Positions 1 through 64,000 of a stretch of 64,000 bases of DNA are shown here, piece by piece. The notes beneath the pieces are model-generated. The model was given only the letters and a program-made list of their open reading frames with translations, ran no database searches and was not told the DNA's origin. The stretch is from positions 32,001 through 96,000 of the IMG/VR virus record IMGVR_UViG_3300020577_011395. One strand, given 5' to 3'. Positions within the stretch are counted from its first letter, which is position 1. The number at the start of each line of letters is the position of its first letter. The position numbers were made by a program, and so were the translations under genes. The DNA is from a virus. Lineage: Duplodnaviria; Caudoviricetes.

Positions 1-95
1 ATTGTTATTCTGGAAGTATCATGTGGTTAAGCAATCAAATATGTGTTAAAGACTATTGTTTTTTTTAAATCTCATGAAAACCTGTGGAACAAAAT

Positions 96-335
96 ATGCT
101 AAAATTGTCTGACGTGAATGTTGGTTCTATCATAGAGCTTGCAAATGGCCATCCAACCAATAAGATTGTCATCTTGCAAGAATTTAAAAGATCGGATATT
201 TCCAGACATATACCAGATAATGAAGTTAGATATCATACTATGGCATATTTTTGCAATCAGTCTTTAGTTTCAGATATATACATTTATTTTAACAGAGAAT
301 CGCTTGTTTCTTACACTTGGAATATTGTATGTTAA
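96..335 (+). CDS. hypothetical protein
   Basis: ORF track; ATG at 96; part of a run of overlapping small ORFs. Confidence 0.55.
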   Translation: MLKLSDVNVGSIIELANGHPTNKIVILQEFKRSDISRHIPDNEVRYHTMAYFCNQSLVSDIYIYFNRESLVSYTWNIVC

Positions 336-499
336 AATTTAAAAAAGGGGATCTTATTTGGATCTGTGATATAGACAAGATGGGAGTTGTTCTTGATGTC
401 CTGAAAGATTATTATAATGTTTATTGTTGTGACACGAACAGAACAGAATTAATTTATAAGATGCAAGCAGCGCAGGTACAAGAGGTTAAAAAAAAATGA
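329..499 (+). CDS. small hypothetical protein (KOW/SH3-like)
   Basis: FKKGDLIW..GVVLDV pattern; overlaps the next ORF. Confidence 0.55.
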   Translation: MLKFKKGDLIWICDIDKMGVVLDVLKDYYNVYCCDTNRTELIYKMQAAQVQEVKKK

Positions 500-735
500 A
501 TGATGCTACTGTTTTAAATGAAGAACAAAAAAGAATTTTAGAAGCCAACAAAGAACTTGTTTTTAGTTGTCTGCCAGGTTCTTTGTTCGAATATGGCACT
601 CATCGCTTTGTTCTTTTAAAAAAAGTGAAGCACAGCAGGTATATTGTTTTGTACAACTATACTGTCAATAAAAGAATAAAATTACAAAAACATCTCGCTT
701 GTTTATTGAAAGTTATTTGGGCTAAAGAAGAATAA
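496..735 (+). CDS. hypothetical protein
   Basis: ORF track; ATGA overlap with the upstream stop. Confidence 0.6.
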   Translation: MNDATVLNEEQKRILEANKELVFSCLPGSLFEYGTHRFVLLKKVKHSRYIVLYNYTVNKRIKLQKHLACLLKVIWAKEE

Positions 736-757
736 CGGGTTTGCTACTACTTATGTT

Positions 758-1279
758 ATGACCCAAAATATAGCATTTATTGAATTAGTTGAAAAAATAA
801 AACAAGAATTTCCTTCTTTTGAGATTATTCCAAAAGATACTTCCAAACATATGAAATTCTTATACAAGTTTGGTTTGATGAAATATTGGTGTCCAAAGTT
901 TATGGATACTTATACAACTCTTGCTCTCGGCAAGTGCTATATGCCTGAATACTTGATAGGTTCCTATCAAGGCTATAAAGTGCTTAGACACGAGCTTGTT
1001 CACCTTAGAGATCAAAAAAAATTTGGTTTGTTTTTCACAATTTCTTATGCAGCTCTTTTGCCGACTGTTCTGACGATGAGAGCATTCTGGGAGTTCAGGG
1101 CTTATTGTGAAACATTGGTTGTTTCACATGAATCACACGGATACGTTCCGAAAGAACATTTAGAGTCGTGTGTCCAGCAATTTACTGGATCTTCGTACCT
1201 CTTCATGTTTCCGTTTAGAAAAACAATTAGAAACAAATTTATTCAATTTATTGACAGAAATAATATGAAGTTGCGATAA
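758..1279 (+). CDS. HExxH zincin-like protein
   Basis: VLRHELVH motif and downstream WEFRAY; preceded by ACTACTTAT. Confidence 0.6.
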   Translation: MTQNIAFIELVEKIKQEFPSFEIIPKDTSKHMKFLYKFGLMKYWCPKFMDTYTTLALGKCYMPEYLIGSYQGYKVLRHELVHLRDQKKFGLFFTISYAALLPTVLTMRAFWEFRAYCETLVVSHESHGYVPKEHLESCVQQFTGSSYLFMFPFRKTIRNKFIQFIDRNNMKLR

Positions 1280-1285
1280 AAAAGC

Positions 1286-1314
1286 TTGACACACAGCTAT
1301 TGCTGTGCTATGCT
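1286..1314 (+). promoter_or_regulatory. sigma70-type promoter with palindromic spacer
   Basis: TTGACA-N17-TATGCT; the spacer contains CACAGC-TATT-GCTGTG. Confidence 0.65.
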
Positions 1315-1345
1315 TCTAAAATACCAGAAAGGTAAGATAAAATCA

Positions 1346-1867
1346 ATGAGAACCCTAATCCTAAATCAAAGCTATGAAGCAACTGGTACTATCGGCTGGC
1401 AGAAGGCTGTTGCATATGTATTTCTTAAGAAAGCAATAGTTCTAGAAGAATACGACCGTGAAATTCGTTCAATGCGCTTTTCTATGAAAGTGCCTTCTGT
1501 TATTGTTCTTAAGTCGCATAAAGTTCACAAGCCAAAAGCCGTTCGTTATTCTAGAAAAAATGTTTGGCTTCGCGATGAAGGCAAGTGCCAATATTGCAAC
1601 AAAGATGTTAAACTTGCTGACTTTACTATTGACCACGTTCACCCAAAAACAAACGGTGGCAAGACTATTTGGGAAAATGTTGTTACCTCATGTTATAAAT
1701 GTAATCAAACAAAGGCAGAAAAAACTGTTCATGAGGCTGGTTTGAAACTAAAAAAAGTTCCTAAAAAACCAGCTCATTTGCCTCTGATATCTGAGGTTTC
1801 TGGTTTTTATGATGAAAATTATACTCATCCAACTTGGAGCTTTTGGCTTGGCAGGAAAACACCTTAA
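1346..1867 (+). CDS. HNH endonuclease (McrA-like)
   Basis: TLILNQSYE N-terminus; RD..CQYC, TIDHVHP..GG...WENVVTSC..CN..K. Confidence 0.9.
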   Translation: MRTLILNQSYEATGTIGWQKAVAYVFLKKAIVLEEYDREIRSMRFSMKVPSVIVLKSHKVHKPKAVRYSRKNVWLRDEGKCQYCNKDVKLADFTIDHVHPKTNGGKTIWENVVTSCYKCNQTKAEKTVHEAGLKLKKVPKKPAHLPLISEVSGFYDENYTHPTWSFWLGRKTP

Positions 1868-2454
1868 TGAAGGCCCTAGTAATAGATACAGAAACAACGG
1901 GCTTAGATATAACAATTCATGAGATAATTGACATTGCTTTTATAGAAGCAACTCTCAACTTGGTTGGAGAATATAAAATAGTTGATCAATACTCTGTTAA
2001 AATTAAGCCTATGAACCTGCATTCTGCGGATAAATATGCATTAAAAATTAATGGCTATAATGACTATGATTGGAAAAACTCTCGCCCAATCACCGAGATT
2101 CTAGATATGCTCAAAGCAAAGATAGAGTCGGTAGAAGTTTTAGTCGGGCAGAATTTAATATTTGATATGAGATTTATTAAGCAATCTTTTATAAATCATG
2201 GTAAAATACCACCTATATTTCCAAAATATATTGATACAAAACGTATGGCAATGCCACTTGTTAAGAGTGGGGTTCTAAAGGCTTCAAATATGGATGTTCT
2301 TTGTGAGCACTATAAAATTTCTTATAGTGGTAAAGCACACACAGCTTTGGCAGATTGTGAGAGAACTTTAAAAGCTTGGAAGTGTCTATTAAACGATAGT
2401 GTAGAAATGCCGTTTTATACTTATGAGAAAAACTATGACCCATACAAAGCTTAA
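1867..2454 (+). CDS. DEDDh 3'-5' exonuclease (DnaQ/RNase T family)
   Basis: IDTETTGL, GQNLIFD, IDT, HTALAD motifs. Confidence 0.9.
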   Translation: MKALVIDTETTGLDITIHEIIDIAFIEATLNLVGEYKIVDQYSVKIKPMNLHSADKYALKINGYNDYDWKNSRPITEILDMLKAKIESVEVLVGQNLIFDMRFIKQSFINHGKIPPIFPKYIDTKRMAMPLVKSGVLKASNMDVLCEHYKISYSGKAHTALADCERTLKAWKCLLNDSVEMPFYTYEKNYDPYKA

Positions 2455-2617
2455 TAAAAAAGCATTAGACATTATTGTTAAAACATTTAATTCTATTCAA
2501 GATTCTCGCAAAAGAGATTTAATTGCAGAAGTAATGATGTCCTATCCAGAAAATTTCTTAGAATTTATTGAAAACGTTGACAAACAAGCTTATGAAAAAA
2601 TAATGGCAAAAGCCTAG
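2423..2617 (+). CDS. hypothetical protein
   Basis: ORF track; true start may be the second Met. Confidence 0.55.
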   Translation: MRKTMTHTKLNKKALDIIVKTFNSIQDSRKRDLIAEVMMSYPENFLEFIENVDKQAYEKIMAKA

Positions 2618-2664
2618 AATATTAACTATCTATAATATAAGCATTTTTCAGGAGGGATTTTATT

Positions 2665-2802
2665 ATGAAAAAAACAGAAAACGCCCTACAGCAAATTCAG
2701 CTAGAAATGCCAGATTACTCAAGAGAATACTACGAATACAAAAAAAAGTTAGAGAAACAGGCCTCTAAGGAACAACAAAGGGTTATTATTATAGATATTT
2801 GA
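2665..2802 (+). CDS. small protein, 45 aa (not in ORF track)
   Basis: GGAGG RBS then ATG; MKKTENALQQIQLEMPDYS...QQRVIIIDI*. Confidence 0.6.
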   Translation: MKKTENALQQIQLEMPDYSREYYEYKKKLEKQASKEQQRVIIIDI

Positions 2803-2830
2803 AGTTCATAAAATACATTTAATTTTTTAG

Positions 2831-2866
2831 AAACTACTTATGTCAATAGCATAAGTAGTTTTTTTA
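2831..2866 (+). terminator. intrinsic terminator-like hairpin
   Basis: AAACTACTTATG-N7-CATAAGTAGTTT followed by a T-run; also contains the ACTACTTAT motif. Confidence 0.6.
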
Positions 2867-2876
2867 TTCCTAAAAA

Positions 2877-3455
2877 ATGATACTCCTAGAAAATATTGGT
2901 CCTGATGACCTTAAAAAATATATTAAAGAGTTCTATAATTATGCAAAGAAACATTTGCAGTTAGAAGAAATGCCAAAAGTTGTCTTGAAGAAAGACAGTA
3001 AAAACGCAGAAGATATGTTTGGCAAAACTGGTTTTTATGAACCAAAAAGCAAAACAATAGCTCTGTTTACTGTTAATAGACATCCAAAAGATATTTTAAG
3101 GTCTTTTGCTCATGAACTAATACACCATAAACAAAATTGTGGTGGTTTATTTAATGAAATGGATATGTCAAGAACATCTGATATAGCTTATGCAAAAAAC
3201 GATAAAGACCTCAAAAAAATGGAAGAACAAGCATTTTTAGAAGGCAATATGATGTTTCGTAACTGGTGTGATGAAAATAAAATAAAAAGGACACAAATCA
3301 TGAGTGAATCTAAGAAAAATGAAGAGGTTGTACAGGGTGCAGAGAAGATCCCGCATCCAGAACTCTTCCAGAAAAAAGAGAGAATTTTTAAAGAAAGATT
3401 CCAAAGCCACGAAGAGGTTCTATATCAGGAACTTCTTAAGCGTGCGATAAAATAA
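2877..3455 (+). CDS. HExxH metallopeptidase-like phage protein
   Basis: DILRSFAHELIHHKQ; MILLE N-terminus. Confidence 0.7.
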   Translation: MILLENIGPDDLKKYIKEFYNYAKKHLQLEEMPKVVLKKDSKNAEDMFGKTGFYEPKSKTIALFTVNRHPKDILRSFAHELIHHKQNCGGLFNEMDMSRTSDIAYAKNDKDLKKMEEQAFLEGNMMFRNWCDENKIKRTQIMSESKKNEEVVQGAEKIPHPELFQKKERIFKERFQSHEEVLYQELLKRAIK

Positions 3456-3604
3456 TGGCTAGAGAGTTTATCATAACTAATATTAGTTCTTCAAATGTGC
3501 AGCATACTAGCACTGCTCCGTATGTGCCTTTTGTTTTGTCTATTCCTGGGCCTTTGTCCATAAGAAATAGAATCTCGCCATATACTTTGAATATTGGAAA
3601 ATAA
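3455..3604 (+). CDS. small protein, 49 aa (not in ORF track)
   Basis: TAATG coupling to the upstream stop; fills the gap before 3608. Confidence 0.55.
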   Translation: MAREFIITNISSSNVQHTSTAPYVPFVLSIPGPLSIRNRISPYTLNIGK

Positions 3605-3607
3605 TAA

Positions 3608-4357
3608 ATGAAAATGCCAATTAAAGAGACAATCTGTATATACCCAGGACGTTTTCAACCAATGGGCTTACATCACGTAAATATTTTTAAAAGCTTACAG
3701 GAAAAGTATGGTGAAGATAACGTGTATGTTACAACCACCAATGAAGTACAACTACCAAATTCTCCTTTAAATATAAACGAAAAAAAGCTTATAATGTCAA
3801 TGCACGACATACCAAGAAAAAATATTGTTGAAGCACAAAATTTGTTTTCTTTCAACGAAGTGTTAAATGGAAGGAATTTAGAAGAAACAGCAGTTATTTT
3901 TGCAGCTGGTAAAAAGACGTTAAAAGAAAATAAAAAGTGGATCAAAGAAAATAGTACAAAATTCAAGAAGATTTCAGAAGGCAAAAAACACAAATTAAAG
4001 CCCATTTGTGAAACTGCGTATATATTTGAATTAAAACAAAGTAAAACAAAAATACAAGAAACTGGCTTAATTATTAATGGTGGTACAGATATCAGAGAAG
4101 CTCTAGCTAGTGGTGATGAAAAGTCTTTTAGATCTATTATGGGTTTTCATAATGATATGATTAGAGAATTGCTAGCTAAAAAATTTGCAGGCGCTAAGTC
4201 ATTTAATAGAAAAGAAGATGAAAAGTTAGAAGAAAATAAAATTTCTAATATCATTAAAGAAACAGTAAATGAGCTTTCACTTGTGCAGAATAATAAATAT
4301 TTTTTGTTATCTGAGCAAGAAATAAAGTATTTTAAAAACAAAGAAGAGGATAAATAA
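3608..4357 (+). CDS. cytidylyltransferase-like (HxGH superfamily) protein
   Basis: IYPGRFQPMGLHH, SPL...EK, GTDIREAL; HxGH motif is degenerate. Confidence 0.7.
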   Translation: MKMPIKETICIYPGRFQPMGLHHVNIFKSLQEKYGEDNVYVTTTNEVQLPNSPLNINEKKLIMSMHDIPRKNIVEAQNLFSFNEVLNGRNLEETAVIFAAGKKTLKENKKWIKENSTKFKKISEGKKHKLKPICETAYIFELKQSKTKIQETGLIINGGTDIREALASGDEKSFRSIMGFHNDMIRELLAKKFAGAKSFNRKEDEKLEENKISNIIKETVNELSLVQNNKYFLLSEQEIKYFKNKEEDK

Positions 4358-5244
4358 TGTCTGAATTAAATAAATTGAAAGAACATATTCGTGGAATTCT
4401 ATTAGAGAATAAGAAAGCTCAAAAAAGAGAATTTATCGAACAAACAATAAATGAATATAAACTTAGAAAAACTATAAGAAAAATGCTTAAAGAAGCAGAA
4501 GATATCGTTACTCACGAATCAACTGGTATCAACGTTCTTGCTGACTTGCTTGAAACCATCGTACCGATTCTTAAGTCGTTCTATAAAAAACTTGGAACAG
4601 ACATCCAACAGAGAAAGTCTTTCCGCGCTCATATTATTAAAAGCGTTCAAAACATGTTGGCTCCTATTTCTGTTATGTTTAGAGCTGGTGGACAATCTGG
4701 TGCGCCACCTGTACAAAAACCAGAAGTACCTCAAAATGAACTTGTTGAGTCAGTTTCTGAGGAAGTTAAAATTAACGTTCCAAAAAATGACGTTGACCCA
4801 AATTCACCAGACGCAGATCCAGCCTACATTCCTTTAAAGGCCGACAGAAAGGAAATGGGCAAGCAACAGGAAGAAAAACCACAAGATCCAAAGGCTGACG
4901 ACTATTTCGTTGAAGTTGAAGGTGAAGATGAAACCGGTAGAAATATTGCTCTACAGGCATTTAAACGCGTAGAAAAGCAAACCCGTGAAGCATTTAGCAT
5001 TCTAGCAAATGAAGATGATAGAAACTTATTTTATGATTACCTTATTACAAATCTCAAATTATATTTTGACAAGTTTGAAGACGAACTTCAAACCATGGTT
5101 CCAGAACCAACCACTCAAGAGTATGAGGCTGAAAAGGGTCGTAAAGACGCTGCATTAACTGCTGGAACTCCGACTCAGCAACCCGGAAGTCAGCAACCAG
5201 CAAGCCTAGGTAATGTGCCTTCGGCGGCTGGTACACCGAAATAA
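4357..5244 (+). CDS. hypothetical phage protein, possibly head-internal
   Basis: 295 aa; repeated IRxIL/LxE segments at the N-terminus; low-complexity linkers. Confidence 0.6.
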   Translation: MSELNKLKEHIRGILLENKKAQKREFIEQTINEYKLRKTIRKMLKEAEDIVTHESTGINVLADLLETIVPILKSFYKKLGTDIQQRKSFRAHIIKSVQNMLAPISVMFRAGGQSGAPPVQKPEVPQNELVESVSEEVKINVPKNDVDPNSPDADPAYIPLKADRKEMGKQQEEKPQDPKADDYFVEVEGEDETGRNIALQAFKRVEKQTREAFSILANEDDRNLFYDYLITNLKLYFDKFEDELQTMVPEPTTQEYEAEKGRKDAALTAGTPTQQPGSQQPASLGNVPSAAGTPK

Positions 5245-5334
5245 TGGATAGTAGAAGTAGGGTCATGGACCAGAGCAGACTAACCTAGAACCAATAAGTG
5301 TTAAAGTTTTCAATTAAAACAAAGGAAAAATAAG

Positions 5335-5628
5335 ATGAATGCACACAGAAGAAAAAAAACAGCTAGAATAGAACGCAGCAAAGAATTAAGTTTGGTAGAA
5401 AAAGTCATAGAAATTACCAAGGAAGATCTTAAAAAACTTGCCGTTGCAGAGACTTTCGAGGAGAAACAAGAAGTAGTTAAAGAAGTACTACCAGTACAAG
5501 AACAAGTACTAGAACAAGTTGAAGAAGTTGTTCAGCCAGTTGAAGAAACTAAAGTAGAATTTTCAGAAGCAGCAGAAGAAACTACTGTAAAAAATAAGCC
5601 AGGCCGCAAGAAAAAAGTAGAAGTTTAA
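5335..5628 (+). CDS. acidic low-complexity protein
   Basis: E/V-rich middle, basic ends; AAGGA RBS. Confidence 0.65.
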   Translation: MNAHRRKKTARIERSKELSLVEKVIEITKEDLKKLAVAETFEEKQEVVKEVLPVQEQVLEQVEEVVQPVEETKVEFSEAAEETTVKNKPGRKKKVEV

Positions 5629-5658
5629 CAAAAATAAACACACTGTTATACTGTCCCC

Positions 5659-5943
5659 ATGGACAAAAAAACTTTTAAACAAATAGGGACAGAAATAGGT
5701 ACTTTGGTAGAAGAAAAAAATTCTGCATATGGTAGTTCGTTTGCTGAGTCTTATAAGATACTTAATACTTTATATCCTAATGGTATAAAGCCAGAACAAT
5801 ATACTGATGCTCTTGCAATAATAAGAGTCATTGACAAATTATTTAGAATAGCAAATAAAAAAGATGCCTTTGGGGAATCCCCTTGGAAAGATATTGCTGG
5901 ATATGCAATTTTAGGAATCAGCAACGATGAATCAAAAAAGTAG
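5659..5943 (+). CDS. DUF1599-like nucleotide-modification-associated protein
   Basis: KNSAYGSSF, IRVIDKLFRI, DIAGYAIL motifs. Confidence 0.7.
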   Translation: MDKKTFKQIGTEIGTLVEEKNSAYGSSFAESYKILNTLYPNGIKPEQYTDALAIIRVIDKLFRIANKKDAFGESPWKDIAGYAILGISNDESKK

Positions 5944-6268
5944 AGAACTATATTCTGTTTCTAAAGAGCTAAAAAAAGAACATAAAAGCAACGATCTATT
6001 TGAAATTATGTTGTCTAGGTTACCGTTAGAAGACCTTATTGCTCTTAAATTGGAAGTTGCATTTAAGTCTATGGGAACTCCAGTATATGGAATCCCTATT
6101 TTTAAAGCTACTTCTAGAGCGGTTAAAGAAGCAACATTAAAATACGCAATTTCAGCCACTGATTCTAAAAGACAGGCAGCAATGTTGTTGGGATTAAATT
6201 ATTTAAGTTTTATTAAACAGTTAAAAAAGTACAATTTATTGGAGTATTATAATAAAAATGATAACTGA
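5927..6268 (+). CDS. Fis-like HTH protein
   Basis: C-terminal KRQAAMLLGLNYLSFIKQLKKY. Confidence 0.55.
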   Translation: MNQKSRELYSVSKELKKEHKSNDLFEIMLSRLPLEDLIALKLEVAFKSMGTPVYGIPIFKATSRAVKEATLKYAISATDSKRQAAMLLGLNYLSFIKQLKKYNLLEYYNKNDN

Positions 6269-6833
6269 TATTATGCTAAAAAGTATTATGCCATCAGCAC
6301 CGATTGCTAATATTTCTATGTATTCTGAGGCTTTTTCAAAAATATTGCCAAAGTATAAAATTGATACACCAAAGAGAATTGCTGCTTTTTTAGGGCAGAT
6401 AGCAGTTGAAAGTGGCCAATTAAAATTTACTAAAGAACTACCCAGCAAGTGGAACAAAAAGAACCCGAAAGATCCAAAAGAGCCTGTTGGATCACTTTAT
6501 GAAGGAAGAAAATTACTTGGAAATAACCAACCAGGTGACGGACCAAAATTTATTGGTCGTGGAATTCTTCAATTGACAGGACGAAATAATTATGATAGTT
6601 TTGGTAAAAAGGTTGGTGAGGATCTAATTAGTAAACCAGAACTTGCGTGTGACCCAATTATTGCTACTAAAATAGCTTGTCAATATTTTGTTGATAAAGG
6701 TTTATTGGAACTAGCAGATGTTTGGAATTTAGACGAAATAACAAGAAAAGTTAATGGTAACGCAAAGCTACACCTAATAGAAAGAATCGCTTTCTCCGAA
6801 CGAGCACTAAGGATTTTAAATGCAAAAGTCTAG
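6258..6833 (+). CDS. glycoside hydrolase family 19 endolysin
   Basis: RIAAFLGQIAVESG, GDGPKFIGRGILQLTGRNNY, ITRKVNG. Confidence 0.92.
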   Translation: MITDIMLKSIMPSAPIANISMYSEAFSKILPKYKIDTPKRIAAFLGQIAVESGQLKFTKELPSKWNKKNPKDPKEPVGSLYEGRKLLGNNQPGDGPKFIGRGILQLTGRNNYDSFGKKVGEDLISKPELACDPIIATKIACQYFVDKGLLELADVWNLDEITRKVNGNAKLHLIERIAFSERALRILNAKV

Positions 6834-7005
6834 ACACCCAGCGCATGAACACAAAGATAGCATCTCATACAATTCGTTGTATGACGCCTTTGCCTGTGTT
6901 CAGTGTAATTCATGGCTTGAGCCAAAATGCGATGATAATAAGTGCGTCTTTTGCGCGCTCCGACCAGAAAGTCCGATAAAACAAAAAGAACTGCCCAGAA
7001 GCTAA
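6820..7005 (+). CDS. small Cys-rich protein
   Basis: YDA..C..CN.WLE..C....C.FC..RP..P. Confidence 0.6.
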   Translation: MQKSRHPAHEHKDSISYNSLYDAFACVQCNSWLEPKCDDNKCVFCALRPESPIKQKELPRS

Positions 7006-7046
7006 CACCCAAATAATAGCATCTGGATTCTACGAAGGAGGCTAAA

Positions 7047-7292
7047 ATGGAAGAACAAAAAGTAAAGCACTGGACAAATGAAGGGTACTTCCCAACATTT
7101 GAAGAAGCAGACAAAGTAAGAAACTCACTCAAAAATAACGATACAAGCGGATTCCTACAGGTTAAAGTTAAAACCTGTGGTGGGGAACGACGTCTTTATG
7201 TTGTCAAGTCTAGAGTCGATGAGTCTCTTGTAAATAAATTAAATGAAGTTGAAAACGATCTGAAGAAAGTTAAAGAAAGAAAGAAAAAATAA
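7047..7292 (+). CDS. hypothetical protein
   Basis: GGAGG RBS; ORF track. Confidence 0.7.
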   Translation: MEEQKVKHWTNEGYFPTFEEADKVRNSLKNNDTSGFLQVKVKTCGGERRLYVVKSRVDESLVNKLNEVENDLKKVKERKKK

Positions 7293-7303
7293 GAGGGCTT
7301 CCT

Positions 7304-7900
7304 ATGAAACAAAATTGGATGTCAGCTACAAAGCCCACAGCTGAAGAAGAAATAGAAGATCTAAATGATGTAGAAGAAATAGATAATTCTATCTTTTTTT
7401 ATACTGAAGTGACAAAAAAATCAGTTTATGAACTCAATAAAAAACTGAAAAAGATATCTGACAATTTAATAAATATTTCTAATACTCTTGGAATACCGCC
7501 TCCAAGTATAAAGATTCACATAAATAGTCCTGGTGGTAGTTTACTAGATTGCTTTGCTGCTGTAGACGCAATAAGAAAATGTAAAGTTCCAGTTCACACT
7601 ATTATAGAAGGCAGCGCAGCAAGTGCTGCAACGTTAATGTCTGTTGTTGCAAAAGAACGATCAATAAATAAACACGCATTTATGCTGATACATCAGCTAT
7701 CAGGTGGTATGTGGGGTAAGTTTGAAGAGATGAAAGATGAGTTTCAAAACTCAAAAATATTTATGGATACATTAATACGAATTTATTCAGAGAACACAAA
7801 AATACCAAAAGTAATATTAAAAGAAATACTAAAAAAAGATTTATATTGGGACGCAAAAACCTGCCTAAAATACGGGCTGGTTGACAAGATCGACGGGTGA
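7304..7900 (+). CDS. clpP: ClpP-family protease
   Basis: IHINSPGGS, GSAASAATL (Ser nucleophile), MLIHQ, YGLVDKI. Confidence 0.88.
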   Translation: MKQNWMSATKPTAEEEIEDLNDVEEIDNSIFFYTEVTKKSVYELNKKLKKISDNLINISNTLGIPPPSIKIHINSPGGSLLDCFAAVDAIRKCKVPVHTIIEGSAASAATLMSVVAKERSINKHAFMLIHQLSGGMWGKFEEMKDEFQNSKIFMDTLIRIYSENTKIPKVILKEILKKDLYWDAKTCLKYGLVDKIDG

Positions 7901-7909
7901 GTGTAGAGT
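7881..7909 (+). promoter_or_regulatory. sigma70-type promoter (tandem, upstream of tRNA array)
   Basis: TTGACA-N17-TAGAGT. Confidence 0.7.
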
Positions 7910-7953
7910 GTTATCCTCGCTGAACGCTCCCGAGACGAAAAAAAAATAAAACA

Positions 7954-7998
7954 GCCCCTTGACAGACGGACGGGGCCATGCTAGAGTAGGTTCATAAG
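7954..7998 (+). promoter_or_regulatory. sigma70-type promoter, repeated element copy 1
   Basis: TTGACA-N17-TAGAGT with extended TG and A-tract upstream; 35 bp identical to 10033-10067. Confidence 0.85.
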
Positions 7999-8027
7999 CT
8001 AGCGCAACAGGTTAAAATAAAACATAA

Positions 8028-8102
8028 GCGGGCATGATGTAATTGGCAACATTCCAGACTTCCAATCTGGCCTTACCAGATCATTGCTGGTTGTCCGCTC
8101 CA
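8028..8102 (+). tRNA. tRNA-Gly(TCC), atypical T-loop
   Basis: cloverleaf; CCAGA-CTTCCAA-TCTGG; T-loop ATCATTG; CCA end. Confidence 0.85.
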
Positions 8103-8125
8103 CCTTCAAAAGAAAAGAGATAAAA

Positions 8126-8548
8126 ATGACTGTAAAAAAGAATACTAAACCTAAAGTTGTAATTCCAAAGATTAGTCAAGGCGATATGGTATATTTTGCT
8201 GAGAATTCTCATAGTCTTCAAACAGGTATGAAGCCAAACCACCTGTATGAAGTTGCTGGGGTAGACAAAGATGCTCGCACTGTTTTTATTGACCTAGACG
8301 GGAATAATAAACTAGCTCAAGTAGATATTATGGATTGTTTAGTACAAGATGTAGATAAAGACTTTGACCGTGGATACAAGCTTGGAAAAAAAATCGCTGA
8401 TCGCATGAAATGCGTTCTTCGAGAAGAATTAAAAAATGAAGCTGTTTATGGAGAAAATTTCTTACACGGATTCCAAGAATATGTAAATTATAATTCTGAG
8501 TTCGAAGATATTATAGAGAATAATCAAAAATTAGTTGAATACTGGTAA
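8126..8548 (+). CDS. hypothetical protein
   Basis: ATG at 8126, downstream of the tRNA. Confidence 0.7.
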   Translation: MTVKKNTKPKVVIPKISQGDMVYFAENSHSLQTGMKPNHLYEVAGVDKDARTVFIDLDGNNKLAQVDIMDCLVQDVDKDFDRGYKLGKKIADRMKCVLREELKNEAVYGENFLHGFQEYVNYNSEFEDIIENNQKLVEYW

Positions 8549-8562
8549 TATAAAGTAATTAT

Positions 8563-8639
8563 CCGGGTGTAGCTCAGTCGCGAAGAGCATCTGATTTGGG
8601 ATCAGAAGGCCGCAGGTTCGATTCCTGTCACCCGGACCA
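8563..8639 (+). tRNA. tRNA-Pro(TGG)
   Basis: cloverleaf; TTTGGGA loop; CCA end. Confidence 0.93.
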
Positions 8640-8658
8640 ACCTTCTGAGAAGGTATTA

Positions 8659-9279
8659 ATGAAGTTAAGCGAAATCTCGATAGAAGAACTTTCTAAAATT
8701 ACTAAAGAAAGTTCTTCGTATGCTGAAGTCTTCCGACGTTTGGGAAGAAAGACCCATAGTGGCATGGGCCTAAAATATTTAAAGATAAAGTTAGAAGAAA
8801 ATAATATAGATGTTGGACATTTTAAAAGAGTTATAAAGCCAAATTCTATACCTAGATTAACAGCAGAAACAATTTTTCAAGATAACTATAAAATAAGATG
8901 TACCGCAAAAAAATTAAGAAAAACTCTTTTAAGTGTTGGCGTTGAACATAAATGTGCTGTATGTTCATTAACAACTTGGCAAAATAATAAAATTGTTTTA
9001 GAAATAGATCATATAGATGGCAATCCGCTAAACAACAAGATAGAAAATTTAAGATTTATATGTCCCAACTGCCACTCGCAAACGAATAATTATGGTTCTA
9101 AAAATATGAAAAAACAAACCAAGAAAGTTTATATAAAGCGCCAACGAAAAACAAAAATAAATTGGCCTTCAAAAGAAAAGCTACAAGAACTTCTAGACAA
9201 GAATTCTTTTGAAGAAGCTGCAAGATTTCTTGGTGTATCATCAAATGCAATTAGAAAAAGACTAAAAAAGGAGTATTAG
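8659..9279 (+). CDS. HNH homing endonuclease with HTH domain
   Basis: C..C, LEIDHIDG...NN..ENLRFICPNCHSQT; C-terminal AARFLGVSSNAIRKRL; stop lies inside tRNA-Asp. Confidence 0.92.
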   Translation: MKLSEISIEELSKITKESSSYAEVFRRLGRKTHSGMGLKYLKIKLEENNIDVGHFKRVIKPNSIPRLTAETIFQDNYKIRCTAKKLRKTLLSVGVEHKCAVCSLTTWQNNKIVLEIDHIDGNPLNNKIENLRFICPNCHSQTNNYGSKNMKKQTKKVYIKRQRKTKINWPSKEKLQELLDKNSFEEAARFLGVSSNAIRKRLKKEY

Positions 9280-9343
9280 GTTAATGGTAAACCGGGGAGC
9301 TGTCGACTCTCAAAAAAGGGTTCAATTCCCTTATACTCCGCCA
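9270..9343 (+). tRNA. tRNA-Asp(GTC)
   Basis: GGAGTAT/ATACTCC acceptor stem; CTGTCGA loop; GCCA end. Confidence 0.92.
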
Positions 9344-9366
9344 TTTTCTTTAAAAGGATTTATAAA

Positions 9367-9567
9367 ATGTCTCTACTAAAGAATAGAGTAAGCGGAAAAG
9401 TAAAGTTTTTATTCTACCAAGCTGGTCAGCTATGGTATGAGTGTGAAGATAGTTACAGATTTTCAGTAGATGTTCCCGGAGATACTGGAACAGGTAGATT
9501 TCTTGTCGAAGATAAGGGTCTATATTTTATGAGATATATTAGAAAGTCAATGAATTTAGAGGAGTAA
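9367..9567 (+). CDS. hypothetical phage protein
   Basis: AAGGA RBS; ORF track. Confidence 0.7.
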   Translation: MSLLKNRVSGKVKFLFYQAGQLWYECEDSYRFSVDVPGDTGTGRFLVEDKGLYFMRYIRKSMNLEE

Positions 9568-9571
9568 AATA

Positions 9572-9841
9572 ATGTCTGAAAATCTATATAAACAATGTGT
9601 ACTAGTAAAATCAGTTGGAGAATCAAAAATCTTTGATACTTCTTGGATTCCTCAAAAATTCGCTAAGCAAGGCAAACAATTAAAAATTAAGAATTCTCAT
9701 GGTATCTGGGAAGATGGTTGGACTGTAGAATCAGCAGGAACAAATGCACTAGAGTTCGTTGCTCTACAGAGACAAGAAGATTCTCAGAGATATCTAGCTC
9801 ATAAAGTAGCAATTAAGGACGATAGAAGTTTAAGTAAGTAA
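9572..9841 (+). CDS. hypothetical phage protein
   Basis: GAGGAG RBS; QC.L..., SWIP..FA..GK motif. Confidence 0.7.
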   Translation: MSENLYKQCVLVKSVGESKIFDTSWIPQKFAKQGKQLKIKNSHGIWEDGWTVESAGTNALEFVALQRQEDSQRYLAHKVAIKDDRSLSK

Positions 9842-9852
9842 AAATAGAATAC

Positions 9853-9945
9853 GGAAGGTTGGCCGAGTCTGGTTTAAGGCGACAGTCTTGAAAACTGTAG
9901 AACCTCAAAAGGGTTCCGTGAGTTCAAATCCCACACCTTCCTCCA
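9853..9945 (+). tRNA. tRNA-Ser(TGA)
   Basis: long variable arm; CTTGAAA loop; CCA end. Confidence 0.93.
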
Positions 9946-9948
9946 ATT

Positions 9949-10023
9949 GGGTCGATAGTGAAATGGCTATCACAGCAGTCTCCAAAACTGCCTTTCTAGG
10001 TTCGAGTCCTAGTCGGCCCGCCA
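9949..10023 (+). tRNA. tRNA-Trp(CCA)
   Basis: CTCCAAA loop; GCCA end. Confidence 0.93.
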
Positions 10024-10032
10024 CAATAAGAT

Positions 10033-10067
10033 GCCCCTTGACAGACGGACGGGGCCATGCTAGAGTA
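10033..10067 (+). promoter_or_regulatory. sigma70-type promoter, repeated element copy 2
   Basis: identical to 7954-7988. Confidence 0.85.
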
Positions 10068-10081
10068 AGAAAATAAAGTAC

Positions 10082-10120
10082 GGGGAAGCGGCAAAGTTGG
10101 AGAGTTGGAGTGGACTATAA
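10082..10120 (+). pseudogene. 5' half of a tRNA-Tyr-like gene, broken at the anticodon loop
   Basis: GGGGAAG acceptor strand, D-arm, GTGGA-CTATAA; no 3' half seen; immediately downstream of a promoter. Confidence 0.65.
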
Positions 10121-10158
10121 TAAATTTAACCTTTCAATTTTTCAAAACTATATATAGT

Positions 10159-10680
10159 ATGAACACTATAAAATGTAAAAGTTGTCAAGAATATTTTGAA
10201 GTTACTGCCAATACTAAAAGAAAAATTTTTTGTAATAGAAAGTGTTCTGCTCAATATAATAATAAGCGTAGAATAGTTTCTGAATCTACAAGACTAAAAT
10301 ATAGTGAAAATCTCAAAAATAGAATTAAAGTGAATGGCCCACTAACTTCCGGGGAAACGGCTATAAAATATGGCTCGGATAGTCAAAAAGGCAAGCATAA
10401 TAAAGAAATAAAATCAATTTATGAATGTTCCTCTCGTACTAGAGAAAAAATAATTAAACGCTTAAAAATGGGTTGTTCTAGGTGTGGTTGGTCTGAAGGT
10501 AATGGCGACATACATCATATAAATGGAAGAAAAATAGAAGACGCTAATAATATGTCAAATCTTTGTTATTTGTGCCCTAATTGTCATAGATTATGTCACG
10601 AAGGCAAAATATTAAAAGAATCTTTAATTCCTTTATCAAAAACAATACCTGAAAACTGGAAAGAATATTATTATGGTTGA
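10159..10680 (+). CDS. HNH endonuclease with N-terminal Zn-finger
   Basis: C..C...FC...C; CSRCGW, DIHHING, N..SNLCYLCPNCHRLCH; stop lies inside tRNA-Tyr. Confidence 0.9.
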   Translation: MNTIKCKSCQEYFEVTANTKRKIFCNRKCSAQYNNKRRIVSESTRLKYSENLKNRIKVNGPLTSGETAIKYGSDSQKGKHNKEIKSIYECSSRTREKIIKRLKMGCSRCGWSEGNGDIHHINGRKIEDANNMSNLCYLCPNCHRLCHEGKILKESLIPLSKTIPENWKEYYYG

Positions 10681-10766
10681 GTTCCCGTAGCGGCGAACGG
10701 AGCAAGCTGTAACCTTGCCACCCAAAGAGGTAAACACCGTAGGTTCAATTCCTACCTCAACCACCA
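10675..10766 (+). tRNA. tRNA-Tyr(GTA)
   Basis: GGTTGAG/CTCAACC acceptor stem; CTGTAAC loop; long variable arm; CCA end. Confidence 0.92.
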
Positions 10767-10774
10767 ATTTTTAT

Positions 10775-10849
10775 GGCCCTATAGTATAACGTATATTACA
10801 CTTGGCTACGAACTAAGAAATCAAGGTTAAATTCCTTGTAGGGCTACCA
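10775..10849 (+). tRNA. tRNA-Arg(ACG)
   Basis: CTACGAA loop; CCA end; U19/A56 variant. Confidence 0.88.
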
Positions 10850-10976
10850 AGAAAAGAGTTTCTTAAATGAAAAAAGAAATGAAAAAAGAAAAGAAAAATT
10901 AAATTTAGTTTTTGAAAAGATAAATGATTATAACCTAGCCGAACTAGAACTGGCAGTTAAAAAAGCAAAAGAAGCT

Positions 10977-11264
10977 ATGCAAAATGGTTCTTGGACAAAT
11001 ATAAAATTATCTTATGATACTACTGATGAGTATGACGACGAATGTGGCGAGTATATAGAAGACGTTGAAATACATTTATTTGGAAGTCGTTTAGAAACAG
11101 ATAAAGAATTTGAAGATAGATTAGTACAAGAAGCAGAAAACGAAAGACTTCGTAAAGAATATCTTCTTAAAGAAAAAGAAAGGCTAAAACAAGTAGAACT
11201 TAAAAAAGTAGAAGAACGAAATGAGCTACAAGAATATAAGCGCCTTAAAGCTAAATATGGATAA
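10977..11264 (+). CDS. hypothetical acidic/coiled-coil protein
   Basis: ORF track; frame stays open upstream to 10842. Confidence 0.65.
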   Translation: MQNGSWTNIKLSYDTTDEYDDECGEYIEDVEIHLFGSRLETDKEFEDRLVQEAENERLRKEYLLKEKERLKQVELKKVEERNELQEYKRLKAKYG

Positions 11265-11271
11265 GATATAT

Positions 11272-11343
11272 GCGGATGCGATTTTGGAACAGTCTAGGTT
11301 GCCAACTTGGACAAAATGGGTTCGATCCCCATCGTCCGCGCCA
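11272..11343 (+). tRNA. tRNA-Gly(GCC), reduced D-arm
   Basis: GCGGATG/CGTCCGC acceptor stem; TTGCCAA loop; 72 nt. Confidence 0.8.
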
Positions 11344-11363
11344 ATTTTGAAAGAAAGATGAAT

Positions 11364-11449
11364 GGTCCTCTGGTGGAATTTGGTAGACACACTAGGTTTA
11401 GACCCTAACGCCTTCGGGCATCACGGTTCGAGTCCGTGGGGGATCACCA
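11364..11449 (+). tRNA. tRNA-Leu(TAG)
   Basis: TTTAGAC loop; variable arm with TTCG loop; CCA end. Confidence 0.92.
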
Positions 11450-11454
11450 ATAAT

Positions 11455-11530
11455 GCTGCTTGAGCTAGTATGGTTATAGCACCAGTCTGAAGAACTGGCA
11501 AACTTGGTTCAATTCCAAGAGGCAGCACCA
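11455..11530 (+). tRNA. tRNA-Phe(GAA)
   Basis: CTGAAGA loop; CCA end. Confidence 0.92.
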
Positions 11531-11653
11531 ACAACTGAAAAGAAGTATGCTAACATTGAGGTGCAGAATGGGTCTGCTAACTCACAATAAGAGTCGAGAA
11601 GTTAGCAGGTGCTCCACCCTTTCTTATGGGAGATTTCTAATTCTGAGGTTAAA

Positions 11654-11812
11654 ATGTCAGAAATACTAAAGAAATATTTAGATCTTGACATTGAAGTTGA
11701 TCTTTTATTAAGACACGGATTTGAAGAAGAAGCCAATAAAGTGCTTGACAAGCAGGACGAGCTGTGGTACAAACTGTCCGAAGATGAGCACAACTGGCTG
11801 GATAAGAGATAA
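11654..11812 (+). CDS. small hypothetical protein
   Basis: GAGG RBS before ATG at 11654. Confidence 0.6.
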   Translation: MSEILKKYLDLDIEVDLLLRHGFEEEANKVLDKQDELWYKLSEDEHNWLDKR

Positions 11813-11974
11813 GCCATCATAGAATTTGGTTCAAAAATTTATTAAACCCTATCTTTAGAAAGATTCAATTTTGGACAGATAGACCTTACGTTATCTATTC
11901 AATCTTTGATGAGGAACTGAATAAAGTTGTTGGTTATGGCTTCGGAAGAGTAAAATATTACAAATAAAATATAT

Positions 11975-12049
11975 GGGCTGATAGTGATAGTGGTAGCACG
12001 CTGCGTTTGCACCGCAGAGGTTGGGGTTCAATTCCCCATCGGTCCACCA
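11975..12049 (+). tRNA. tRNA-Ala(TGC)
   Basis: G3:U70 pair; TTTGCAC loop; CCA end. Confidence 0.93.
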
Positions 12050-12057
12050 AAGAATGT

Positions 12058-12136
12058 TTGGAAGAAGCAATTGTTGGTTTATTGCAGCTAGCTGTTAACT
12101 AGCCGTTCGCTGGTTCGATTCCAGCCTTCCAAGCCA
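12058..12136 (+). tRNA. tRNA-Asn(GTT)
   Basis: CTGTTAA loop; GCCA end. Confidence 0.92.
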
Positions 12137-12155
12137 ATTTTTAGAAAGGTAATAA

Positions 12156-12356
12156 ATGTATAATATTGGTGATTTAATTGTAATTAAAGATAAATATCGA
12201 CCAGATTACAATGTAATATATGTTTTAATAAAGTGCTTAAATGCAAACATTAATACTTGGGTCTGTTATGATATTGCAAAGCAGATTTCGCCAGAAATAA
12301 CGCTTTCAACCATAGGATACGGTTTTCTTGTTGAAAGGATATGGAATCGTGTATAA
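12156..12356 (+). CDS. small hypothetical protein (SH3/KOW-like)
   Basis: MYNIGDLIVI; AAGG RBS. Confidence 0.6.
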   Translation: MYNIGDLIVIKDKYRPDYNVIYVLIKCLNANINTWVCYDIAKQISPEITLSTIGYGFLVERIWNRV

Positions 12357-12534
12357 ACCAGGTGATATGCTTTGTTATCAGTTTAATCCACCAACTGAAT
12401 TAAAATTTTATTATGTTCTATTAGAACCAAAAAAAGGAAATTCTGGTATTTGGATCGCTTGGGATGTTAAATATGCAAAGAAAACCCAGATTGGCACTAA
12501 AACGTCAAACAGAACAATAACAAAGGTAGAGTAA
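12328..12534 (+). CDS. small hypothetical protein, similar in pattern to the previous ORF
   Basis: YKPGDML...YVLL...W..WD; start uncertain. Confidence 0.55.
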   Translation: MLKGYGIVYKPGDMLCYQFNPPTELKFYYVLLEPKKGNSGIWIAWDVKYAKKTQIGTKTSNRTITKVE

Positions 12535-12541
12535 AAAATAT

Positions 12542-12616
12542 GGCTCTTTAGTAGAATGGTTATAACGTTTGGCTTACATCCAAAAAAAGGGGGTTCAATT
12601 CCCTCAAGAGCTACCA
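12542..12616 (+). tRNA. tRNA-Val(TAC)
   Basis: CTTACAT loop; CCA end. Confidence 0.9.
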
Positions 12617-12631
12617 AATTGGAGTACTAAA

Positions 12632-12838
12632 ATGTATAAAGAAAACCTACCAAAACTATGTTGTAAGAACGTTGGTGGCCATAGTGTTAAATGGTGCGGA
12701 CAAGAAGCAACAGTTTGGTATAAACACTACGGCACAGAAGATATTTGTTCTTATTGTGAGCAACACGATTACGAATGTGGTGAAAAAGTTAATATCGACC
12801 CCTTGGCCGAGAGTCTAGGCATTAGTCTGCAAAACTAA
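12632..12838 (+). CDS. small Cys/His-rich protein overlapping tRNA-Cys
   Basis: GGAG RBS; CC..WC..C.YC..H. Confidence 0.55.
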   Translation: MYKENLPKLCCKNVGGHSVKWCGQEATVWYKHYGTEDICSYCEQHDYECGEKVNIDPLAESLGISLQN

Positions 12839-12870
12839 TCACATTGGTTAAAATCCAATAGGGGTCTCCA
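12797..12870 (+). tRNA. tRNA-Cys(GCA)
   Basis: CTGCAAA loop; U73 discriminator; CCA end. Confidence 0.9.
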
Positions 12871-12886
12871 AGAAGGGAACTAATTT

Positions 12887-13102
12887 ATGCTGATTGAAGC
12901 TGTAACAGAAGGTGCAATTGTCACTACCGCTGTTGATTTAGAAAGTGGCGGTATAACAATTCCAAAAGGAATACAGGGAACCGTGGTGCATATTTATCCA
13001 GGCTCACAGGCTTTTGAAGTTGAATTTCTTCTTGATATTAATACGGAAGATACATATACTCTAGTTGTAACTGTAATGTTTAATCAACTAGAACTTGTGT
13101 GA
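12887..13102 (+). CDS. DUF4926-like protein
   Basis: IPKG..GTVVHIY.....FEVEF motif. Confidence 0.75.
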   Translation: MLIEAVTEGAIVTTAVDLESGGITIPKGIQGTVVHIYPGSQAFEVEFLLDINTEDTYTLVVTVMFNQLELV

Positions 13103-13133
13103 GCGGGAATAAAACAGAAAAATAAAGAGCCGC

Positions 13134-13173
13134 TTGACACGCCGCCGGACCTGTGGTAGAGTAGGTTCATAAG
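13134..13173 (+). promoter_or_regulatory. sigma70-type promoter for the DIP1984-like gene
   Basis: TTGACA-N17-TAGAGT; shares TAGAGTAGGTTCATAAG with 7982-7998. Confidence 0.85.
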
Positions 13174-13206
13174 ATTGAGACACACCAAAGAAAAGGATTG
13201 ATAAAA

Positions 13207-13677
13207 ATGAACACTGTAAAACTTCGCAAGGCCCTCCAAATTAAGAATCGTCTAGCTGGTGAAATTGCTAATCTAACTCGTCGTCTGAATGTAAACAACC
13301 ATCCTGACCAAGATGGTAAGGCTCCTGAGTTTGATATTCGTGCCCTTTTAGCTGAACGTAAAGAACTAGTAAATAAGCTAGTACAGGTAAAGACTGTTAT
13401 TGCAAAGGCTAACGTTGATATCTATGAAAAGATCAATCAACTAGCTGAACTAAAGAGCGAGGTTTCTGTACTATCTCTAATCCCTACTCAAGATGTTCGT
13501 GGCAATAAAAGAGTACTAGTTGAAGGCCGTTATGATTATCTTGATACTGTTACACCTGCGGTTATTAAATCTAAAGAAGTACAAGAAAAAGTTACTGCTC
13601 TTAATTTAGAAATTGAAAGTCTACAAGACGCAATCGACTATCATAATTCGGTCACTGATGTTGTTGTGCCGGAATAA
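13207..13677 (+). CDS. DIP1984-like (septicolysin-like/DUF6847) helical protein
   Basis: KL.KAL..KNRL..EI..L..RL..NN, D...LL.E...L..KL......I..AN, LQD.ID..N..T.V match my recollection of the family pattern. Confidence 0.7.
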   Translation: MNTVKLRKALQIKNRLAGEIANLTRRLNVNNHPDQDGKAPEFDIRALLAERKELVNKLVQVKTVIAKANVDIYEKINQLAELKSEVSVLSLIPTQDVRGNKRVLVEGRYDYLDTVTPAVIKSKEVQEKVTALNLEIESLQDAIDYHNSVTDVVVPE

Positions 13678-13692
13678 GTTAGTCTAAAAGCT

Positions 13693-13939
13693 AGGGAGTA
13701 GCCAACACCTATTCCAACATATTTTAGAATATAATGGTTAAAAATCTTTCGATTCATACTCGAAAACCTCCTTTGCCTGGATGATAAAACACGACAAGGA
13801 TAAGGAACAGCGGATTCGTCCGCCCAAAACTTAAGTCTTTTTCTATTAAGATTGAAAGTTTAAAACCTAAACCACAAACTCTAAAATTCTTCCAACCATT
13901 TTTTTGAAGTGTGCTTGGAGTAGGTGTTGGCGAAACCTT
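13693..13939 (+). ncRNA. unknown ~247-nt structured RNA
   Basis: 17-bp terminal helix 13701-13717/13915-13931, AGTA/GAA motif, TTCG hairpin, 7-nt tandem repeats. Confidence 0.75.
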
Positions 13940-13950
13940 TTATAATTTAT

Positions 13951-14026
13951 GGGATCGTAGCTCAATTGGCAGAGCATTCCGCTTTTAACGGACAGGTTGT
14001 GGGATCGTCACCCACCGATCCCACCA
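13951..14026 (+). tRNA. tRNA-Lys(TTT)
   Basis: CTTTTAA loop; T-loop ATCGTCA; CCA end. Confidence 0.92.
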
Positions 14027-14028
14027 AA

Positions 14029-14103
14029 TGGTTTTTCGAGCATTAACTCGAAACCTTGGACTGCTGGATAACCAAGCCGGTGAAAGACCGAAGAAACCCA
14101 GCC
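14029..14103 (+). ncRNA. unknown multi-stem RNA with possible pseudoknot
   Basis: three hairpins inside a closing helix; loop GCTGG complementary to 3' CCAGC. Confidence 0.55.
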
Positions 14104-14119
14104 TTAATTTTGTTTCAAG

Positions 14120-14198
14120 TTTTTAGAACATAGCTTAACGGAAAAGCATACCTCAAAATAGAGGTGGATTTTGGTTCGAATCCAAATGATTCTAAAAA
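14120..14198 (+). ncRNA. tRNA-like RNA 1 (no CCA, no canonical anticodon loop)
   Basis: D-arm, TTCGAAT T-arm, 6-nt loop AAAATA, extended bulged acceptor-like stem. Confidence 0.7.
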
Positions 14199-14227
14199 GT
14201 TTTTATTGTACTACTTAAAATAAGTAT

Positions 14228-14305
14228 GGCCCATTCATCTACGTTTGGCTAGGATATTGGACTTTCACTCCAACAAAACGGGATCGACACCCGTATGGGC
14301 TACCA
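14228..14305 (+). tRNA. tRNA-Glu(TTC)
   Basis: CTTTCAC loop; T-loop ATCGACA; CCA end. Confidence 0.9.
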
Positions 14306-14307
14306 AT

Positions 14308-14386
14308 TTGTAAGATATCATCCTTGGGGATATTAGGCACCCTTGAAGTGCCTACGGCACAGTTCAAATCTGTGATATACTTACAA
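14308..14386 (+). ncRNA. tRNA-like RNA 2 (no CCA)
   Basis: 12-bp bulged terminal stem; 7-bp stem with CCTTGAA loop; TTCAAAT T-arm. Confidence 0.7.
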
Positions 14387-14391
14387 TAATT

Positions 14392-14470
14392 TTGTAGAGG
14401 TCTTACTAGGGTAGGTATTGCGGTCGCGGAGACAGCAAAAGCTGGTTCAACTCCAGCAGACACTTTACAA
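14392..14470 (+). ncRNA. tRNA-like RNA 3 (no CCA)
   Basis: 12-bp bulged terminal stem; GCTGG-TTCAACT-CCAGC T-arm; irregular anticodon arm. Confidence 0.68.
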
Positions 14471-14479
14471 TAAATTTAT

Positions 14480-14572
14480 GGAAGGTTGGGTGAGTGTCTT
14501 AAACCAGTTGCCTGCTAAGCGACCATGGCCTTTAAAAAGCCATCGTGGGTTAAAATCCCACACCTTCCGCCA
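14480..14572 (+). tRNA. tRNA-Ser(GCT)
   Basis: CTGCTAA loop; long variable arm; GCCA end. Confidence 0.92.
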
Positions 14573-14580
14573 ATATTAAA

Positions 14581-14760
14581 ATGACCTGTGATATCTGTAA
14601 AGAAAAAAAGTTCGTCTACGAAAAAAAAGTCCTTGACGAGCTTATTACTCTGTGCGAAGATTGTGACTGGTCAACAGAAGATATAAAAGAAGCGGATAAG
14701 ATTGGACAAGCTATGAAAGATAAGTTGTCTGAGATTATGAAAGAAATGTTTAAAGACTAA
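14581..14760 (+). CDS. small CxxC-CxxC protein, 59 aa (not in ORF track)
   Basis: MTCDICKEKK...LCEDCDW...MFKD*; fills the gap between two tRNAs. Confidence 0.6.
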   Translation: MTCDICKEKKFVYEKKVLDELITLCEDCDWSTEDIKEADKIGQAMKDKLSEIMKEMFKD

Positions 14761-14771
14761 TTAAAATAAAT

Positions 14772-14847
14772 GCATCAGTAGCTCAACAGGTAGAGCACTT
14801 GTTTTGTAATCAAGCGGTTGTAGGTTCAATTCCTATCTGATGCTCCA
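14772..14847 (+). tRNA. tRNA-Thr(TGT)
   Basis: TTTGTAA loop; CCA end. Confidence 0.92.
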
Positions 14848-14851
14848 ATTT

Positions 14852-14913
14852 TGTTTAGCTATGGAATCTGGCGGGATCAAGCCAATTGACGATCCCAAGC
14901 CCATAGCTAAACA
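14852..14913 (+). ncRNA. unknown hairpin RNA
   Basis: 13-bp perfect stem TGTTTAGCTATGG/CCATAGCTAAACA; inner GGGATC/GATCCC stem. Confidence 0.5.
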
Positions 14914-14920
14914 TCTTTTT

Positions 14921-14995
14921 ACGAGTATAGTGAAATGGTTATCACACTTGTCTGATACACAGGTATTCAAAGTTCAAATCTTTGTACTCGTACCA
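14921..14995 (+). tRNA. tRNA-Ile(GAT)
   Basis: CTGATAC loop; CCA end. Confidence 0.92.
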
Positions 14996-15009
14996 AATTT
15001 ATAAGAAAT

Positions 15010-15087
15010 GGCCCTCTAGCGCAACAGGTAGGAGGCAGCAGACTCAAAATCTGTACAGTGTGGGTTCGAATCCCACGGGGGCCACCA
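15010..15087 (+). tRNA. tRNA-Leu(CAA), short variable arm
   Basis: CTCAAAA loop; 5-nt variable region; CCA end. Confidence 0.88.
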
Positions 15088-15095
15088 AATTTTAT

Positions 15096-15171
15096 ACTCC
15101 CTTAGCGCAGCGGTTAGCGCAGCGAGCTTATATCTCGTTGGTCGCTGGTTCAAATCCAGCAGGGAGTACCA
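15096..15171 (+). tRNA. tRNA-Ile(TAT)
   Basis: GCGAG-CTTATAT-CTCGT; A73; CCA end. Confidence 0.9.
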
Positions 15172-15187
15172 ATTGAAAAGAAAGTTT

Positions 15188-15263
15188 GGGACTTTAGCTC
15201 AGCTGGGAGAGCATTCGACTCTTAATCGACAGGTCGTGAGTTCAAATCTCACAAGTCCTACCA
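15188..15263 (+). tRNA. tRNA-Lys(CTT)
   Basis: CTCTTAA loop; CCA end. Confidence 0.93.
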
Positions 15264-15277
15264 AAATAAAATAGTTC

Positions 15278-15353
15278 GGTCTTGTCATCTAACGGTTTAG
15301 GATATAGCCCTCTCACGGCTAGTATTGGGGTTCGAATCCCCACAGGATCACCA
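15278..15353 (+). tRNA. tRNA-Glu(CTC)
   Basis: CTCTCAC loop; CCA end. Confidence 0.92.
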
Positions 15354-15360
15354 AAATCAT

Positions 15361-15437
15361 GCATCCGTAACTCAACTGGACAGAGTAACGAGCTTCTACC
15401 TCGTAAGCTGTAGGTTCAAATCCTACCGGATGCGCCA
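15361..15437 (+). tRNA. tRNA-Arg(TCT)
   Basis: CTTCTAC loop; GCCA end. Confidence 0.93.
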
Positions 15438-15445
15438 ATTGTAAG

Positions 15446-15574
15446 GTTCGTTTAGCTTAATGACCACCTTAAAAGGTATGAGGATATTCTAGATAATATC
15501 ATATGGATAAAGGTTTATTTTAAAGAGCCTACGAATCGTATCGTAGAGGTCTGGAATGGCAAACCAGAGCGGAC
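15446..15574 (+). ncRNA. possible multi-hairpin RNA
   Basis: closing GTTCGTTT/GAGCGGAC and four short internal hairpins; no ORF in track. Confidence 0.4.
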
Positions 15575-15585
15575 ATCAAATTTAT

Positions 15586-15659
15586 TGGGGAATCATCTAA
15601 CGGCAGGATAACGCTCTCTGAAAGCGTCCATGATGGTTCGAATCCATCTTCCCCAACCA
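15586..15659 (+). tRNA. tRNA-Gln(CTG)
   Basis: CTCTGAA loop; CCA end. Confidence 0.92.
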
Positions 15660-15667
15660 AAGGATTT

Positions 15668-15979
15668 ATGCTAAAGATATTAGCTTTTATATTGTTGTAC
15701 CTTACACCGATTAGTACTGCCGCTCAAAGCACTGCTTCTGTTCATGTTGCAGCGACTATTTCTCCTTCCGTGAATGTTTATTCGGATGAAAATATTATAT
15801 ACTGGATAAGTAATTGCGAAGATGCTAGTGTTAGTGCAGTGATAAACAATGAATTTGTAGCTTTAAATACGCCAGAAAGAATATATACTCTAGAAAATGT
15901 TGAGCTAATGGCATCTGGAGTTAAAGAAGAAGATATATTTAAAGATAACCAAAATTATTTGATGTTAGCAAGAAAATAG
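15668..15979 (+). CDS. secreted hypothetical protein
   Basis: signal-peptide-like N-terminus MLKILAFILLYLTPISTAA. Confidence 0.6.
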   Translation: MLKILAFILLYLTPISTAAQSTASVHVAATISPSVNVYSDENIIYWISNCEDASVSAVINNEFVALNTPERIYTLENVELMASGVKEEDIFKDNQNYLMLARK

Positions 15980-15986
15980 AAAGTAT

Positions 15987-16061
15987 TCCCCTTTCGTCTA
16001 ATTGGCAGGACAGTAGACTTTGAATCTGCTTATCTACGTTCAAATCGTAGAAGGGGAACCA
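15987..16061 (+). tRNA. tRNA-Gln(TTG)
   Basis: CTTTGAA loop; CCA end. Confidence 0.92.
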
Positions 16062-16069
16062 AATTTTAT

Positions 16070-16144
16070 AGCGTGTGGCAGGTTAGATCTGAGCCAGTCT
16101 CATAAGCTGGAAAAACCGGGTGCGATTCCCGCGTAACGCTACCA
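16070..16144 (+). tRNA. tRNA-Met(CAT), structurally atypical
   Basis: CCAGT-CTCATAA-GCTGG; T-loop TGCGATT; imperfect acceptor stem; CCA end. Confidence 0.7.
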
Positions 16145-16169
16145 ATTTTTAAAGAGACTACTTATATAC

Positions 16170-16694
16170 ATGAAGATTAAAATCTTAAAAGAGTCACTTG
16201 AAGAACCAAAAGGTCTAGGAAATAAGCTTGGGTCTGGCGTTCAAGGGATTGTATATAGGCTTGAAAATGGCCAAGTAGCGAAACTGACAAAAAAGAAACA
16301 AGAAGCAGAAATCGCAACTCTCATTTTAAATAAAAAAATATTTCATGAAGCCTTACCAATATTCACATCCGTGAATAAAACAACAGAAAATAAATGGTGG
16401 TTGGTAAGAGAAGATTTACGGGACTTCCCAAAAAACAAAGAATTGGACCGAGTTCTTGGTGACTTCGAGGTGATGACAGTTTACACTGATTGGTCACCAG
16501 CAGTCCAACAAGCACAAAATTCGTTAAATAGTCTAGAGGGTAAAAATCTAGAATATGCTAAAAAAATGTTTTCTCTCTATGAATATGCAAAACAAATAGG
16601 CATGAAGCTTACAGACTCTAGAACAAGCAATTGGGGTTTAAGAGGCGATCAGCCAGTTTTAAGAGATTTTGGCGCAGCAAGAATAAATGTATAA
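16170..16694 (+). CDS. protein-kinase-fold protein
   Basis: LGSGVQGIVY, VAK, D....NWG, DFG motifs. Confidence 0.78.
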   Translation: MKIKILKESLEEPKGLGNKLGSGVQGIVYRLENGQVAKLTKKKQEAEIATLILNKKIFHEALPIFTSVNKTTENKWWLVREDLRDFPKNKELDRVLGDFEVMTVYTDWSPAVQQAQNSLNSLEGKNLEYAKKMFSLYEYAKQIGMKLTDSRTSNWGLRGDQPVLRDFGAARINV

Positions 16695-16704
16695 ATTAAA
16701 ATAT

Positions 16705-16781
16705 GGTGAATGTAGCTTAATTGTTAAAGCACCAGATTGTGAATCTGGCATATGTGGGTTAAAGTCCCATCATTTACCCCA
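16705..16781 (+). tRNA. tRNA-His(GTG)
   Basis: G-1:C73; TTGTGAA loop; CCA end. Confidence 0.92.
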
Positions 16782-16793
16782 ATAAGAAAGTAT

Positions 16794-16868
16794 GCTAGTA
16801 TAGTGAAAAGGTTATCACACTCCTCTCATACGGGATTATTGTCAGTTCGATTCTGACTACTAGTACCA
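16794..16868 (+). tRNA. tRNA-Met(CAT) (elongator or Ile2)
   Basis: CTCATAC loop; CCA end. Confidence 0.88.
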
Positions 16869-16880
16869 AAGAAAGATAAA

Positions 16881-17204
16881 ATGCAAAATGCAACGAAAAT
16901 AGCTCTTATTGCCATTTCGTTGGCATGTCTGGGTTTTATAGCTGCATTCAACGCTAGATGGGTTAGATCAGGGTTCTCTCCTTGGTGGACGACATATATA
17001 ATGTCTCTATTCACTTCTAGTATATTCGCCTACCAGCTAAGAGCTAATATACTGCCGATAACCAGCATCGCAGTGTTTCAGCATTTTTTCTTTCATTCTT
17101 CCTGGTATTTGACAGCAATATTCTTTTTGCACGAACCAATGACTATTTTTAAAGGAATTGGTCTAACCCTTGCCTTTATTGGCATGATAATGATGAGTTT
17201 ATGA
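16881..17204 (+). CDS. small 4-TM membrane protein (EamA/SMR-like)
   Basis: hydrophobic helices; FFLHEP.....GIGL.LAFIGM. Confidence 0.65.
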   Translation: MQNATKIALIAISLACLGFIAAFNARWVRSGFSPWWTTYIMSLFTSSIFAYQLRANILPITSIAVFQHFFFHSSWYLTAIFFLHEPMTIFKGIGLTLAFIGMIMMSL

Positions 17205-17440
17205 AAAAATTTATTGTTAAATCACATATTGATGAAGCAAGAATAGAATATCCCGAAGATTGTGAAAGAATCAAACAAGTCTTAGCATATTACGATCTAG
17301 ATGCTTCCCTAGAACAGTGTCAGGATCTCTGGGAGAGATACTCAGAAACTTACTGTGCTGGTTGGTTAGCTGGCTTAGATACAATGACCTACGAAGAAAT
17401 ATACAGATGTGTCCAAGAATTTATCTGGCCTCTTGACTGA
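17201..17440 (+). CDS. hypothetical phage protein
   Basis: D..RI........LWE.YSE..CAGWL motif. Confidence 0.65.
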   Translation: MKKFIVKSHIDEARIEYPEDCERIKQVLAYYDLDASLEQCQDLWERYSETYCAGWLAGLDTMTYEEIYRCVQEFIWPLD

Positions 17441-17467
17441 GCAATAAAACTGTGGCACAGTGAGGGC

Positions 17468-18022
17468 ATGGACAACACAACTGATACAAGAAATATAACA
17501 GATTTTTATAAAAACGATCGCCTGACGAAGTGGACAACAGAACTAATCAAGGAAGATTTGGCTAAGAAAGCATTTCCTTATGCGGTTCTGATGGAAAACT
17601 TCGCAGGCGATTTTAATATTGGTACAGTAATAAGATCCGCAAATGCCTTTAATGCAGAAGCTGTATACTATTTAGGTAGTAAGCGATATGATAAGCGTGG
17701 TACTGTGGGAACTCATCATTATACCAATATTATTCACTTAAAAGAAAGGAAAGAATTGATTGCTCTAAAGGGCAAGTATGAGCTTATTGCTGTTGAGAAT
17801 ACTGTTGAAGGGGCTATTCCTTTGGTTAATGCTCAATATGAGCGTCCTCCTTTATTTATTCTTGGCGAAGAAGGCATCGGAATTACACCAGAAACGCTTA
17901 CTATCGCTGACAGAAGCGTATTTATTCCTCAGTATGGTTCTGTACGTTCTCTTAACGCTGCTGTTGCTGGTAGTATTATTATGAATGACTTTATAACAAA
18001 GCATACTGCTAAAAGCCAATAA
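17468..18022 (+). CDS. SpoU/TrmH-family RNA 2'-O-methyltransferase
   Basis: NIGTVIRSANAF, ILGEEGIGI, IPQYGSVRSLNAAVAGSI. Confidence 0.92.
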   Translation: MDNTTDTRNITDFYKNDRLTKWTTELIKEDLAKKAFPYAVLMENFAGDFNIGTVIRSANAFNAEAVYYLGSKRYDKRGTVGTHHYTNIIHLKERKELIALKGKYELIAVENTVEGAIPLVNAQYERPPLFILGEEGIGITPETLTIADRSVFIPQYGSVRSLNAAVAGSIIMNDFITKHTAKSQ

Positions 18023-18039
18023 AACAACTAATTATCTAT

Positions 18040-19329
18040 ATGAAAATTAAGATATTAAAAGAAAGTTTATTATTGGAAGCGACCTATGAAGAGGCTAAGA
18101 CAATAGTAAATGGCCGTAAATATACTAAACAATTATTTGGTAGAGTAAAGCAGTATGTAGAAAAAGAATTTTCAAAACACTCTCATCCAGAAAAACAGGA
18201 TTATCTTGAAGATTGGACTGAAACAATAATTGGCTATATATTAAATAATTTTAAAACAGCGATTCCAGATGATATTACTGATGTGCAAAAGGGCGAAGCC
18301 CTTTTGTGGATTAAAAATATTACAGTAAATCAAATAGATGACCTAGTGACGTTTGCTTATCAACGATCTATTGTAATCAACCTAAATAGGAAAATAGAAA
18401 AATTTTTTAAAATGAGAGAAGCTGGGATTTTACCGGCAGATAAAAGTCAATTAAGTTCTTTTATAAGCGCAGAACAATTATTCCGTTTTATAGATGATCA
18501 CGAAAGTATTTATCAAAATTATATAAATAATAAAAAATCTAAAGTTGATAAAGCAAAAGCACTAGAAGGCACCGAACTAGTCTTTGAGGACGAAAAGTGG
18601 AAAGTATTTATACCTCATAATAAAGAGGCTTCCTGCGTATTAGGCTCTGGTACTGATTGGTGTACAGCAAAAGCAGGTCAAAATTATTATGAAGAATATC
18701 ATAAACCATATGATCCATTATTTATAATAATAAGTAAAACTGATCCAAAAGAAAAATATCAATTTCATTATGGTTCTATGCAGTTTATGAATAAAAACGA
18801 TGAACAGCTAGTTAGCACAAGCCCACAAATTTTAGTATCTTTACAACACATATTAAAAGAAAAAGTATCTGACCAATACCCCATAATTAATAATTTTGAA
18901 GTAGAAAAAGATCCTAGCGCAGACGAATACGCAACAAAAGAAAAAACTCAATATGGAAAAACAATAGAAACGGTTCATAAACTTGGTATTTTGTATCACT
19001 CAGATTTACTTCCAGCCTATGAACTAACAGATATAGAAGGTAACACGTTTCAGCAAGAGTGGTGGTGGCATGGCCTTAGACACAATTTGCATGGTCCTGC
19101 AAAAATTAATTACACTGATAATGTAATAGAATATTTTATTTATGATAGATATATAGGAAGTAAGCAAAAATTTGATGAGATTATACAAACACAAGCCTAT
19201 GAGAACATAAAACCAGAAGGTGTAGAAGCTGACTATTACGACCGAAGTCAAGAAAGAGAACTAATGAGAAATTTAAATATTAGAGAAAACAAAAACAATA
19301 AAAAGTTCAAAATAAAGATCCTAAACTAG
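18040..19329 (+). CDS. hypothetical phage protein (GTxWCT motif), possibly virion-internal
   Basis: SC.LGSGTDWCTA, KYQFH...QFM; N-terminus MKIKILKES shared with 16170. Confidence 0.7.
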   Translation: MKIKILKESLLLEATYEEAKTIVNGRKYTKQLFGRVKQYVEKEFSKHSHPEKQDYLEDWTETIIGYILNNFKTAIPDDITDVQKGEALLWIKNITVNQIDDLVTFAYQRSIVINLNRKIEKFFKMREAGILPADKSQLSSFISAEQLFRFIDDHESIYQNYINNKKSKVDKAKALEGTELVFEDEKWKVFIPHNKEASCVLGSGTDWCTAKAGQNYYEEYHKPYDPLFIIISKTDPKEKYQFHYGSMQFMNKNDEQLVSTSPQILVSLQHILKEKVSDQYPIINNFEVEKDPSADEYATKEKTQYGKTIETVHKLGILYHSDLLPAYELTDIEGNTFQQEWWWHGLRHNLHGPAKINYTDNVIEYFIYDRYIGSKQKFDEIIQTQAYENIKPEGVEADYYDRSQERELMRNLNIRENKNNKKFKIKILN

Positions 19330-19368
19330 TTATTCCGTGTTATATTTTTATAAAAAGTATAGTAAACT

Positions 19369-19405
19369 AACAACATCTAGAAATTTCTAGATGTTGTTTT
19401 ATTTT
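19369..19405 (+). terminator. 30-bp perfect palindrome, terminator-like
   Basis: AACAACATCTAGAAA|TTTCTAGATGTTGTT followed by T-rich sequence. Confidence 0.6.
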
Positions 19406-19418
19406 CGGAGAAAACATA

Positions 19419-20723
19419 ATGAAAAAAATCTACGTTCTTGATACAAATGTCTTTCTAAGTGATTTCAACTCAATTTACGCGTATAAGAACAACGATATCG
19501 TTATTCCTTTAAAAGTTCTAGAGGAAATAGATAAACACAAGAAACGCCAAGATGGCGTAGGCTCCAACGCTAGACAAATCATACGAATTTTTGATTCTCT
19601 TAGAGTGGATGGAACCCTAAAGGATGGAGTAAAAATTCGTAAGGGGCTAGGAACAATTATGGTAGTGCCTGTCGATACTAGTCTTTTACCTGCTGGTCTT
19701 AGAATTGATGATCCTGATAATCAAATACTTGGTACAGCATTGAAAATAAAGTCTGAGACTGATAAAAAAGTTGTATTAGTGTCACAAGATCTTAATATGA
19801 GAGTCAAATGTGACTCTGTTGGTCTAGAAACAGAAGACTACACAATTGGCCAAATCGTAGAAAAAGTAGATGAAATTTATACTGGATTTACTCAACATCT
19901 AGTGGACGATGCACTAGTTGACAGATTTTACTCTGGTGAGAAATTATATCTAGAACAAAAAGATATTTCTCTCCACCCAAATCAGTTTATTATGCTTGTA
20001 TCTAACGCAAATGATAAAAAAACAGCATTAGCAAAATTTAGAAATTATAATCATCCGATACAAAAAGTAACCCAATTTAAGGATGGTGTTTGGGAAGTTA
20101 GAGCAAAGAATAAAGAACAACAGTTTGCTTTCGACCTTCTTATGAACCCAGACATTAAAGTAGTTTCTTTAGTTGGTCTCGCTGGTTGTGGTAAGACATT
20201 AATCGCACTAGCAGCTGGATTAGAACAAATCCTAACAACAAAAGTATATACAAAACTAATTGTTTCAAGACCAGTACAACCAATGGGTAAGGATATTGGA
20301 TATTTGCCTGGTACACTACAAGAGAAAATGCTTCCTTGGCTAGCCCCAATTCAAGATAACCTTGAGTTTTTGATGGGTAATGACAAAGAACATCTAAAAA
20401 TGCTTGTAGAGGACGGTACAATAGAGATGGAAGCTTTAACGTTTATTAGAGGCCGCTCTATTGCTAATGCTTTCATCATAATTGATGAAGCTCAGAACCT
20501 TTCTGTACACGAATTAAAGACAATTATTACTAGAGTTGGCGAAGGAACAAAAATAATATTAACTGGCGACGTTCAACAAATTGATAGCGCGTTTCTAGAC
20601 TCAACAAACAACGGTTTAACTTATGCAGTAGAGAAGCTAAAACCATATGAAATTGTTGGGCACGTAACATTGTCAAAGGGCGAGCGCAGCGAAGTTGCTA
20701 GCCTTGGAGCTAATGTTTTATAA
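19419..20723 (+). CDS. phoH: PIN-PhoH ATPase
   Basis: YVLDTNVFL PIN domain; G.AGCGKT; RGRS; IIDEAQN; TGD..QID. Confidence 0.95.
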   Translation: MKKIYVLDTNVFLSDFNSIYAYKNNDIVIPLKVLEEIDKHKKRQDGVGSNARQIIRIFDSLRVDGTLKDGVKIRKGLGTIMVVPVDTSLLPAGLRIDDPDNQILGTALKIKSETDKKVVLVSQDLNMRVKCDSVGLETEDYTIGQIVEKVDEIYTGFTQHLVDDALVDRFYSGEKLYLEQKDISLHPNQFIMLVSNANDKKTALAKFRNYNHPIQKVTQFKDGVWEVRAKNKEQQFAFDLLMNPDIKVVSLVGLAGCGKTLIALAAGLEQILTTKVYTKLIVSRPVQPMGKDIGYLPGTLQEKMLPWLAPIQDNLEFLMGNDKEHLKMLVEDGTIEMEALTFIRGRSIANAFIIIDEAQNLSVHELKTIITRVGEGTKIILTGDVQQIDSAFLDSTNNGLTYAVEKLKPYEIVGHVTLSKGERSEVASLGANVL

Positions 20724-20724
20724 T

Positions 20725-21402
20725 ATGAGTTCAATAAAATACATATATGAGGCTTATGATAAAAATAAGCTATCTCGTAGAGAATATTTTATAAACGGTG
20801 TGTTAACATTTGTTAACGACCCTTTACCAAAAGACGTTAATCTAAATGCTGTTAAAAAAAGAGTAGAATCTGTAGTACCAAAGAGGTTATTTCATAACTT
20901 AGATTACATATATATTGGTGACTTTCCAGAACTTAAGCTGAGAGATGTACAATCTGCATATCTTAGAGGAGCGATTTATATTTCTAATGAAGATCAAACT
21001 GAACAAAAACTATTTGAGTCTATAATTCACGAATTAGCACATTCAATCGAAACTACATTCGGTGGTAAAATATATGAAGATGATGAAATAGCTTCAGAAT
21101 TCGTTGGAAAACGTAAAAAACTTAGAACAATATTAAAAAATCAAGGATATGAATTTAAAGATTCTACAGTGTTTCTTCGCATAGAATATAATGTAGAGTT
21201 TGATAAGTTTTTATATTCTGAAGTTGGATATGATTTACTTAATCAACTCACTGTAGGGCTATTTGTTAGCCCTTATGGGGCTACCTCTTTACGAGAATAT
21301 TTTGCTAATGGGTTTGAAGCGTATTACCTCGGAGACGGAGAATATTTAGAAAAAGTCTCACCAAAATTATCTTATAAAATAAAACAGTTGACAAGCAAAT
21401 AA
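20725..21402 (+). CDS. zincin-like metallopeptidase
   Basis: IIHELAHSIE ... SPYGATSLREYFANGFE. Confidence 0.7.
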   Translation: MSSIKYIYEAYDKNKLSRREYFINGVLTFVNDPLPKDVNLNAVKKRVESVVPKRLFHNLDYIYIGDFPELKLRDVQSAYLRGAIYISNEDQTEQKLFESIIHELAHSIETTFGGKIYEDDEIASEFVGKRKKLRTILKNQGYEFKDSTVFLRIEYNVEFDKFLYSEVGYDLLNQLTVGLFVSPYGATSLREYFANGFEAYYLGDGEYLEKVSPKLSYKIKQLTSK

Positions 21403-21416
21403 TTCTCCTGTATGAT
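21388..21416 (+). promoter_or_regulatory. sigma70-type promoter
   Basis: TTGACA-N17-TATGAT, then GGAGG RBS. Confidence 0.75.
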
Positions 21417-21428
21417 GTTCTTTGGAGG

Positions 21429-22208
21429 ATGAACACTATGTCGCATATATCTTTTTCTGCATTAAGAACATTTAAGGAATGTCCATTTAAATATAAGTTA
21501 GTTTATGAGGATAAAGTAGGTAAATTTAATCAAACAGAGTATACAATTTTTGGTAAGGCATTACACGAAGCTGCTGAAAAAAAGGTTCTTGATACAACAG
21601 TAAACGAATTAGAAGTATTTAATAATAGGTTTAATGAAGGTATTGAAGAGCTAAGAAAAGAAAAAACAGCGAACGAGCAACTTGTCGCTGAGATGAAAGA
21701 ACAAGGTGCTACTCTTGCTCCTAAGATAGTTCCTGCCCTTATAAAGAAATTTGGTACGTTTAAAGTATTATCAGCGGAAGAAGAATTATTTGAAGAAATC
21801 AAAAAAATACCAGATTGCTCAACGTCTTTTAAGGGATTTATTGACTTAGTAATTCAAACTGAAGACGGTAAAATACATATTTTAGATCACAAAACTTCTG
21901 GGTGGGGATGGGATGCTAAAAAGAAAAGCGACCCGCTCGTAACTTATCAGCTAACGTTTTATAAGCATTTCTACGCTCAAAAACACGGCATAGACCCAAA
22001 AAATATAGAGACTTATTTTGCTATTCTAAAAAGAACTGCAAAGAAAAATCATGTTGAAATTTTTAGAGTAACAAGCGGTAAGAAAAAAACAGAAAATGCA
22101 TTTAACATGTTGAATGGTGCGCTTTATAATATCGGTAAAAGAAACTTTATAAAGAACAGAACTGCTTGTACTTATTGTGAGTTTCGTAAAACAAAGGAAT
22201 GTCCTTGA
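21429..22208 (+). CDS. PD-(D/E)XK nuclease (Cas4/RecB/AddB-like)
   Basis: SFS....F.ECP, G.ALH, GFIDL, ILDHKT, QL.FY, C..C......C. Confidence 0.9.
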   Translation: MNTMSHISFSALRTFKECPFKYKLVYEDKVGKFNQTEYTIFGKALHEAAEKKVLDTTVNELEVFNNRFNEGIEELRKEKTANEQLVAEMKEQGATLAPKIVPALIKKFGTFKVLSAEEELFEEIKKIPDCSTSFKGFIDLVIQTEDGKIHILDHKTSGWGWDAKKKSDPLVTYQLTFYKHFYAQKHGIDPKNIETYFAILKRTAKKNHVEIFRVTSGKKKTENAFNMLNGALYNIGKRNFIKNRTACTYCEFRKTKECP

Positions 22209-23200
22209 TAAACGATAAAAAAGTCGCGCTAATATCAGGCGCAAATGGGCAAGACGGAAGTTATCTTTGTGAATTCTTATTAGAAAAAGGTTATCTAGTT
22301 ATTGGCATCGTAAGACGCTCTTCTATGGAAGATAAAAAGCTTTTTAACCTACAAAATATATTAAATAACACAAATTTTGTACTAGAAAATGGAGATTTAA
22401 CCGATTCTTCATCAATCTGGCGGCTGGTACAGCAATACAAGCCAGACGAATTTTACAACTTAGGGGCGCAAAGCCACGTTGGTGCTTCGTTTACAAGCCC
22501 AGAAAGTACGTTTGAGATAAATTCTTCTGGTGTTCTGAACTGCTTAGAAGCGATACGCAACGTATCTCCTAAGACAAAGTTCTACCAAGCAAGCACCAGC
22601 GAAATGTTTGGTGATACAAAGTCGGTTCCGCAATGCGAAACAACTCAATTTTCACCAGTTTCACCATATGCTTGTGGAAAAGTTGCTGCTCATAATTTAG
22701 TTGTAAATTATCGCAAGGCTTATGGCCTATTTGCGTGCAGTGGTATTCTATTTAACCACGAATCAGAACGTCGTGGTGAACAGTTCGTTACTAGAAAAAT
22801 AACTAAAGCGGCGGCAAGAATTTCCCTTGGGCTTCAGAGAGAACTGCGTCTAGGTAATCTAGATGCCAAACGTGATTGGGGCTATGCTAAAGAGTATGTA
22901 GAAGTTATGTGGTTGATGCTACAACAAAAAATACCTGATGATTACGTTATAGGCACAGGAACGACTTCAACTATTAGAGAATTCATAAATTATGTGTCTG
23001 AAGTAGCTGGTTTTAATTTAATGGATTATGTAGTAGAAGATGAAAAATATAAACGCCCAAGTGAGGTTCCACTTTTGTTAGCTAATCCAGCTAAAGCAAA
23101 AAATATTCTTGGCTGGAATCCAAAAGTTGGCGTTAAAGATTTAGCAAAATTGATGTATATTAATGACCTAGAAAAGGAAAGAAAGCAAGTTCTTTTATGA
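22199..23200 (+). CDS. gmd: GDP-mannose 4,6-dehydratase
   Basis: GANGQDGSYL, YNLGAQSHV, YQASTSEMFG, LFNHES, RDWG. Confidence 0.96.
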   Translation: MSLINDKKVALISGANGQDGSYLCEFLLEKGYLVIGIVRRSSMEDKKLFNLQNILNNTNFVLENGDLTDSSSIWRLVQQYKPDEFYNLGAQSHVGASFTSPESTFEINSSGVLNCLEAIRNVSPKTKFYQASTSEMFGDTKSVPQCETTQFSPVSPYACGKVAAHNLVVNYRKAYGLFACSGILFNHESERRGEQFVTRKITKAAARISLGLQRELRLGNLDAKRDWGYAKEYVEVMWLMLQQKIPDDYVIGTGTTSTIREFINYVSEVAGFNLMDYVVEDEKYKRPSEVPLLLANPAKAKNILGWNPKVGVKDLAKLMYINDLEKERKQVLL

Positions 23201-23237
23201 CCTACTCTACTATTTATTAGCGTTGGAGATTAAACAA

Positions 23238-23846
23238 ATGATAAAAAAATGTGTAGTTTGTAAAAGAGATTTTGAAGCGTGGTCAGAAAAAAGCTGCTCA
23301 AAAGAATGTAGGGTTATTCATAATCGCGAACGTAATCGTAAAATGCGTATACATAAAGTTGAAACATTTAATTGTGTTCGCTGTAATAAAGAAGTGACAA
23401 GATTTAGAAAGCGTGGTGGTTTTTGTTCTAGACCGTGTGCATCAAAAAAATATTATGATGATGGTACATACAATAACTGGAAAAAGTTTGTTAGTCCCAA
23501 AAAAACACCAGAAGAACAAGTTTTACATAAGCTTAGAAAAAACGCTTCGAGAAATATAAAATTTTATTTAAAAAAACAATTAATACCAAAAACAGAAGTA
23601 ACTTGGAAAAAGCTTCCCTATACACCGAAGGAGCTGAAGGAACATCTAGAAAATCAATTTGATACCAATATGTCATGGGATAACTATGGGACTTATTGGA
23701 CGATAGACCATATAATTCCGCAATCAAAATTGTTATTCACAACGCTTAACGATGATAATTTTATAAAATGTTGGTCTTTGAGCAACTTAAGACCTTTAGA
23801 AAAAATTGCTAATATAAAAAAAAGTAATAAACTTATAGGAGAGTAA
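23238..23846 (+). CDS. HNH-type homing endonuclease
   Basis: Zn-finger repeats; MSWDNYGTYWTIDHIIP...NLRPL...N..KSN. Confidence 0.85.
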   Translation: MIKKCVVCKRDFEAWSEKSCSKECRVIHNRERNRKMRIHKVETFNCVRCNKEVTRFRKRGGFCSRPCASKKYYDDGTYNNWKKFVSPKKTPEEQVLHKLRKNASRNIKFYLKKQLIPKTEVTWKKLPYTPKELKEHLENQFDTNMSWDNYGTYWTIDHIIPQSKLLFTTLNDDNFIKCWSLSNLRPLEKIANIKKSNKLIGE

Positions 23847-25094
23847 ATGAAAATAGATAAAAAGTTGAAAATTCTTGTAATTTCTGACCATATTTTTTCA
23901 CCAAGTGGAGTCGGTGGATCTACGAAAAGTATGGTTGATTGTTTGTTAAAAACTGGCAAATACCAGTTTTTATGTATTGGTGGAGCGCTAAAGCATCAAG
24001 ATTATAGACCAATAAAAACACAAGAGCATGGTGACGATCTTGTAATAATTCCAGTTGATGGGTATGGTACGCCAGAGCACGTTAGAAGTTTTATTAGACA
24101 ATTTAAGCCAGATATTCTATGGTTTATGACTGATCCAAGATTTTATGTATGGCTTTGGAACATAGCACAAGAGATCAGACCAAACGTTCCAATGGTCTAT
24201 TACCATGTTTGGGACAACTATCCTTATCCAAAGTTTAATAAAAAGTTCTATGACTCAAACGACTGTATCGCAACAATTAGTAAGCTAACAAGCGATATTG
24301 TTAAAACGGTGTCCCCAGGTGTTGATGAAGTTTATCTACCTCACGCAGTAAATCCAGAATGGTTTAAGGTTCTAGAAGAAAAAGAATATGCAAACTTAGT
24401 ACAAAAAGAAAAGACCTTCTTTTTCTGGACGAATAGAAATGCTAGACGCAAACTAAGTGGCAGTGTTGTTTGGTGGTATAAAGAGTTTCTAGATAAAGTT
24501 GGTCATGATAAAGCTTTCCTTTTGATGCATACCGACCCAAAGGATCCAAATGGTCAAGATCTTGAAGAAATTGCCAAAGAGCTTGGCCTAACCAAAGAAA
24601 ATTTTGGTATCTCAGCTGGTAAGGTTGCTCCGCAAGTCATGGCTCAATTCTATAACGCTGCCGATTGTACTATTAATATTAGCGATGCCGAAGGTTTTGG
24701 CTTGTCTGTGTTAGAATCACTTTCATGTGGAACTCCAGTTATCGTTAATAAAACTGGTGGTATGCAAGATCAAGCTATAGGAAAAGATGGTAAAGAGTTT
24801 GGTGTGGTTATCGAGCCAGCTTCAAGAGCAGTTATTGGTTCGCAAGAAGTACCGTATATCTACGAAGATAGAGTTGCTGGAGAAGACGTAGTTAATGCTA
24901 TGATTAAGATTCATAATATGACTAGAGAAGAAAGAAAACAACTTGGCAAAGAAGCCGTCCAGCATGTACAAGAAAACTTTAGCTTTGAACAATTCGGGCA
25001 AGCATGGGATAAACTATTACAAGAAGTTCATGCAAAGCATGGTTCTTGGGAGACACGTAAGAATTACAAATCATGGAAAGTAGAGGAAGTATAA
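23847..25094 (+). CDS. glycosyltransferase (GT4-like)
   Basis: NRNARRK, EGFGLSVLESLSCGTPVI. Confidence 0.9.
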   Translation: MKIDKKLKILVISDHIFSPSGVGGSTKSMVDCLLKTGKYQFLCIGGALKHQDYRPIKTQEHGDDLVIIPVDGYGTPEHVRSFIRQFKPDILWFMTDPRFYVWLWNIAQEIRPNVPMVYYHVWDNYPYPKFNKKFYDSNDCIATISKLTSDIVKTVSPGVDEVYLPHAVNPEWFKVLEEKEYANLVQKEKTFFFWTNRNARRKLSGSVVWWYKEFLDKVGHDKAFLLMHTDPKDPNGQDLEEIAKELGLTKENFGISAGKVAPQVMAQFYNAADCTINISDAEGFGLSVLESLSCGTPVIVNKTGGMQDQAIGKDGKEFGVVIEPASRAVIGSQEVPYIYEDRVAGEDVVNAMIKIHNMTREERKQLGKEAVQHVQENFSFEQFGQAWDKLLQEVHAKHGSWETRKNYKSWKVEEV

Positions 25095-26356
25095 TGAAAA
25101 AAATAGTTATATCAGGGCCAATTTTGTCTAGAAGTGGTTACGGTGAAATGTGTCGTTTTGCCTTTAGATCGTTAAGAAATAATAAAGATATTGATTTATT
25201 CTTGTTACCAACAAATTGGGGTAGTACAGGTAACCTTTTTGAAGATAATGAGGAGCGTAAAGAAATAGACTCGCTTGTTATGAAAACAAATCAGATTTTA
25301 CAACAAACCAACAATCAGCCAGGGTTTGATGTCGCTATACAAGTAACAATTCCAAATGAATGGAAAAAGCTAGCACCATACAATATTGGGTATACAGCAG
25401 GTATTGAAACAAATTGGATTTCTCCAGAGTGGCTTCAGCCATCATTGGCTATGGACAAAATTATAGTTATTAGTGAACATGCAAAATCTGGCTTTGTCAA
25501 TACGGTTTTAAGAGACCCAACTGGGAATGGTGGTCGCGGACAAGACTATAAAGTTACAACTCCCGTTGAAGTATGTCACTTCCCAGTTAAAGACTTTGAA
25601 CTTAAACCTCTAGACTTAGAATTAAAATATGATTTTAACTTTCTTGCTGTTTGTCAATGGGGTCCAAGAAAAAACCTAGAACAAACAATTATAAACTTTG
25701 TTGAAGAGTTTAAAGATGAATCAGTTGGTTTGGTGTTAAAAGTTAATACTACTAATGATTCTTTACTAGATAGAAGTCATACAAAAGATAGATTAGAAAA
25801 TCTATTGAAACAAATGCCAAAAGACCGCAAATGCAGCGTACACTTATTACACGGCCATATGTCAGAAGAAGAAATGTATGCTCTGTATAGACATCCAAAG
25901 ATTAAAGCAGTTGTTTCCACAACACATGGAGAAGGGTTCGGTTTCCCATTATTTGAAGCTGCTTGCGCTGAATTACCAGTGATTGCAACAGATTGGAGCG
26001 GCCACTTAGATTTCTTAACAATGAAAGACGAAGATGGTGTTGAGAAAAAAATGTTTGCGAAGGTTGATTTCGAATTAAAGCCATTACAACCAGAACATAT
26101 TTGGAAAGGCATACTAGAACAAGGAACCATGTGGGCTTATCCAGTTCCATCGTCTTTCAAAAATAAAATGCGAGAAGTTTATAAAGACTATACTAGGTTT
26201 AAGAGTTGGTCAAAGAAGCTTAATAAGTGGGTAAGAGAAGAGTTTGAAAGCCAAAAAATTAATAATAAGTTTTCTAAGCTAGTTGTAGCACAATTTGATG
26301 TTGAAAGCTGGCTTAAGGATATGAATGTAGAAGAAAACGTCTTTGAACATGACTAA
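25094..26356 (+). CDS. glycosyltransferase (GT4-like)
   Basis: SRSGYG, RKN, GEGFGFPLFEAA...LPVIATDWSGHLDF. Confidence 0.9.
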   Translation: MKKIVISGPILSRSGYGEMCRFAFRSLRNNKDIDLFLLPTNWGSTGNLFEDNEERKEIDSLVMKTNQILQQTNNQPGFDVAIQVTIPNEWKKLAPYNIGYTAGIETNWISPEWLQPSLAMDKIIVISEHAKSGFVNTVLRDPTGNGGRGQDYKVTTPVEVCHFPVKDFELKPLDLELKYDFNFLAVCQWGPRKNLEQTIINFVEEFKDESVGLVLKVNTTNDSLLDRSHTKDRLENLLKQMPKDRKCSVHLLHGHMSEEEMYALYRHPKIKAVVSTTHGEGFGFPLFEAACAELPVIATDWSGHLDFLTMKDEDGVEKKMFAKVDFELKPLQPEHIWKGILEQGTMWAYPVPSSFKNKMREVYKDYTRFKSWSKKLNKWVREEFESQKINNKFSKLVVAQFDVESWLKDMNVEENVFEHD

Positions 26357-27191
26357 AATAATTTTCATAGCCGATTTCTTTGCTAACGAGATAGCTGGCG
26401 GCGGTGAGTTAAATAACGAAGAGGTTATAAGCTGCCTAAGAAATAAAGGTTATGAAGTAGAAACAAAAAATTCCAGAGATTGCACTGCTGATTACCTCAA
26501 AAATAATCAGCAGTGTTTTTTCATAGTTGCAAATTTTATTGAACTTCATAGTTCGTGCCTAAGATTTCTTGAAAAGCTAAGATATATTATTTATGAACAT
26601 GATCATAAATATATTCGATCTCGTAATCCAGCTTCTTATAAGGATTATAAGGCACCAGAAACTGAACTGATTAACCAATCTTTTTATCACAAAGCAAAAG
26701 CTGTTCTTTGCCAAAGCACTTTCCATAAAAGTATATTATTGAAAAATTTATCTAATGTCAACGTAATAAGCTTATCTGGTAATGCATGGAGCGACAGTAG
26801 CCTTGATTTGATGGAACAACTTGTAAATTTAGAAAAGGCTGATAAATGTGCAATAATGAATACGACAAATTGGCATAAAAACACCAGTGGAGCAGTCTCT
26901 TATTGCAAACAAAAAAATTATGATTATACTTTAATAGATGGTTGTGAATACGAACAATTTTTAAAACAGCTTTCTAAGAATAAAAAATTAGTTTTTTTCC
27001 CACAGACACCAGAAACCCTGTCAAGAATAGTAGTAGAATGCAGAATGATGGGAATGTCAGTTATCACCAATGATAAAGTTGGAGCATCACAAGAAGAATG
27101 GTTCAAATTAAAAGGGAAAGACTTAATAGATTTTATGAGAACAAAAAAGAAAGGTATTATTCTAACAATAGAAAGGCTAGTAAATGAATAA
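26349..27191 (+). CDS. putative GT-B glycosyltransferase
   Basis: GGGEL, PETLSRIVVECRMMG. Confidence 0.7.
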   Translation: MTKIIFIADFFANEIAGGGELNNEEVISCLRNKGYEVETKNSRDCTADYLKNNQQCFFIVANFIELHSSCLRFLEKLRYIIYEHDHKYIRSRNPASYKDYKAPETELINQSFYHKAKAVLCQSTFHKSILLKNLSNVNVISLSGNAWSDSSLDLMEQLVNLEKADKCAIMNTTNWHKNTSGAVSYCKQKNYDYTLIDGCEYEQFLKQLSKNKKLVFFPQTPETLSRIVVECRMMGMSVITNDKVGASQEEWFKLKGKDLIDFMRTKKKGIILTIERLVNE

Positions 27192-28110
27192 AATATATAT
27201 TAAAGATCACGCAAATAATGCAAACAAATGGATTTATAATGGCTATGCAAATGCGTGGGCGTTTTGTGGCTTCCAAGTTGTAAGATATAATAACTTGCTA
27301 GAAATTCAAGAACCAGGCCAATTAATTATGGCAGTTGATTGGGATATTAAAACAGAAAAAGAATTAAAGGTTATAAAAGACTCTAAAATGACTTTTTTGT
27401 TTGTACAGCCAACAAAATATGAACTTCCTTGGTCAACCCATCCAAACTTTGTTTGTTTGTTGCCACAAAAATTTATAGATGAACTAAACTCGCTTACAAA
27501 CGTCCACAAATGGGCTTTTACTGATTTTGAAAAAGTAGACTACTATTTTGCATGGAATTCTGTTAATAAATATCCATTAGCTTTTGATAATTTTGAATAT
27601 AAAGCAAGTGAAGTAGTGCCTACTAATGACAAACATAAATTTGATGTTTGCTACATAGGTGGAAGAGCGCACAATGGTTTTGATGAGAAATACAAAATAA
27701 TGATGAATATGTTTGCTGCGTTTAAAGATTCTGGCTTGAAATGCGGGTTTTTTATTGAAAAGAACTTAACAAGTGAGCAAGAAAGAAGTGTAATATTCAA
27801 TAGCAAAGTATGCCTAAATATACACGACGCAAACCAGATTAAAATTAATATTGATACGAATGAGAGAACATTCAAAACTCTTGGAATAAATGGAGTGTTA
27901 GTAGCAAACTATAATGGACAATTATCTGGATTGTTCCCGGATGTGCCGCTTGGTAAAACCCCAGAAGAAGTAGTTAGAGAGGTTAAAAAGCTATGCTCTC
28001 TTGACCAATCTGAGCTTGAAACAATTGCTGTAAAAAATCGTAGAAATATTTTTGAAAATCATACGTATACTACAAGAGTTAAAAAAATGTTGGAGCTGAC
28101 AAATGTTTAA
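27184..28110 (+). CDS. CgeB-like glycosyltransferase
   Basis: DVCYIG, SKVCLNIH, NERTF, HTYTTRV. Confidence 0.75.
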   Translation: MNKIYIKDHANNANKWIYNGYANAWAFCGFQVVRYNNLLEIQEPGQLIMAVDWDIKTEKELKVIKDSKMTFLFVQPTKYELPWSTHPNFVCLLPQKFIDELNSLTNVHKWAFTDFEKVDYYFAWNSVNKYPLAFDNFEYKASEVVPTNDKHKFDVCYIGGRAHNGFDEKYKIMMNMFAAFKDSGLKCGFFIEKNLTSEQERSVIFNSKVCLNIHDANQIKINIDTNERTFKTLGINGVLVANYNGQLSGLFPDVPLGKTPEEVVREVKKLCSLDQSELETIAVKNRRNIFENHTYTTRVKKMLELTNV

Positions 28111-28843
28111 CCCAAAAGTATCTGTTATTGTACCTTTATATAATTGTGAAAAATATATTGAACAATGCATTGACTCTATATATCAACAGACATACAAAAA
28201 TATTGAAGTTTTTTGTATAGATAATGAGAGTACAGATAATAGTTTTAATATAATTAAAAATTTAAAACAGGATAAATATCCAGAACTAATTGTAGATTCC
28301 GCTCCGAATATATATCCGTATTGCTGGGAAGAAGCTAGGGACAAAGCGCTAGCACAAATGACTGGAGATTATTGTATAGTTATGGCATCTGATGATTTTC
28401 TTGAAAAAGATTTCATAACAAAATATATTGATATATTTTCAAGAGCGCCTAAAAAAATATTAGCTCTACAAAGCGGTATTATGGGCGTCAATGAACGTGG
28501 CGAAAAGCTTAGTGTAACTAAACACAGCTATAAAAACTTAGATGAAATGAAAAAGCAGTTATTAGAGAGGTCTGTCGTAAATACACCTACGGTAATGTAT
28601 CACAGAAGTTTGTATGATAAAGGTTTGTTAAAAACACTCCCAGAAGAATTTAGTGGCGCTGCGGATTACGATCTGTACTTTACTTTGGCAGACGCCGGTG
28701 TTATGATCTACGCGGTTCCAGAGTGGCTAGGATATTATTATCGCTGGCATAACGAGCAAGCAACTTGGGGCATGTTAAAATCAAACATAAAGTACGATAA
28801 ATTAATACAAGAAAAGTGGAAAACAAAATGGAAACTGGTTTAA
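28103..28843 (+). CDS. glycosyltransferase family 2
   Basis: VSVIVPLYNCEKYI, IDNESTDNS, SDD, YYYRWH. Confidence 0.92.
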   Translation: MFNPKVSVIVPLYNCEKYIEQCIDSIYQQTYKNIEVFCIDNESTDNSFNIIKNLKQDKYPELIVDSAPNIYPYCWEEARDKALAQMTGDYCIVMASDDFLEKDFITKYIDIFSRAPKKILALQSGIMGVNERGEKLSVTKHSYKNLDEMKKQLLERSVVNTPTVMYHRSLYDKGLLKTLPEEFSGAADYDLYFTLADAGVMIYAVPEWLGYYYRWHNEQATWGMLKSNIKYDKLIQEKWKTKWKLV

Positions 28844-29436
28844 CAGAAAAAAATCTTAGAGAATTTGAAATGAAGGTGTTTGATCTTTTTAAAAGTAAAA
28901 AGATCAAGTCCCCCATTCACCTTAGAGGTGGTAACGAAAAGCAATTAATAGAAATATTTAAAGATATAAAACATGAAGATTATTGTTTTCTAACGTGGGC
29001 AAGCCATTTAGAGTGCCTTCTAAAAGGTGTACCAGAAAGTAAAGTATTGGAAGCAATATTAGACAATAGATCAATTGCCTTATCGTTTAAAGATTATAAT
29101 ATTGTTTCATCAGCAATTGTTGGCGGAAACGCTCCAATTGCAGTTGGCACGGCTCTTGCACAAAAGTTAAAAAACACCAATAGACATACTTGGTGTTTTA
29201 TTGGTGATATGTCTTATTATACTGGGATCGTGCAAGAATCTATAAGATTTGCTGAAGTTAACGATCTTCCTATAACTTTTGTTATCGCGGATAACGGCCT
29301 GAGCGTTACGACACCAACAAGAAAACTGTGGGGTAATGACATAGAAAATTGTCATTTACTATCAAAAAAGTGTATAAGATACCAATATATTAATCACTTT
29401 CCACATGCTGGTATTGGAGAAAAGGTTATATTTTAA
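28828..29436 (+). CDS. TPP-dependent E1 alpha-like subunit (short)
   Basis: PIHL.GGNE, SAIVGG..PIAVG.AL, GD...N TPP motif. Confidence 0.85.
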   Translation: METGLTEKNLREFEMKVFDLFKSKKIKSPIHLRGGNEKQLIEIFKDIKHEDYCFLTWASHLECLLKGVPESKVLEAILDNRSIALSFKDYNIVSSAIVGGNAPIAVGTALAQKLKNTNRHTWCFIGDMSYYTGIVQESIRFAEVNDLPITFVIADNGLSVTTPTRKLWGNDIENCHLLSKKCIRYQYINHFPHAGIGEKVIF

Positions 29437-29966
29437 TGTTAAATTATGCTGAAGAATTAGAAAAAGCAATGCTTTGGATCGCAGAACAAAAAAATAGTGT
29501 TTTTCTTGGGCAAGGTATCGAATATGGTGGTATAGCTATTGCAAAAACCTTTGAAAAGATAGCAAAAGAAAAGAAGATGGAGCTTCCAGTAGCAGAAAAT
29601 ATGCAACTTGGTATTTCTATTGGAATGGCTTTAGACGGATTTATCCCAGTGTCAGTTTATCCAAGATGGAACTTTTTATTACTAGCTGCAGACCAGCTAG
29701 TAAACCATTTAGATAAACTACCAATTATAACAAAAGGTCAGTACAAGCCAAAAGTTATCATAAGAGTAGCCGTTGGTGTTAAAGAGCCTGTTGACCCACA
29801 AGAACAACACTTAGGAGATTTTACTGTTCCTTTTTCCATGATGTTAAAAACAATTAATGTTGTTAAGTTAACTAACGCGTCACAGATAGTGGAAGAATAT
29901 CAAAAAGCATATTTAAGACAAGATGGAATTTCTACTATATTAGTAGAGGAACACCAATTCGTATGA
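29436..29966 (+). CDS. TPP-dependent E1 beta-like subunit (pyrimidine-binding domain only)
   Basis: ELPVAENMQLG..IGMAL.G..P, DQLVN, QH. Confidence 0.85.
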   Translation: MLNYAEELEKAMLWIAEQKNSVFLGQGIEYGGIAIAKTFEKIAKEKKMELPVAENMQLGISIGMALDGFIPVSVYPRWNFLLLAADQLVNHLDKLPIITKGQYKPKVIIRVAVGVKEPVDPQEQHLGDFTVPFSMMLKTINVVKLTNASQIVEEYQKAYLRQDGISTILVEEHQFV

Positions 29967-30787
29967 AAATATTAGTATTAGGAGCAAAAAGCTTTCTAGC
30001 GAAAGAGATTAAATCTTACTTTAAAGACGATAAACGTTTTTATTATTCTGATAGGTCTACGATTGATTTAGAAAATAGCGCGCAGGTTGATGATCTTTTT
30101 AATAAACATTATTTTGACTTTGTTATAAATACTTGTTCTGTAGGTGGGAAGCTAGGAATACAAGATAACTTTTCGGTATTATCGAAAAATTTATCAATGT
30201 TTAATAATTTATTAAAAAATAGGAATAAATACGGCTATTTGTTTAATTTTTGTTCCGGCGCAGCGTTTGATAGAAGCTATCCTATTAGTGAAGTAAAAGA
30301 AGATTACATTGTTTTTGCAAATCCAAAAGATTTTTATGGGTTATCAAAAAAAATTATAGCAAGTGAATCTTTAAAACACAATAATATATTTACTTTTAGA
30401 TTGTTTGGGTGTTTCGGAAAATTTGAAAGCGAAGGTCGTCTCTTAAAGAACATTATTCTAGCTCATAAAAATAATACAGAAATAAAAATTGTAGAAGGCA
30501 AAGTAATGGATTACATTTCTGCAACAGACGTTTGCAGAGTTTTAGAATATTATATAAATAATATTAGTTTGCCTCTTTATAAGGATATTAATTTAGTATA
30601 TAATGAAAAAATAACTTTAGAACAGTTTGCAGAAACTGCGCTACAAGAACTTTCATCTTACAAAAAGTATTCACTTATCGAAGGTAGTCGAAGCCCGTAC
30701 ACTGGTGACAGTAAAAGACTTTCTACTTTGCCAATTAAGTTAATTGGTCTAAGAGAATCTATAAAGGAAGTAATAAAAAATGGATAA
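29963..30787 (+). CDS. NAD-dependent epimerase/reductase
   Basis: SGA, YGLSK, RLFGCFG. Confidence 0.85.
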   Translation: MKILVLGAKSFLAKEIKSYFKDDKRFYYSDRSTIDLENSAQVDDLFNKHYFDFVINTCSVGGKLGIQDNFSVLSKNLSMFNNLLKNRNKYGYLFNFCSGAAFDRSYPISEVKEDYIVFANPKDFYGLSKKIIASESLKHNNIFTFRLFGCFGKFESEGRLLKNIILAHKNNTEIKIVEGKVMDYISATDVCRVLEYYINNISLPLYKDINLVYNEKITLEQFAETALQELSSYKKYSLIEGSRSPYTGDSKRLSTLPIKLIGLRESIKEVIKNG

Positions 30788-32135
30788 AAAACAAGAAATA
30801 CTTAAACTAGTGTCAGAATATGTTCTCGAACAAGCAAATAAAAAATGGGACAAACAAAAAGACTGGGTCCAGTATTCTGGCCCAGTATTCGATGATAAAG
30901 AATATATGACTGCGATAGAAACATTATTAGGTGGGTGGCTAATAATGGGTGATAAATCCAGAGAATTTGAAAAAACATTTCCTAAGTTCTTAGGTAAGAA
31001 GCTAGGAGTTTTAACCAACTCTGGCAGTTCAGCGAACCTATTGATGGTTGCTGCAGCAAAATCAAAGAGAGCCTATAACCTTCCAGATGGCGCAAAGTTC
31101 ATAACTCCAATTGTATGTTTTCCAACAACTTTGAACCCAATAATTCAAAACAACTTAAAGCCAGTGTTTGTTGATGTTGAACTGCCAAGCCTAAACCTTA
31201 ACTTAGATCTAGTAGAAAAAAAGCTGCAAGAAGACCCAGAGATTAAGGGCATAATCTTTGCCCATGTTTTGGGAAATCCACCGAACATGGATCGTCTAAT
31301 GGCGCTAGTTGAAAAATATAAACTAATCTTTTTAGAAGATGCTTGTGATGCTCTTGGGTCTTTTTATGACGGTAAAAAACTTGGCTCTTATGGACATTTA
31401 TCAACATGTTCTTTCTTCCCAGCACATCATATGACAATGGGAGAAGGTGGATTCGTTGCTACAAACGACGGGCCAATAAAGATGGCAGCAGCTAGCTTTA
31501 GAGATTGGGGTCGTGCTTGCTATTGCAATGTATCACAACCAGGAAATGTTACCAGCAAAACTGCTTGCGGCAACCGCTTCAAGAACTGGCTTCCTGGCGC
31601 TCCAGATGCGATTTATGATCATAGGTATGTCTTTGACGAGATCGGATACAATTTAAAGCCCTTGGACCTGCAAGCGGCCATAGGATTAGAACAGTTAAAG
31701 AAGCTGCCAATGCTCGATCAAGCAAGAAGAGATAACTTTGATAAATTAACTAAAATCTTTTCTAAGTATGAACATTCTTTCATATTACCGAAAGCAACAG
31801 AAAAATCTGATCCTTGCTGGTTTGGTTTTTTATTAACAGTAAAAGATGAAGCAAAGTTTACTAAACAAGATATAGTAAATCATCTAGAATCCAACAGAAT
31901 TCAGACAAGATCTTATTTTAGTGGCAATATTCTTTACCATCCTGGATATCAGCATCTAAACGAGTTTGGAGCACAACTAGATAAAGAATTTCCAGTTGCT
32001 GGTAAGGCGACAAGAGATACATTATTTCTTGGAACATTTGCCGGTTTAACTCAGGAAAAGATTGATTATATTGAAGAAGTAATGGAAGATTTTTTCAAAA
32101 TACAAAGTAATCCAAAGAAACTTAAGGTGATTTAA
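30780..32135 (+). CDS. rfbH: CDP-4-keto-6-deoxyglucose 3-dehydratase (RfbH/DdhC-like)
   Basis: NSGSSANL, EDACDALGS, SFFPAHHMTMGEGG (His in place of Lys), RDWGR.C.C. Confidence 0.92.
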   Translation: MDKKQEILKLVSEYVLEQANKKWDKQKDWVQYSGPVFDDKEYMTAIETLLGGWLIMGDKSREFEKTFPKFLGKKLGVLTNSGSSANLLMVAAAKSKRAYNLPDGAKFITPIVCFPTTLNPIIQNNLKPVFVDVELPSLNLNLDLVEKKLQEDPEIKGIIFAHVLGNPPNMDRLMALVEKYKLIFLEDACDALGSFYDGKKLGSYGHLSTCSFFPAHHMTMGEGGFVATNDGPIKMAAASFRDWGRACYCNVSQPGNVTSKTACGNRFKNWLPGAPDAIYDHRYVFDEIGYNLKPLDLQAAIGLEQLKKLPMLDQARRDNFDKLTKIFSKYEHSFILPKATEKSDPCWFGFLLTVKDEAKFTKQDIVNHLESNRIQTRSYFSGNILYHPGYQHLNEFGAQLDKEFPVAGKATRDTLFLGTFAGLTQEKIDYIEEVMEDFFKIQSNPKKLKVI

Positions 32136-33100
32136 TGAAAATACTGTATGTAACTGGTTGTGCAGGCTTTATTGGTTCGCATTTTACAAGGTTAGCTTTA
32201 AAAAATAAATATAGGGTATATGGCGTTGACAAGATGACATATGCTTCAAACGAAGATGTTATTGAAGAATTCAAGAAAAATAAACTCTTTACTTTTATTA
32301 AAGAAGACATTAGAGATTTAAAACATATTCATAACTGTGATGCTATTGTGAATTTTGCTGCAGAAACTCATGTAGATAATAGCATTAATTCTAGCGCTCC
32401 TTTTATAGAAAGTAACGTTGAAGGCGTTAGAAATTTACTTGAGTTAGTGCGCATGAAACATGGCAACTCTATTGATAAGCCTTTGTTTGTTCAAATAAGT
32501 ACAGACGAAGTTTATGGGGATATCAAAGAAGGTTCTTTTTTAGAATTTGATCCGTTAAACCCAAGTAACCCTTATGCAGCCTCAAAAGCGTCTGCCGAAA
32601 TGCTTGTAACGTCTTGGAGCAGGACATATGGAATAAAATATGTTATAATAAGACCAACAAATAATTACGGTAAAGGTCAATACCCAGAAAAATTGATACC
32701 GCTTGCCGTATATAACCTGATGAATCATAAAAAAATCAAACTTCATAATGGTGGAGCACCAGTAAGAAATTGGTTACACGTTGAGGATACTGCAGAAGCA
32801 ATTCTTACTGTTTTAACGTATGAAAGAACGGCTGTTGAAAATGAAAAATACAACGTTTCAGCAGACTTTGAACAAACGAATTATTCAACTGCAGATAAAA
32901 TTATTACTTCTTTTTTTGGTAAAAAAGAAGTTTTTGCTTATCCTGATTATATAGATACCTCTCTTGTTAGAGTTGGACAAGATGTCAGGTATTCAATAGA
33001 TGCCAGCAAAATAAAAAAACTTGGATGGAAGCCTAAAAGAAACTTTGATAAAGAGATAAAATCTATAGTTGATTTTTATAAAAAAGGATATAAGTGGTAA
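32135..33100 (+). CDS. rfbB: dTDP-glucose 4,6-dehydratase
   Basis: GCAGFIGS, AAETHVDNSI, STDEVYG, PYAASK, NNYG..QYPEKLIP. Confidence 0.92.
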   Translation: MKILYVTGCAGFIGSHFTRLALKNKYRVYGVDKMTYASNEDVIEEFKKNKLFTFIKEDIRDLKHIHNCDAIVNFAAETHVDNSINSSAPFIESNVEGVRNLLELVRMKHGNSIDKPLFVQISTDEVYGDIKEGSFLEFDPLNPSNPYAASKASAEMLVTSWSRTYGIKYVIIRPTNNYGKGQYPEKLIPLAVYNLMNHKKIKLHNGGAPVRNWLHVEDTAEAILTVLTYERTAVENEKYNVSADFEQTNYSTADKIITSFFGKKEVFAYPDYIDTSLVRVGQDVRYSIDASKIKKLGWKPKRNFDKEIKSIVDFYKKGYKW

Positions 33101-34039
33101 ATGGAAAAGAAAATATTAATTACTGGTGGCTCTGGTCTTTTAGGAAATTCTTTTAAGAAGTTATTGCCAAATGCTCTGTATCCAACATCTGAAGAGCTTA
33201 ATTTGCTTGACAATAAATCAGTATATTTCTATATAGAAAATGAAAAACCAGACGTAGTTATACATCTTGCTGGTAAGGTTGGTGGCGTTAAAAACAACAC
33301 TGAACATATGTATGACTTTTATCATCAAAATTCTACAATAAACAACAATGTAATAGATGCGTGTGTAAAAAACAAAGTTGAAAAACTTGTTTGCTGTTTA
33401 TCAACATGTATATACCCAGATGAAAAGTTTATAGATTATCCTCTTACAGAAGAACAGCTCCATTTAGGCCCACCGCATGATTCAAACTTTGGTTATGCTT
33501 ACGCAAAACGTATGGTTGATGTGCAACTTAGAGCCGCTAGACAGCAATTTGGACTAAATTATATTTCTGTTGTACCTAACAATATTTATGGAGAGCACGA
33601 TAACTTTGATTTAGAAAATGGACATGTTATACCAGCTTTGATAAGAAAAGTTTGGGAAGCGCAGTTAATCGGAAAAGACACTTTTACTGTATGGGGTGAT
33701 GGAGAGATATATAGAGAATTTACTTATGTCGATGATATAAGAGATACTATTTTGTTCTGTTTAGAGCATTATAATTCGCCAGAACCAATAAATATTGGCA
33801 ATCATAATGAATCTTCGCTTAAGAGTGTAATAGAAATAATTTGTGAATTACTTAAGTTTGAAGGTTCAATTATATATGATGTTACTAAACCAAAAGGGCA
33901 GAAAAAAAAACCATCTTCAAATGAGAAACTGTTGCAATTAGGGTGGAGAGAAGATCAATATACGAGCTTAGAACTCGGGCTAAAAAAGACTTGTGATTGG
34001 TTTATAAAGAGTTATCCAAACATTAGAGGTGTTAAATGA
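33101..34039 (+). CDS. fcl: GDP-L-fucose synthase
   Basis: HLAGKVGG, STCIYP, YAYAKR, HVIPALI, VWGDG..REF. Confidence 0.92.
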   Translation: MEKKILITGGSGLLGNSFKKLLPNALYPTSEELNLLDNKSVYFYIENEKPDVVIHLAGKVGGVKNNTEHMYDFYHQNSTINNNVIDACVKNKVEKLVCCLSTCIYPDEKFIDYPLTEEQLHLGPPHDSNFGYAYAKRMVDVQLRAARQQFGLNYISVVPNNIYGEHDNFDLENGHVIPALIRKVWEAQLIGKDTFTVWGDGEIYREFTYVDDIRDTILFCLEHYNSPEPINIGNHNESSLKSVIEIICELLKFEGSIIYDVTKPKGQKKKPSSNEKLLQLGWREDQYTSLELGLKKTCDWFIKSYPNIRGVK

Positions 34040-34626
34040 TAAAAGAGATTGTTAAAAGTATAGAAGAGTCTATTGCAGTAAAACAACAAATATTAAAGTC
34101 GGAAGAAACTCTTGATTTAATCCGTGCAGCTGCTATAACTATTACGCATGCCTTCCAAGACGAAGGAAAGGTTTTGTTCTGTGGCAATGGCGGTTCGGCT
34201 GCTGATGCTCAGCACTTATCAGCAGAGCTTTCTGGCAGGTTTAAGTTTGATAGAGAGCCGCTAGATGCTGAAGCTCTACATGTAAATTCGTCTTATATAA
34301 CTGCGGTTGCAAATGACTATGGCTATGAACAAATATTTTCAAGGCTAATAGCGGCCAAGGCAAAAAGAGGAGATGTATTAGTCGGCCTCAGCACATCAGG
34401 TGAATCAAAAAACATAATAAAAGCTTTTGAAAAAGCTAGAGAAATAAAAAATATTAGCTGTATTTCTTTAACTGGTGCGGGAGAAAGCACTTTGGACAAA
34501 CTATCTCACATTACAATAAAAGTACCTTCTACTGACACAGCTAGGATACAAGAAGCGCATATAATGATTGGCCATATAATTTGTGGTCTTGTGGAACAAA
34601 GCATCTATGGCAAAGCTACAATTTAA
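34036..34626 (+). CDS. gmhA: D-sedoheptulose-7-phosphate isomerase
   Basis: CGNGGSAADAQH, ANDYGY, STSG.S.N, RIQEAH. Confidence 0.93.
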   Translation: MIKEIVKSIEESIAVKQQILKSEETLDLIRAAAITITHAFQDEGKVLFCGNGGSAADAQHLSAELSGRFKFDREPLDAEALHVNSSYITAVANDYGYEQIFSRLIAAKAKRGDVLVGLSTSGESKNIIKAFEKAREIKNISCISLTGAGESTLDKLSHITIKVPSTDTARIQEAHIMIGHIICGLVEQSIYGKATI

Positions 34627-35368
34627 AGATATAATTGATATTCATGCTGGAAAAACTGCTTTAGTGGTGGCAAATGGACCTAGCACAAAACCATTATTAA
34701 AACATATCGCATCTTGTTCTAAACAAAAAGATAAATATGTTATTTTTGTTTGTAACGAAATTGATGAAATGTTAGAAAACGTAAATTTAAAAATAGGAGT
34801 AGATATAATACCTGATTACTGGGTTATCGCAAGTACTACTCTAACGGTTGGTTCTAGATTTAATAACTTTAATAAATTAACTAACGGTGCGCTTTTATTT
34901 GCAGATAGTGCGGACATGACGAGAAATCCAGAAGAGTTATTAAATATTGACTTCTTACCATATGACCAAAGACATTTTGATAATAAGCCTTGCCCAATTC
35001 CACCAGAATTAGGATGCTGTGAAAAGTGTAAAGACGTAATACCACATAGAATTACTATTCAAGAAGAATTAAAAAACTATTGTGGAGCAAATTCGCATTA
35101 TGGCACAGCTTCTACTGTTGCTTTACACATGCTTGCATTTTCTATTTTAATGGGTTGTAAAAAGTCTTATATTTCTGGAGTGGACTTAGACTATTCGCTT
35201 GGCTATTTTGATAGGAAAACCACGAATCCTGATGGCTTTAAGTTATGGATCTCAGACATACTTTCTGACTTTAAAACAATTAATGAAAGTGCTAAGCTAA
35301 AAGGAGTGGAAGTCATAAATTTAAGCCCATTTTCCCCATTAAAGGATATATTTAAAACAAATGTTTAA
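34607..35368 (+). CDS. Maf/DUF115 (MptE-like) putative glycosyltransferase
   Basis: ALVVANGPS, CN, TVA...L.F...MGCK..YISGVDL. Confidence 0.65.
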   Translation: MAKLQFKDIIDIHAGKTALVVANGPSTKPLLKHIASCSKQKDKYVIFVCNEIDEMLENVNLKIGVDIIPDYWVIASTTLTVGSRFNNFNKLTNGALLFADSADMTRNPEELLNIDFLPYDQRHFDNKPCPIPPELGCCEKCKDVIPHRITIQEELKNYCGANSHYGTASTVALHMLAFSILMGCKKSYISGVDLDYSLGYFDRKTTNPDGFKLWISDILSDFKTINESAKLKGVEVINLSPFSPLKDIFKTNV

Positions 35369-36014
35369 TTGGCATAAAACACAAAATGATGAGTATTTAA
35401 AACTTTGCTCACTTCGCCTAGGAAGTGGAGAACCGTTGCATTGGGTAATGCATTTTGTAAATATTATAAATAATTTTTTGTACAATGATAAAAGTATTAG
35501 TGGTTTAACGATCAATGATATAGGCTGCAATGTTGGCCATTTTTTAAGAGGTGTTGATAAAATAAAAGTTAATACTGTTTATAATGGTTATGATATTTCA
35601 AGTGTATATTTAGATATAGCAAAACAACATTTCAAAAAAGATTGTTTTTATTTACTTGATGCTTCTGAAGAAGTACCAAAAGAATGTGATGTAACCGTTA
35701 TATCCGCTACAATGGAACACGTATTAAATGATAAAACATTTTTGAAGAATATACTAAATTCTTCAAAAAAGATGGTAATAATACGTACATTTCTAGGGGA
35801 TTCAATATTAGAAGAAAAATGTTGCAAAGACGGCGCAGAATATCCTTATGTGATAAAACAATTTACAAAAGAATATATTGAATCATTAATAGACAAAAAT
35901 ATTTGGAAAATTAAATATTTAGAAGATATAGCAACAAATGGACGTGCTAAGAAAGTATGCGATAAAGAAGATATCATTAGAACTCAAAAAGTTATAATAT
36001 TGGAAAAAATATGA
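35361..36014 (+). CDS. class I SAM-dependent methyltransferase
   Basis: INDIGCNVGHF, GYDIS, TMEHV. Confidence 0.85.
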   Translation: MFNWHKTQNDEYLKLCSLRLGSGEPLHWVMHFVNIINNFLYNDKSISGLTINDIGCNVGHFLRGVDKIKVNTVYNGYDISSVYLDIAKQHFKKDCFYLLDASEEVPKECDVTVISATMEHVLNDKTFLKNILNSSKKMVIIRTFLGDSILEEKCCKDGAEYPYVIKQFTKEYIESLIDKNIWKIKYLEDIATNGRAKKVCDKEDIIRTQKVIILEKI

Positions 36015-36928
36015 AATTAATTATTTTTATAAATAGCGCTGGCCCAAATGTTTCTTACGAAAATTTATTTGATACGATTAGTTCAATTTCTTCTAAATGC
36101 GGTATAGAAGATTATGGATTTTATTTTGTTGCTGAAAATGAAACAATTGCAAATATGATTAATGAAATATTTTTAGTTTGCAATATACAAAATAAATTAT
36201 TAGAACTAAAAATATCTAATGACTCATGGGCAAAAAACTTTAACTTATTCTTTAATTTATACAAAGAAAAAACAGAATATATAATTTATTCACATGATGA
36301 TTTATATATAAAAACTGATAATTTCTTTATAAAAGCATTAAAAGAAATAGATGGCATAGATGAAGAATTGGGATGGATAACGTTCACAAGCGACGCCTAT
36401 TACAGAAACTATGGTTTAGGAATAACCAATTCTGTTAGAGAAGGTTTTAGTCTTGACAGAGGAGGTTATCCTGGTATTTTTGAGTGCCACTCTATGAAAA
36501 ACGGAGATAATTTAGACGCTCTAGACATGCCGCCATCGACAGTGAAATGTCATGCACCATTCCCGCATTTTGTTATGATTTCTTCTAAAACTTTAGAAAA
36601 AGTTGGTCCTTGCTCTGATTGGTCTAATTACACTCTTTTGATAGATGAAGACTGGGGTTTGGAAGCCCTAAAGAAAAATCTGGTTAATATCTGGATCCCG
36701 GACATTGTTTATACCCATCCCTTACGCAAGGATAGCAGAAAAGAAATGGGAGTACGATATCAGAATGAAGTTCACGCCAAGTTTAAAGAAAAGTGGGGTT
36801 GGAACTTTGATATTGGCGGTTATAGTGATTCCTTTGTAGAAGAAATCTGTGAAAAATTTAAAGATACTAACATCCCTTTGACCAAAGGCAAGAATTCTTT
36901 TGACTGGCAATATCCGAGAAGAAAATAA
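36011..36928 (+). CDS. GT2-like glycosyltransferase
   Basis: YIIYSHDD, DEDW, YTH motifs. Confidence 0.65.
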   Translation: MKLIIFINSAGPNVSYENLFDTISSISSKCGIEDYGFYFVAENETIANMINEIFLVCNIQNKLLELKISNDSWAKNFNLFFNLYKEKTEYIIYSHDDLYIKTDNFFIKALKEIDGIDEELGWITFTSDAYYRNYGLGITNSVREGFSLDRGGYPGIFECHSMKNGDNLDALDMPPSTVKCHAPFPHFVMISSKTLEKVGPCSDWSNYTLLIDEDWGLEALKKNLVNIWIPDIVYTHPLRKDSRKEMGVRYQNEVHAKFKEKWGWNFDIGGYSDSFVEEICEKFKDTNIPLTKGKNSFDWQYPRRK

Positions 36929-37944
36929 TGAAAAAAGTTATATATTTTGCACCAATTTGTGAATGGAACGATTTTGTAACATTTAATATGTATTTATCTA
37001 AAATAAGAAAAGACTATGAAATAATAGGAGTTGTAATACCTAGAAAGGCTATTTTCATAATAACAGAAGCAGATTTCTTTATTACGTTAGAAGATAAATA
37101 TATGGTAGGTAGCGATTATCCGGAAACCTTAGAAAGAATTGGTGATGTTCACGGAAACTTTGTGACCGATATTGGAGTTTTCCCAAAGCACGTAAGGAAT
37201 ACTGGCGTATTGTTTGAAATGGGTTACCAAGCTATAAAAATGAATGATGAATGTTTTCCAGATTATGAAATAAAATTTTATGAGGCGGAAACAAATCTCT
37301 ATAAGAAAAACTCTATAGAGATCTATAAAGAGCTATTTGCTAATTTAAAAACTTTTTTATCAAGTGGAAAGACAATTAAACCGACTAAAGAAGTTTTTGA
37401 AAGTATTGCTAACAAGTATCAAGGTTCCTTCAAAAAAGATATAAAGAATTATATTCTCTTGACAAGAAACTTCCAGAACAAAGCAGTAGATGAAAATACT
37501 ATAAATCTCATTCCTAATTTACAACAAATAATAAAGAAAGTAACAGAGTCTGGCATAAATATAATAAATATAGGCTTTCCAGCACAAAAATATAATATAA
37601 CCAATAAATTCTACCAAGAACTTAAATTTGAATCACTTACACAAGAAGAACTAGTTTGTTTAATGTATTTGGCTGATGGTGTGCTATTAAGTGGACGCTC
37701 TGGTGGTTTTGCTGCACATGTTATATCAAATGCTGATTTGTTTATGCTTTACCCGGAATGGTCTAAAATAAGAGCAGATATAGACATTTCTATTTTTAAT
37801 GATCGTACAAAACTAGTCGGGTCTACAGACCTGTGTAAGCATGTTAGCGACAACAATATACAAAAAATTATTTCTATACTTAAAACACACAAAAAAATAG
37901 CCATAAATGATTTTGCAGAGCCAAAAGAAATCTTTTATATTTAA
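36928..37944 (+). CDS. hypothetical protein, possibly GT-B
   Basis: position in cluster; SGGFAAH resembles GT9-type motifs. Confidence 0.5.
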   Translation: MKKVIYFAPICEWNDFVTFNMYLSKIRKDYEIIGVVIPRKAIFIITEADFFITLEDKYMVGSDYPETLERIGDVHGNFVTDIGVFPKHVRNTGVLFEMGYQAIKMNDECFPDYEIKFYEAETNLYKKNSIEIYKELFANLKTFLSSGKTIKPTKEVFESIANKYQGSFKKDIKNYILLTRNFQNKAVDENTINLIPNLQQIIKKVTESGINIINIGFPAQKYNITNKFYQELKFESLTQEELVCLMYLADGVLLSGRSGGFAAHVISNADLFMLYPEWSKIRADIDISIFNDRTKLVGSTDLCKHVSDNNIQKIISILKTHKKIAINDFAEPKEIFYI

Positions 37945-37957
37945 CGAGTTAATAAAA

Positions 37958-38623
37958 ATGAATTGTCTTATTTTAGCCCGTGGTGGAAGTATTGGAGTTC
38001 CTAAGAAGAATATCAAGCTATTAAACGGTAAGCCATTAATCGCTTATCCAATAGAATCAGCTAAAAAAACTAAATATATATCTAAAGTTTATGTTTCAAC
38101 AGATTCTGACGAGATTGCAGAAATAGCAAAGAGTTACGGCGCTGAAATTATAAAACGCCCAAGTGAACTAGCCCAGAGTAATTCTTTAGATGTTGACGCC
38201 TTTAAACACGCTGTTAAGTTCTTGGGGGAAGAAGACATTGTTCAGCTTAGAGCTACAACTCCCATAATAAATCCAATGGTTTTAGATAAAGCTATAGAAT
38301 ATTTTCTAGAAAACCCAGAGGCCACTTCTCTTAGATCTGCACAAGAATTCTCAGAATCAGTCTATAAATTCTTTAAGAAAGATGGACCATATTGGACCGG
38401 TTTCTTTCCTGAACTGCAGGGTGAATACTATAATAGGCCGCGCCAATCATTCCCTGCATCTTATTTACCGAATGGTTATATCGATATTGTTAGACCAAAA
38501 ATTTTCATGTATAAAGATACCTTTCATGGTGATAAAATGCTTTCATTCGTAACCGAGCCAGTCATAGAAATCGACACACCAGAAGATTTTGCTAGACTTG
38601 AACAAAGGATGAAAAATGTATAA
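37958..38623 (+). CDS. neuA: acylneuraminate cytidylyltransferase
   Basis: ILARGGS.GVPKKNI..LNGKPLI, VSTD, EIDTPEDF. Confidence 0.9.
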   Translation: MNCLILARGGSIGVPKKNIKLLNGKPLIAYPIESAKKTKYISKVYVSTDSDEIAEIAKSYGAEIIKRPSELAQSNSLDVDAFKHAVKFLGEEDIVQLRATTPIINPMVLDKAIEYFLENPEATSLRSAQEFSESVYKFFKKDGPYWTGFFPELQGEYYNRPRQSFPASYLPNGYIDIVRPKIFMYKDTFHGDKMLSFVTEPVIEIDTPEDFARLEQRMKNV

Positions 38624-39947
38624 ATTTGCAACTACACCACAAAAAGCCGAAAAAAAGTATACCAAACACGTAACCATACATACTGATATTCCATCTCCAA
38701 CAACAATAAAGATTTTAGAACAAACTGCTAAAAATGAACCAAGTTCGATGAACCATCAATTACCAATTGTATGGGATAAAGCAATTGATTATAATGTGTT
38801 TGATAATGCTGGCAACAAGTGGATAGATTTCACCTCAACCATATTTGTTGCTAATGTTGGTCACTCAAATCCAAAAGTGTGCGCAGCTATTAAAAAAATG
38901 GTAGATAAGCAACTATTAAATGCTTATTATTACCCAACACAAATAAAAGCAGATTTTGTTTCAAAACTGCTATCCGTATCTCCATCCAATATTGATAAGG
39001 CATTTTTGCTGTCAACCGGATCTGAGGCTGTTGAAGCAGCAGTTAAAATGGCCATTAAAAACAAAAGTAAGGTTGGGAAGAGAGTCATTGTTTCTTTTGA
39101 TGGATCATTCCACGGTAAGACTATGGGATCTCAGATGGTCGGAGGCAAACCACCAGAGAAAGAATGGCTAAGATACCAACATCCAGATATTGTCAATGTT
39201 CCATTCCCTTACCCGTGGACTTCTTTTAGTTTCCAAGACACACTCCAAGACCTAGCTGACCGGGGTATTAGTCTCCGAGATATCGCTGGATTTGTTACTG
39301 AGTCTTACCAAGGATGGTGCGCTTGTTTCTTACCAAAACAATACGTAAAAGATATGAGAGAATGGTGTGATCAAAATAATTCTTTATTGATATTTGATGA
39401 AGTTCAATCTGGTTTTGGTAGAACAGGGAAGTTCTTCGCATTTGAGCACTATGATGTTAAAGCAGATATCATTTGTTGTGGGAAAGGTATTTCTTCAAGC
39501 CTACCATTATCCGCTGTCCTATCCAGAGAAGAACTGTTCGAACCAGAACAAAGTTTTAACAGTACTCATGGAGGCAATCCTGTGGCCTGTGCAGCCTCTC
39601 TGGCGTCTTTGGAAGAGATCATTGATAGAAACTTAGTCAAAGAATCGGAACGCAAGGGAAAGCTTCTAGAGATGCTTTTAAACGAATGGCAGAAAGAGTC
39701 ACCAGACACAATTAAAAAAGTATTCTGTACTGGCTTACTCGCAAGCGTATTTATTGAGCCAACCGTTGGTGACAAAAACGAATTCGTTGATAGGTTAATA
39801 GAAGAAGCAATGAGGAGAGGTCTTATTTCTGTTAGGACAGCAAGCGGAACTTTAAAAATTGGACCTCCACTTACAATACCATATGATGCCTTGATTGAAG
39901 GCGTAGAGATTCTTAAAGAGTCTAAAAAGGCTTTAGAAAATGTTTAG
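38616..39947 (+). CDS. class III PLP aminotransferase
   Basis: GH..P, TGSEAVE.A.K, FHGKT, FDEVQSGFGRTG, GKG, THGGNP. Confidence 0.92.
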   Translation: MYKFATTPQKAEKKYTKHVTIHTDIPSPTTIKILEQTAKNEPSSMNHQLPIVWDKAIDYNVFDNAGNKWIDFTSTIFVANVGHSNPKVCAAIKKMVDKQLLNAYYYPTQIKADFVSKLLSVSPSNIDKAFLLSTGSEAVEAAVKMAIKNKSKVGKRVIVSFDGSFHGKTMGSQMVGGKPPEKEWLRYQHPDIVNVPFPYPWTSFSFQDTLQDLADRGISLRDIAGFVTESYQGWCACFLPKQYVKDMREWCDQNNSLLIFDEVQSGFGRTGKFFAFEHYDVKADIICCGKGISSSLPLSAVLSREELFEPEQSFNSTHGGNPVACAASLASLEEIIDRNLVKESERKGKLLEMLLNEWQKESPDTIKKVFCTGLLASVFIEPTVGDKNEFVDRLIEEAMRRGLISVRTASGTLKIGPPLTIPYDALIEGVEILKESKKALENV

Positions 39948-40356
39948 ACATGTTGGTATCGTGGTTGAAGATCTAGAACAACAATTAAGATTTTATACGG
40001 GTTTATTGGGTTTAGAAGTATATTATGACAAAGTAGAGCAAGGCCCTTTTTTAGAAACAATATTGGGAATTTATAACGTTAAGCCTCGAATATATAAACT
40101 TGGTAAAAATGGCAAAATTGTGGTAGAACTTTTACATTTTGGTACAAATACACTCGTAGGAACACCAAAAAACTTAGTGGAAAGAGGACTAACCCACTTT
40201 GCCATAACAGTAAAAAATATAGATGATCTATATGCAAAACTCTTTAAAGAAGTTCAGTTTGTTAGCGCCCCTGCAATGTCTGATACTGGCAAGCATATAG
40301 TGTGTTTTTGTAGAGACTTTGAAGGAAATTACATAGAATTGGTTGAGGAATTATGA
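39940..40356 (+). CDS. VOC/glyoxalase family protein
   Basis: RHVGIVV.DLE, HFAITV, RD.EGN.IELVE. Confidence 0.9.
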   Translation: MFRHVGIVVEDLEQQLRFYTGLLGLEVYYDKVEQGPFLETILGIYNVKPRIYKLGKNGKIVVELLHFGTNTLVGTPKNLVERGLTHFAITVKNIDDLYAKLFKEVQFVSAPAMSDTGKHIVCFCRDFEGNYIELVEEL

Positions 40357-41126
40357 ATATAGGCATTGTGCAAGGCAGGCTATCCGCTCCAGTAGACGGA
40401 AAGATCCAAGAATTTCCAACTAAAACCTGGAAAGAAGAATTTGCTATAAAAAAAGAGCTTGGTTTAACCCATATTGAGTGGGTTATTACTAAAGATAGCC
40501 TTATCGATAATCCATTATTTACAGAGGATTTATCCAATTATCCGATAAGCTCAGTGTGCTGCGACCATATAATAGATGAAAGAATCCACAAGTATTCTTT
40601 CTTGGAAGAGAACCTAGAGCCTATCTGTAAAAAGTTAGAAGAGAATGAGATAAGTTTCCTCAGTATCCCATTACTAGAGCAAAGCAATATGGATGATGAT
40701 GCGAAGAGAAAAGCATTTATCAAAAATATAAACAAACTCCACAGGAAACATAAACATCTCGATTTTATATTCGAAACAGAGCTAAGCGCAGAAAAAACAG
40801 CAGAAATTGTTAATTCAAATGAGGCTTTTTTTGTTACTTACGATACTGGAAACATTACTTCTTACCTAAAATCACACGATTCTTACATCACTCATTTAAG
40901 AGAAAAAATAGTCAACGTGCACATAAAAGATAGGACTTTTGATGGCAAAACAAAAGAATTTATGACCGGGGACACTGATTTTAAAAAGATCTTTAACCTT
41001 TTATCTTTGGTAAAGTATAATGGCTTATATACACTTCAATTGGCCAGAGGAACTACTGGCGAAGAAAAAGAGTATATTAAGGCTAACTTAGAAAAGGTTA
41101 AAAATGCAATCAAACAATCTGTTTAG
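40353..41126 (+). CDS. sugar-phosphate isomerase/epimerase (xylose isomerase-like TIM barrel)
   Basis: IGIVQGRLS, YDTGN, NVHIKDR, GDTDF. Confidence 0.85.
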   Translation: MNIGIVQGRLSAPVDGKIQEFPTKTWKEEFAIKKELGLTHIEWVITKDSLIDNPLFTEDLSNYPISSVCCDHIIDERIHKYSFLEENLEPICKKLEENEISFLSIPLLEQSNMDDDAKRKAFIKNINKLHRKHKHLDFIFETELSAEKTAEIVNSNEAFFVTYDTGNITSYLKSHDSYITHLREKIVNVHIKDRTFDGKTKEFMTGDTDFKKIFNLLSLVKYNGLYTLQLARGTTGEEKEYIKANLEKVKNAIKQSV

Positions 41127-41928
41127 TTTAGCTGGGAAAACAGCTTTAATAACTGGTGGAGCGGGGCTTTTAGGCCCAATGCACGCAGAAGCTATTATAG
41201 AAGCTGGCGGGCAGGTAATCTTAGCTGATATAGATCTTGAATTAGCACGAAAAAAAGCAGATGATCTAAATTTAGAGTATAATGATGAAGTTGCCACGGC
41301 CTTACACTTGGACGTAACAAAACCTGCATCTGTAAATTTTGCTATCGAGTGTTGTAAAAAAATTGATATATTAATAAATAATGCAGCTAAAGACCCTAAA
41401 GTTAAAAAAGATGGCGGGCTAAATCTAGAAACAAGATTTGAAAATATGTCATATGAATATTGGCAAGACGGTCTTGATGCAATTATCAATGGAACCTTTC
41501 TTTGCACTCAGGCTGTCATAAATAAAATGCTTGCATCCGGCACAAAAGGCGTAATCCTAAACATAGCGTCAGATCTATCTGTAATAGCGCCAGATCAACG
41601 AATTTATAAAAAAGAAGGTCTTTTAAACAGCCAACAACCAGTAAAACCAATAACTTATTCAGCTGCTAAATATGCTGTTGTTGGTATGACAAAATATTTG
41701 GCAACATATTTTGCTCCAAAAGGTATCAGAGTGAACTGCCTAAGTCCAACTGGAGTTTACAACGATCATCCAGAAGATTTTGTAGAAAAACTTTCAAATA
41801 TAATACCGATGGGAAGAATGGCAAAAAAGGATGAATATAAGGGAGCAGTTGTGTTTATGTGTTCAGACGCTAGCTCCTATATGACTGGTCATAACTTAAT
41901 AATCGATGGTGGTAAAACACTATGGTAA
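41104..41928 (+). CDS. SDR oxidoreductase
   Basis: TGGAGLLG, NNAA, YSAAK, IRVN.LSP.G, IDGG. Confidence 0.92.
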   Translation: MQSNNLFSLAGKTALITGGAGLLGPMHAEAIIEAGGQVILADIDLELARKKADDLNLEYNDEVATALHLDVTKPASVNFAIECCKKIDILINNAAKDPKVKKDGGLNLETRFENMSYEYWQDGLDAIINGTFLCTQAVINKMLASGTKGVILNIASDLSVIAPDQRIYKKEGLLNSQQPVKPITYSAAKYAVVGMTKYLATYFAPKGIRVNCLSPTGVYNDHPEDFVEKLSNIIPMGRMAKKDEYKGAVVFMCSDASSYMTGHNLIIDGGKTLW

Positions 41929-41939
41929 AGGAAAACATA

Positions 41940-42773
41940 ATGCAAAAAATAACAGTAATAGCTGAAATAGGTATTAATCATAACGGTAGTATGGATTTAG
42001 CAAAAGAACTTATACTGAAAGCAAAGGAAGCTGGCTGTCATGCAGTAAAGTTTCAGAAGCGAGATATTGAAAGCGTTTATACTAAAGAAGAACTAGACGC
42101 TCCAAGAGAAAGCCCTTGGGGCAAGACCAACAGACAGCAGAAAGAAGGTTTAGAATTTTCTGCCGAACAATACAAAGAGCTATATACCTTTACCAAAGAG
42201 CAAGGATTGGATTTTGGTGTCTCTTGTTGGGATGTTAAATCTGTTGATTTGATTGAAAGTGTAGTAAACGTCGATTTTCATAAGGTGGCCTCTGCTTTAC
42301 TAACAAATAAAGAATTCTTGTTTAGGCTAAATCAAACAGGCAAGCCAGTTATTTTATCGACTGGTATGTCAGATGACCTACAGGTTGATATGGCCGTCAA
42401 TTTATTAACTAATTTAAAAGCTGTTTTAGCATGTACAAGTACATATCCAACAAAGCCAGAAGAGTTAAATCTTAAATATATCCGCACATTGAAGGCCAAA
42501 TATCCATTTTTAGAGGTTGGTTTCTCAAATCACTATAATGGACATGATGCTTGTGTAATTGCTGTAGCGCTTGGGGCAACATGTGTTGAATTCCATCTTA
42601 CAAAAGATAGAACAATGTATGGGTCAGACCAGGCTGCTTCAATAGAAAACGCAAAAGAACTTGTTGATGGTATGCTAGCTGCTCAAAAAATGCTTGGCGA
42701 TGGCAGAAAAGTAGTATTCAATTCAGAACAGCCAATTGCTAAAAAACTAAGAAAGGTCGATACTCTGGTATGA
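41940..42773 (+). CDS. neuB: N-acetylneuraminate (nonulosonate) synthase family
   Basis: IAEIGINHNG, AVKFQKR, ILSTGMS, CTSTYP, GFSNH; no C-terminal SAF domain. Confidence 0.92.
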   Translation: MQKITVIAEIGINHNGSMDLAKELILKAKEAGCHAVKFQKRDIESVYTKEELDAPRESPWGKTNRQQKEGLEFSAEQYKELYTFTKEQGLDFGVSCWDVKSVDLIESVVNVDFHKVASALLTNKEFLFRLNQTGKPVILSTGMSDDLQVDMAVNLLTNLKAVLACTSTYPTKPEELNLKYIRTLKAKYPFLEVGFSNHYNGHDACVIAVALGATCVEFHLTKDRTMYGSDQAASIENAKELVDGMLAAQKMLGDGRKVVFNSEQPIAKKLRKVDTLV

Positions 42774-43066
42774 CTTACTGTTTTGATCTAGACGGTACTC
42801 TATGTACAAATACAAATGGTAAATACGAGTTAGCCCAGCCGTTTTTTGATAGAATAAACGTAGTCAATCGACTATATAACGAAGGGCATAAAATACTTAT
42901 AGACTCTGCTAGAGGCTCTACAACTGGCTTGGATTGGTTCGATTTTACAACAAAACAATTACAACTTTGGGGTATTTTGTACCATGCAGTGAGAGTCGGG
43001 CTGAAAGCAGAAGCAGATATATTTGTGGACGATAAAGCAATAAATCATAACGATTTTTTTAAATAA
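42770..43066 (+). CDS. small HAD phosphatase (capsule-biosynthesis type)
   Basis: CFDLDGTLC, SARG, DDKA. Confidence 0.85.
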   Translation: MTYCFDLDGTLCTNTNGKYELAQPFFDRINVVNRLYNEGHKILIDSARGSTTGLDWFDFTTKQLQLWGILYHAVRVGLKAEADIFVDDKAINHNDFFK

Positions 43067-43078
43067 TTGGAGAATATA

Positions 43079-43264
43079 ATGGAAAATAAATTGAAGCTGT
43101 CAGACCAAGCGATAGCAGCACTAAATGTACTGTTTTTAAAATGTTTATTTACGCAACAAGATATTAGAGAGCTGCTGAAATCAGCTGATTTTGCAACTGT
43201 TGGGGATCTCATTGTTGTAACAAACCCAGAAGAACAATTAGCCATACCAGAAGAAGGAAACTAA
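43079..43264 (+). CDS. hypothetical phage protein
   Basis: GGAG RBS; LSDQA...L...L...Q.DI...L; VTNP. Confidence 0.6.
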   Translation: MENKLKLSDQAIAALNVLFLKCLFTQQDIRELLKSADFATVGDLIVVTNPEEQLAIPEEGN

Positions 43265-43265
43265 A

Positions 43266-43526
43266 ATGCCAGCCTATGTTTACAAATGCAAAGAATGTCA
43301 AGAGACGTATAAAGTTGTTCATAGCATGACAGAATCTCTGCATGATTGTGAACACTGCAATGGCGTTAAGACTCTCGAAAGAATCCCTTCTTTATTGACT
43401 TCTTATGACAAGCATAAAACTGAAAAGGATTTTGCTGGAGAAAGGGTAGCAAGGGCAATAGAAGACAACAGAAAGATATTGCTAGACCAGAAAGATGTGT
43501 TAAGAAACAAGGATTATAAGCCATGA
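43266..43526 (+). CDS. FmdB-family zinc-ribbon protein
   Basis: MP.Y.YKC..C......H.M......C..C. Confidence 0.85.
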   Translation: MPAYVYKCKECQETYKVVHSMTESLHDCEHCNGVKTLERIPSLLTSYDKHKTEKDFAGERVARAIEDNRKILLDQKDVLRNKDYKP

Positions 43527-43855
43527 GCTTTATAATAACTTTTTTAATAGGCTCCGCACTGATTGCTTCTGTGGCAATAAATGTTATACTCGTATGGTAT
43601 GTGAATAAATTAATGAGTCAGGTAAAAGCTGGTTTTGCTGGGGTTGATCAGTTCCAAGCATTACTAGAAGAATATGCTGGCTCTTTATCACAAATGCTTG
43701 AAATGGAACAATATTACGGCGATGATACTATGAAGGATGCTGTAAGAAATACTAAAATGATGATCGAAGCTAGCAAATTTTATAAAGATGCTATGCTAGA
43801 AGATATGGAAGAAACTCCAGAGGAAGATAAAATAGATGATACCAACAAAAAGTAA
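43523..43855 (+). CDS. membrane-anchored hypothetical protein
   Basis: N-terminal TM helix. Confidence 0.65.
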   Translation: MSFIITFLIGSALIASVAINVILVWYVNKLMSQVKAGFAGVDQFQALLEEYAGSLSQMLEMEQYYGDDTMKDAVRNTKMMIEASKFYKDAMLEDMEETPEEDKIDDTNKK

Positions 43856-44513
43856 TAATCAGTATTTTACAAAATTGCATGAAGACGCAATTCTAGAATA
43901 CGCTTCTTCCTTGGATTTTAAAAGAAAGAGTTTTTTGTACGAAACCTTAATACAACCAGCATTCGAGGAGATGGTAAATAAGATAGTTTTTACATATAAA
44001 TTTAATACATTACCAAATATCGAAGACTTAAAAGATGAATGTAAAACTTGGCTAACAACAATTTTAGATAAATTTGATACCTCAAAGGGTTCAAAAGCTT
44101 TCTCGTATTTCAGTGTTATTACAAAAAATTGGTTTATTCATAAGGTTAAAAAAAATAATAATAAAAAAGAAGTGTATCTAGAAGACATACTTGGAACTCC
44201 TGCTGAAGAAGAATTAGTTTATGAATCTTCTTATTTAAGCGATAGAGAGAAAAAAGAGTTTTTAGAAGAATTAGCTAAAGAAGTTGAGTCTTGGTCTACG
44301 AAAAAAATGAAAACTAATGAAGAAAAAGTTTTTAAAGCTGTACAAATTTTATTTAAAGATTTAGATAATATAGAGATATTTAATAAAAAAGCTGTCTATT
44401 TATATCTAAGGGAGATAACTGGTCTTAATACTAAACAAATTGTTAACAATTTAAAAAAGTTTAAAGTAAAATATACAACTTTTAAAAAGGAGTGGGACTC
44501 CGGGAATATTTAA
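43836..44513 (+). CDS. phage late sigma-factor-like protein (gp55-like)
   Basis: YFT, KFD..KGSKAFSYFSVITKNWF resembles sigma region 2; precedes structural genes. Confidence 0.7.
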   Translation: MIPTKSNNQYFTKLHEDAILEYASSLDFKRKSFLYETLIQPAFEEMVNKIVFTYKFNTLPNIEDLKDECKTWLTTILDKFDTSKGSKAFSYFSVITKNWFIHKVKKNNNKKEVYLEDILGTPAEEELVYESSYLSDREKKEFLEELAKEVESWSTKKMKTNEEKVFKAVQILFKDLDNIEIFNKKAVYLYLREITGLNTKQIVNNLKKFKVKYTTFKKEWDSGNI

Positions 44514-44515
44514 AT

Positions 44516-44815
44516 ATGTCAAAAAGTAGCAAATTAGAAGAGTATTTGAAACAAGCAACTGAAAATATAGAAAATGATAGAAGTGCTGCTCATATCCTTT
44601 TAATGAAGATTATGACAGAAATTCAGAAACAACCGGACAAACATATTCATAGCGAGCTTGGAGAAGTAGCTGCTAAATATCTAGAAACACTACAAAGATC
44701 AAATGAACAGCTTGTAAAAATTGCTGCAATCGTTCAAAAGACTGTAGGAAATACGAATGGTGGTCTTTCGGGCGAGGAAAAGGAAGAAATATTTGATGCT
44801 ATAAAAGAGGGCTAA
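44516..44815 (+). CDS. hypothetical helical protein
   Basis: KYLETLQRSNEQLVK; ATG at 44516. Confidence 0.6.
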   Translation: MSKSSKLEEYLKQATENIENDRSAAHILLMKIMTEIQKQPDKHIHSELGEVAAKYLETLQRSNEQLVKIAAIVQKTVGNTNGGLSGEEKEEIFDAIKEG

Positions 44816-44818
44816 CCA

Positions 44819-46048
44819 TTGGCAATCCTAAACAAATTAGGCAGTGGAAAAGTCCAAATAGCCTCCGAACAACCTGCAAATAAGTTTTCTGTTGACATGG
44901 ACGTGCTTAGCACAGATCCTCATGTCGTCGCCAGAAAGCTTAATATTGCAACTATAAATAAGCTTAATACTGTAGATAGTTATAAAAGCTATGGTGTGGT
45001 TAAGCTTGTTGTTGAAACAAAAACACCCCAAACAAACCTGAATAAGATTCTAGCAGCCAATACGTCAGCTACTGATAATATATTTGTTGAGTATATAGTT
45101 CAGCAGCTAGACTCTGCCCACGCTTCAATTCTTAGTGGGTTGAACACAGTAGAAGATATCTTCAAGAGCACGTCACTTTTGAGATGTAGTTCAAAGCTAC
45201 CAAATAAGATATCTCCTGGTACTATTGTTGAAATTGATTTTTATAATAGTGAAAAAGAGGAAGCATGTATTTCTGCCGTTTACGGTGAACTTGCACCTAT
45301 TGTTCAAGATGACAAACAAAATTCTGCTGTAATGGCCTTTGAGCCAGATCCTTGTAATGATCAGTTAGTATCGCCATCTAGTGATTTTATAAATGATTCT
45401 TCTCTGCTAACTCAAAAGGAAGCACCAACTCCTAAGTTTTTAAAGCCTGAATGTTTGGTGAAAGAAGAACCAATAAAAAAATATATTCCTGAAGAAAATG
45501 GAAAAATATCAAAATATTATACATTAGAAAATTTAACAAAGTCGAATACCGCCAAAAGACTTGGAATTCTAAACGATCCCGATGATGTTCAAAAGGAAAG
45601 ACTAATATATCTTGCTAATATTGTGCTGGATAAAATTGCTGACATCTATACAGCCGACTCTGTCTATATAACAAACTGCTTTAGATCTGATCCACTGAAT
45701 AAAGCTATTAGAGGAGCACAAAATAGCCAGCATAAACTTGGAACCGCAGCGGACATAAAGATAATGGGGCTTACAGACGAAAATCTATTTGATGCTTTTG
45801 AGAATATTTCTAAATCAAATATACAGTTTGATCAATTAATATTTGAAAGTAACGGTAAATCTAGTTTTTGGTTTCATATTTCAATAGCCCATCCATCAAC
45901 AGATGGCTTTACAGAGAATCGAGGTCAAGTTATAAGCTTTGGACCTTGGTCTTCAAAAAATGGCAAAAAAACATATTTAGAATATGATAGAAAAAATATT
46001 CAATTGTACCTATCAAATAATGATATATCGTTGACAGAGACAGCATAA
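44819..46048 (+). CDS. baseplate-associated protein with peptidase M15 domain
   Basis: FRS..LN.AIRGA.NSQH..G.AAD, FDQLIFE, WFHIS. Confidence 0.8.
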   Translation: MAILNKLGSGKVQIASEQPANKFSVDMDVLSTDPHVVARKLNIATINKLNTVDSYKSYGVVKLVVETKTPQTNLNKILAANTSATDNIFVEYIVQQLDSAHASILSGLNTVEDIFKSTSLLRCSSKLPNKISPGTIVEIDFYNSEKEEACISAVYGELAPIVQDDKQNSAVMAFEPDPCNDQLVSPSSDFINDSSLLTQKEAPTPKFLKPECLVKEEPIKKYIPEENGKISKYYTLENLTKSNTAKRLGILNDPDDVQKERLIYLANIVLDKIADIYTADSVYITNCFRSDPLNKAIRGAQNSQHKLGTAADIKIMGLTDENLFDAFENISKSNIQFDQLIFESNGKSSFWFHISIAHPSTDGFTENRGQVISFGPWSSKNGKKTYLEYDRKNIQLYLSNNDISLTETA

Positions 46049-46977
46049 TGACAGATTATTTAAATAGCCCAAATCTTTCCGAAGATAACAAAAAAGCACT
46101 CGAAAACAATTCCGATAGCAATAAGCTACAGCAGTCTGGTATTGGCGATTCAGTTAAGAGAGAAGCTTACCCTTTAAGATTGAATACAGTGGCTGAAAAG
46201 CCATGGGTTGGGTTAAACAACTCTCACATTGTGCTTGGAAAGGATAGGAAATCTGAAGCTTGGACAGGGTATGGTGGCAAGGGATACCCTGAGAGCGGTA
46301 TGATACATCTAGTCGCTGGCCATTTTGGGGCTGGCCTTAAAGACTATAAAGAAGACCCAAGAAATCCAGTAAGAGCAAACCCAAACTTTATGTTAGACTC
46401 CGCATATGTTTATATTTCACAAACTTCGGATATTGACGATTATTTAGAATTAAAACCAGGAACTATTGGAAATTCTGTAAAAAAAAGTGCAATTGCCATA
46501 AAAGCAGACGATGTTAGGATTATTGGCGAAAGAGGCATAAAGTTAGTAACAAGGCGCTTTTCGGAAGACTCTAAGAGGAGTAAGATTGCGCAACTCAAAG
46601 GCATAGATCTTATTGCTGGCAATGACGATAAAGACCTACAGCCAATGCTTAAAGGTAATAACACAATACAAAGCCTAGACGAGATGACAAGCCTTTTGGA
46701 ACAAACTTTGGAATGTTTAATGGAAATTTTATTTTATCAATCAGCTGCCAATGCTTCAATTGCAAACCATGAGCATATGACTGCTGTGCCAGGGAAGACA
46801 ACTTTGCCTATCTCAGCAGAGCTTAAGGTGAATACACTTAAAGCAAACTACGTATTTGACGAAGTCAGTAATAAAAAATTAGATTCAATTAGAAAAAACC
46901 TAACGATCTTCAAACAAAACTACTTAAATAAATCGGGAGAAGATTATATAGCTAGCAGATATAATAATACAAACTAA
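46048..46977 (+). CDS. putative baseplate hub/spike protein
   Basis: NSHIVLGKDR, IKADDVRII...GIKL, QPMLKG, H.H; context. Confidence 0.55.
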   Translation: MTDYLNSPNLSEDNKKALENNSDSNKLQQSGIGDSVKREAYPLRLNTVAEKPWVGLNNSHIVLGKDRKSEAWTGYGGKGYPESGMIHLVAGHFGAGLKDYKEDPRNPVRANPNFMLDSAYVYISQTSDIDDYLELKPGTIGNSVKKSAIAIKADDVRIIGERGIKLVTRRFSEDSKRSKIAQLKGIDLIAGNDDKDLQPMLKGNNTIQSLDEMTSLLEQTLECLMEILFYQSAANASIANHEHMTAVPGKTTLPISAELKVNTLKANYVFDEVSNKKLDSIRKNLTIFKQNYLNKSGEDYIASRYNNTN

Positions 46978-46978
46978 A

Positions 46979-49900
46979 ATGGCAAATTTTGACTTTCAAC
47001 AGATTATAGATAATCTTTCTTATGGACAAGAAGAATTTCCTTCTAATCCTGTATTCCAACTTGATGCATCTTCAGACATTCTTTTAAATACTAATGACGA
47101 AGACGAAACCAATATTATAAAATATATAAATATTAATGAAGAATTTAACAAAAATCAATCATTATTTGCTTCTTTTGTTACTTCGTTAAGTATGACTGAT
47201 AGAGAGTTTTTAGAAGCAGCAGCTGTATTTAGAAATATTTCTAGAGCGCCATTCAGTTTCTTGTATAATATACTGACAGGCAAGTCTTCTTTCATAAAAG
47301 AGGTAAAAGAAGTCCAATTTAATAATTCTTTCTTCAATGTTATAAGTTTTAATTCTGTTCGCTCAATAAAGGTTTTGGAGCAGGGACTTGGAAAAGGACT
47401 TTTATGGAGTAAAGTACAGTTTTTCGTTAACTCGCCAGACGGTCTTTCTATAAAACTAGAAGGATTTTGTTTAACTAGTAAAATAAAACAAATTACTATT
47501 TCAAATAAAAAAAGCATATCTAGCGAATATGGTTTATTAGTTAAAGTACAAGGTTCTAACCCAAATTTATTTTTAAATAACATAGTTTATAAACCAGTTT
47601 ACTCACCAGAACTTATAGATAATATTTTATATAATAAAGAAATTTGTTCATATACCATTTTAACAGAAGTCGAATTAGAAGATTTTAATGGCGTATCAGA
47701 ACAACAGGTGAAAACGCTCTTTTCTGAGGCTTATTCTAGGGCTATTAAAAAGGTCTTAAAGTACACAAATAAAAAAACAGATAAAAACTTTGAAGAAGAA
47801 TTCTACTGTTTTGGAAAAATACAAAATTATTATATTGGTACAAGAATTGGTGAAAAACCAACAATTTTTGTTACTATCCCATGGAGAAATATAGAGGCAG
47901 TAGCAGAAGTTGATAATACACTTTTAGAGTCAGCAAGAGTATTTCTAAGGTCTGGAGAAGTCATAAATAATATTAGAAAATCTATTGAAGAAACCACAAT
48001 TTTTGATATAAATACAGCTACTCCAAGCATTTTATCAGTACTTCCACCATCGGAGAATTCTAATTTAAAATACGATTATGCAAAAATAATATCAGATAAA
48101 GTTTCTTCGTCTGGCGCGACAAAAGAATACGTTAGCCCTTCTGAAATACAAAATATTCAAGGCAGAATTGTTCTTTTGCCGTTTGATGGGATTGAAGAAT
48201 TACAAAACTATATTTTAACAGCTTCCGATTATTTGAGAGAATATAATGAAAAGCTAGTACAAGAATTAGAGGATAATGAAGACTCAGAGTCTAAGATACG
48301 ATTAAGTCTTTATTCAGAGTCCTTTGATTTGTTCTCATCGAGATTAAAACAATTATTAATTGATAACGCTGATGTTCTAAACAACACTAATTCTTTATCT
48401 ATTCTTAATTTACAATTAATATTTGATGGGCCAAAACTAATAGATATTTATTTGATTGATGACACTAACGATGAACCTTTAAAACTTAATGGCTCTACAG
48501 ATTTAGCAAGTTCTGAGCCTTGCAACGACCAAACTTTTTGTTTCTTTTTGACTAATATTAATAGCATTAATTCTATAAATACAGAAGAAAAAACTATTAC
48601 TGATTTCCTATCAGAATATGTTTATCCGTCTGAGCTTTCTAGAATCAGATATTCTCAAAATAGTTTTAATGAATTTAAACAGAAAGAATTGGATTGTTTA
48701 AAAGATTATGAAACTGCAGCAAAAGAAAGGCTAAAAGCCAATTCTAACGAATTTATTAATAATATAATATCAGAAGAGACAATAAAAAACCTTGAGACGA
48801 GTTTTAGTAAGAAAGAGTGGGAGAACGTCTTTGAAGAGCTTAAGAGAATTACTAACGAAAATATTGATGCGGCCATTGATCTTAGAACAATTAATTGGGA
48901 TTTAATAATAGAAGAGCTGACAAAGTGTATAACAAGCGTTGAATTACGTGACATTGTTATAATATTTCTTGATATTATCAAGAAATGGCAAGTCAATAAA
49001 ATACCATTAGCCTGTCAGCTGCCGCCAGCACCAATACCAAGGTTTCCAGTTATCAGGTTGCCAAAAGCACCAAATTTACCTTCTATAGTTACAGCTTACT
49101 ATACAAATTTTGCTGTTACAATAGTAAATTCTCGCAATGATTTAATTCAAACTGTTATACGAGGTTTAATTGATTTAGCTAGCCTATGCCGTCTAAATAT
49201 TGATCCTTCAGAAGTTGGAAAAACTAAGCCAGAAGACCTTTTAAGAGACTTTTCCGAGTCTAGCCTTGGGTTAGAAAGCCAACAAGAGGCGGATGAAGTT
49301 AAGTTAGTTATGGCATCGACAGCAGAAACATTAACAAAAAATGAATTTATAACATTACTAGTTGGTACTGCTTCTAAAAATACATTAAAATTAGCAAAAA
49401 CACAAATAAATAAACTTGAAAGCAACAAAGAAATAGTAGTATTGCCTTCTAAATTAGGCGATTATTTTGAAATAATAAATGAAACAAAAAAAACTTCTCT
49501 ATCTGATATAAAAGTAAAAGATTTCTTTATGAAATTTATGCAATTTATTAAAACCGAAGAAATTAGTAATTTAAATGAACAACAATTAAGCAGTAATATA
49601 GAGTTGTTATGTTTAACCGACACTACAATAACAGATAATATCACAAAAGCTTTAAAAAACAAAGGGTTAAGCGAAGAACAAATTAACAAAGAATTAGAAA
49701 AAAGAGAAGAGCAAATAAAAAATATAGTTAACAGCTTTGCTAATTCACTTTCTGCTTTGGATAAAGGGATCGCTAGCGGCCCAGAGATTGTCTGTAAGGT
49801 TTTAGAGGACGGAACTAAAGTTCAGGGTTTAAATGATTCTCTTGGAGTACCAGATGCGTTTAGCATAAGCAAGAAAAATACACTTAATTCTTTATATAGT

Positions 49901-51832
49901 GGTTTTGATGATTCTTATAACAGCGACTTTAAGAGTTGGCTTAACAATTTAACTAAAAAAGAAATTAGTACTAGTGGCGATGCTAGACAAAGCCAATCAA
50001 CCGCTCAAAATATATTTCTTGGAGATTTTAATGTTTCTTGGGCGCAAAATCACAATTTATCGGATGATTTAAGGTTATTACAATCAATTGTTTGTCCTCC
50101 TTTAATATATGGCAGTGATAAATCAGATGATAACTTAGCAAAATATTTTACAAAGTCTTCTAGAGCGTCTGTAATTGTTAACAGTTTTTTTAGAAAAAAC
50201 GGTGACACTATAACTTCTATTGACACAAACACAGACTTCTCTTCTATTAAACAAGCGGTTGGAATAGATTTTTCTAGAGATGGGGGAAGAGATCTAACTA
50301 CTGATGATAAAAAAGTTCTTCAAGACGCAAATTCAATATATACTAAAAAGCTATCTTTTTCTAAAGAGAATATCAGCTTGCCTCTTACTGGTGATGGATT
50401 TGATTTCAATTTATTATTAGAAAGAACTGGTGAGCTAAGCAGATATAATGATCTTTTGGTTGAGAAAAATTTATATCTGCGCTATAAAAATAGCAAAATT
50501 TTTGAACTTAAAAAAGACGAAAACCAAAAAAATGCTATTTCGGCAATATTTTCTACTGATCTAAATCCAATACTTACTAAAAATGATAAGAAGTGTAATA
50601 AACTAGATAAAAGGCTAATTAATACTTCAGAAATTATAAATAAAGTAATCAACACCAATAACAATTGTAGTCAACCGCGTATTTCATTTGATGGTAAAAA
50701 GTTAGAAGATACGCCGGTAGATACAAATAATAAAAATGCCACCTTAGATTTATTCTTAAGATTGTATTCAATAGATTTTAACTTAAAATTATCACCTCTT
50801 TATTATTTTGTTCCGCTTGCTATTAATGATACTTTTCTATTTATATGTTACGAATTGTTTAAAAAAGATATAACAATGATGTTTGGTAACACCTTTACAG
50901 AAAGTATAGTAAAAATGTTACAAGAATCTAATCTGGATAAGAACGATTTTGTTGCATTTAAAAATAAATTTGCCTCAGAGCTAAAGAGTGTTAATAAAAA
51001 AATGTCTGAAATGTTTAAGGATGCAGGGCTTTCTTCTTCTGAGTCTGATAAGGTTTATGACAAAAATTTAACATCTTATTTGGATTTCTTGTATGAAACA
51101 CTAGTGTTAAACAACCAAATTATAGCAAATGATGTTTTTATTAATAATAATTTTTGTTTATTAAAAAGAGTCGATGGACAAGAAAAGACTATAGAACTAA
51201 GATTTTTTACAAATAATGTATATACTCCTACTGGCATTTCAAATTCTATTTTAATATATAACGCAAAAATAACCAGTACATATAATTTTAGACAAGACCA
51301 GAACTTAAAAAATGCTTTTTATACATTCTTCACTGTTTTTTATAATGTTGATGAACTCTTAGCGTCTTTCCTTGGTGTAACTCTTGCTTCTCTGACAAGT
51401 ATTAATAAAGTTAATAATTCATTTACTTCTTCCAAACAACAGTTAAAAAACGTTTTTGATATAATAGCAGCTGCATCCGACTATACAAAAACTTTCCAAG
51501 ATAACGGATTTACTGCTCTTATGTCAAAATTAAAAGTTCTAATCGATATACCAGATTTCTTTGTTACTTCATTAGCAGAAACAACTGATCCAAATGTCGC
51601 TCTTGCTTCTCCAATTTCTAAAGCGTATGAAATTGGAGCAATATTTGCTGAATTAGCAGGAGTTAAATTACCTCTTAAGAAATTACCATTAATTCTAACA
51701 AGTCCGGCAATTGCTCTATCTGGTATCCCTCCGTTGACACCACAAGGTTATATCTCTATTGCTTTGTCAGCCAAAGATTTAGCTATAGATACAGGAGAAA
51801 GCGTAACAAACGAAGACAAGGAGAAATGTTAA
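46979..51832 (+). CDS. large hypothetical structural protein (1617 aa)
   Basis: long ORF in baseplate module; no motif recognised. Confidence 0.6.
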   Translation: MANFDFQQIIDNLSYGQEEFPSNPVFQLDASSDILLNTNDEDETNIIKYININEEFNKNQSLFASFVTSLSMTDREFLEAAAVFRNISRAPFSFLYNILTGKSSFIKEVKEVQFNNSFFNVISFNSVRSIKVLEQGLGKGLLWSKVQFFVNSPDGLSIKLEGFCLTSKIKQITISNKKSISSEYGLLVKVQGSNPNLFLNNIVYKPVYSPELIDNILYNKEICSYTILTEVELEDFNGVSEQQVKTLFSEAYSRAIKKVLKYTNKKTDKNFEEEFYCFGKIQNYYIGTRIGEKPTIFVTIPWRNIEAVAEVDNTLLESARVFLRSGEVINNIRKSIEETTIFDINTATPSILSVLPPSENSNLKYDYAKIISDKVSSSGATKEYVSPSEIQNIQGRIVLLPFDGIEELQNYILTASDYLREYNEKLVQELEDNEDSESKIRLSLYSESFDLFSSRLKQLLIDNADVLNNTNSLSILNLQLIFDGPKLIDIYLIDDTNDEPLKLNGSTDLASSEPCNDQTFCFFLTNINSINSINTEEKTITDFLSEYVYPSELSRIRYSQNSFNEFKQKELDCLKDYETAAKERLKANSNEFINNIISEETIKNLETSFSKKEWENVFEELKRITNENIDAAIDLRTINWDLIIEELTKCITSVELRDIVIIFLDIIKKWQVNKIPLACQLPPAPIPRFPVIRLPKAPNLPSIVTAYYTNFAVTIVNSRNDLIQTVIRGLIDLASLCRLNIDPSEVGKTKPEDLLRDFSESSLGLESQQEADEVKLVMASTAETLTKNEFITLLVGTASKNTLKLAKTQINKLESNKEIVVLPSKLGDYFEIINETKKTSLSDIKVKDFFMKFMQFIKTEEISNLNEQQLSSNIELLCLTDTTITDNITKALKNKGLSEEQINKELEKREEQIKNIVNSFANSLSALDKGIASGPEIVCKVLEDGTKVQGLNDSLGVPDAFSISKKNTLNSLYSGFDDSYNSDFKSWLNNLTKKEISTSGDARQSQSTAQNIFLGDFNVSWAQNHNLSDDLRLLQSIVCPPLIYGSDKSDDNLAKYFTKSSRASVIVNSFFRKNGDTITSIDTNTDFSSIKQAVGIDFSRDGGRDLTTDDKKVLQDANSIYTKKLSFSKENISLPLTGDGFDFNLLLERTGELSRYNDLLVEKNLYLRYKNSKIFELKKDENQKNAISAIFSTDLNPILTKNDKKCNKLDKRLINTSEIINKVINTNNNCSQPRISFDGKKLEDTPVDTNNKNATLDLFLRLYSIDFNLKLSPLYYFVPLAINDTFLFICYELFKKDITMMFGNTFTESIVKMLQESNLDKNDFVAFKNKFASELKSVNKKMSEMFKDAGLSSSESDKVYDKNLTSYLDFLYETLVLNNQIIANDVFINNNFCLLKRVDGQEKTIELRFFTNNVYTPTGISNSILIYNAKITSTYNFRQDQNLKNAFYTFFTVFYNVDELLASFLGVTLASLTSINKVNNSFTSSKQQLKNVFDIIAAASDYTKTFQDNGFTALMSKLKVLIDIPDFFVTSLAETTDPNVALASPISKAYEIGAIFAELAGVKLPLKKLPLILTSPAIALSGIPPLTPQGYISIALSAKDLAIDTGESVTNEDKEKC

Positions 51833-52213
51833 ATGGCAGGAATAGCACCAAAATTACCGTTATCAACAAGTAAAACTGATATTGGGTATGACTTAACCAG
51901 AAACTTGAAAGAAACCATACAGCAAAATTTTAAAAACCTACTTTTAACGAGTCCAGGAGAAAAGGTTTTTGATATAAACTTTGGTGTTGGAATAAGAAGA
52001 TTCCTCTTTGAACAAAGTTCAGAACAGCTTGATGCAGACATAATGAATAGAATAAGTGAACAAACTGGCCGCTATATGCCTTTTATAAATATTCAAAAAA
52101 TTAGTATAGATAGGAACTCAGATTATAACAGAGCTGGTATCTCAATAGTATATAACGTGCCATCCGTTTCAGTAAGTAATATTTTATCACTTGATATCTC
52201 GTCAGCGAACTAA
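51833..52213 (+). CDS. baseplate gp25/GPW-like protein
   Basis: KNLLLTSPGEK.FD.NFGVGIRRFLFE. Confidence 0.9.
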   Translation: MAGIAPKLPLSTSKTDIGYDLTRNLKETIQQNFKNLLLTSPGEKVFDINFGVGIRRFLFEQSSEQLDADIMNRISEQTGRYMPFINIQKISIDRNSDYNRAGISIVYNVPSVSVSNILSLDISSAN

Positions 52214-52221
52214 TTATAACC

Positions 52222-54024
52222 ATGACAGCAAAAAAAATAATTCCGATTAAATATACTTCAAGAGATTTTGCATCTATTAAAGCAGAACTTGTTGAATATG
52301 CAAAAAAATATTATCCTGATACTTTCAAAGATTTTAGTGAAGCTGGTTTTGGCGCTTTAATGCTTGATAGTGTCGCTTATGTTGGAGATATTCTTTCATT
52401 CTATACTGACTATAATGCCAATGAAGGGCATATAAAAACATCAATAGAGTTTGATAATATTTTAAAACATGGCTATAAGTTAGGGTTTAAATATAGTCCG
52501 TTCCCTTCGTCTTCTGGATTTGTTTCTATCTATTGTTTAGTACCAGCAAATGCCTCTGGATTCGGCCCTAATTTATCTTATGCTCCAATAATTAAAAGAG
52601 GAACTACTTTTTCTGCTGGATCTAATTTATTCACTTTAACAAACAATGTAAATATGGCTAATACTGATTTTTCTGTCAGAGTCGCAACCACTGACCCAGA
52701 TACTGGAGTCCCTACTTACTACGCTATTAAAGGTTTTGGTACTGTCATTTCTGGTATAAACAAGACACAAATAACCACTGTTGGCGACTTCAAGCGTTTT
52801 AGAAAAATAGAAATTAATGATATAAATGTAGCGGAGATAGTCTCCATAGTAGACGCTGAAGGCAACGAATATTTTGAAGTAGATTATCTTTCACAAAATA
52901 TAAGTTATAAGGAGATACCGAATACATCATCAGATTTCTCACAAGTATCTAATATTCTTGTTCCATTCGCAACACCAAGAAGATTTATATTAGAAAGAGA
53001 AAAAAATAGAGCTATAGTTGTTTTTGGAGCATCGGATTCTGTAGAAGTAGAGAATGATCAAATGCTAGAAGATCCGAATAGATTTGTTATGCAAATGCAT
53101 GGCAAAAGACATATAACAGATATGTCTTTTGATCCAAATAAATTAATTAATAGCGATAAATTTGGTATTGGTCCATCAAACACTAGATTAACAATAACTT
53201 ATAGAGTCAATACCACTGAGAATGTCAACGCTTCTGCATCTTCAATTAATAATGTCTCTAAATTAGTAGCAGAATTTCAGAAAGAGTCTACGCTGAATGT
53301 TGCGGACGTAGAAGATGTAAAATCTAGCATAATCGTAGAAAATGAAGATCCAATCAATGGATACGTTAGAACACCAGACGCCGCAGAGTTGAAAATAAGA
53401 ATTCTAGATAATTTTGCTACTCAAAATAGAGCAGTTACTGAAAAAGATTATGAAGCGCTGTGTTATTCTATGCCTTCTAAATTTGGTGCCATAAAAAGAA
53501 TAAAAGCAACAAAAGATCAAGATTCATTTAAGAGAAACTTAAATTTATACGTTATTTCTGAAGATAAAAACGGATATTTAACAGAAGCAACTATAAGCCT
53601 GAAGAACAATTTAAAAACTTGGATTGAAAAAAATAAAGTTGTATCTGACACAATAGATATACTTGATGCTAAAATAGTAAATCTTTCAATAGATTTCGTT
53701 GCAGTCGGCCTTCCTGGAAAATCCAAATATGAAGTTCAAGAAAATGCTTTAACCGCTTTACGAGAATATTTTTCTAGAACTCCAAGCATTGGAGAGCCAT
53801 TTATGATCAACGATGTACTTTCTGTTCTAAAGAGAGTTAGTACCGTTTTAGATGTTAAAGAAGTAACAGTAAAAACAAAAAGGGGCAGTAATTATGCCAG
53901 AACTCCAATAAATATAAACTCTAGCACAAACAACTCAGCATATGACAATACTATAAACGTGCCACTAAACGTTATATGGGAAATAAAATATCCTGATGCT
54001 GATATCCGTGGAACAATAATCTAA
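52222..54024 (+). CDS. baseplate wedge protein (T4 gp6-like)
   Basis: YTSRDFASIK, DFSE..FG, AYVGDILSFY.D, QNRAVT.KDY. Confidence 0.9.
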   Translation: MTAKKIIPIKYTSRDFASIKAELVEYAKKYYPDTFKDFSEAGFGALMLDSVAYVGDILSFYTDYNANEGHIKTSIEFDNILKHGYKLGFKYSPFPSSSGFVSIYCLVPANASGFGPNLSYAPIIKRGTTFSAGSNLFTLTNNVNMANTDFSVRVATTDPDTGVPTYYAIKGFGTVISGINKTQITTVGDFKRFRKIEINDINVAEIVSIVDAEGNEYFEVDYLSQNISYKEIPNTSSDFSQVSNILVPFATPRRFILEREKNRAIVVFGASDSVEVENDQMLEDPNRFVMQMHGKRHITDMSFDPNKLINSDKFGIGPSNTRLTITYRVNTTENVNASASSINNVSKLVAEFQKESTLNVADVEDVKSSIIVENEDPINGYVRTPDAAELKIRILDNFATQNRAVTEKDYEALCYSMPSKFGAIKRIKATKDQDSFKRNLNLYVISEDKNGYLTEATISLKNNLKTWIEKNKVVSDTIDILDAKIVNLSIDFVAVGLPGKSKYEVQENALTALREYFSRTPSIGEPFMINDVLSVLKRVSTVLDVKEVTVKTKRGSNYARTPININSSTNNSAYDNTINVPLNVIWEIKYPDADIRGTII

Positions 54025-55457
54025 TGCCTATTAAAAAATATGTAGCAGAAAAAGACACTACTATAGCAAATGCATATAAATATGATTTAAGGACTCGTTC
54101 AACAGATGCAAATATGGGCGCCTCCGATTCTTTGGAAGTTTTCTCTATTTATGGACAAGCATCTTCTGCTTCACTAGAAACTTCTAGAATACTGGTACAA
54201 TTTCCTATAGATACATTAGTGTCGGATAGAGCCGCATCTAAAATACCAGCCTCTGGAAGTGTTAATTTCGTATTACGAATGTACAATGTTGCACATCCAT
54301 ACACAACACCAAAAGACTATAAAGCAATTATAAGTGTTGTTAGCCAATCCTGGGATGAAGGTTACGGACTGGATATGGAAGGGTATACAGATAAAGGTTG
54401 GTCAACTGCTGGTAGTGATGGTGGGTCTGGTTGCACTTGGATTTATGCACAAGATGGAGTTTTATGGGCTTCTACTGGATCTGCGTATTTAACTGGCTCT
54501 CAAAATGAGTTAACTTATAGTTTTACATCTGGTCTTGAGGATATCGAGTTAGACATCACTAACATAGTAGAAAGGTGGGCAGCATCTTCTTTAGCCAATA
54601 ATGGTTTGCTGATAAGACTTTCAAGTAGTTATGAAGATGGGTCACAACAAAGAAGTTTCTACACTAAGAAATTTTCTGCAAGAGGTAGTGAATATTTTTT
54701 CAAGAGACCAAGTATAGAAGCAAGGTGGGAATCTGTTATAAACGATGATAGAATCAATTTCTTTGCATCAAGTAGCGCATTTGAGGCTTCTGATAATATA
54801 ATGAATTTGTACTTTTATAACAAACCAAAAGGAACGCTAAAAAATGTTGTTGGTGGTGTTACACCAGGGATTAAATTTTATTCAAATAGTGCTTTAACCA
54901 CAGAAATATCTTCTGGTTACGCAGTTGTGACTAATCCAAGTACTGGTGTCTACAAGGCACAAGTCGCAGTTGATACAACCGCTAGTGTGTTATATGATAA
55001 ATGGTATAATACTGGTTCAAATGCTGTTTATTTCTCAGGATCTTTGGATGTTTACCAGCCGACAAATTATGATTTTGACAGAAAACAAGAATATGTTGTA
55101 AACATTACTAATCTTAAGGTATCATATGGTAGCAATGAAAATGCTAGATTTAAAATCTTTGTAAGAGATTATGACTGGAGTCCAACAATCTATACTGTTT
55201 CTAATAATATTGTTGAAAATACTACATTAAATAATTTATATTATAAAATTTTTAGATTTAGTGATAATTATGTAGTAGTAGATTACTCTACGGGTTCTCT
55301 AGCATACACCAAAACATCGTATGATTCCAACGGAAACTATTTTGATTTTGATATGTCATCGCTACAAAGCGGCTTTACTTATGCCATAAAATTAGCGACC
55401 TATCAAAATTCAGAGCTAAAAGAGCTTAAAAATACTTTCAAATTTAAGGTTGAGTGA
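54024..55457 (+). CDS. putative baseplate/tail structural protein
   Basis: KDTTI, SRILVQF, SWDEG.G, DITNIVE.W, N.GLLI; Ser/Thr-rich. Confidence 0.65.
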   Translation: MPIKKYVAEKDTTIANAYKYDLRTRSTDANMGASDSLEVFSIYGQASSASLETSRILVQFPIDTLVSDRAASKIPASGSVNFVLRMYNVAHPYTTPKDYKAIISVVSQSWDEGYGLDMEGYTDKGWSTAGSDGGSGCTWIYAQDGVLWASTGSAYLTGSQNELTYSFTSGLEDIELDITNIVERWAASSLANNGLLIRLSSSYEDGSQQRSFYTKKFSARGSEYFFKRPSIEARWESVINDDRINFFASSSAFEASDNIMNLYFYNKPKGTLKNVVGGVTPGIKFYSNSALTTEISSGYAVVTNPSTGVYKAQVAVDTTASVLYDKWYNTGSNAVYFSGSLDVYQPTNYDFDRKQEYVVNITNLKVSYGSNENARFKIFVRDYDWSPTIYTVSNNIVENTTLNNLYYKIFRFSDNYVVVDYSTGSLAYTKTSYDSNGNYFDFDMSSLQSGFTYAIKLATYQNSELKELKNTFKFKVE

Positions 55458-55459
55458 AA

Positions 55460-58400
55460 ATGTCAATAAAAAATCTGTTTAACAGTCACGAAAAGTTTGT
55501 AAGCGGAAATCCAGAAAAAACTTCAGATGAAGTAGAATCAAAAGATTTTATAGTTTCTAAAAATAAGCAAACAAATGAATATCTACCAAACGTAGATCTT
55601 TCAGACCCTAAGAATTTTGCTCATTTTGGTCTTGCAGAAGAATACTATGATACCGCGTTCTCACATATTGCTAATACATTTCCTTATGACGGGTCAGAAA
55701 AAGAAGTTATAAATTGGAATAATAATCTTACCTACTTAGAAAAGTATTTATTTAATAACCAATATCCTAAAACAAGCGGTTTTATAACTCTGAACACAGA
55801 TTCTTATAGTAGTTTTACTACTATTACTGGCTCTGGCTTGAAGATTCTTTCAAGTTCTGCTTCTCAATTTGTTAAATCGCTTTCTGGCCCCAATACTTCG
55901 TCTTTTAGTTATAAAAATGGCAATATATATGATGTTGCAAAAGACAGAATATCAAATTTTGCTGTAACGCCAGTTTCTGGAAACACAGTCGAACTATGGT
56001 TTAAATTAAATTCCAATTTATCTGCTTCGGTATTGTCAGGAACCTTTGCTTTATTCGATCTATGGAATTCTAGTACAGTAACAAGCTCAACAGACTATAC
56101 AAGATTTTTTATAGATGTAACCCCAACAACAGGAAAATTAGCCGTTACCTATAAAGTCGGAACAACTGGTGTTCAAAGGGCGGAATTTACATATAGTTCT
56201 TCTGAACTAACTACTTGGCATCACTATGCAGTTTCAGTACAAAATACTGGTTCTTCACTAGAAGTCAAGATGTATATTGATGGAGCGCTGTTATCATCAA
56301 GCGTGACGGGAACTTCTTGTACGGAAGCGAATAACAGAGGTAGTGTTGTTAACATTGGTGCTTATCGTTATACACCACAAGAAGGCCAATCTGCTTTTGA
56401 AGCAATAAGAAATCTTGGTGCTGTCCCAGGTAGCATCGATGAGTTTAGATTCTGGAAAAATGTAAAAACACAAAAAGATATTGCTCGTTACAGATTTGAT
56501 CGTATATACGGCGGCACAAATACTGATGATGCGAATACAGATCTTGGAGTGTATTACCGCTTCAATGAAGGTATTTTAGATACTTCTTCTGTCGACTTAA
56601 AAGATGCAGTTGTTCTGGATAGTGCTGGTAGATCTACAAACGGCGCTATTATAAACTATGCACTTGGTGTTAGATCAACTGGATCTGCAATCGATCAAAC
56701 ATCTAATTTCGACCATTCCGAGCCAAAAGATCCAATTATTTATGCTCAGAACCCAAGTGTTCTAGCGAAAATGCTAGAGCTAAGAACAAGTGGATCCGCT
56801 TGGGATGAAGAAAATAGTAATTCAATTTACAGATCTTTGCCAGAATGGATAACAACTGAAGATACTGAAATAGCAACAGAACAGCTAAAGAAATTAACAC
56901 AAATAATTGCTAGCTATTTTGATAAACTATATCTACAGATAAAAGGTCTTCCAAACCTAAAATTTGCTGAGTATATCGAAGGTGATGGTAAGGCTGTGCC
57001 TTTTGCTAATTCCATTTTAGATTCTGATGGTATCGGGTCGCCAGATATTTTTGTTGATGCTAAAATTTTGGAAGAGCTGAAAGACCGCGATGAAGACAGA
57101 AATTATGAAGAGAAACTAGGTAATTTAAAAAACCTTATATACAAAAATATTTACAACAATTTGTCATATATCTACAAGACAAAAGGCACAGAAAAATCTT
57201 TTAGAAACCTAATACGCTCATTTGGTATAGACGAAGAATTAGTAAAGTTAAATATTTACGCAAATAACACTCAATTTGCTTTAGAAAATAATAAAAAATC
57301 TATTACTACTAGAAAGAAAGTAATCAACCTTTCAACACCAGAAACGTATTATAGCAATATCTTCAACAGCACAACTTCACCAGATGGTTCCTCATCTTAC
57401 TCATTGGTTCAAGCAACTATTGGTGCAGCTTTATCACCAGTGCCGTATTATTTAGTGCCTCATACTTTTGAAACAGAAATTTATTTCCCTAAGAAAGTAG
57501 AATTTGGAGATCCTTCGTATTCTGTTCCAGAAGAAACTTCAATTTCTTTGTTTGGTGCGTATGCTGCCGTAAATCCAAGCGATTTAACAGACTACACCTC
57601 AGATATTGCACCTTCAAGTTATAATTTTGAAGCATATTTAGTTAAAAATCATAAAGACGATAGAGGCGGTTACTTTAAATTTAATTGTATTACTACTGGA
57701 GAAGAATTAACTTCTTCATATTACTCAGATATTTATGAGGGAGAAAAGTGGAACTTCGCAGTTAGACTAAAAAGCCCATATGAAAATTTAGACGGTCTGC
57801 TAAACAACGCAACTGTTTTTTCTACAACACCAACAAGCGGCAGCTTTAATATAGAATTCTATGCCGTAAATACAGTAGAAGGTGTCATAAAAAATGAGCT
57901 TATTTTAACAAGTTCTGCTTTGACTATTTCTCAGGTTCAAACAATTGCTGGCAATGGTAAGAGATTTTATGTTGGTGCCCGTAGAACAAACTTTACTGGT
58001 TCACTTCTAAACAACACAGATATCTTAGTATCAAATGCCAGATTCTGGCTCGATTATCTAGATAACGATGAAATAAAAGAACACGCAAAAGACTCTACAA
58101 ATTTTGGCCTTAAGAATCCACTTGCTAAACCATACCAAAATCTTGGTGATAAGGTAGAAAGAAAAAACCTATTAGTTTTCAATTGGGATTTTGATGAAGT
58201 AACTGGCTCTAATTCTTCTGGTTATGTCGATATTAAAGACAACAAGGGAGCGGTAGAATCTGTAAGCAACAATTTTCAGTACAATATTAATAGATTGTAT
58301 CCTGCAAGAGTGGGCAATACAACTGCAGATAATAACAATATAGTAAAAAAACATTATCAATTATCTTCAAGGCAAGTATTACCAGAAAATCTATACTCTT

Positions 58401-61400
58401 CTGACACGGTTAATATAACTGGTGAAAGTGATTACGCCTTCACAAAAGAAAGCAGACCGGTAAGTTTGTTTTGGTCTTTCGAAAAGAGTATGTACCAGAC
58501 TATTTCAGAAGAAATTTTGAATATGTTTGCTGGTATAATTGACTTTAATAATACCATTGGTGATCCAGTCAATAGATATCGTGATGAATATAGAGATCTT
58601 AACGCACTAAGATCTAAATTCTTTAATAAAGTTCAGAATACACCGTCGTTAGAACTATATGTTGATTATTACAAATGGATTGACAGTTCACTTGGCACAA
58701 TGCTTCAGCAACTAGTTCCTGCTGGATCTGCATTTTCAGACGGTTTAAAGACTATGGTAGAAGACCACGCAGCTTCTAGGTCTAAGTATGCTTGGAATTT
58801 GCCAATGGTCAAGAAGCAAGAAATTAAATATGGCCAAATTAAAGGTATAAAAGAATTAAAATACAATTGGAAGACGGGACATGCGCCAGAAGACTTAACT
58901 TCTTTTAATGAAGCATCAAGTTCTTTATGGTTTAAAGAAAGAGCTGAAAGAGAAGGCTCTGCCGTAATTGTTTCAGCTGGTCCAGCCGCCGATTCCAATA
59001 AACAAACCATTTTAAATTCTGCTTTAAACGATACAAATAAGCCACGTTATAAATTGTACGACACAAGAACTTCTGCAATTTATGATAGAACCGCCTATTA
59101 TGATAGAAGGTTAGCAAGAGTCGTTGATATATCATCATCTAAACCCGTCAATCCATCCGATAACATTGAATTGTATTCTACAAAAAATATTATGAATACA
59201 ACTTCAAGTGTTACTGAGCTACGTCCATTCTTATCAGGTAGTTCTGATTCTAGAGAGTCTCTATATACACAACCACAAGCAAATTACTCAAAAGGTTATA
59301 ATGTGGTTCAAGCGCACGGCAGAGAAACAAACAATAAATACTTTGTAGAAGTTGAAGGCGTCTTGCCAGTAAGTGCGAGCAGCGCTTTAGTCTCTGGAAT
59401 GGTCGATTATAGGCTCGCTGATAGGCCAAGAAACGAAACAGTCATCGCAAATAGGTTCTCATCGCCAGGTGGTCCAGAATCACTTTCTAGAGGCGCTATG
59501 GACAGAGAATCTGAATCTTTCTCTGTATACAATACTGTCAACTACAGAAACTTAATAGTTAGAAAATCTCTGAAAACATGGTTAGCTGAATCTTCTTCTA
59601 ATGAAGCAACATATCCATCTCTTCACAAAGTAAACAAAAATCATTTAAGATCTGCGTTACGAGATGTTTATGACAATTCATTCGTGTCACATCAAATTCC
59701 TAGAAAAGAAACTGGTTATGCTTGGATAGCAAATTCTGTAACAAGCTCAATAACTGGTAGTGGACCATATTCATCTATGTATCCTAACTTAGATATAGGT
59801 GTATTGCCATTTTTAACAAGCTCTATCTCTGACAGCAGGCTTATAAACTTTAGTAGAATTAACAATTCTACAGTAACTGCAAGTTATGATACTGCTTCTT
59901 TGCTAACTTCATTTACAAGTGGCTCTGATTATGATTTGCACACTTATCTATTAAACCAAAATGGACCGTTCAGCCACCCATCTTGGAAGCAAACAAGAAA
60001 TACAGATAATGCTTTAGTGCGTTTGATGAGAAATAACAACAAGTTTATAACTCAAACAACAAAACTAAATAGAGTTTTCAGAGCAGTCCCAAACAACACA
60101 CCAAATAAACTTGGTATCGGACAAGGCGTTCGCTTACCATCACATATAGAAGCAGTTACAGTAACAACACCTTACATTGAGCCACCTGTTCAATGGAATG
60201 TTCCTATGGTTATTGGTGTTTCTCTTGAATCTTCTTTGGGTGCGATCAAAGGAAAAGTATCAACAACAATAAAAACAGATTATTCTAATAATATTGATAA
60301 TATTGCAAATAACGATTTTAGAAAAGAGATCAACCCTCCAGAAACCGATAGAGAAGAATTGGCTTACTCTAAGATGCGTAATCTTATGAATTCTACTATT
60401 GATGATCCAGACGAACCAAAATTAGTTAATTTAACTTTTTCACAAGTTGTGTTTCCAAGAAAAGAGAAACAAGGTCTTGGAATCATTCGTAATAGACCAG
60501 ATTATGCAGAAGTTGCTGGTACTGGTTCCAATGGATATGACAGAAATATAGCAACTATCCGTAGTTTCTGGAAGAGCGATATTAGAAATAGAGTAAGAAC
60601 TAATTCTGGTGGTAGTGTTACTGGATCGATAAACTCATTAAATATGGCATATGTTACAGGGACTACATCTGTGATTTCTTTCTCGGGAACTTTTTTGGAT
60701 ATAACTCAGTATTGGAACCCAACTGGATCGATAGTTTATTCGGCTTCTATTGCACAGAGTAATCCGACATTGTGGCCATTAGATAGCATACAAGAAAACT
60801 ATGCATTTTCTGGTTCTTCTACTAGTGCTTCTTTAATTTATTCTAGCAGCTACTTTGGAGAGCTGGCTCCTTACAAGACTTATGAAAAAGTTTTGTTAAA
60901 TTTACAACCAAGTGGTCAATATTCATCTCAAACTTTAAAAGATTTTATTGGGTCAAATACGACTATTTATAAATTTACTTATAATAATAATTCTTTTAGA
61001 ATTGCACCACGCCCTCAATTTGTATTTTGTGATTCTCCTTACGCATCTGGAAGATTTACAGCCACTATCAATCATATTGATGCTCTACCATATAAAACTG
61101 ACTTATTATCAAATAATAAGCCTTGGTTTAACTCTTATGAAGATTTTTCTACAGATATTAGGCCAGTCAGCAATGGGTTTACTTTAATTCCAGAATTTAG
61201 AATTTCTAATTTTATGGATTATTATATAAAAGAAAATAATGGAGATTTCCAAAATCTTACACCAGCACAATATCTTACTTTAGATGGTGGGAGTTTTGAT
61301 GAAAATTCATTGTTAAATGGTTTTAATTCAACTGATAATTTTAATAAATTTATATTTAAAGACTTTTCTACAAATAAAGTTAATAAAGTTAAAGTTAAGG

Positions 61401-63700
61401 TTAATATAATTAAAAAATTATTACCATATAAAGGATTTTACCCACAAGAAAGAAGTGTGCAAGTTGTTGATTCTTTTAGAAGTTCTTTTTTTGATTTAAC
61501 ACCAGAACAGATACTGACTGGCACTTTTACTACTTCTCCATCAACAGTTTCTGGCGCTACGCCGTTAGACCAACAAATAGCAACAATTATACAGCCTTAT
61601 TTTGCTCCTGGAGTCTTATTTAACAGCTTAAAAGCTGGTTTGGCTTTGCATTTTCCTATTTTAATCACCGGTAGCTTAACATCTAGCAATAATGAGTACA
61701 GTTCTTCTATTAGTGGTGATGTACCATCTTATTTCTTGTGTGCTAATAATACTAGAAAATTGTTAGATACAACCATGATTCAACCAAATATAGATATTGG
61801 CAGCAGTACAAATTTACCTTTATTTAATTATAATTTTCCATTTGAATCTATGTTAAGTATTAATGATTCAATACCCGCTGAATTTAAAAATAGTAATTCT
61901 AATAATAAATTATGGCTTACAAATTATAGATATATGGCAGCAGATGTTATTTCTGGTTCGCAAAGAGAACAGATAAGATTTCCTAATTTTTCTTTATTAG
62001 ACAATACTTCTGATATAAACAAAGATTGGACAGAAAAAAATTCAATTTATAGATTAAGTATAAATAATTTTATTTCTGAAATACCAGATTTCTTTTTGAG
62101 GGGCGGAACTTTAAATAATTTTATTTCTAAACCACAAAAAGATTTTCAATCTGTTATTAGTGGAACAACATATTATATGGATGTTTTTCTTGACAAAGAT
62201 AAAGATTATAAAAACTTTTTAATTCTTGACCCAACTAGTAGTAACACAGAAGCATCGAATAATCACACAAACGATTTATTTTTATATTCTCCATTAATGC
62301 ATTCAATAGGAGAAGGGGTGTCTACCCGCATTAATGCTTCGGCCGAAGAATCTCTTTTTGCTCCTCCTTATTCTCTTGGAAAAAGCAAAGTAAGACTAAG
62401 TTATCAAGCTAGTATAACAGGACTAATTTCTTTGACTGAAATATTAGATAATATAAGGCAAGATAATATACATCCACTTTATTATTATAATTCAAATTAT
62501 AATAAATATTATATGCCACTTTCTGCAAGCATTAATTTATTCCAAAAAACAAATTTAAATAATGTTACTTACAATGAGTTCGGTGCGCCAATAACAGTTA
62601 ATCAACAATCTGATAGTTCTTTGGACGTATGGTCAATACAAACCAAATTTGAATCGCCAGTATTAAATTTCAATACAAGTTTAAATCAAGATATTTTGAC
62701 TTCATCAATGACTGAACTATCTGCGGCTGCTGGATCTTCCGCTATTGGCAGATACCAAAATGTTATAGGACTTTGGTCTGGTTATGGATCAATTCCTGCA
62801 AAGAATAAAGGAGTTGTTTTTGGAATAGAAGAATCCTTCAATAAGAGAGGAGCTTTATCTGGAACAGGTTCTTTAATTGAACTATGCGGCTTCGAAGCCG
62901 GCGTAAAAGATATAGGTGCTATCGCTTCTACAAAAGAAATTAGTGAAGCAATTGTAATGATCCCATATGTTGAAAAGGGCTATGAAAACTTGTTAGATAA
63001 TGATAAAGCCAAAAACATCTTAGGAATTCCAGGAGAAGAAGGCGTAACACAATCTAATAGAAGGAATGGACCATTCTATTTCAATATTGATAAAAATAGC
63101 ATAGATAAATTATTAAATTCACAGTTTGATTTTGCATCAGTTGATCAAATAAAGAAATTAATAAGAAGACCAAATCTTGATAAAAATAATTCAATAGTAA
63201 GATGTATAAAAAGTATGACCGAATACAATATACCACCGCACTTAGATTGGGTTACAAATAAAAATATTGATCCTTTCGTTATGTATGTTATCGAGTTCAA
63301 GCATGAATTAGATCAACAAGATTTGTCAGATATTTGGCAGGGAGTAATGCCAAAAATTGCGAGAAACGCTCAGTTGGATTCACAAGAATTTGAACATCCG
63401 CTAGCAGAGAATGAATTCTTCCACGGCAAAGAGCTACCAGAAGGGATAAGATTTAAGATGTTTAAGGTTAAAAAGAAAGCAAAAATGAGCTATTACGATC
63501 TAACTGATGATAGCAGTGATGATACAAGATTTAGATTTGATTTCGCTAATCAAAAAACAACACCAGATTATTCATACAACTGGCCATATGACTTCTTCTC
63601 GCTCGTAGAGATGGTAAAGGTTGAAGTGGCAGCAAAAATCGGTGATGATTTTAATGATGTTCCAGCTGGCGATCAAAGTCTAAAATTAACAAAGGGATAA
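55460..63700 (+). CDS. giant virion protein with LamG/concanavalin-like domains
   Basis: TVELWFK, WHHYAVS, MYIDG, IDEFRFW, YYRFNEG; YKTKGTEKS gp7-like motif. Confidence 0.75.
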   Translation: MSIKNLFNSHEKFVSGNPEKTSDEVESKDFIVSKNKQTNEYLPNVDLSDPKNFAHFGLAEEYYDTAFSHIANTFPYDGSEKEVINWNNNLTYLEKYLFNNQYPKTSGFITLNTDSYSSFTTITGSGLKILSSSASQFVKSLSGPNTSSFSYKNGNIYDVAKDRISNFAVTPVSGNTVELWFKLNSNLSASVLSGTFALFDLWNSSTVTSSTDYTRFFIDVTPTTGKLAVTYKVGTTGVQRAEFTYSSSELTTWHHYAVSVQNTGSSLEVKMYIDGALLSSSVTGTSCTEANNRGSVVNIGAYRYTPQEGQSAFEAIRNLGAVPGSIDEFRFWKNVKTQKDIARYRFDRIYGGTNTDDANTDLGVYYRFNEGILDTSSVDLKDAVVLDSAGRSTNGAIINYALGVRSTGSAIDQTSNFDHSEPKDPIIYAQNPSVLAKMLELRTSGSAWDEENSNSIYRSLPEWITTEDTEIATEQLKKLTQIIASYFDKLYLQIKGLPNLKFAEYIEGDGKAVPFANSILDSDGIGSPDIFVDAKILEELKDRDEDRNYEEKLGNLKNLIYKNIYNNLSYIYKTKGTEKSFRNLIRSFGIDEELVKLNIYANNTQFALENNKKSITTRKKVINLSTPETYYSNIFNSTTSPDGSSSYSLVQATIGAALSPVPYYLVPHTFETEIYFPKKVEFGDPSYSVPEETSISLFGAYAAVNPSDLTDYTSDIAPSSYNFEAYLVKNHKDDRGGYFKFNCITTGEELTSSYYSDIYEGEKWNFAVRLKSPYENLDGLLNNATVFSTTPTSGSFNIEFYAVNTVEGVIKNELILTSSALTISQVQTIAGNGKRFYVGARRTNFTGSLLNNTDILVSNARFWLDYLDNDEIKEHAKDSTNFGLKNPLAKPYQNLGDKVERKNLLVFNWDFDEVTGSNSSGYVDIKDNKGAVESVSNNFQYNINRLYPARVGNTTADNNNIVKKHYQLSSRQVLPENLYSSDTVNITGESDYAFTKESRPVSLFWSFEKSMYQTISEEILNMFAGIIDFNNTIGDPVNRYRDEYRDLNALRSKFFNKVQNTPSLELYVDYYKWIDSSLGTMLQQLVPAGSAFSDGLKTMVEDHAASRSKYAWNLPMVKKQEIKYGQIKGIKELKYNWKTGHAPEDLTSFNEASSSLWFKERAEREGSAVIVSAGPAADSNKQTILNSALNDTNKPRYKLYDTRTSAIYDRTAYYDRRLARVVDISSSKPVNPSDNIELYSTKNIMNTTSSVTELRPFLSGSSDSRESLYTQPQANYSKGYNVVQAHGRETNNKYFVEVEGVLPVSASSALVSGMVDYRLADRPRNETVIANRFSSPGGPESLSRGAMDRESESFSVYNTVNYRNLIVRKSLKTWLAESSSNEATYPSLHKVNKNHLRSALRDVYDNSFVSHQIPRKETGYAWIANSVTSSITGSGPYSSMYPNLDIGVLPFLTSSISDSRLINFSRINNSTVTASYDTASLLTSFTSGSDYDLHTYLLNQNGPFSHPSWKQTRNTDNALVRLMRNNNKFITQTTKLNRVFRAVPNNTPNKLGIGQGVRLPSHIEAVTVTTPYIEPPVQWNVPMVIGVSLESSLGAIKGKVSTTIKTDYSNNIDNIANNDFRKEINPPETDREELAYSKMRNLMNSTIDDPDEPKLVNLTFSQVVFPRKEKQGLGIIRNRPDYAEVAGTGSNGYDRNIATIRSFWKSDIRNRVRTNSGGSVTGSINSLNMAYVTGTTSVISFSGTFLDITQYWNPTGSIVYSASIAQSNPTLWPLDSIQENYAFSGSSTSASLIYSSSYFGELAPYKTYEKVLLNLQPSGQYSSQTLKDFIGSNTTIYKFTYNNNSFRIAPRPQFVFCDSPYASGRFTATINHIDALPYKTDLLSNNKPWFNSYEDFSTDIRPVSNGFTLIPEFRISNFMDYYIKENNGDFQNLTPAQYLTLDGGSFDENSLLNGFNSTDNFNKFIFKDFSTNKVNKVKVKVNIIKKLLPYKGFYPQERSVQVVDSFRSSFFDLTPEQILTGTFTTSPSTVSGATPLDQQIATIIQPYFAPGVLFNSLKAGLALHFPILITGSLTSSNNEYSSSISGDVPSYFLCANNTRKLLDTTMIQPNIDIGSSTNLPLFNYNFPFESMLSINDSIPAEFKNSNSNNKLWLTNYRYMAADVISGSQREQIRFPNFSLLDNTSDINKDWTEKNSIYRLSINNFISEIPDFFLRGGTLNNFISKPQKDFQSVISGTTYYMDVFLDKDKDYKNFLILDPTSSNTEASNNHTNDLFLYSPLMHSIGEGVSTRINASAEESLFAPPYSLGKSKVRLSYQASITGLISLTEILDNIRQDNIHPLYYYNSNYNKYYMPLSASINLFQKTNLNNVTYNEFGAPITVNQQSDSSLDVWSIQTKFESPVLNFNTSLNQDILTSSMTELSAAAGSSAIGRYQNVIGLWSGYGSIPAKNKGVVFGIEESFNKRGALSGTGSLIELCGFEAGVKDIGAIASTKEISEAIVMIPYVEKGYENLLDNDKAKNILGIPGEEGVTQSNRRNGPFYFNIDKNSIDKLLNSQFDFASVDQIKKLIRRPNLDKNNSIVRCIKSMTEYNIPPHLDWVTNKNIDPFVMYVIEFKHELDQQDLSDIWQGVMPKIARNAQLDSQEFEHPLAENEFFHGKELPEGIRFKMFKVKKKAKMSYYDLTDDSSDDTRFRFDFANQKTTPDYSYNWPYDFFSLVEMVKVEVAAKIGDDFNDVPAGDQSLKLTKG

Positions 63701-63703
63701 CAA

Positions 63704-64000
63704 ATGTCTTTTTTTGATAGCAAGGAAGAAGTTTTAGAAGTGGAGTTAACTCCATATGGTAAGCATTTGTTATCTAAAGGCTTATTCAAGCCTTCATTTT
63801 ATTCTTTTCACGATGATGGAATAATCTATGATGTTGAATATGCACAAAGTCCTAGCGAGATACAATTTTCTTCTTCTACAAGAATAATGGAAGAAACGCC
63901 GTATTTAAAGACTATAACAAGAAATACATCTGTTGATAAAACTATAAAATCTTTAAAGCCGTCAAATTATAAATCAGATGTTTCACCTATGACAAATTTG
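63704..64000 (+). CDS. structural protein, partial (runs off the window)
   Basis: MSFFDSKEEVLEVELTPYGK.LLSKG.F...FYSF.DD. Confidence 0.7.
   Translation, partial: MSFFDSKEEVLEVELTPYGKHLLSKGLFKPSFYSFHDDGIIYDVEYAQSPSEIQFSSSTRIMEETPYLKTITRNTSVDKTIKSLKPSNYKSDVSPMTNL

What the first reader, a model, noticed from the sequence alone, without database searches (positions are those of the whole stretch)
13134..13939. DIP1984-like protein followed by a ~247-nt structured RNA with 7-nt tandem repeats: candidate undescribed ribonucleoprotein system
Seen: a dedicated promoter, a 156-aa helical ORF, then a non-coding element starting about 15 nt after the stop. Its ends pair over a long range: 13701-13717 with 13915-13931 (17 bp, one G-U), extended inward by CATATTT/AAGTGTG and AATGGTT/AACCATT. 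It is capped by AGGG-AGTA/GAAA-CCTT, which matches the AGUA/GAA bulged-G (loop E/sarcin-ricin) motif. Inside are short hairpins (GCGGA-TTCG-TCCGC) and six units at exact 7-nt period (13847-13888: TAAGATT GAAAGTT TAAAACC TAAACCA CAAACTC TAAAATT), plus two more at 13825-13838. Known: I know of no established function for DIP1984-family proteins; periodic single-stranded repeats are how oligomeric proteins such as TRAP bind RNA. Inference: the protein oligomer binds the repeats, one per subunit, as an RNP, an RNA-antitoxin pair or an autoregulatory unit. I do not recognise the RNA as a known family.
Basis: partly seen in the sequence, partly recalled or inferred. Interest (0 to 1): 0.88.

Follow-up and report, generated by a model that had tools for sequence, protein, structure and literature searches.

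The report
Phage repeat-tract RNA with protein partner
Right behind a small gene of unknown function, this large phage encodes a real, conserved, folded RNA of about 250 bases with a row of evenly spaced 7-base units; the gene and RNA occur together in many phages (T5 included) and bacteria and match no catalogued RNA family, so they are probably two halves of an undescribed protein-RNA particle.

Summary
The window is part of a 129-kb phage record, inside a cluster of 28 tRNAs. The 156-aa protein is a distant DIP1984/DUF6847-fold member: it falls below both family cut-offs, and its only fold match is 3KDQ. The RNA (13693-13939, z -7.4) has no Rfam match.

The loop-E cap occurs only in some lineages. 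The T5.085 subfamily (739 phage records) has the same RNA with more units.

Best reading (0.65): a protein oligomer binds the unit tract. Binding and expression are inferred, not shown. Its likeliest role (about 0.3) is protecting translation or RNA repair: rtcB follows the RNA in two bacterial clades, and tRNA clusters recur. Variable positions evolve slower than synonymous sites, which argues against a VIPR-like guide.

This scan has noted the family before on other DNA (95 notes, at least 80 genomes). I found no paper describing it.

The parts
13134..13162 (+). sigma-70-type promoter with extended -10; a shared phage promoter type that probably also drives the downstream tRNAs
   Evidence: similar promoters precede 20 of 81 homologous genes
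13207..13677 (+). 156-aa DIP1984/DUF6847-fold protein (long helical hairpins plus a beta-hairpin); conserved K13, N31, K62, N69, E81, K83, Q140, D144, N147
13693..13939 (+). structured non-coding RNA, about 247 nt, ends closed by a long helix
   Evidence: conserved in homologues
13693..13717 (+). 5' strand of the basal cap, loop-E-type AGUA (13697-13700) and first 17 bp of the closing helix
13718..13739 (+). 5' strand of the inner parts of the closing helix
13747..13779 (+). variable inner hairpin region
   Evidence: differs between relatives
13793..13810 (+).
13810..13823 (+). UUCG hairpin between the two tracts (optional in the family)
13824..13891 (+). heptad tract: two 7-nt units, one 8-nt unit, six 7-nt units, then the TYTT tail
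13894..13939 (+). 3' strand of the closing helix, with GAA (13932-13934) of the loop-E motif
13951..14026 (+). tRNA-Lys(UUU), 11 nt behind the RNA; its 5' processing could release the RNA's 3' end (inference)

Best explanation
A two-part module: gene plus RNA on one transcript.

Shown by computation: the RNA is a conserved family. A long helix closes a large loop holding a short 6-nt-period tract and about eight 7-nt units of consensus UYAA-NNN.

Inferred:
(1) The RNA is cut from the polycistronic tRNA transcript. The closing helix protects both ends, and RNase P cleavage before tRNA-Lys could give the 3' end.
(2) An oligomer of the helical protein binds the tract, one site per unit, reading UYAA through its conserved Lys/Asn/Gln residues. 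The 8-nt third unit and the optional looped-out hairpin mark fixed positions on the oligomer.
(3) The particle's likeliest job (about 0.3 on its own) is to keep translation going under nuclease attack, as a scaffold or decoy working beside RNA-repair enzymes and spare tRNAs, in the manner of Ro60-Y RNA.
For: - Periodicity across 88 loci (<70% aa identity): YYAAR pairs at 7 nt, 92 against 6 expected; at 14 nt, 63 against 5; GAY pairs at 6 nt, 59 against 11.
- Tract score of 20 or more behind 61 of 87 genes, in 0 of 73 upstream regions, and 7 of 87 reverse strands.
- Fixed 7,7,8,7,7,7,7,7 layout fits 60 of 88 loci.
- Closing helix: cognate arms pair at -43 against -26 kcal/mol for non-cognate. 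Pair identities change while pairing is kept in 11 loop-E loci. 15 of 41 pairs show compensatory change in a bacterial clade.
- Reverse test: of 11 viral contigs found by the unit pattern alone, 3 carry the gene upstream; the other 8 are near-homogeneous or AT-rich simple repeats.
- The distant 210-aa T5.085 subfamily (hhalign 93.7%, E 2e-7; fold match 3KDQ) has the tract in 7 of 7 cultured phages, mostly with 10-14 units.
- One of two canonical DIP1984 loci has an 8-unit tract with a shifted consensus.
- rtcB lies directly behind the RNA in two clades, with two RtcB types only 27% identical. An RNA ligase lies upstream in L003/L004. tRNAs lie within 1.5 kb in 10 of 62 loci.
Against: - No direct evidence of expression, processing, oligomer state or binding.
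- The protein has no net positive charge (23 K/R against 23 D/E) and no known RNA-binding fold.
- 15 of 88 loci lack a significant tract within 420 nt; some may have diverged or more distant RNAs.
- Neighbours are mostly unrelated: RtcB is only 3 of 149 adjacent genes, and the tree does not force more than one origin of the rtcB link. The functional step is therefore weak.
- In this copy, part of the tract is predicted to pair with itself.
Confidence: 0.65

Rival explanations
1. A cis-acting 3' element of the mRNA (stability, processing or feedback control of its own gene), bound by its own protein but not acting as a free particle.
For: Nearly always directly 3' of the gene on the same strand (median tract start 125 nt after the stop). 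No strong promoter between gene and RNA. One copy per gene.
Against: 5' leaders carry no units (2 of 83 against 3.9 expected), so there is no operator-like target. The closed ends and exact unit count are more than a stability element needs. In some loci the closed element starts 90-200 nt or more after the stop.
Confidence: 0.14
2. The RNA is a decoy for a host RNA-binding protein or endoribonuclease, and its own protein is only a stabiliser or unrelated.
For: Mostly viral family (Atlas clusters 67-98% viral). Often near tRNAs. Repeated short A/U-rich motifs resemble nuclease sites (own knowledge of ToxN and MazF specificity).
Against: The same consensus is kept across phages of Proteobacteria and Firmicutes and in PVC bacteria. 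No gene-less copy was found in the reverse test.
Confidence: 0.08
3. A type III-like toxin-antitoxin pair: helical toxin, repeat RNA antitoxin.
For: Two-part gene-RNA unit with repeats. Database label 'septicolysin' on relatives.
Against: The RNA lies after the gene, not before it with a terminator between. Units are 7 nt, not 34-57 nt pseudoknots (own knowledge of ToxI). No ToxN, AbiQ, CptN or meaningful PADLOC match. The fold is unlike a cytolysin.
Confidence: 0.07
4. A VIPR-like guide RNA in which the three variable bases of each unit spell a non-contiguous target.
For: Constant-plus-variable repeat design and phage location resemble vrRNAs (10.64898/2026.04.26.720920). Positions 5-7 of the middle units carry little information family-wide.
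Against: Variable positions change slower than fourfold-degenerate codon sites (0.10 against 0.31; 0.28 against 0.53). One RNA per locus, no array. No skip-code target in the own record. No tRNA complementarity above chance. The protein is not a RAMP.
Confidence: 0.05

Closest known systems
DIP1984 family / Pfam DUF6847 (PF20935, NF038048; structure 3KDQ, Corynebacterium diphtheriae; often labelled 'septicolysin')
   Same: Same fold (TM 0.77, Z 13.3), similar length; 105 of 150 homologues hit NF038048.
   Different: The window protein scores below both cut-offs (22.7 <27; 26.7 <70). The family has no described function or RNA partner in the library searched.
VIPR systems (Vipr + vrRNA; bioRxiv 10.64898/2026.04.26.720920)
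   Same: Small phage gene with an adjacent repeat RNA of constant and variable positions; ribonucleoprotein.
   Different: Vipr is a RAMP/RRM protein, and vrRNAs are 5-nt GGY/NN repeats, hypervariable and in arrays. Here the protein is helical, the repeats are heptads under purifying selection, and there is one closed RNA.
TRAP-trp leader and HutP-hut RNA (own knowledge)
   Same: An oligomer binds short, evenly spaced single-stranded repeats (inferred here).
   Different: Those repeats sit in 5' leaders of regulated operons and the folds are unrelated. Here the repeats lie in a closed RNA 3' of the protein's own gene.
Ro60/TROVE-Y RNA (PMC7824862 for jumbo phages; PMC4201824 abstract)
   Same: Protein gene with an adjacent stem-closed ncRNA, found near rtcB, ligases and tRNAs.
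   Different: No TROVE homology, no Y RNA or tRNA-like match in Rfam, and periodic tracts that Y RNAs lack. The rtcB link is found in a minority of lineages.
Type III toxin-antitoxin (ToxIN, CptIN, TenpIN; own knowledge)
   Same: Two-part unit of gene and repeat RNA.
   Different: Gene order, repeat size and protein family all differ.

Membership tests
DIP1984/DUF6847 | Score over the curated Pfam/NCBIfam cut-off | tested here: not met
   22.7 against 27 bits; 26.7 against 70 bits
DIP1984/DUF6847 | 3KDQ fold over the full length (superfamily level) | tested here: met
Any Rfam 15 family (incl. RAGATH-27, Y RNA, ToxI) | Covariance-model match | tested here: not met
   Window at E<=10: only two weak opposite-strand snoRNA hits over the element. 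Nothing but tRNAs in 40 loci. T5 gap empty. The RF03100 genome search had a silent control.
VIPR | RAMP/RRM protein | tested here: not met
   The model is helical and matches only 3KDQ
VIPR | Hypervariable target-coding positions, several RNAs per locus | tested here: not met
VIPR | RNA-guided DNA binding | not testable with these tools
   needs a binding assay
Type III toxin-antitoxin | ToxN/CptN/TenpN-type toxin downstream of 34-57-nt repeats and a terminator | tested here: not met
   the RNA is downstream and the units are 7 nt
Type III toxin-antitoxin | Toxicity neutralised by the RNA | not testable with these tools
   bench test
TRAP/HutP-type attenuation | Repeats in a 5' leader overlapping a terminator | tested here: not met
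Ro60-Y RNA | TROVE-domain protein and Y RNA | tested here: not met
Loop E / sarcin-ricin-type motif | AGUA opposite GAA between paired stems, conserved | tested here: met
   Strict motif in 5 of 88 loci against 0-1 in shuffles; invariant in 11 loci with covarying flanks. The 3D geometry itself was not tested.

The most novel reading that the evidence does not exclude
A new, widespread class of ribonucleoprotein. A helical oligomer of a fold never linked to RNA counts out a fixed number of 7-nt units (plus a 6-nt tract) on its own closed RNA, and phages such as T5 and some bacteria use it in conflicts over translation, either as an RNA-repair scaffold or as an anti-defence particle.
Probability: 0.5. 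Interest if true: 0.88.

Novelty: categorically new. Interest (0 to 1): 0.78.

Why it matters
It would give a function to a large orphan family: more than 1,000 clusters at 50% identity, a crystal structure without a function since 2009, and database labels of 'septicolysin' or 'tail fiber' that the fold does not support. It would also add an uncatalogued RNA class and a new mode of periodic RNA recognition. The T5 relative (T5.085 and the unannotated gap at 43142-43504 of AY543070) makes it directly testable in laboratory E. coli.

Tried and rejected
- Pairing of the hexad tract with the heptad tract: a weak family-wide excess (-7.7 against -5.9 and -6.5 kcal/mol), but in no fixed register, with no column covariation and none in this copy. 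Not adopted.
- Guide codes against the own record and the phage tRNAs: chance level. Host and competitor genomes were not tested.
- T5 RNAX with T5.081 as the relative: rejected. The relative is T5.085.
- Fused longer forms: none found, which is weak evidence.
- RAGATH-27 (a lead from earlier notes): no match seen.
- A recalled 'Rot domain' in Burroughs and Aravind 2016: the paper is not held, and PMC7824862 uses ROT for TROVE, so the recollection was dropped. Prior mention of this family in that paper cannot be excluded.
- Minerva preprint 10.64898/2026.09.22.753630: no mention.
- PAK_P3 sRNAs (PMC4933390): no link established.
- L207 as a gene-less copy: a chance AT-rich repeat.
- No PHROG for the window protein; no plasmid hit for homologue P0010.
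- The tree is a quick one; the careful search did not finish.
- Pseudoknots reported in earlier notes on other copies were not tested.

Full report
Setting. The window is bases 32001-96000 of a 129-kb linear virus record estimated 40% complete, so probably a jumbo phage (inference). The finding lies inside a cluster of 28 tRNA genes, between tRNA-Cys with a DUF4926-like gene and tRNA-Lys at 13951.

Observation. The promoter is a 10/12 sigma-70 match of a type that recurs three more times in the window. The RNA folds at z -7.37, with the helices listed in the observation check. Six AAR motifs at exact 7-nt period occur only once in the record. Rfam gives no meaningful match over the element at E up to 10.

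Protein. The 156-aa product hits DUF6847 and DIP1984_fam below their cut-offs, but 105 of 150 homologues hit the latter. A profile finds 3KDQ, and a confident model (pLDDT 96.9) matches only 3KDQ (TM 0.77, Z 13.3). It is therefore a member of the fold superfamily, not of the curated family. There are 1,008 relatives at the 50% cluster level, and the nearest Atlas clusters are mostly viral. The best-conserved residues are mostly Lys, Asn, Gln, Glu and Asp, with no His or other obvious catalytic set. No fusions were found.

RNA family. I gathered about 190 loci and reduced them to 88 at under 70% protein identity. Downstream DNA shows strong 7-nt periodicity of YYAAR (92 pairs against 6 expected) and a separate 6-nt periodicity of GAY (59 against 11). 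A tract beats all shuffles in 73 of 88 loci (profile trained on the same data). With the window left out of training, the tract is still the top hit of the whole record, and 61 of 87 downstream regions against 0 of 73 upstream regions score 20 or more. The usual layout is two to four hexads, an optional hairpin, eight heptads with an 8-nt third unit, a TYTT tail and then the closing strand. A hexad pair precedes the tract in 49 of 60 loci against 3-13 by chance. The window copy has one heptad more than its nearest distinct relatives L002, L005 and L016; L007 also has nine units.

Closing helix. Cognate arms pair at -43 against -26 kcal/mol for non-cognate arms. Pair identities turn over while pairing is kept, and 15 of 41 pairs are compensated in a Verrucomicrobia clade. 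The loop-E cap is invariant in 11 loci from two lineages but strict in only 5 of 88.

Reverse test. Of 11 viral contigs found by the unit pattern alone, three have the gene upstream. The other eight are near-homogeneous or AT-rich simple repeats. No convincing gene-less copy turned up.

Reach. T5.085 and its relatives are homologous (hhalign 93.7%, E 2e-7 over 154 columns; best fold match 3KDQ) and occur in 739 phage records, often labelled tail fibre. The unannotated gap behind T5.085 is the best tract of a 22-kb strand. All seven cultured phages checked have a tract that beats every shuffle, six of them with 10-14 units. One of two canonical DIP1984 loci shows an 8-of-8 period with a shifted consensus; the other is inconclusive.

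Mechanism. A fixed number and register of short units inside a closed loop, tied to one gene across distant phages and bacteria, with unit number differing between protein subfamilies, is most simply explained by an oligomer binding one unit per site (0.65; inferred). A guide role is disfavoured: the variable bases evolve about half as fast as synonymous sites or slower, there is one RNA per locus, and no target was found. Autoregulation lacks an operator. A toxin-antitoxin reading fails on gene order, repeat size and protein family.

Function. Neighbours are mostly mixed. However, rtcB follows the RNA directly in two bacterial clades with different RtcB types, near relatives sit beside an RNA ligase and NAD-salvage genes, and tRNA clusters recur. 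Jumbo phages use such genes against host attacks on translation (PMC7824862). A translation-protecting scaffold or decoy is my best guess, at about 0.3.

Novelty. The library holds no paper on DUF6847 or T5.085, and none relevant on DIP1984 or 3KDQ. Subscription papers are largely missing, and Burroughs and Aravind 2016 could not be read. The module fails membership of VIPR, type III toxin-antitoxin, TRAP/HutP and Ro60-Y RNA. This scan has already noted the same family on other DNA (95 notes, at least 80 genomes); these are unchecked AI notes and were used only as leads. What this copy adds is the hexad tract, the 7,7,8 layout, the covarying loop-E cap, the rate test against a guide and the reverse test.

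Verdict. A real and apparently undescribed gene-RNA module. The ribonucleoprotein is probable but not shown, and its role is open. Interest 0.78.

Noticed in passing
window 14228-14302: Rfam finds a tRNA (40.9 bits, UUC anticodon region, unusual T loop) that ARAGORN missed.
   Followed up: no
window 14120-14470: tRNA-like elements without ARAGORN calls; Rfam scores 14125-14194 at 31 bits.
   Followed up: no
   Followed up: no
window 8596-9279 and 10105-10680: Two HNH endonuclease genes whose stop codons lie inside the following tRNA genes (tRNA-Asp 9270, tRNA-Tyr 10675).
   Followed up: no
window 16170-16694 and 18040-19329: Two unrelated ORFs start with the same nine residues, MKIKILKES.
   Followed up: no
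window 7881, 7959, 10038, 13134: One promoter type (TTGACA, GC-rich spacer, TAGAGT) is repeated in the tRNA cluster; those at 7959 and 10038 are identical.
   Followed up: partly
window 13171-13181: The gene's 5' leader has about 10 nt nearly identical to units 4-5 of the tract. Not enriched in homologues, so probably chance.
   Followed up: yes
L186:19143-19505 (T5 AY543070 43142-43504, minus strand): Unannotated closed RNA with about 14 heptads behind T5.085. It is not one of T5's annotated stable RNAs.
   Followed up: yes
L195:2154-2628 (Erwinia phage Ea35-70): The RNA behind the T5.085 homologue contains what looks like a circularly permuted tRNA-like stretch (T arm before D arm), seen by eye.
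   Followed up: no
L066/L068 and L074/L097: Two Opitutales genomes each carry two copies of the gene-RNA-rtcB unit.
   Followed up: partly
L008, L010, L021, L039, L149 downstream regions: One phage clade has extra structured non-coding sequence between the stop codon and the closed heptad RNA.
   Followed up: no
fold search of the window protein: Fold relatives in giant eukaryotic viruses (Catovirus, Yasminevirus), a crAss-like phage and CcrColossus; their downstream DNA was not examined.
   Followed up: no

Follow-up and report, generated by a model that had tools for sequence, protein, structure and literature searches.

What is a phage doing with genes for RNAs that fold as tRNAs and lie among tRNAs, but which are not built, as encoded, to decode? 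The question is raised by three elements, here called E1, E2 and E3, in the tRNA array of an uncultured phage, all within one window (the whole 64,000-nt stretch of DNA that was analysed; Table 1). Today the tRNA arrays of phages are seen as weapons in a contest over host tRNAs, and RNAs of the RNAC and RNAD type, found in such arrays, have gone without an assigned function for decades. An initial annotation of this DNA had described three 79-nt tRNA mimics here, and the coordinates and features proved to be as it described. The comparisons given below show these to be genuine, heritable, structure-maintained elements that are not decoding tRNAs as encoded. What such elements do is a separate matter, of course, and several answers must be weighed.

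The tRNA array and its RNA block

The record that contains the window is estimated by CheckV to be ~40% complete. The PhoH-linked relatives of this phage are also uncultured, and their complete records run to ~190-205 kb. HNH endonuclease genes and small ORFs are scattered through the tRNA array, with HNH genes abutting tRNAs. CCA is encoded in 28 of the 28 tRNAs found by ARAGORN, and in tRNA-Glu(UUC) as well, either right at the called end or no more than a few bases from it.

E1-E3 sit in a 900-nt stretch without ORFs. The block to which they belong reads, in order, structured RNA, tRNA-Lys(UUU), a 79-nt element called X, E1, tRNA-Glu(UUC), E2, E3 and tRNA-Ser(GCU). A consensus scan finds a single strong promoter-like site upstream of this block (Table 1), and this site would drive the 156-aa ORF, the structured RNA behind it and the RNA block as one transcript. 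A coding function for the E2/E3 region was considered and rejected. The frame in question, on the minus strand, is a 74-aa ORF at 14239-14463 with 78 codons from stop to stop; it extends into tRNA-Glu and is broken in the related contig L084.

Some of the real tRNAs here have peculiarities of their own. The T loops of tRNA-Lys(UUU) and tRNA-Glu(UUC) are non-canonical (ATCGTCA and ATCGACA). Three ARAGORN calls fall under the Rfam gathering score in a whole-window scan, and one of these, the Met-CAU call, has an imperfect acceptor stem and a TACCA just downstream. Where this phage has its large array, relatives have a tmRNA gene, situated a few kb upstream of PhoH; no such gene turned up in the window.

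Table 1. Positions of the elements, their neighbours and the features used in comparison. Coordinates are those of the window unless a contig (L number) is named; R1 is the covariance model of E2.
Feature	Position	Strand	Remarks
IMGVR_UViG_3300020577_011395, uncultured phage	window = positions 32,001-96,000		129-kb IMG/VR record; 34% G+C
RNase T-family (DEDDh) exonuclease gene	1834-2454		6 kb upstream of array; Pfam RNase_T, E 2e-23
tRNA array	8028-16868		28 tRNAs by ARAGORN and tRNA-Glu(UUC) by Rfam = 29
tRNAs under Rfam gathering score	8028-8102 (Gly-UCC); 11272-11343 (Gly-GCC); 16067-16139 (Met-CAU)		ARAGORN
Best upstream promoter-like site	13134-13162	+	TTGACA-17-TAGAGT with TG; consensus scan only
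156-aa ORF and ~230-nt structured RNA behind it	13198-13931		conserved in L084, L085
tRNA-Lys(UUU)	13951-14026	+	ARAGORN, Rfam; same order in L084, L096
Element X	14029-14107; L096 347-425		79-nt structured RNA directly after tRNA-Lys
E1, tRNA-like RNA gene	14120-14198	+	fold z -4.2; Rfam tRNA 31.2 bits
tRNA-Glu(UUC)	14228-14305	+	Rfam 40.9 bits; missed by ARAGORN; ends 2 nt before E2
E2, tRNA-like RNA gene	14308-14386	+	fold z -2.9; no Rfam tRNA match at E<=10
E3, tRNA-like RNA gene, E2 paralog	14392-14470	+	fold z -3.3; R1 30.7 bits, E 3e-8
tRNA-Ser(GCU)	14480-14572	+	ARAGORN, Rfam; begins 9 nt past E3
E1 orthologs	L084 2673-2751; L096 438-525		identical termini; three different anticodon arms
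E2 orthologs	L084 2862-2941; L096 636-715		loop CUCUGAA in L084
E3 orthologs	L084 2946-3026; L096 720-801		changes mostly pair-preserving
CCA-less canonical tRNA-Asn(GUU) of relatives	L029 7646-7728; L038 6348-6426; L047 4966-5044
Odd tRNA calls in distant arrays	L087 1181-1262; L092 3230-3327, 13520-13616; L086 251-327
tmRNA gene of relatives	L001 5305-5593		also in L006, L007, L011, L013, L018

Cloverleaves with an altered end

The minimum-energy fold of each element is a cloverleaf (ViennaRNA), and of 200 dinucleotide shuffles 0-1 were equally stable (z scores in Table 1). Much of the tRNA body is in order. The T arms have the perfect 5-bp stems and TTCRANT-type loops that had been noticed at the outset (TTCGAAT in E1, TTCAAAT in E2, TTCAACT in E3), and GG is present in all three D loops. 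The D arm of E2 has 4 bp and a 4-nt loop, UUGG. E3 is compact, its terminal helix, D stem and anticodon arm following one another with zero linker bases.

The anticodon arms had been called abnormal, and each is abnormal in its own way. That of E1 has a 6-nt loop on a 5-bp stem, 16 nt in all. That of E2 presents the loop CCUUGAA on a 7-bp stem, which would be a Gln UUG anticodon with C33. That of E3 has an irregular stem and a 5-nt loop.

The closing helix is the other peculiarity. A terminal helix of 11-12 bp with one bulged A on its 3' strand had been reported; the fold has 11 bp and one possible terminal pair in each element, with the lone unpaired A at 14189 (E1), 14379 (E2) and 14462 (E3). 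Here, comparison with tRNA-Val and tRNA-Met is instructive for E1, where it reveals a normal 7-bp acceptor stem (5' UAGAACA) with an extra A in its 3' strand (UG-A-UUCUA). In E2 and E3, the acceptor stem with its one inserted A has 7 or 8 bp (8 in E3). The "extended" helix is, in other words, an acceptor stem of normal length with an inserted A, to which only four pairs between leader and tail have been added. In E1, the leader UUUU (14120-14123) pairs with the tail AAAA (14195-14198); in E2 and E3, a UUGU leader pairs with an ACAA tail. This tail takes the position of ACCA, from which it is 1 base away in E2 and E3 and 2 bases away in E1. Among the real tRNAs, 28 of which were tested, pairing of the leader reaches no more than 2 nt past the acceptor stem.

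CCA is missing from all three elements, whereas all 29 real tRNAs have it, at the called end or close by, just as the initial annotation had it. As encoded, E1-E3 cannot be charged or read codons. "Non-chargeable", the word first applied to them, is apt for the genes as encoded, but it goes too far for the RNAs, since the seal is four mostly A-U pairs, ACAA is one base from ACCA, and host enzymes may trim the ends and repair the CCA.

E1 scores above the 29-bit gathering threshold of the Rfam tRNA model RF00005, whereas E2 and E3 go unreported even at E<=10. A descriptor scan of the whole genome and 80 related loci (1.29 Mb) recovered E1-E3 as the sole tRNA-spaced elements in which the T loop is canonical and the closing helix reaches 11 bp or more, with one exception, a CCA-less tRNA-Asn of a relative. 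Canonical tRNA-Asn(GUU) genes without CCA occur in three relatives (Table 1). Their leader and trailer form 3-5 bp with the discriminator bulged, a milder closed end on a real tRNA.

Two lineages with the same end

How the three are related was addressed with covariance models. MAFFT alignments of the three elements conflicted with the structure and were not used; instead, a model was built from E2 alone (R1) and the remaining sequences were aligned to it by Infernal. Two further models represent E2 with E3 (R2) and E1 (R3).

E3 heads the R1 ranking (Table 1), followed by a tRNA-Asn and two tRNA-Gln genes at 21-23 bits, with E1 at 14.6. When E2 is compared with E3, 96% of cells are paired, against 29-46% in controls with slid partners, and both sides have changed in 14 of the 27 pairs. 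Across all four helices, 26 of 27 pairs were retained. The six-sequence E2/E3 set agrees with this picture of covariation. E2 and E3 are diverged paralogs, and they have in common the sequence of the outer helix, the position of the bulge and the UUGU/ACAA ends. Because the outer helix, the bulge and the ACAA tail are shared, the unusual end is older than the split between the two, and the fold was kept afterwards.

E1 is a lineage apart from E2/E3 with the same three modifications of its end. Apart from E1 itself, R3 matches best (41-44 bits) to tRNA-Val(UAC) and tRNA-Met(CAU) genes carried by related phages. E2 resembles tRNA-Gln in its D arm and its anticodon loop (CCUUGAA, against CUUUGAA and CUCUGAA in real tRNA-Gln genes), and tRNA-Gln(UUG) is the top tRNA match of the E2/E3 model in one distant array. 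The isotype of origin is ambiguous by simple alignment of the tRNA body with 194 array tRNAs. The pattern is consistent with E1 having arisen from a Val/Met-type tRNA, and E2 and E3 from one ancestor with tRNA-Gln features.

The same elements in two close relatives

Two short Logan contigs, L084 and L096, both from other samples, were reached through proteins encoded next to the elements. L084 has a copy of the 156-aa protein that is 94% identical; L096 has a copy of a 59-aa protein that is 93% identical. In these two independent assemblies, E1, E2 and E3 recur in identical order. Divergence from the window in this region is ~9% overall, and in the adjacent 156-aa ORF 10 of 70 four-fold sites have changed.

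The termini, the bulged A, the D arms and the T arms of E1 and E2 are nearly unchanged in both relatives. The nucleotides that build the tRNA elbow (G18 and G19; U54, U55 and C56 of the T loop; the G53-C61 pair) and perfect T stems are found in 9 of 9 copies. In L096, the D stem of E1 carries a compensatory change from C-G to U-A. The E3 orthologs have ~7 changes, which for the most part preserve pairing (A-U or G-C to G-U), and the helix gains one pair. Selection has acted on the fold of E1-E3. The first reading of this locus had argued against simple decay, and rightly so: the four E2/E3 helices survive 14 double changes, the E1 D stem is compensated and the elements are kept in L084 and L096.

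The anticodon arms tell a different story from the real tRNAs of the block, the anticodon loops of which are invariant across strains. The anticodon arm of E1 differs in sequence in every strain (16 nt, 15 nt and ~27 nt), and its loop, of 6 nt in the window, is of 5 nt or unstructured elsewhere. The ~27-nt arm of the L096 E1 folds poorly, and the z score of that whole element is -0.14. A search for a donor or scar of these E1 cassettes by short-word blastn found none. The E2 loop has 7 nt in each of the three strains and always shows a Gln anticodon; in L084 this is the exact tRNA-Gln(CUG) loop, with U33 there against C33 in the window, and in both L084 and L096 the anticodon stem carries an extra bulged U.

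Comparisons of rate are weak here, because the real tRNAs of the same block differ between strains by anything from 1% to >15%. The tRNA-Lys allele is strongly different among all three strains.

How far the family extends

Outside these genomes, the trail ends quickly. Against GenBank phages, blastn matched the adjoining tRNA-Lys and tRNA-Ser only, with no E1-E3 homolog. A pattern for E2/E3 gave 60 matches in metagenome contigs, none of which folds like E2/E3 by R2, and a pattern for E1 gave none in IMG/VR or the metagenome contigs. In IMG/VR, the E2/E3 pattern had a single match, in an unrelated 2.9-kb record (L081); this was judged to be chance. A descriptor of a T arm with a closing helix of at least 10 bp returned only ordinary tRNAs and chance matches from 80 PhoH-linked IMG/VR loci and from distant arrays, meaning those of phages that share the neighbouring 156-aa protein. 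Over the 80 loci, 50 whole related records and the distant arrays, R2 gave weak matches, at or below the level of ordinary tRNAs. Over the 50 records, R3 found canonical tRNAs only (Val, Met, Thr, Gln and Leu).

The close relatives L084 and L096 carry E1-E3; in the 50 farther records, neither R2 nor R3 found them. The family, seen only in three very close genomes, appears to be confined to a narrow phage lineage. To speak of a "new ncRNA class", as the initial annotation had, is too strong for a family known from three near-identical genomes.

The distant arrays have oddities of their own. ARAGORN calls four-base anticodons in them, "tRNA-Lys/Asn" genes of 90-98 nt and one tRNA with a 10-nt anticodon loop (examples in Table 1). 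In arrays of this group, unusual tRNA-like genes are frequent.

A proposed mimic of the tRNA body

What would keep the body of a tRNA while disabling both of its working ends? The explanation that serves best as a whole, and which is favoured here only tentatively, is that E1-E3 are maintained non-decoding tRNA mimics. They would be transcribed with the tRNA array and freed by the cuts that mature their neighbours. What makes the L shape is still there in each of them: all four helices, the T loop and the GG in the D loop. Their acceptor end is disabled in three ways, by the inserted A, by the replacement of ACCA with AAAA or ACAA, and by the pairing of this tail to a complementary 4-nt leader. 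The anticodon arm is abnormal and changes faster than any other part.

A fixed body, a sealed end and a variable anticodon arm fit a mimic that would engage a reader of the tRNA body and itself take no part in charging or translation. The mode of action would most likely be molecular mimicry, in which the RNA occupies such a protein or RNP. Candidate partners are a host tRNA-directed defence nuclease, or a factor that processes or senses tRNA. Against the mimic reading, the seal consists of only four weak pairs, and conservation across three very close genomes could mostly reflect their short divergence. Genes for Ro60, RNA ligase, RtcB, a CCA-adding enzyme and RNase III were sought in the 129-kb fragment and none was found, which is weak evidence from ~40% of a genome.

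The version of mimicry in which the elements would be decoys for host defence, the role first proposed for them, has only circumstantial support. The loop of E2 imitates that of tRNA-Gln, and E2 lies near tRNA-Lys(UUU) and tRNA-Glu(UUC). These isoacceptors are classic targets of anticodon nucleases. Nucleases and tRNAs are engaged in an arms race in phages, with arrays shaped by anticodon nucleases (PMC10264068, PMC13056530). Conversely, the anticodon arms of E1 and E3 resemble those of no tRNA, and the arm of E1 seems dispensable. A decoy for an anticodon nuclease should keep a faithful anticodon arm; the poor arm of the L096 E1 and the bulged U in the E2 stem therefore count against it. A still more specific proposal, and a distinctly speculative one, is a "capped" mimic, invented at least twice in this array, once in E1 and once in the ancestor of E2 and E3. 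Its acceptor end would be closed on purpose, so as to hold a full tRNA body back from charging and translation, and its anticodon arm would be a swappable cassette serving to bait or block tRNA-directed host immunity or some other tRNA reader.

Precursors, relics and other readings

The elements might instead be precursors of working or semi-working tRNAs that merely look sealed. RNase P or a double-strand nuclease would cut the leader, exonucleases would trim the AA of the tail, and the CCA-adding enzyme of the host would restore CCA. E2 would then be an odd tRNA-Gln, with E1 and E3 as tRNA-like molecules having a normal 3' end. In favour of this, ACAA is one base short of ACCA, the seal is of four mostly A-U pairs, and the CCA-less canonical tRNA-Asn of L029, L038 and L047, with some leader-trailer pairing, offers a parallel. 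E1 passes the Rfam tRNA threshold, and the Gln anticodon of E2 is seen in a 7-nt loop in 3 of 3 strains. The difficulty comes at the other end of the molecule. E1 (with loops of 5-6 nt or an unstructured 27-nt arm) and E3 (with a 5-nt loop) have no presentable anticodon, and E2 has C33 in the window and, in L084 and L096, a bulge in its anticodon stem. Further, the bulged A of the acceptor stem would persist in the mature RNA, and every anticodon that E1-E3 could supply is already covered by canonical, CCA-bearing tRNAs. These points make the precursor reading improbable; if it is true that E1-E3 are trimmed and CCA-repaired, an unusual route of maturation will have been documented.

The opposite view is that they do nothing. 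In an array with heavy traffic of homing endonucleases, where HNH genes abut tRNAs, tRNA copies could have been disabled and then tolerated as harmless. The damage would consist of an acceptor-stem indel, the loss of CCA and scarring of the anticodon arm, and such lesions resemble classic inactivating events. With leaders that are U-rich, two C-to-A changes suffice for the extra pairs of E1. The narrow distribution agrees with this, as do the E1 anticodon arm, wholly different in each strain and poorly folded in L096, and the ~9% differences of E3, near the regional rate. Relics, however, would not be expected to pair so faithfully. E2 and E3 share the lesions, yet 26 of 27 pairs were kept through 14 double changes; since the bulged A and the UUGU/ACAA ends are common to both, these "defects" predate a long divergence in which structure was preserved. 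The compensatory change in the E1 D stem and the perfection of the helices in nearly all nine copies point the same way. A bulged A together with a leader complementary to a CCA-less tail recurs in two lineages, and the cassettes of E1 have left neither donor nor scar that short-word blastn could find. Functionless relics are, on this evidence, also improbable, about as much so as precursors.

Less probable again are cis-acting modules for processing or stability, which would attract RNase P or RNase Z to a polycistronic transcript, or shield it from exonucleases, and so shape it. Selection seems to rest on the "top half" of acceptor, T and D arms that these enzymes read, with the anticodon arm left free, and a precedent exists in the t-elements of plant mitochondria (PMC1920247). 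Against such a role, genuine tRNAs only 2-9 nt away already provide processing sites, and there is no mRNA end to define at E1-E3. A paired leader is, moreover, expected to hinder RNase P rather than help it.

That the elements are Y RNA-type partners of the Ro60 (Rsr) protein is very improbable: as tRNA mimics whose terminal helix is bulged they resemble such partners, but an Rfam scan up to E=10 reports neither YrlA nor any Y RNA, the TROVE domain (PF05731), matched in control genomes, was not found in the ~40% complete 129-kb record, and their ends on the acceptor side and their 3'-strand A bulge are presumably unlike the Ro-binding stem. The initial annotation had likewise set them apart from YrlA-type Y RNAs, and the Rfam result and the lack of a Ro60 gene in the fragment bear this out.

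Relation to known systems

Maintained non-decoding mimics would not be wholly without company; E1-E3 fall within a loosely known kind, the non-tRNA RNAs of phage tRNA clusters. With canonical tRNAs (RF00005), they share the cloverleaf, a TTCRANY-type T loop with G53-C61, the GG of the D loop and a place in a tRNA array. They depart from canonical tRNAs in the inserted acceptor A, the missing CCA and the paired leader and tail. They depart also from the canonical anticodon arm with its 5-bp stem, 7-nt loop and U33, in that the loops of E1 and E3 have 5-6 nt and E2 has a 7-bp stem and C33.

By position, the closest analogues are RNAC and RNAD of phage T4, which are also non-tRNA small RNAs inside a phage tRNA cluster. 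These are longer (~120-140 nt) than E1-E3 and are not 79-nt cloverleaves. They are small stable RNAs of the tRNA region, made with the tRNAs, with a function still unknown (PMC3014915). Northern blotting has been used to check their assignment to the late phase (PMC9697503).

Other RNAs come close by structure. The YrlA Y RNAs are non-decoding and mimic the tRNA elbow, and their 5' and 3' ends join in a closing helix (PMC4201824). In YrlA, however, the closing stem replaces the anticodon arm and binds Ro60 (PMC4201824), whereas E1-E3 are closed by the acceptor stem, which runs on into the T stem. Allo-tRNAs, found in bacteria and their phages, have 8/4 or 9/3 acceptor branches, in which a lengthened acceptor stem and a shortened T stem add up to a 12-bp acceptor/T branch (PMC5389517). 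They share with E1-E3 a longer acceptor stem, but they keep CCA function and an anticodon; the acceptor/T branch of E1-E3 is 16-17 bp, bulged, with a T stem of the full 5 bp, against 12 bp in the allo-tRNAs. The t-elements are non-decoding, tRNA-like structures kept as substrates of tRNA-processing enzymes, and resemble E1-E3 in this. They define mRNA ends (PMC1920247), whereas E1-E3 lie between tRNAs and small RNAs, at distances of 2-29 nt, with their leaders paired.

The use of an array as a tool of counter-defence, with fast change in the anticodon arm, is the likeness to two further cases. A tRNA of phage T5 reportedly neutralises PARIS. Phage tRNAs with altered anticodon loops evade anticodon nucleases (PMC10264068). 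Both, however, are functional, chargeable tRNAs that replace cleaved host tRNAs, whereas E1-E3 cannot decode as encoded.

Two lineages with the same three changes at the acceptor end, and many compensatory changes besides, make a testable case for non-decoding, tRNA-shaped RNAs. All three are short, with sharp limits. E1 is, in addition, a natural series in which anticodon arms have been swapped on an unchanged body, and this provides ready variants for assays of binding and protection.

Element X and the 156-aa protein

The RNA between tRNA-Lys and E1 merits a description of its own. Its first hairpin is fully compensated between the window and L096 (UUUCGAG/CUCGAAA against GUAGAAG/CUUCUAC). 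X is absent from L084, where E1 comes almost directly after tRNA-Lys. The motif GCUGGAU(AA) occurs both in the central loop of X (window 14063-14071; L096 382) and in the anticodon arm of E1 (L084 2705; L096 468). The 7-mer GCUGGAU is found 14 times per strand in 129 kb, and the probability of coincidence, calculated post hoc, is roughly 0.003-0.006. In X, the same motif can alternatively pair with CCAGC near the 3' end.

An exonuclease gene of the RNase T family lies well upstream of the array (Table 1). Nearer to the block, the 156-aa protein has homologs (44-49% identity) inside huge arrays, with 37-40 tRNAs in 20 kb (L087, L092-L094). Other homologs adjoin an RNA ligase, a tRNA-ligase CPD-like protein and an NAPRTase (L089-L091). 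These neighbourhoods suggest that the 156-aa protein is linked with tRNA biology.
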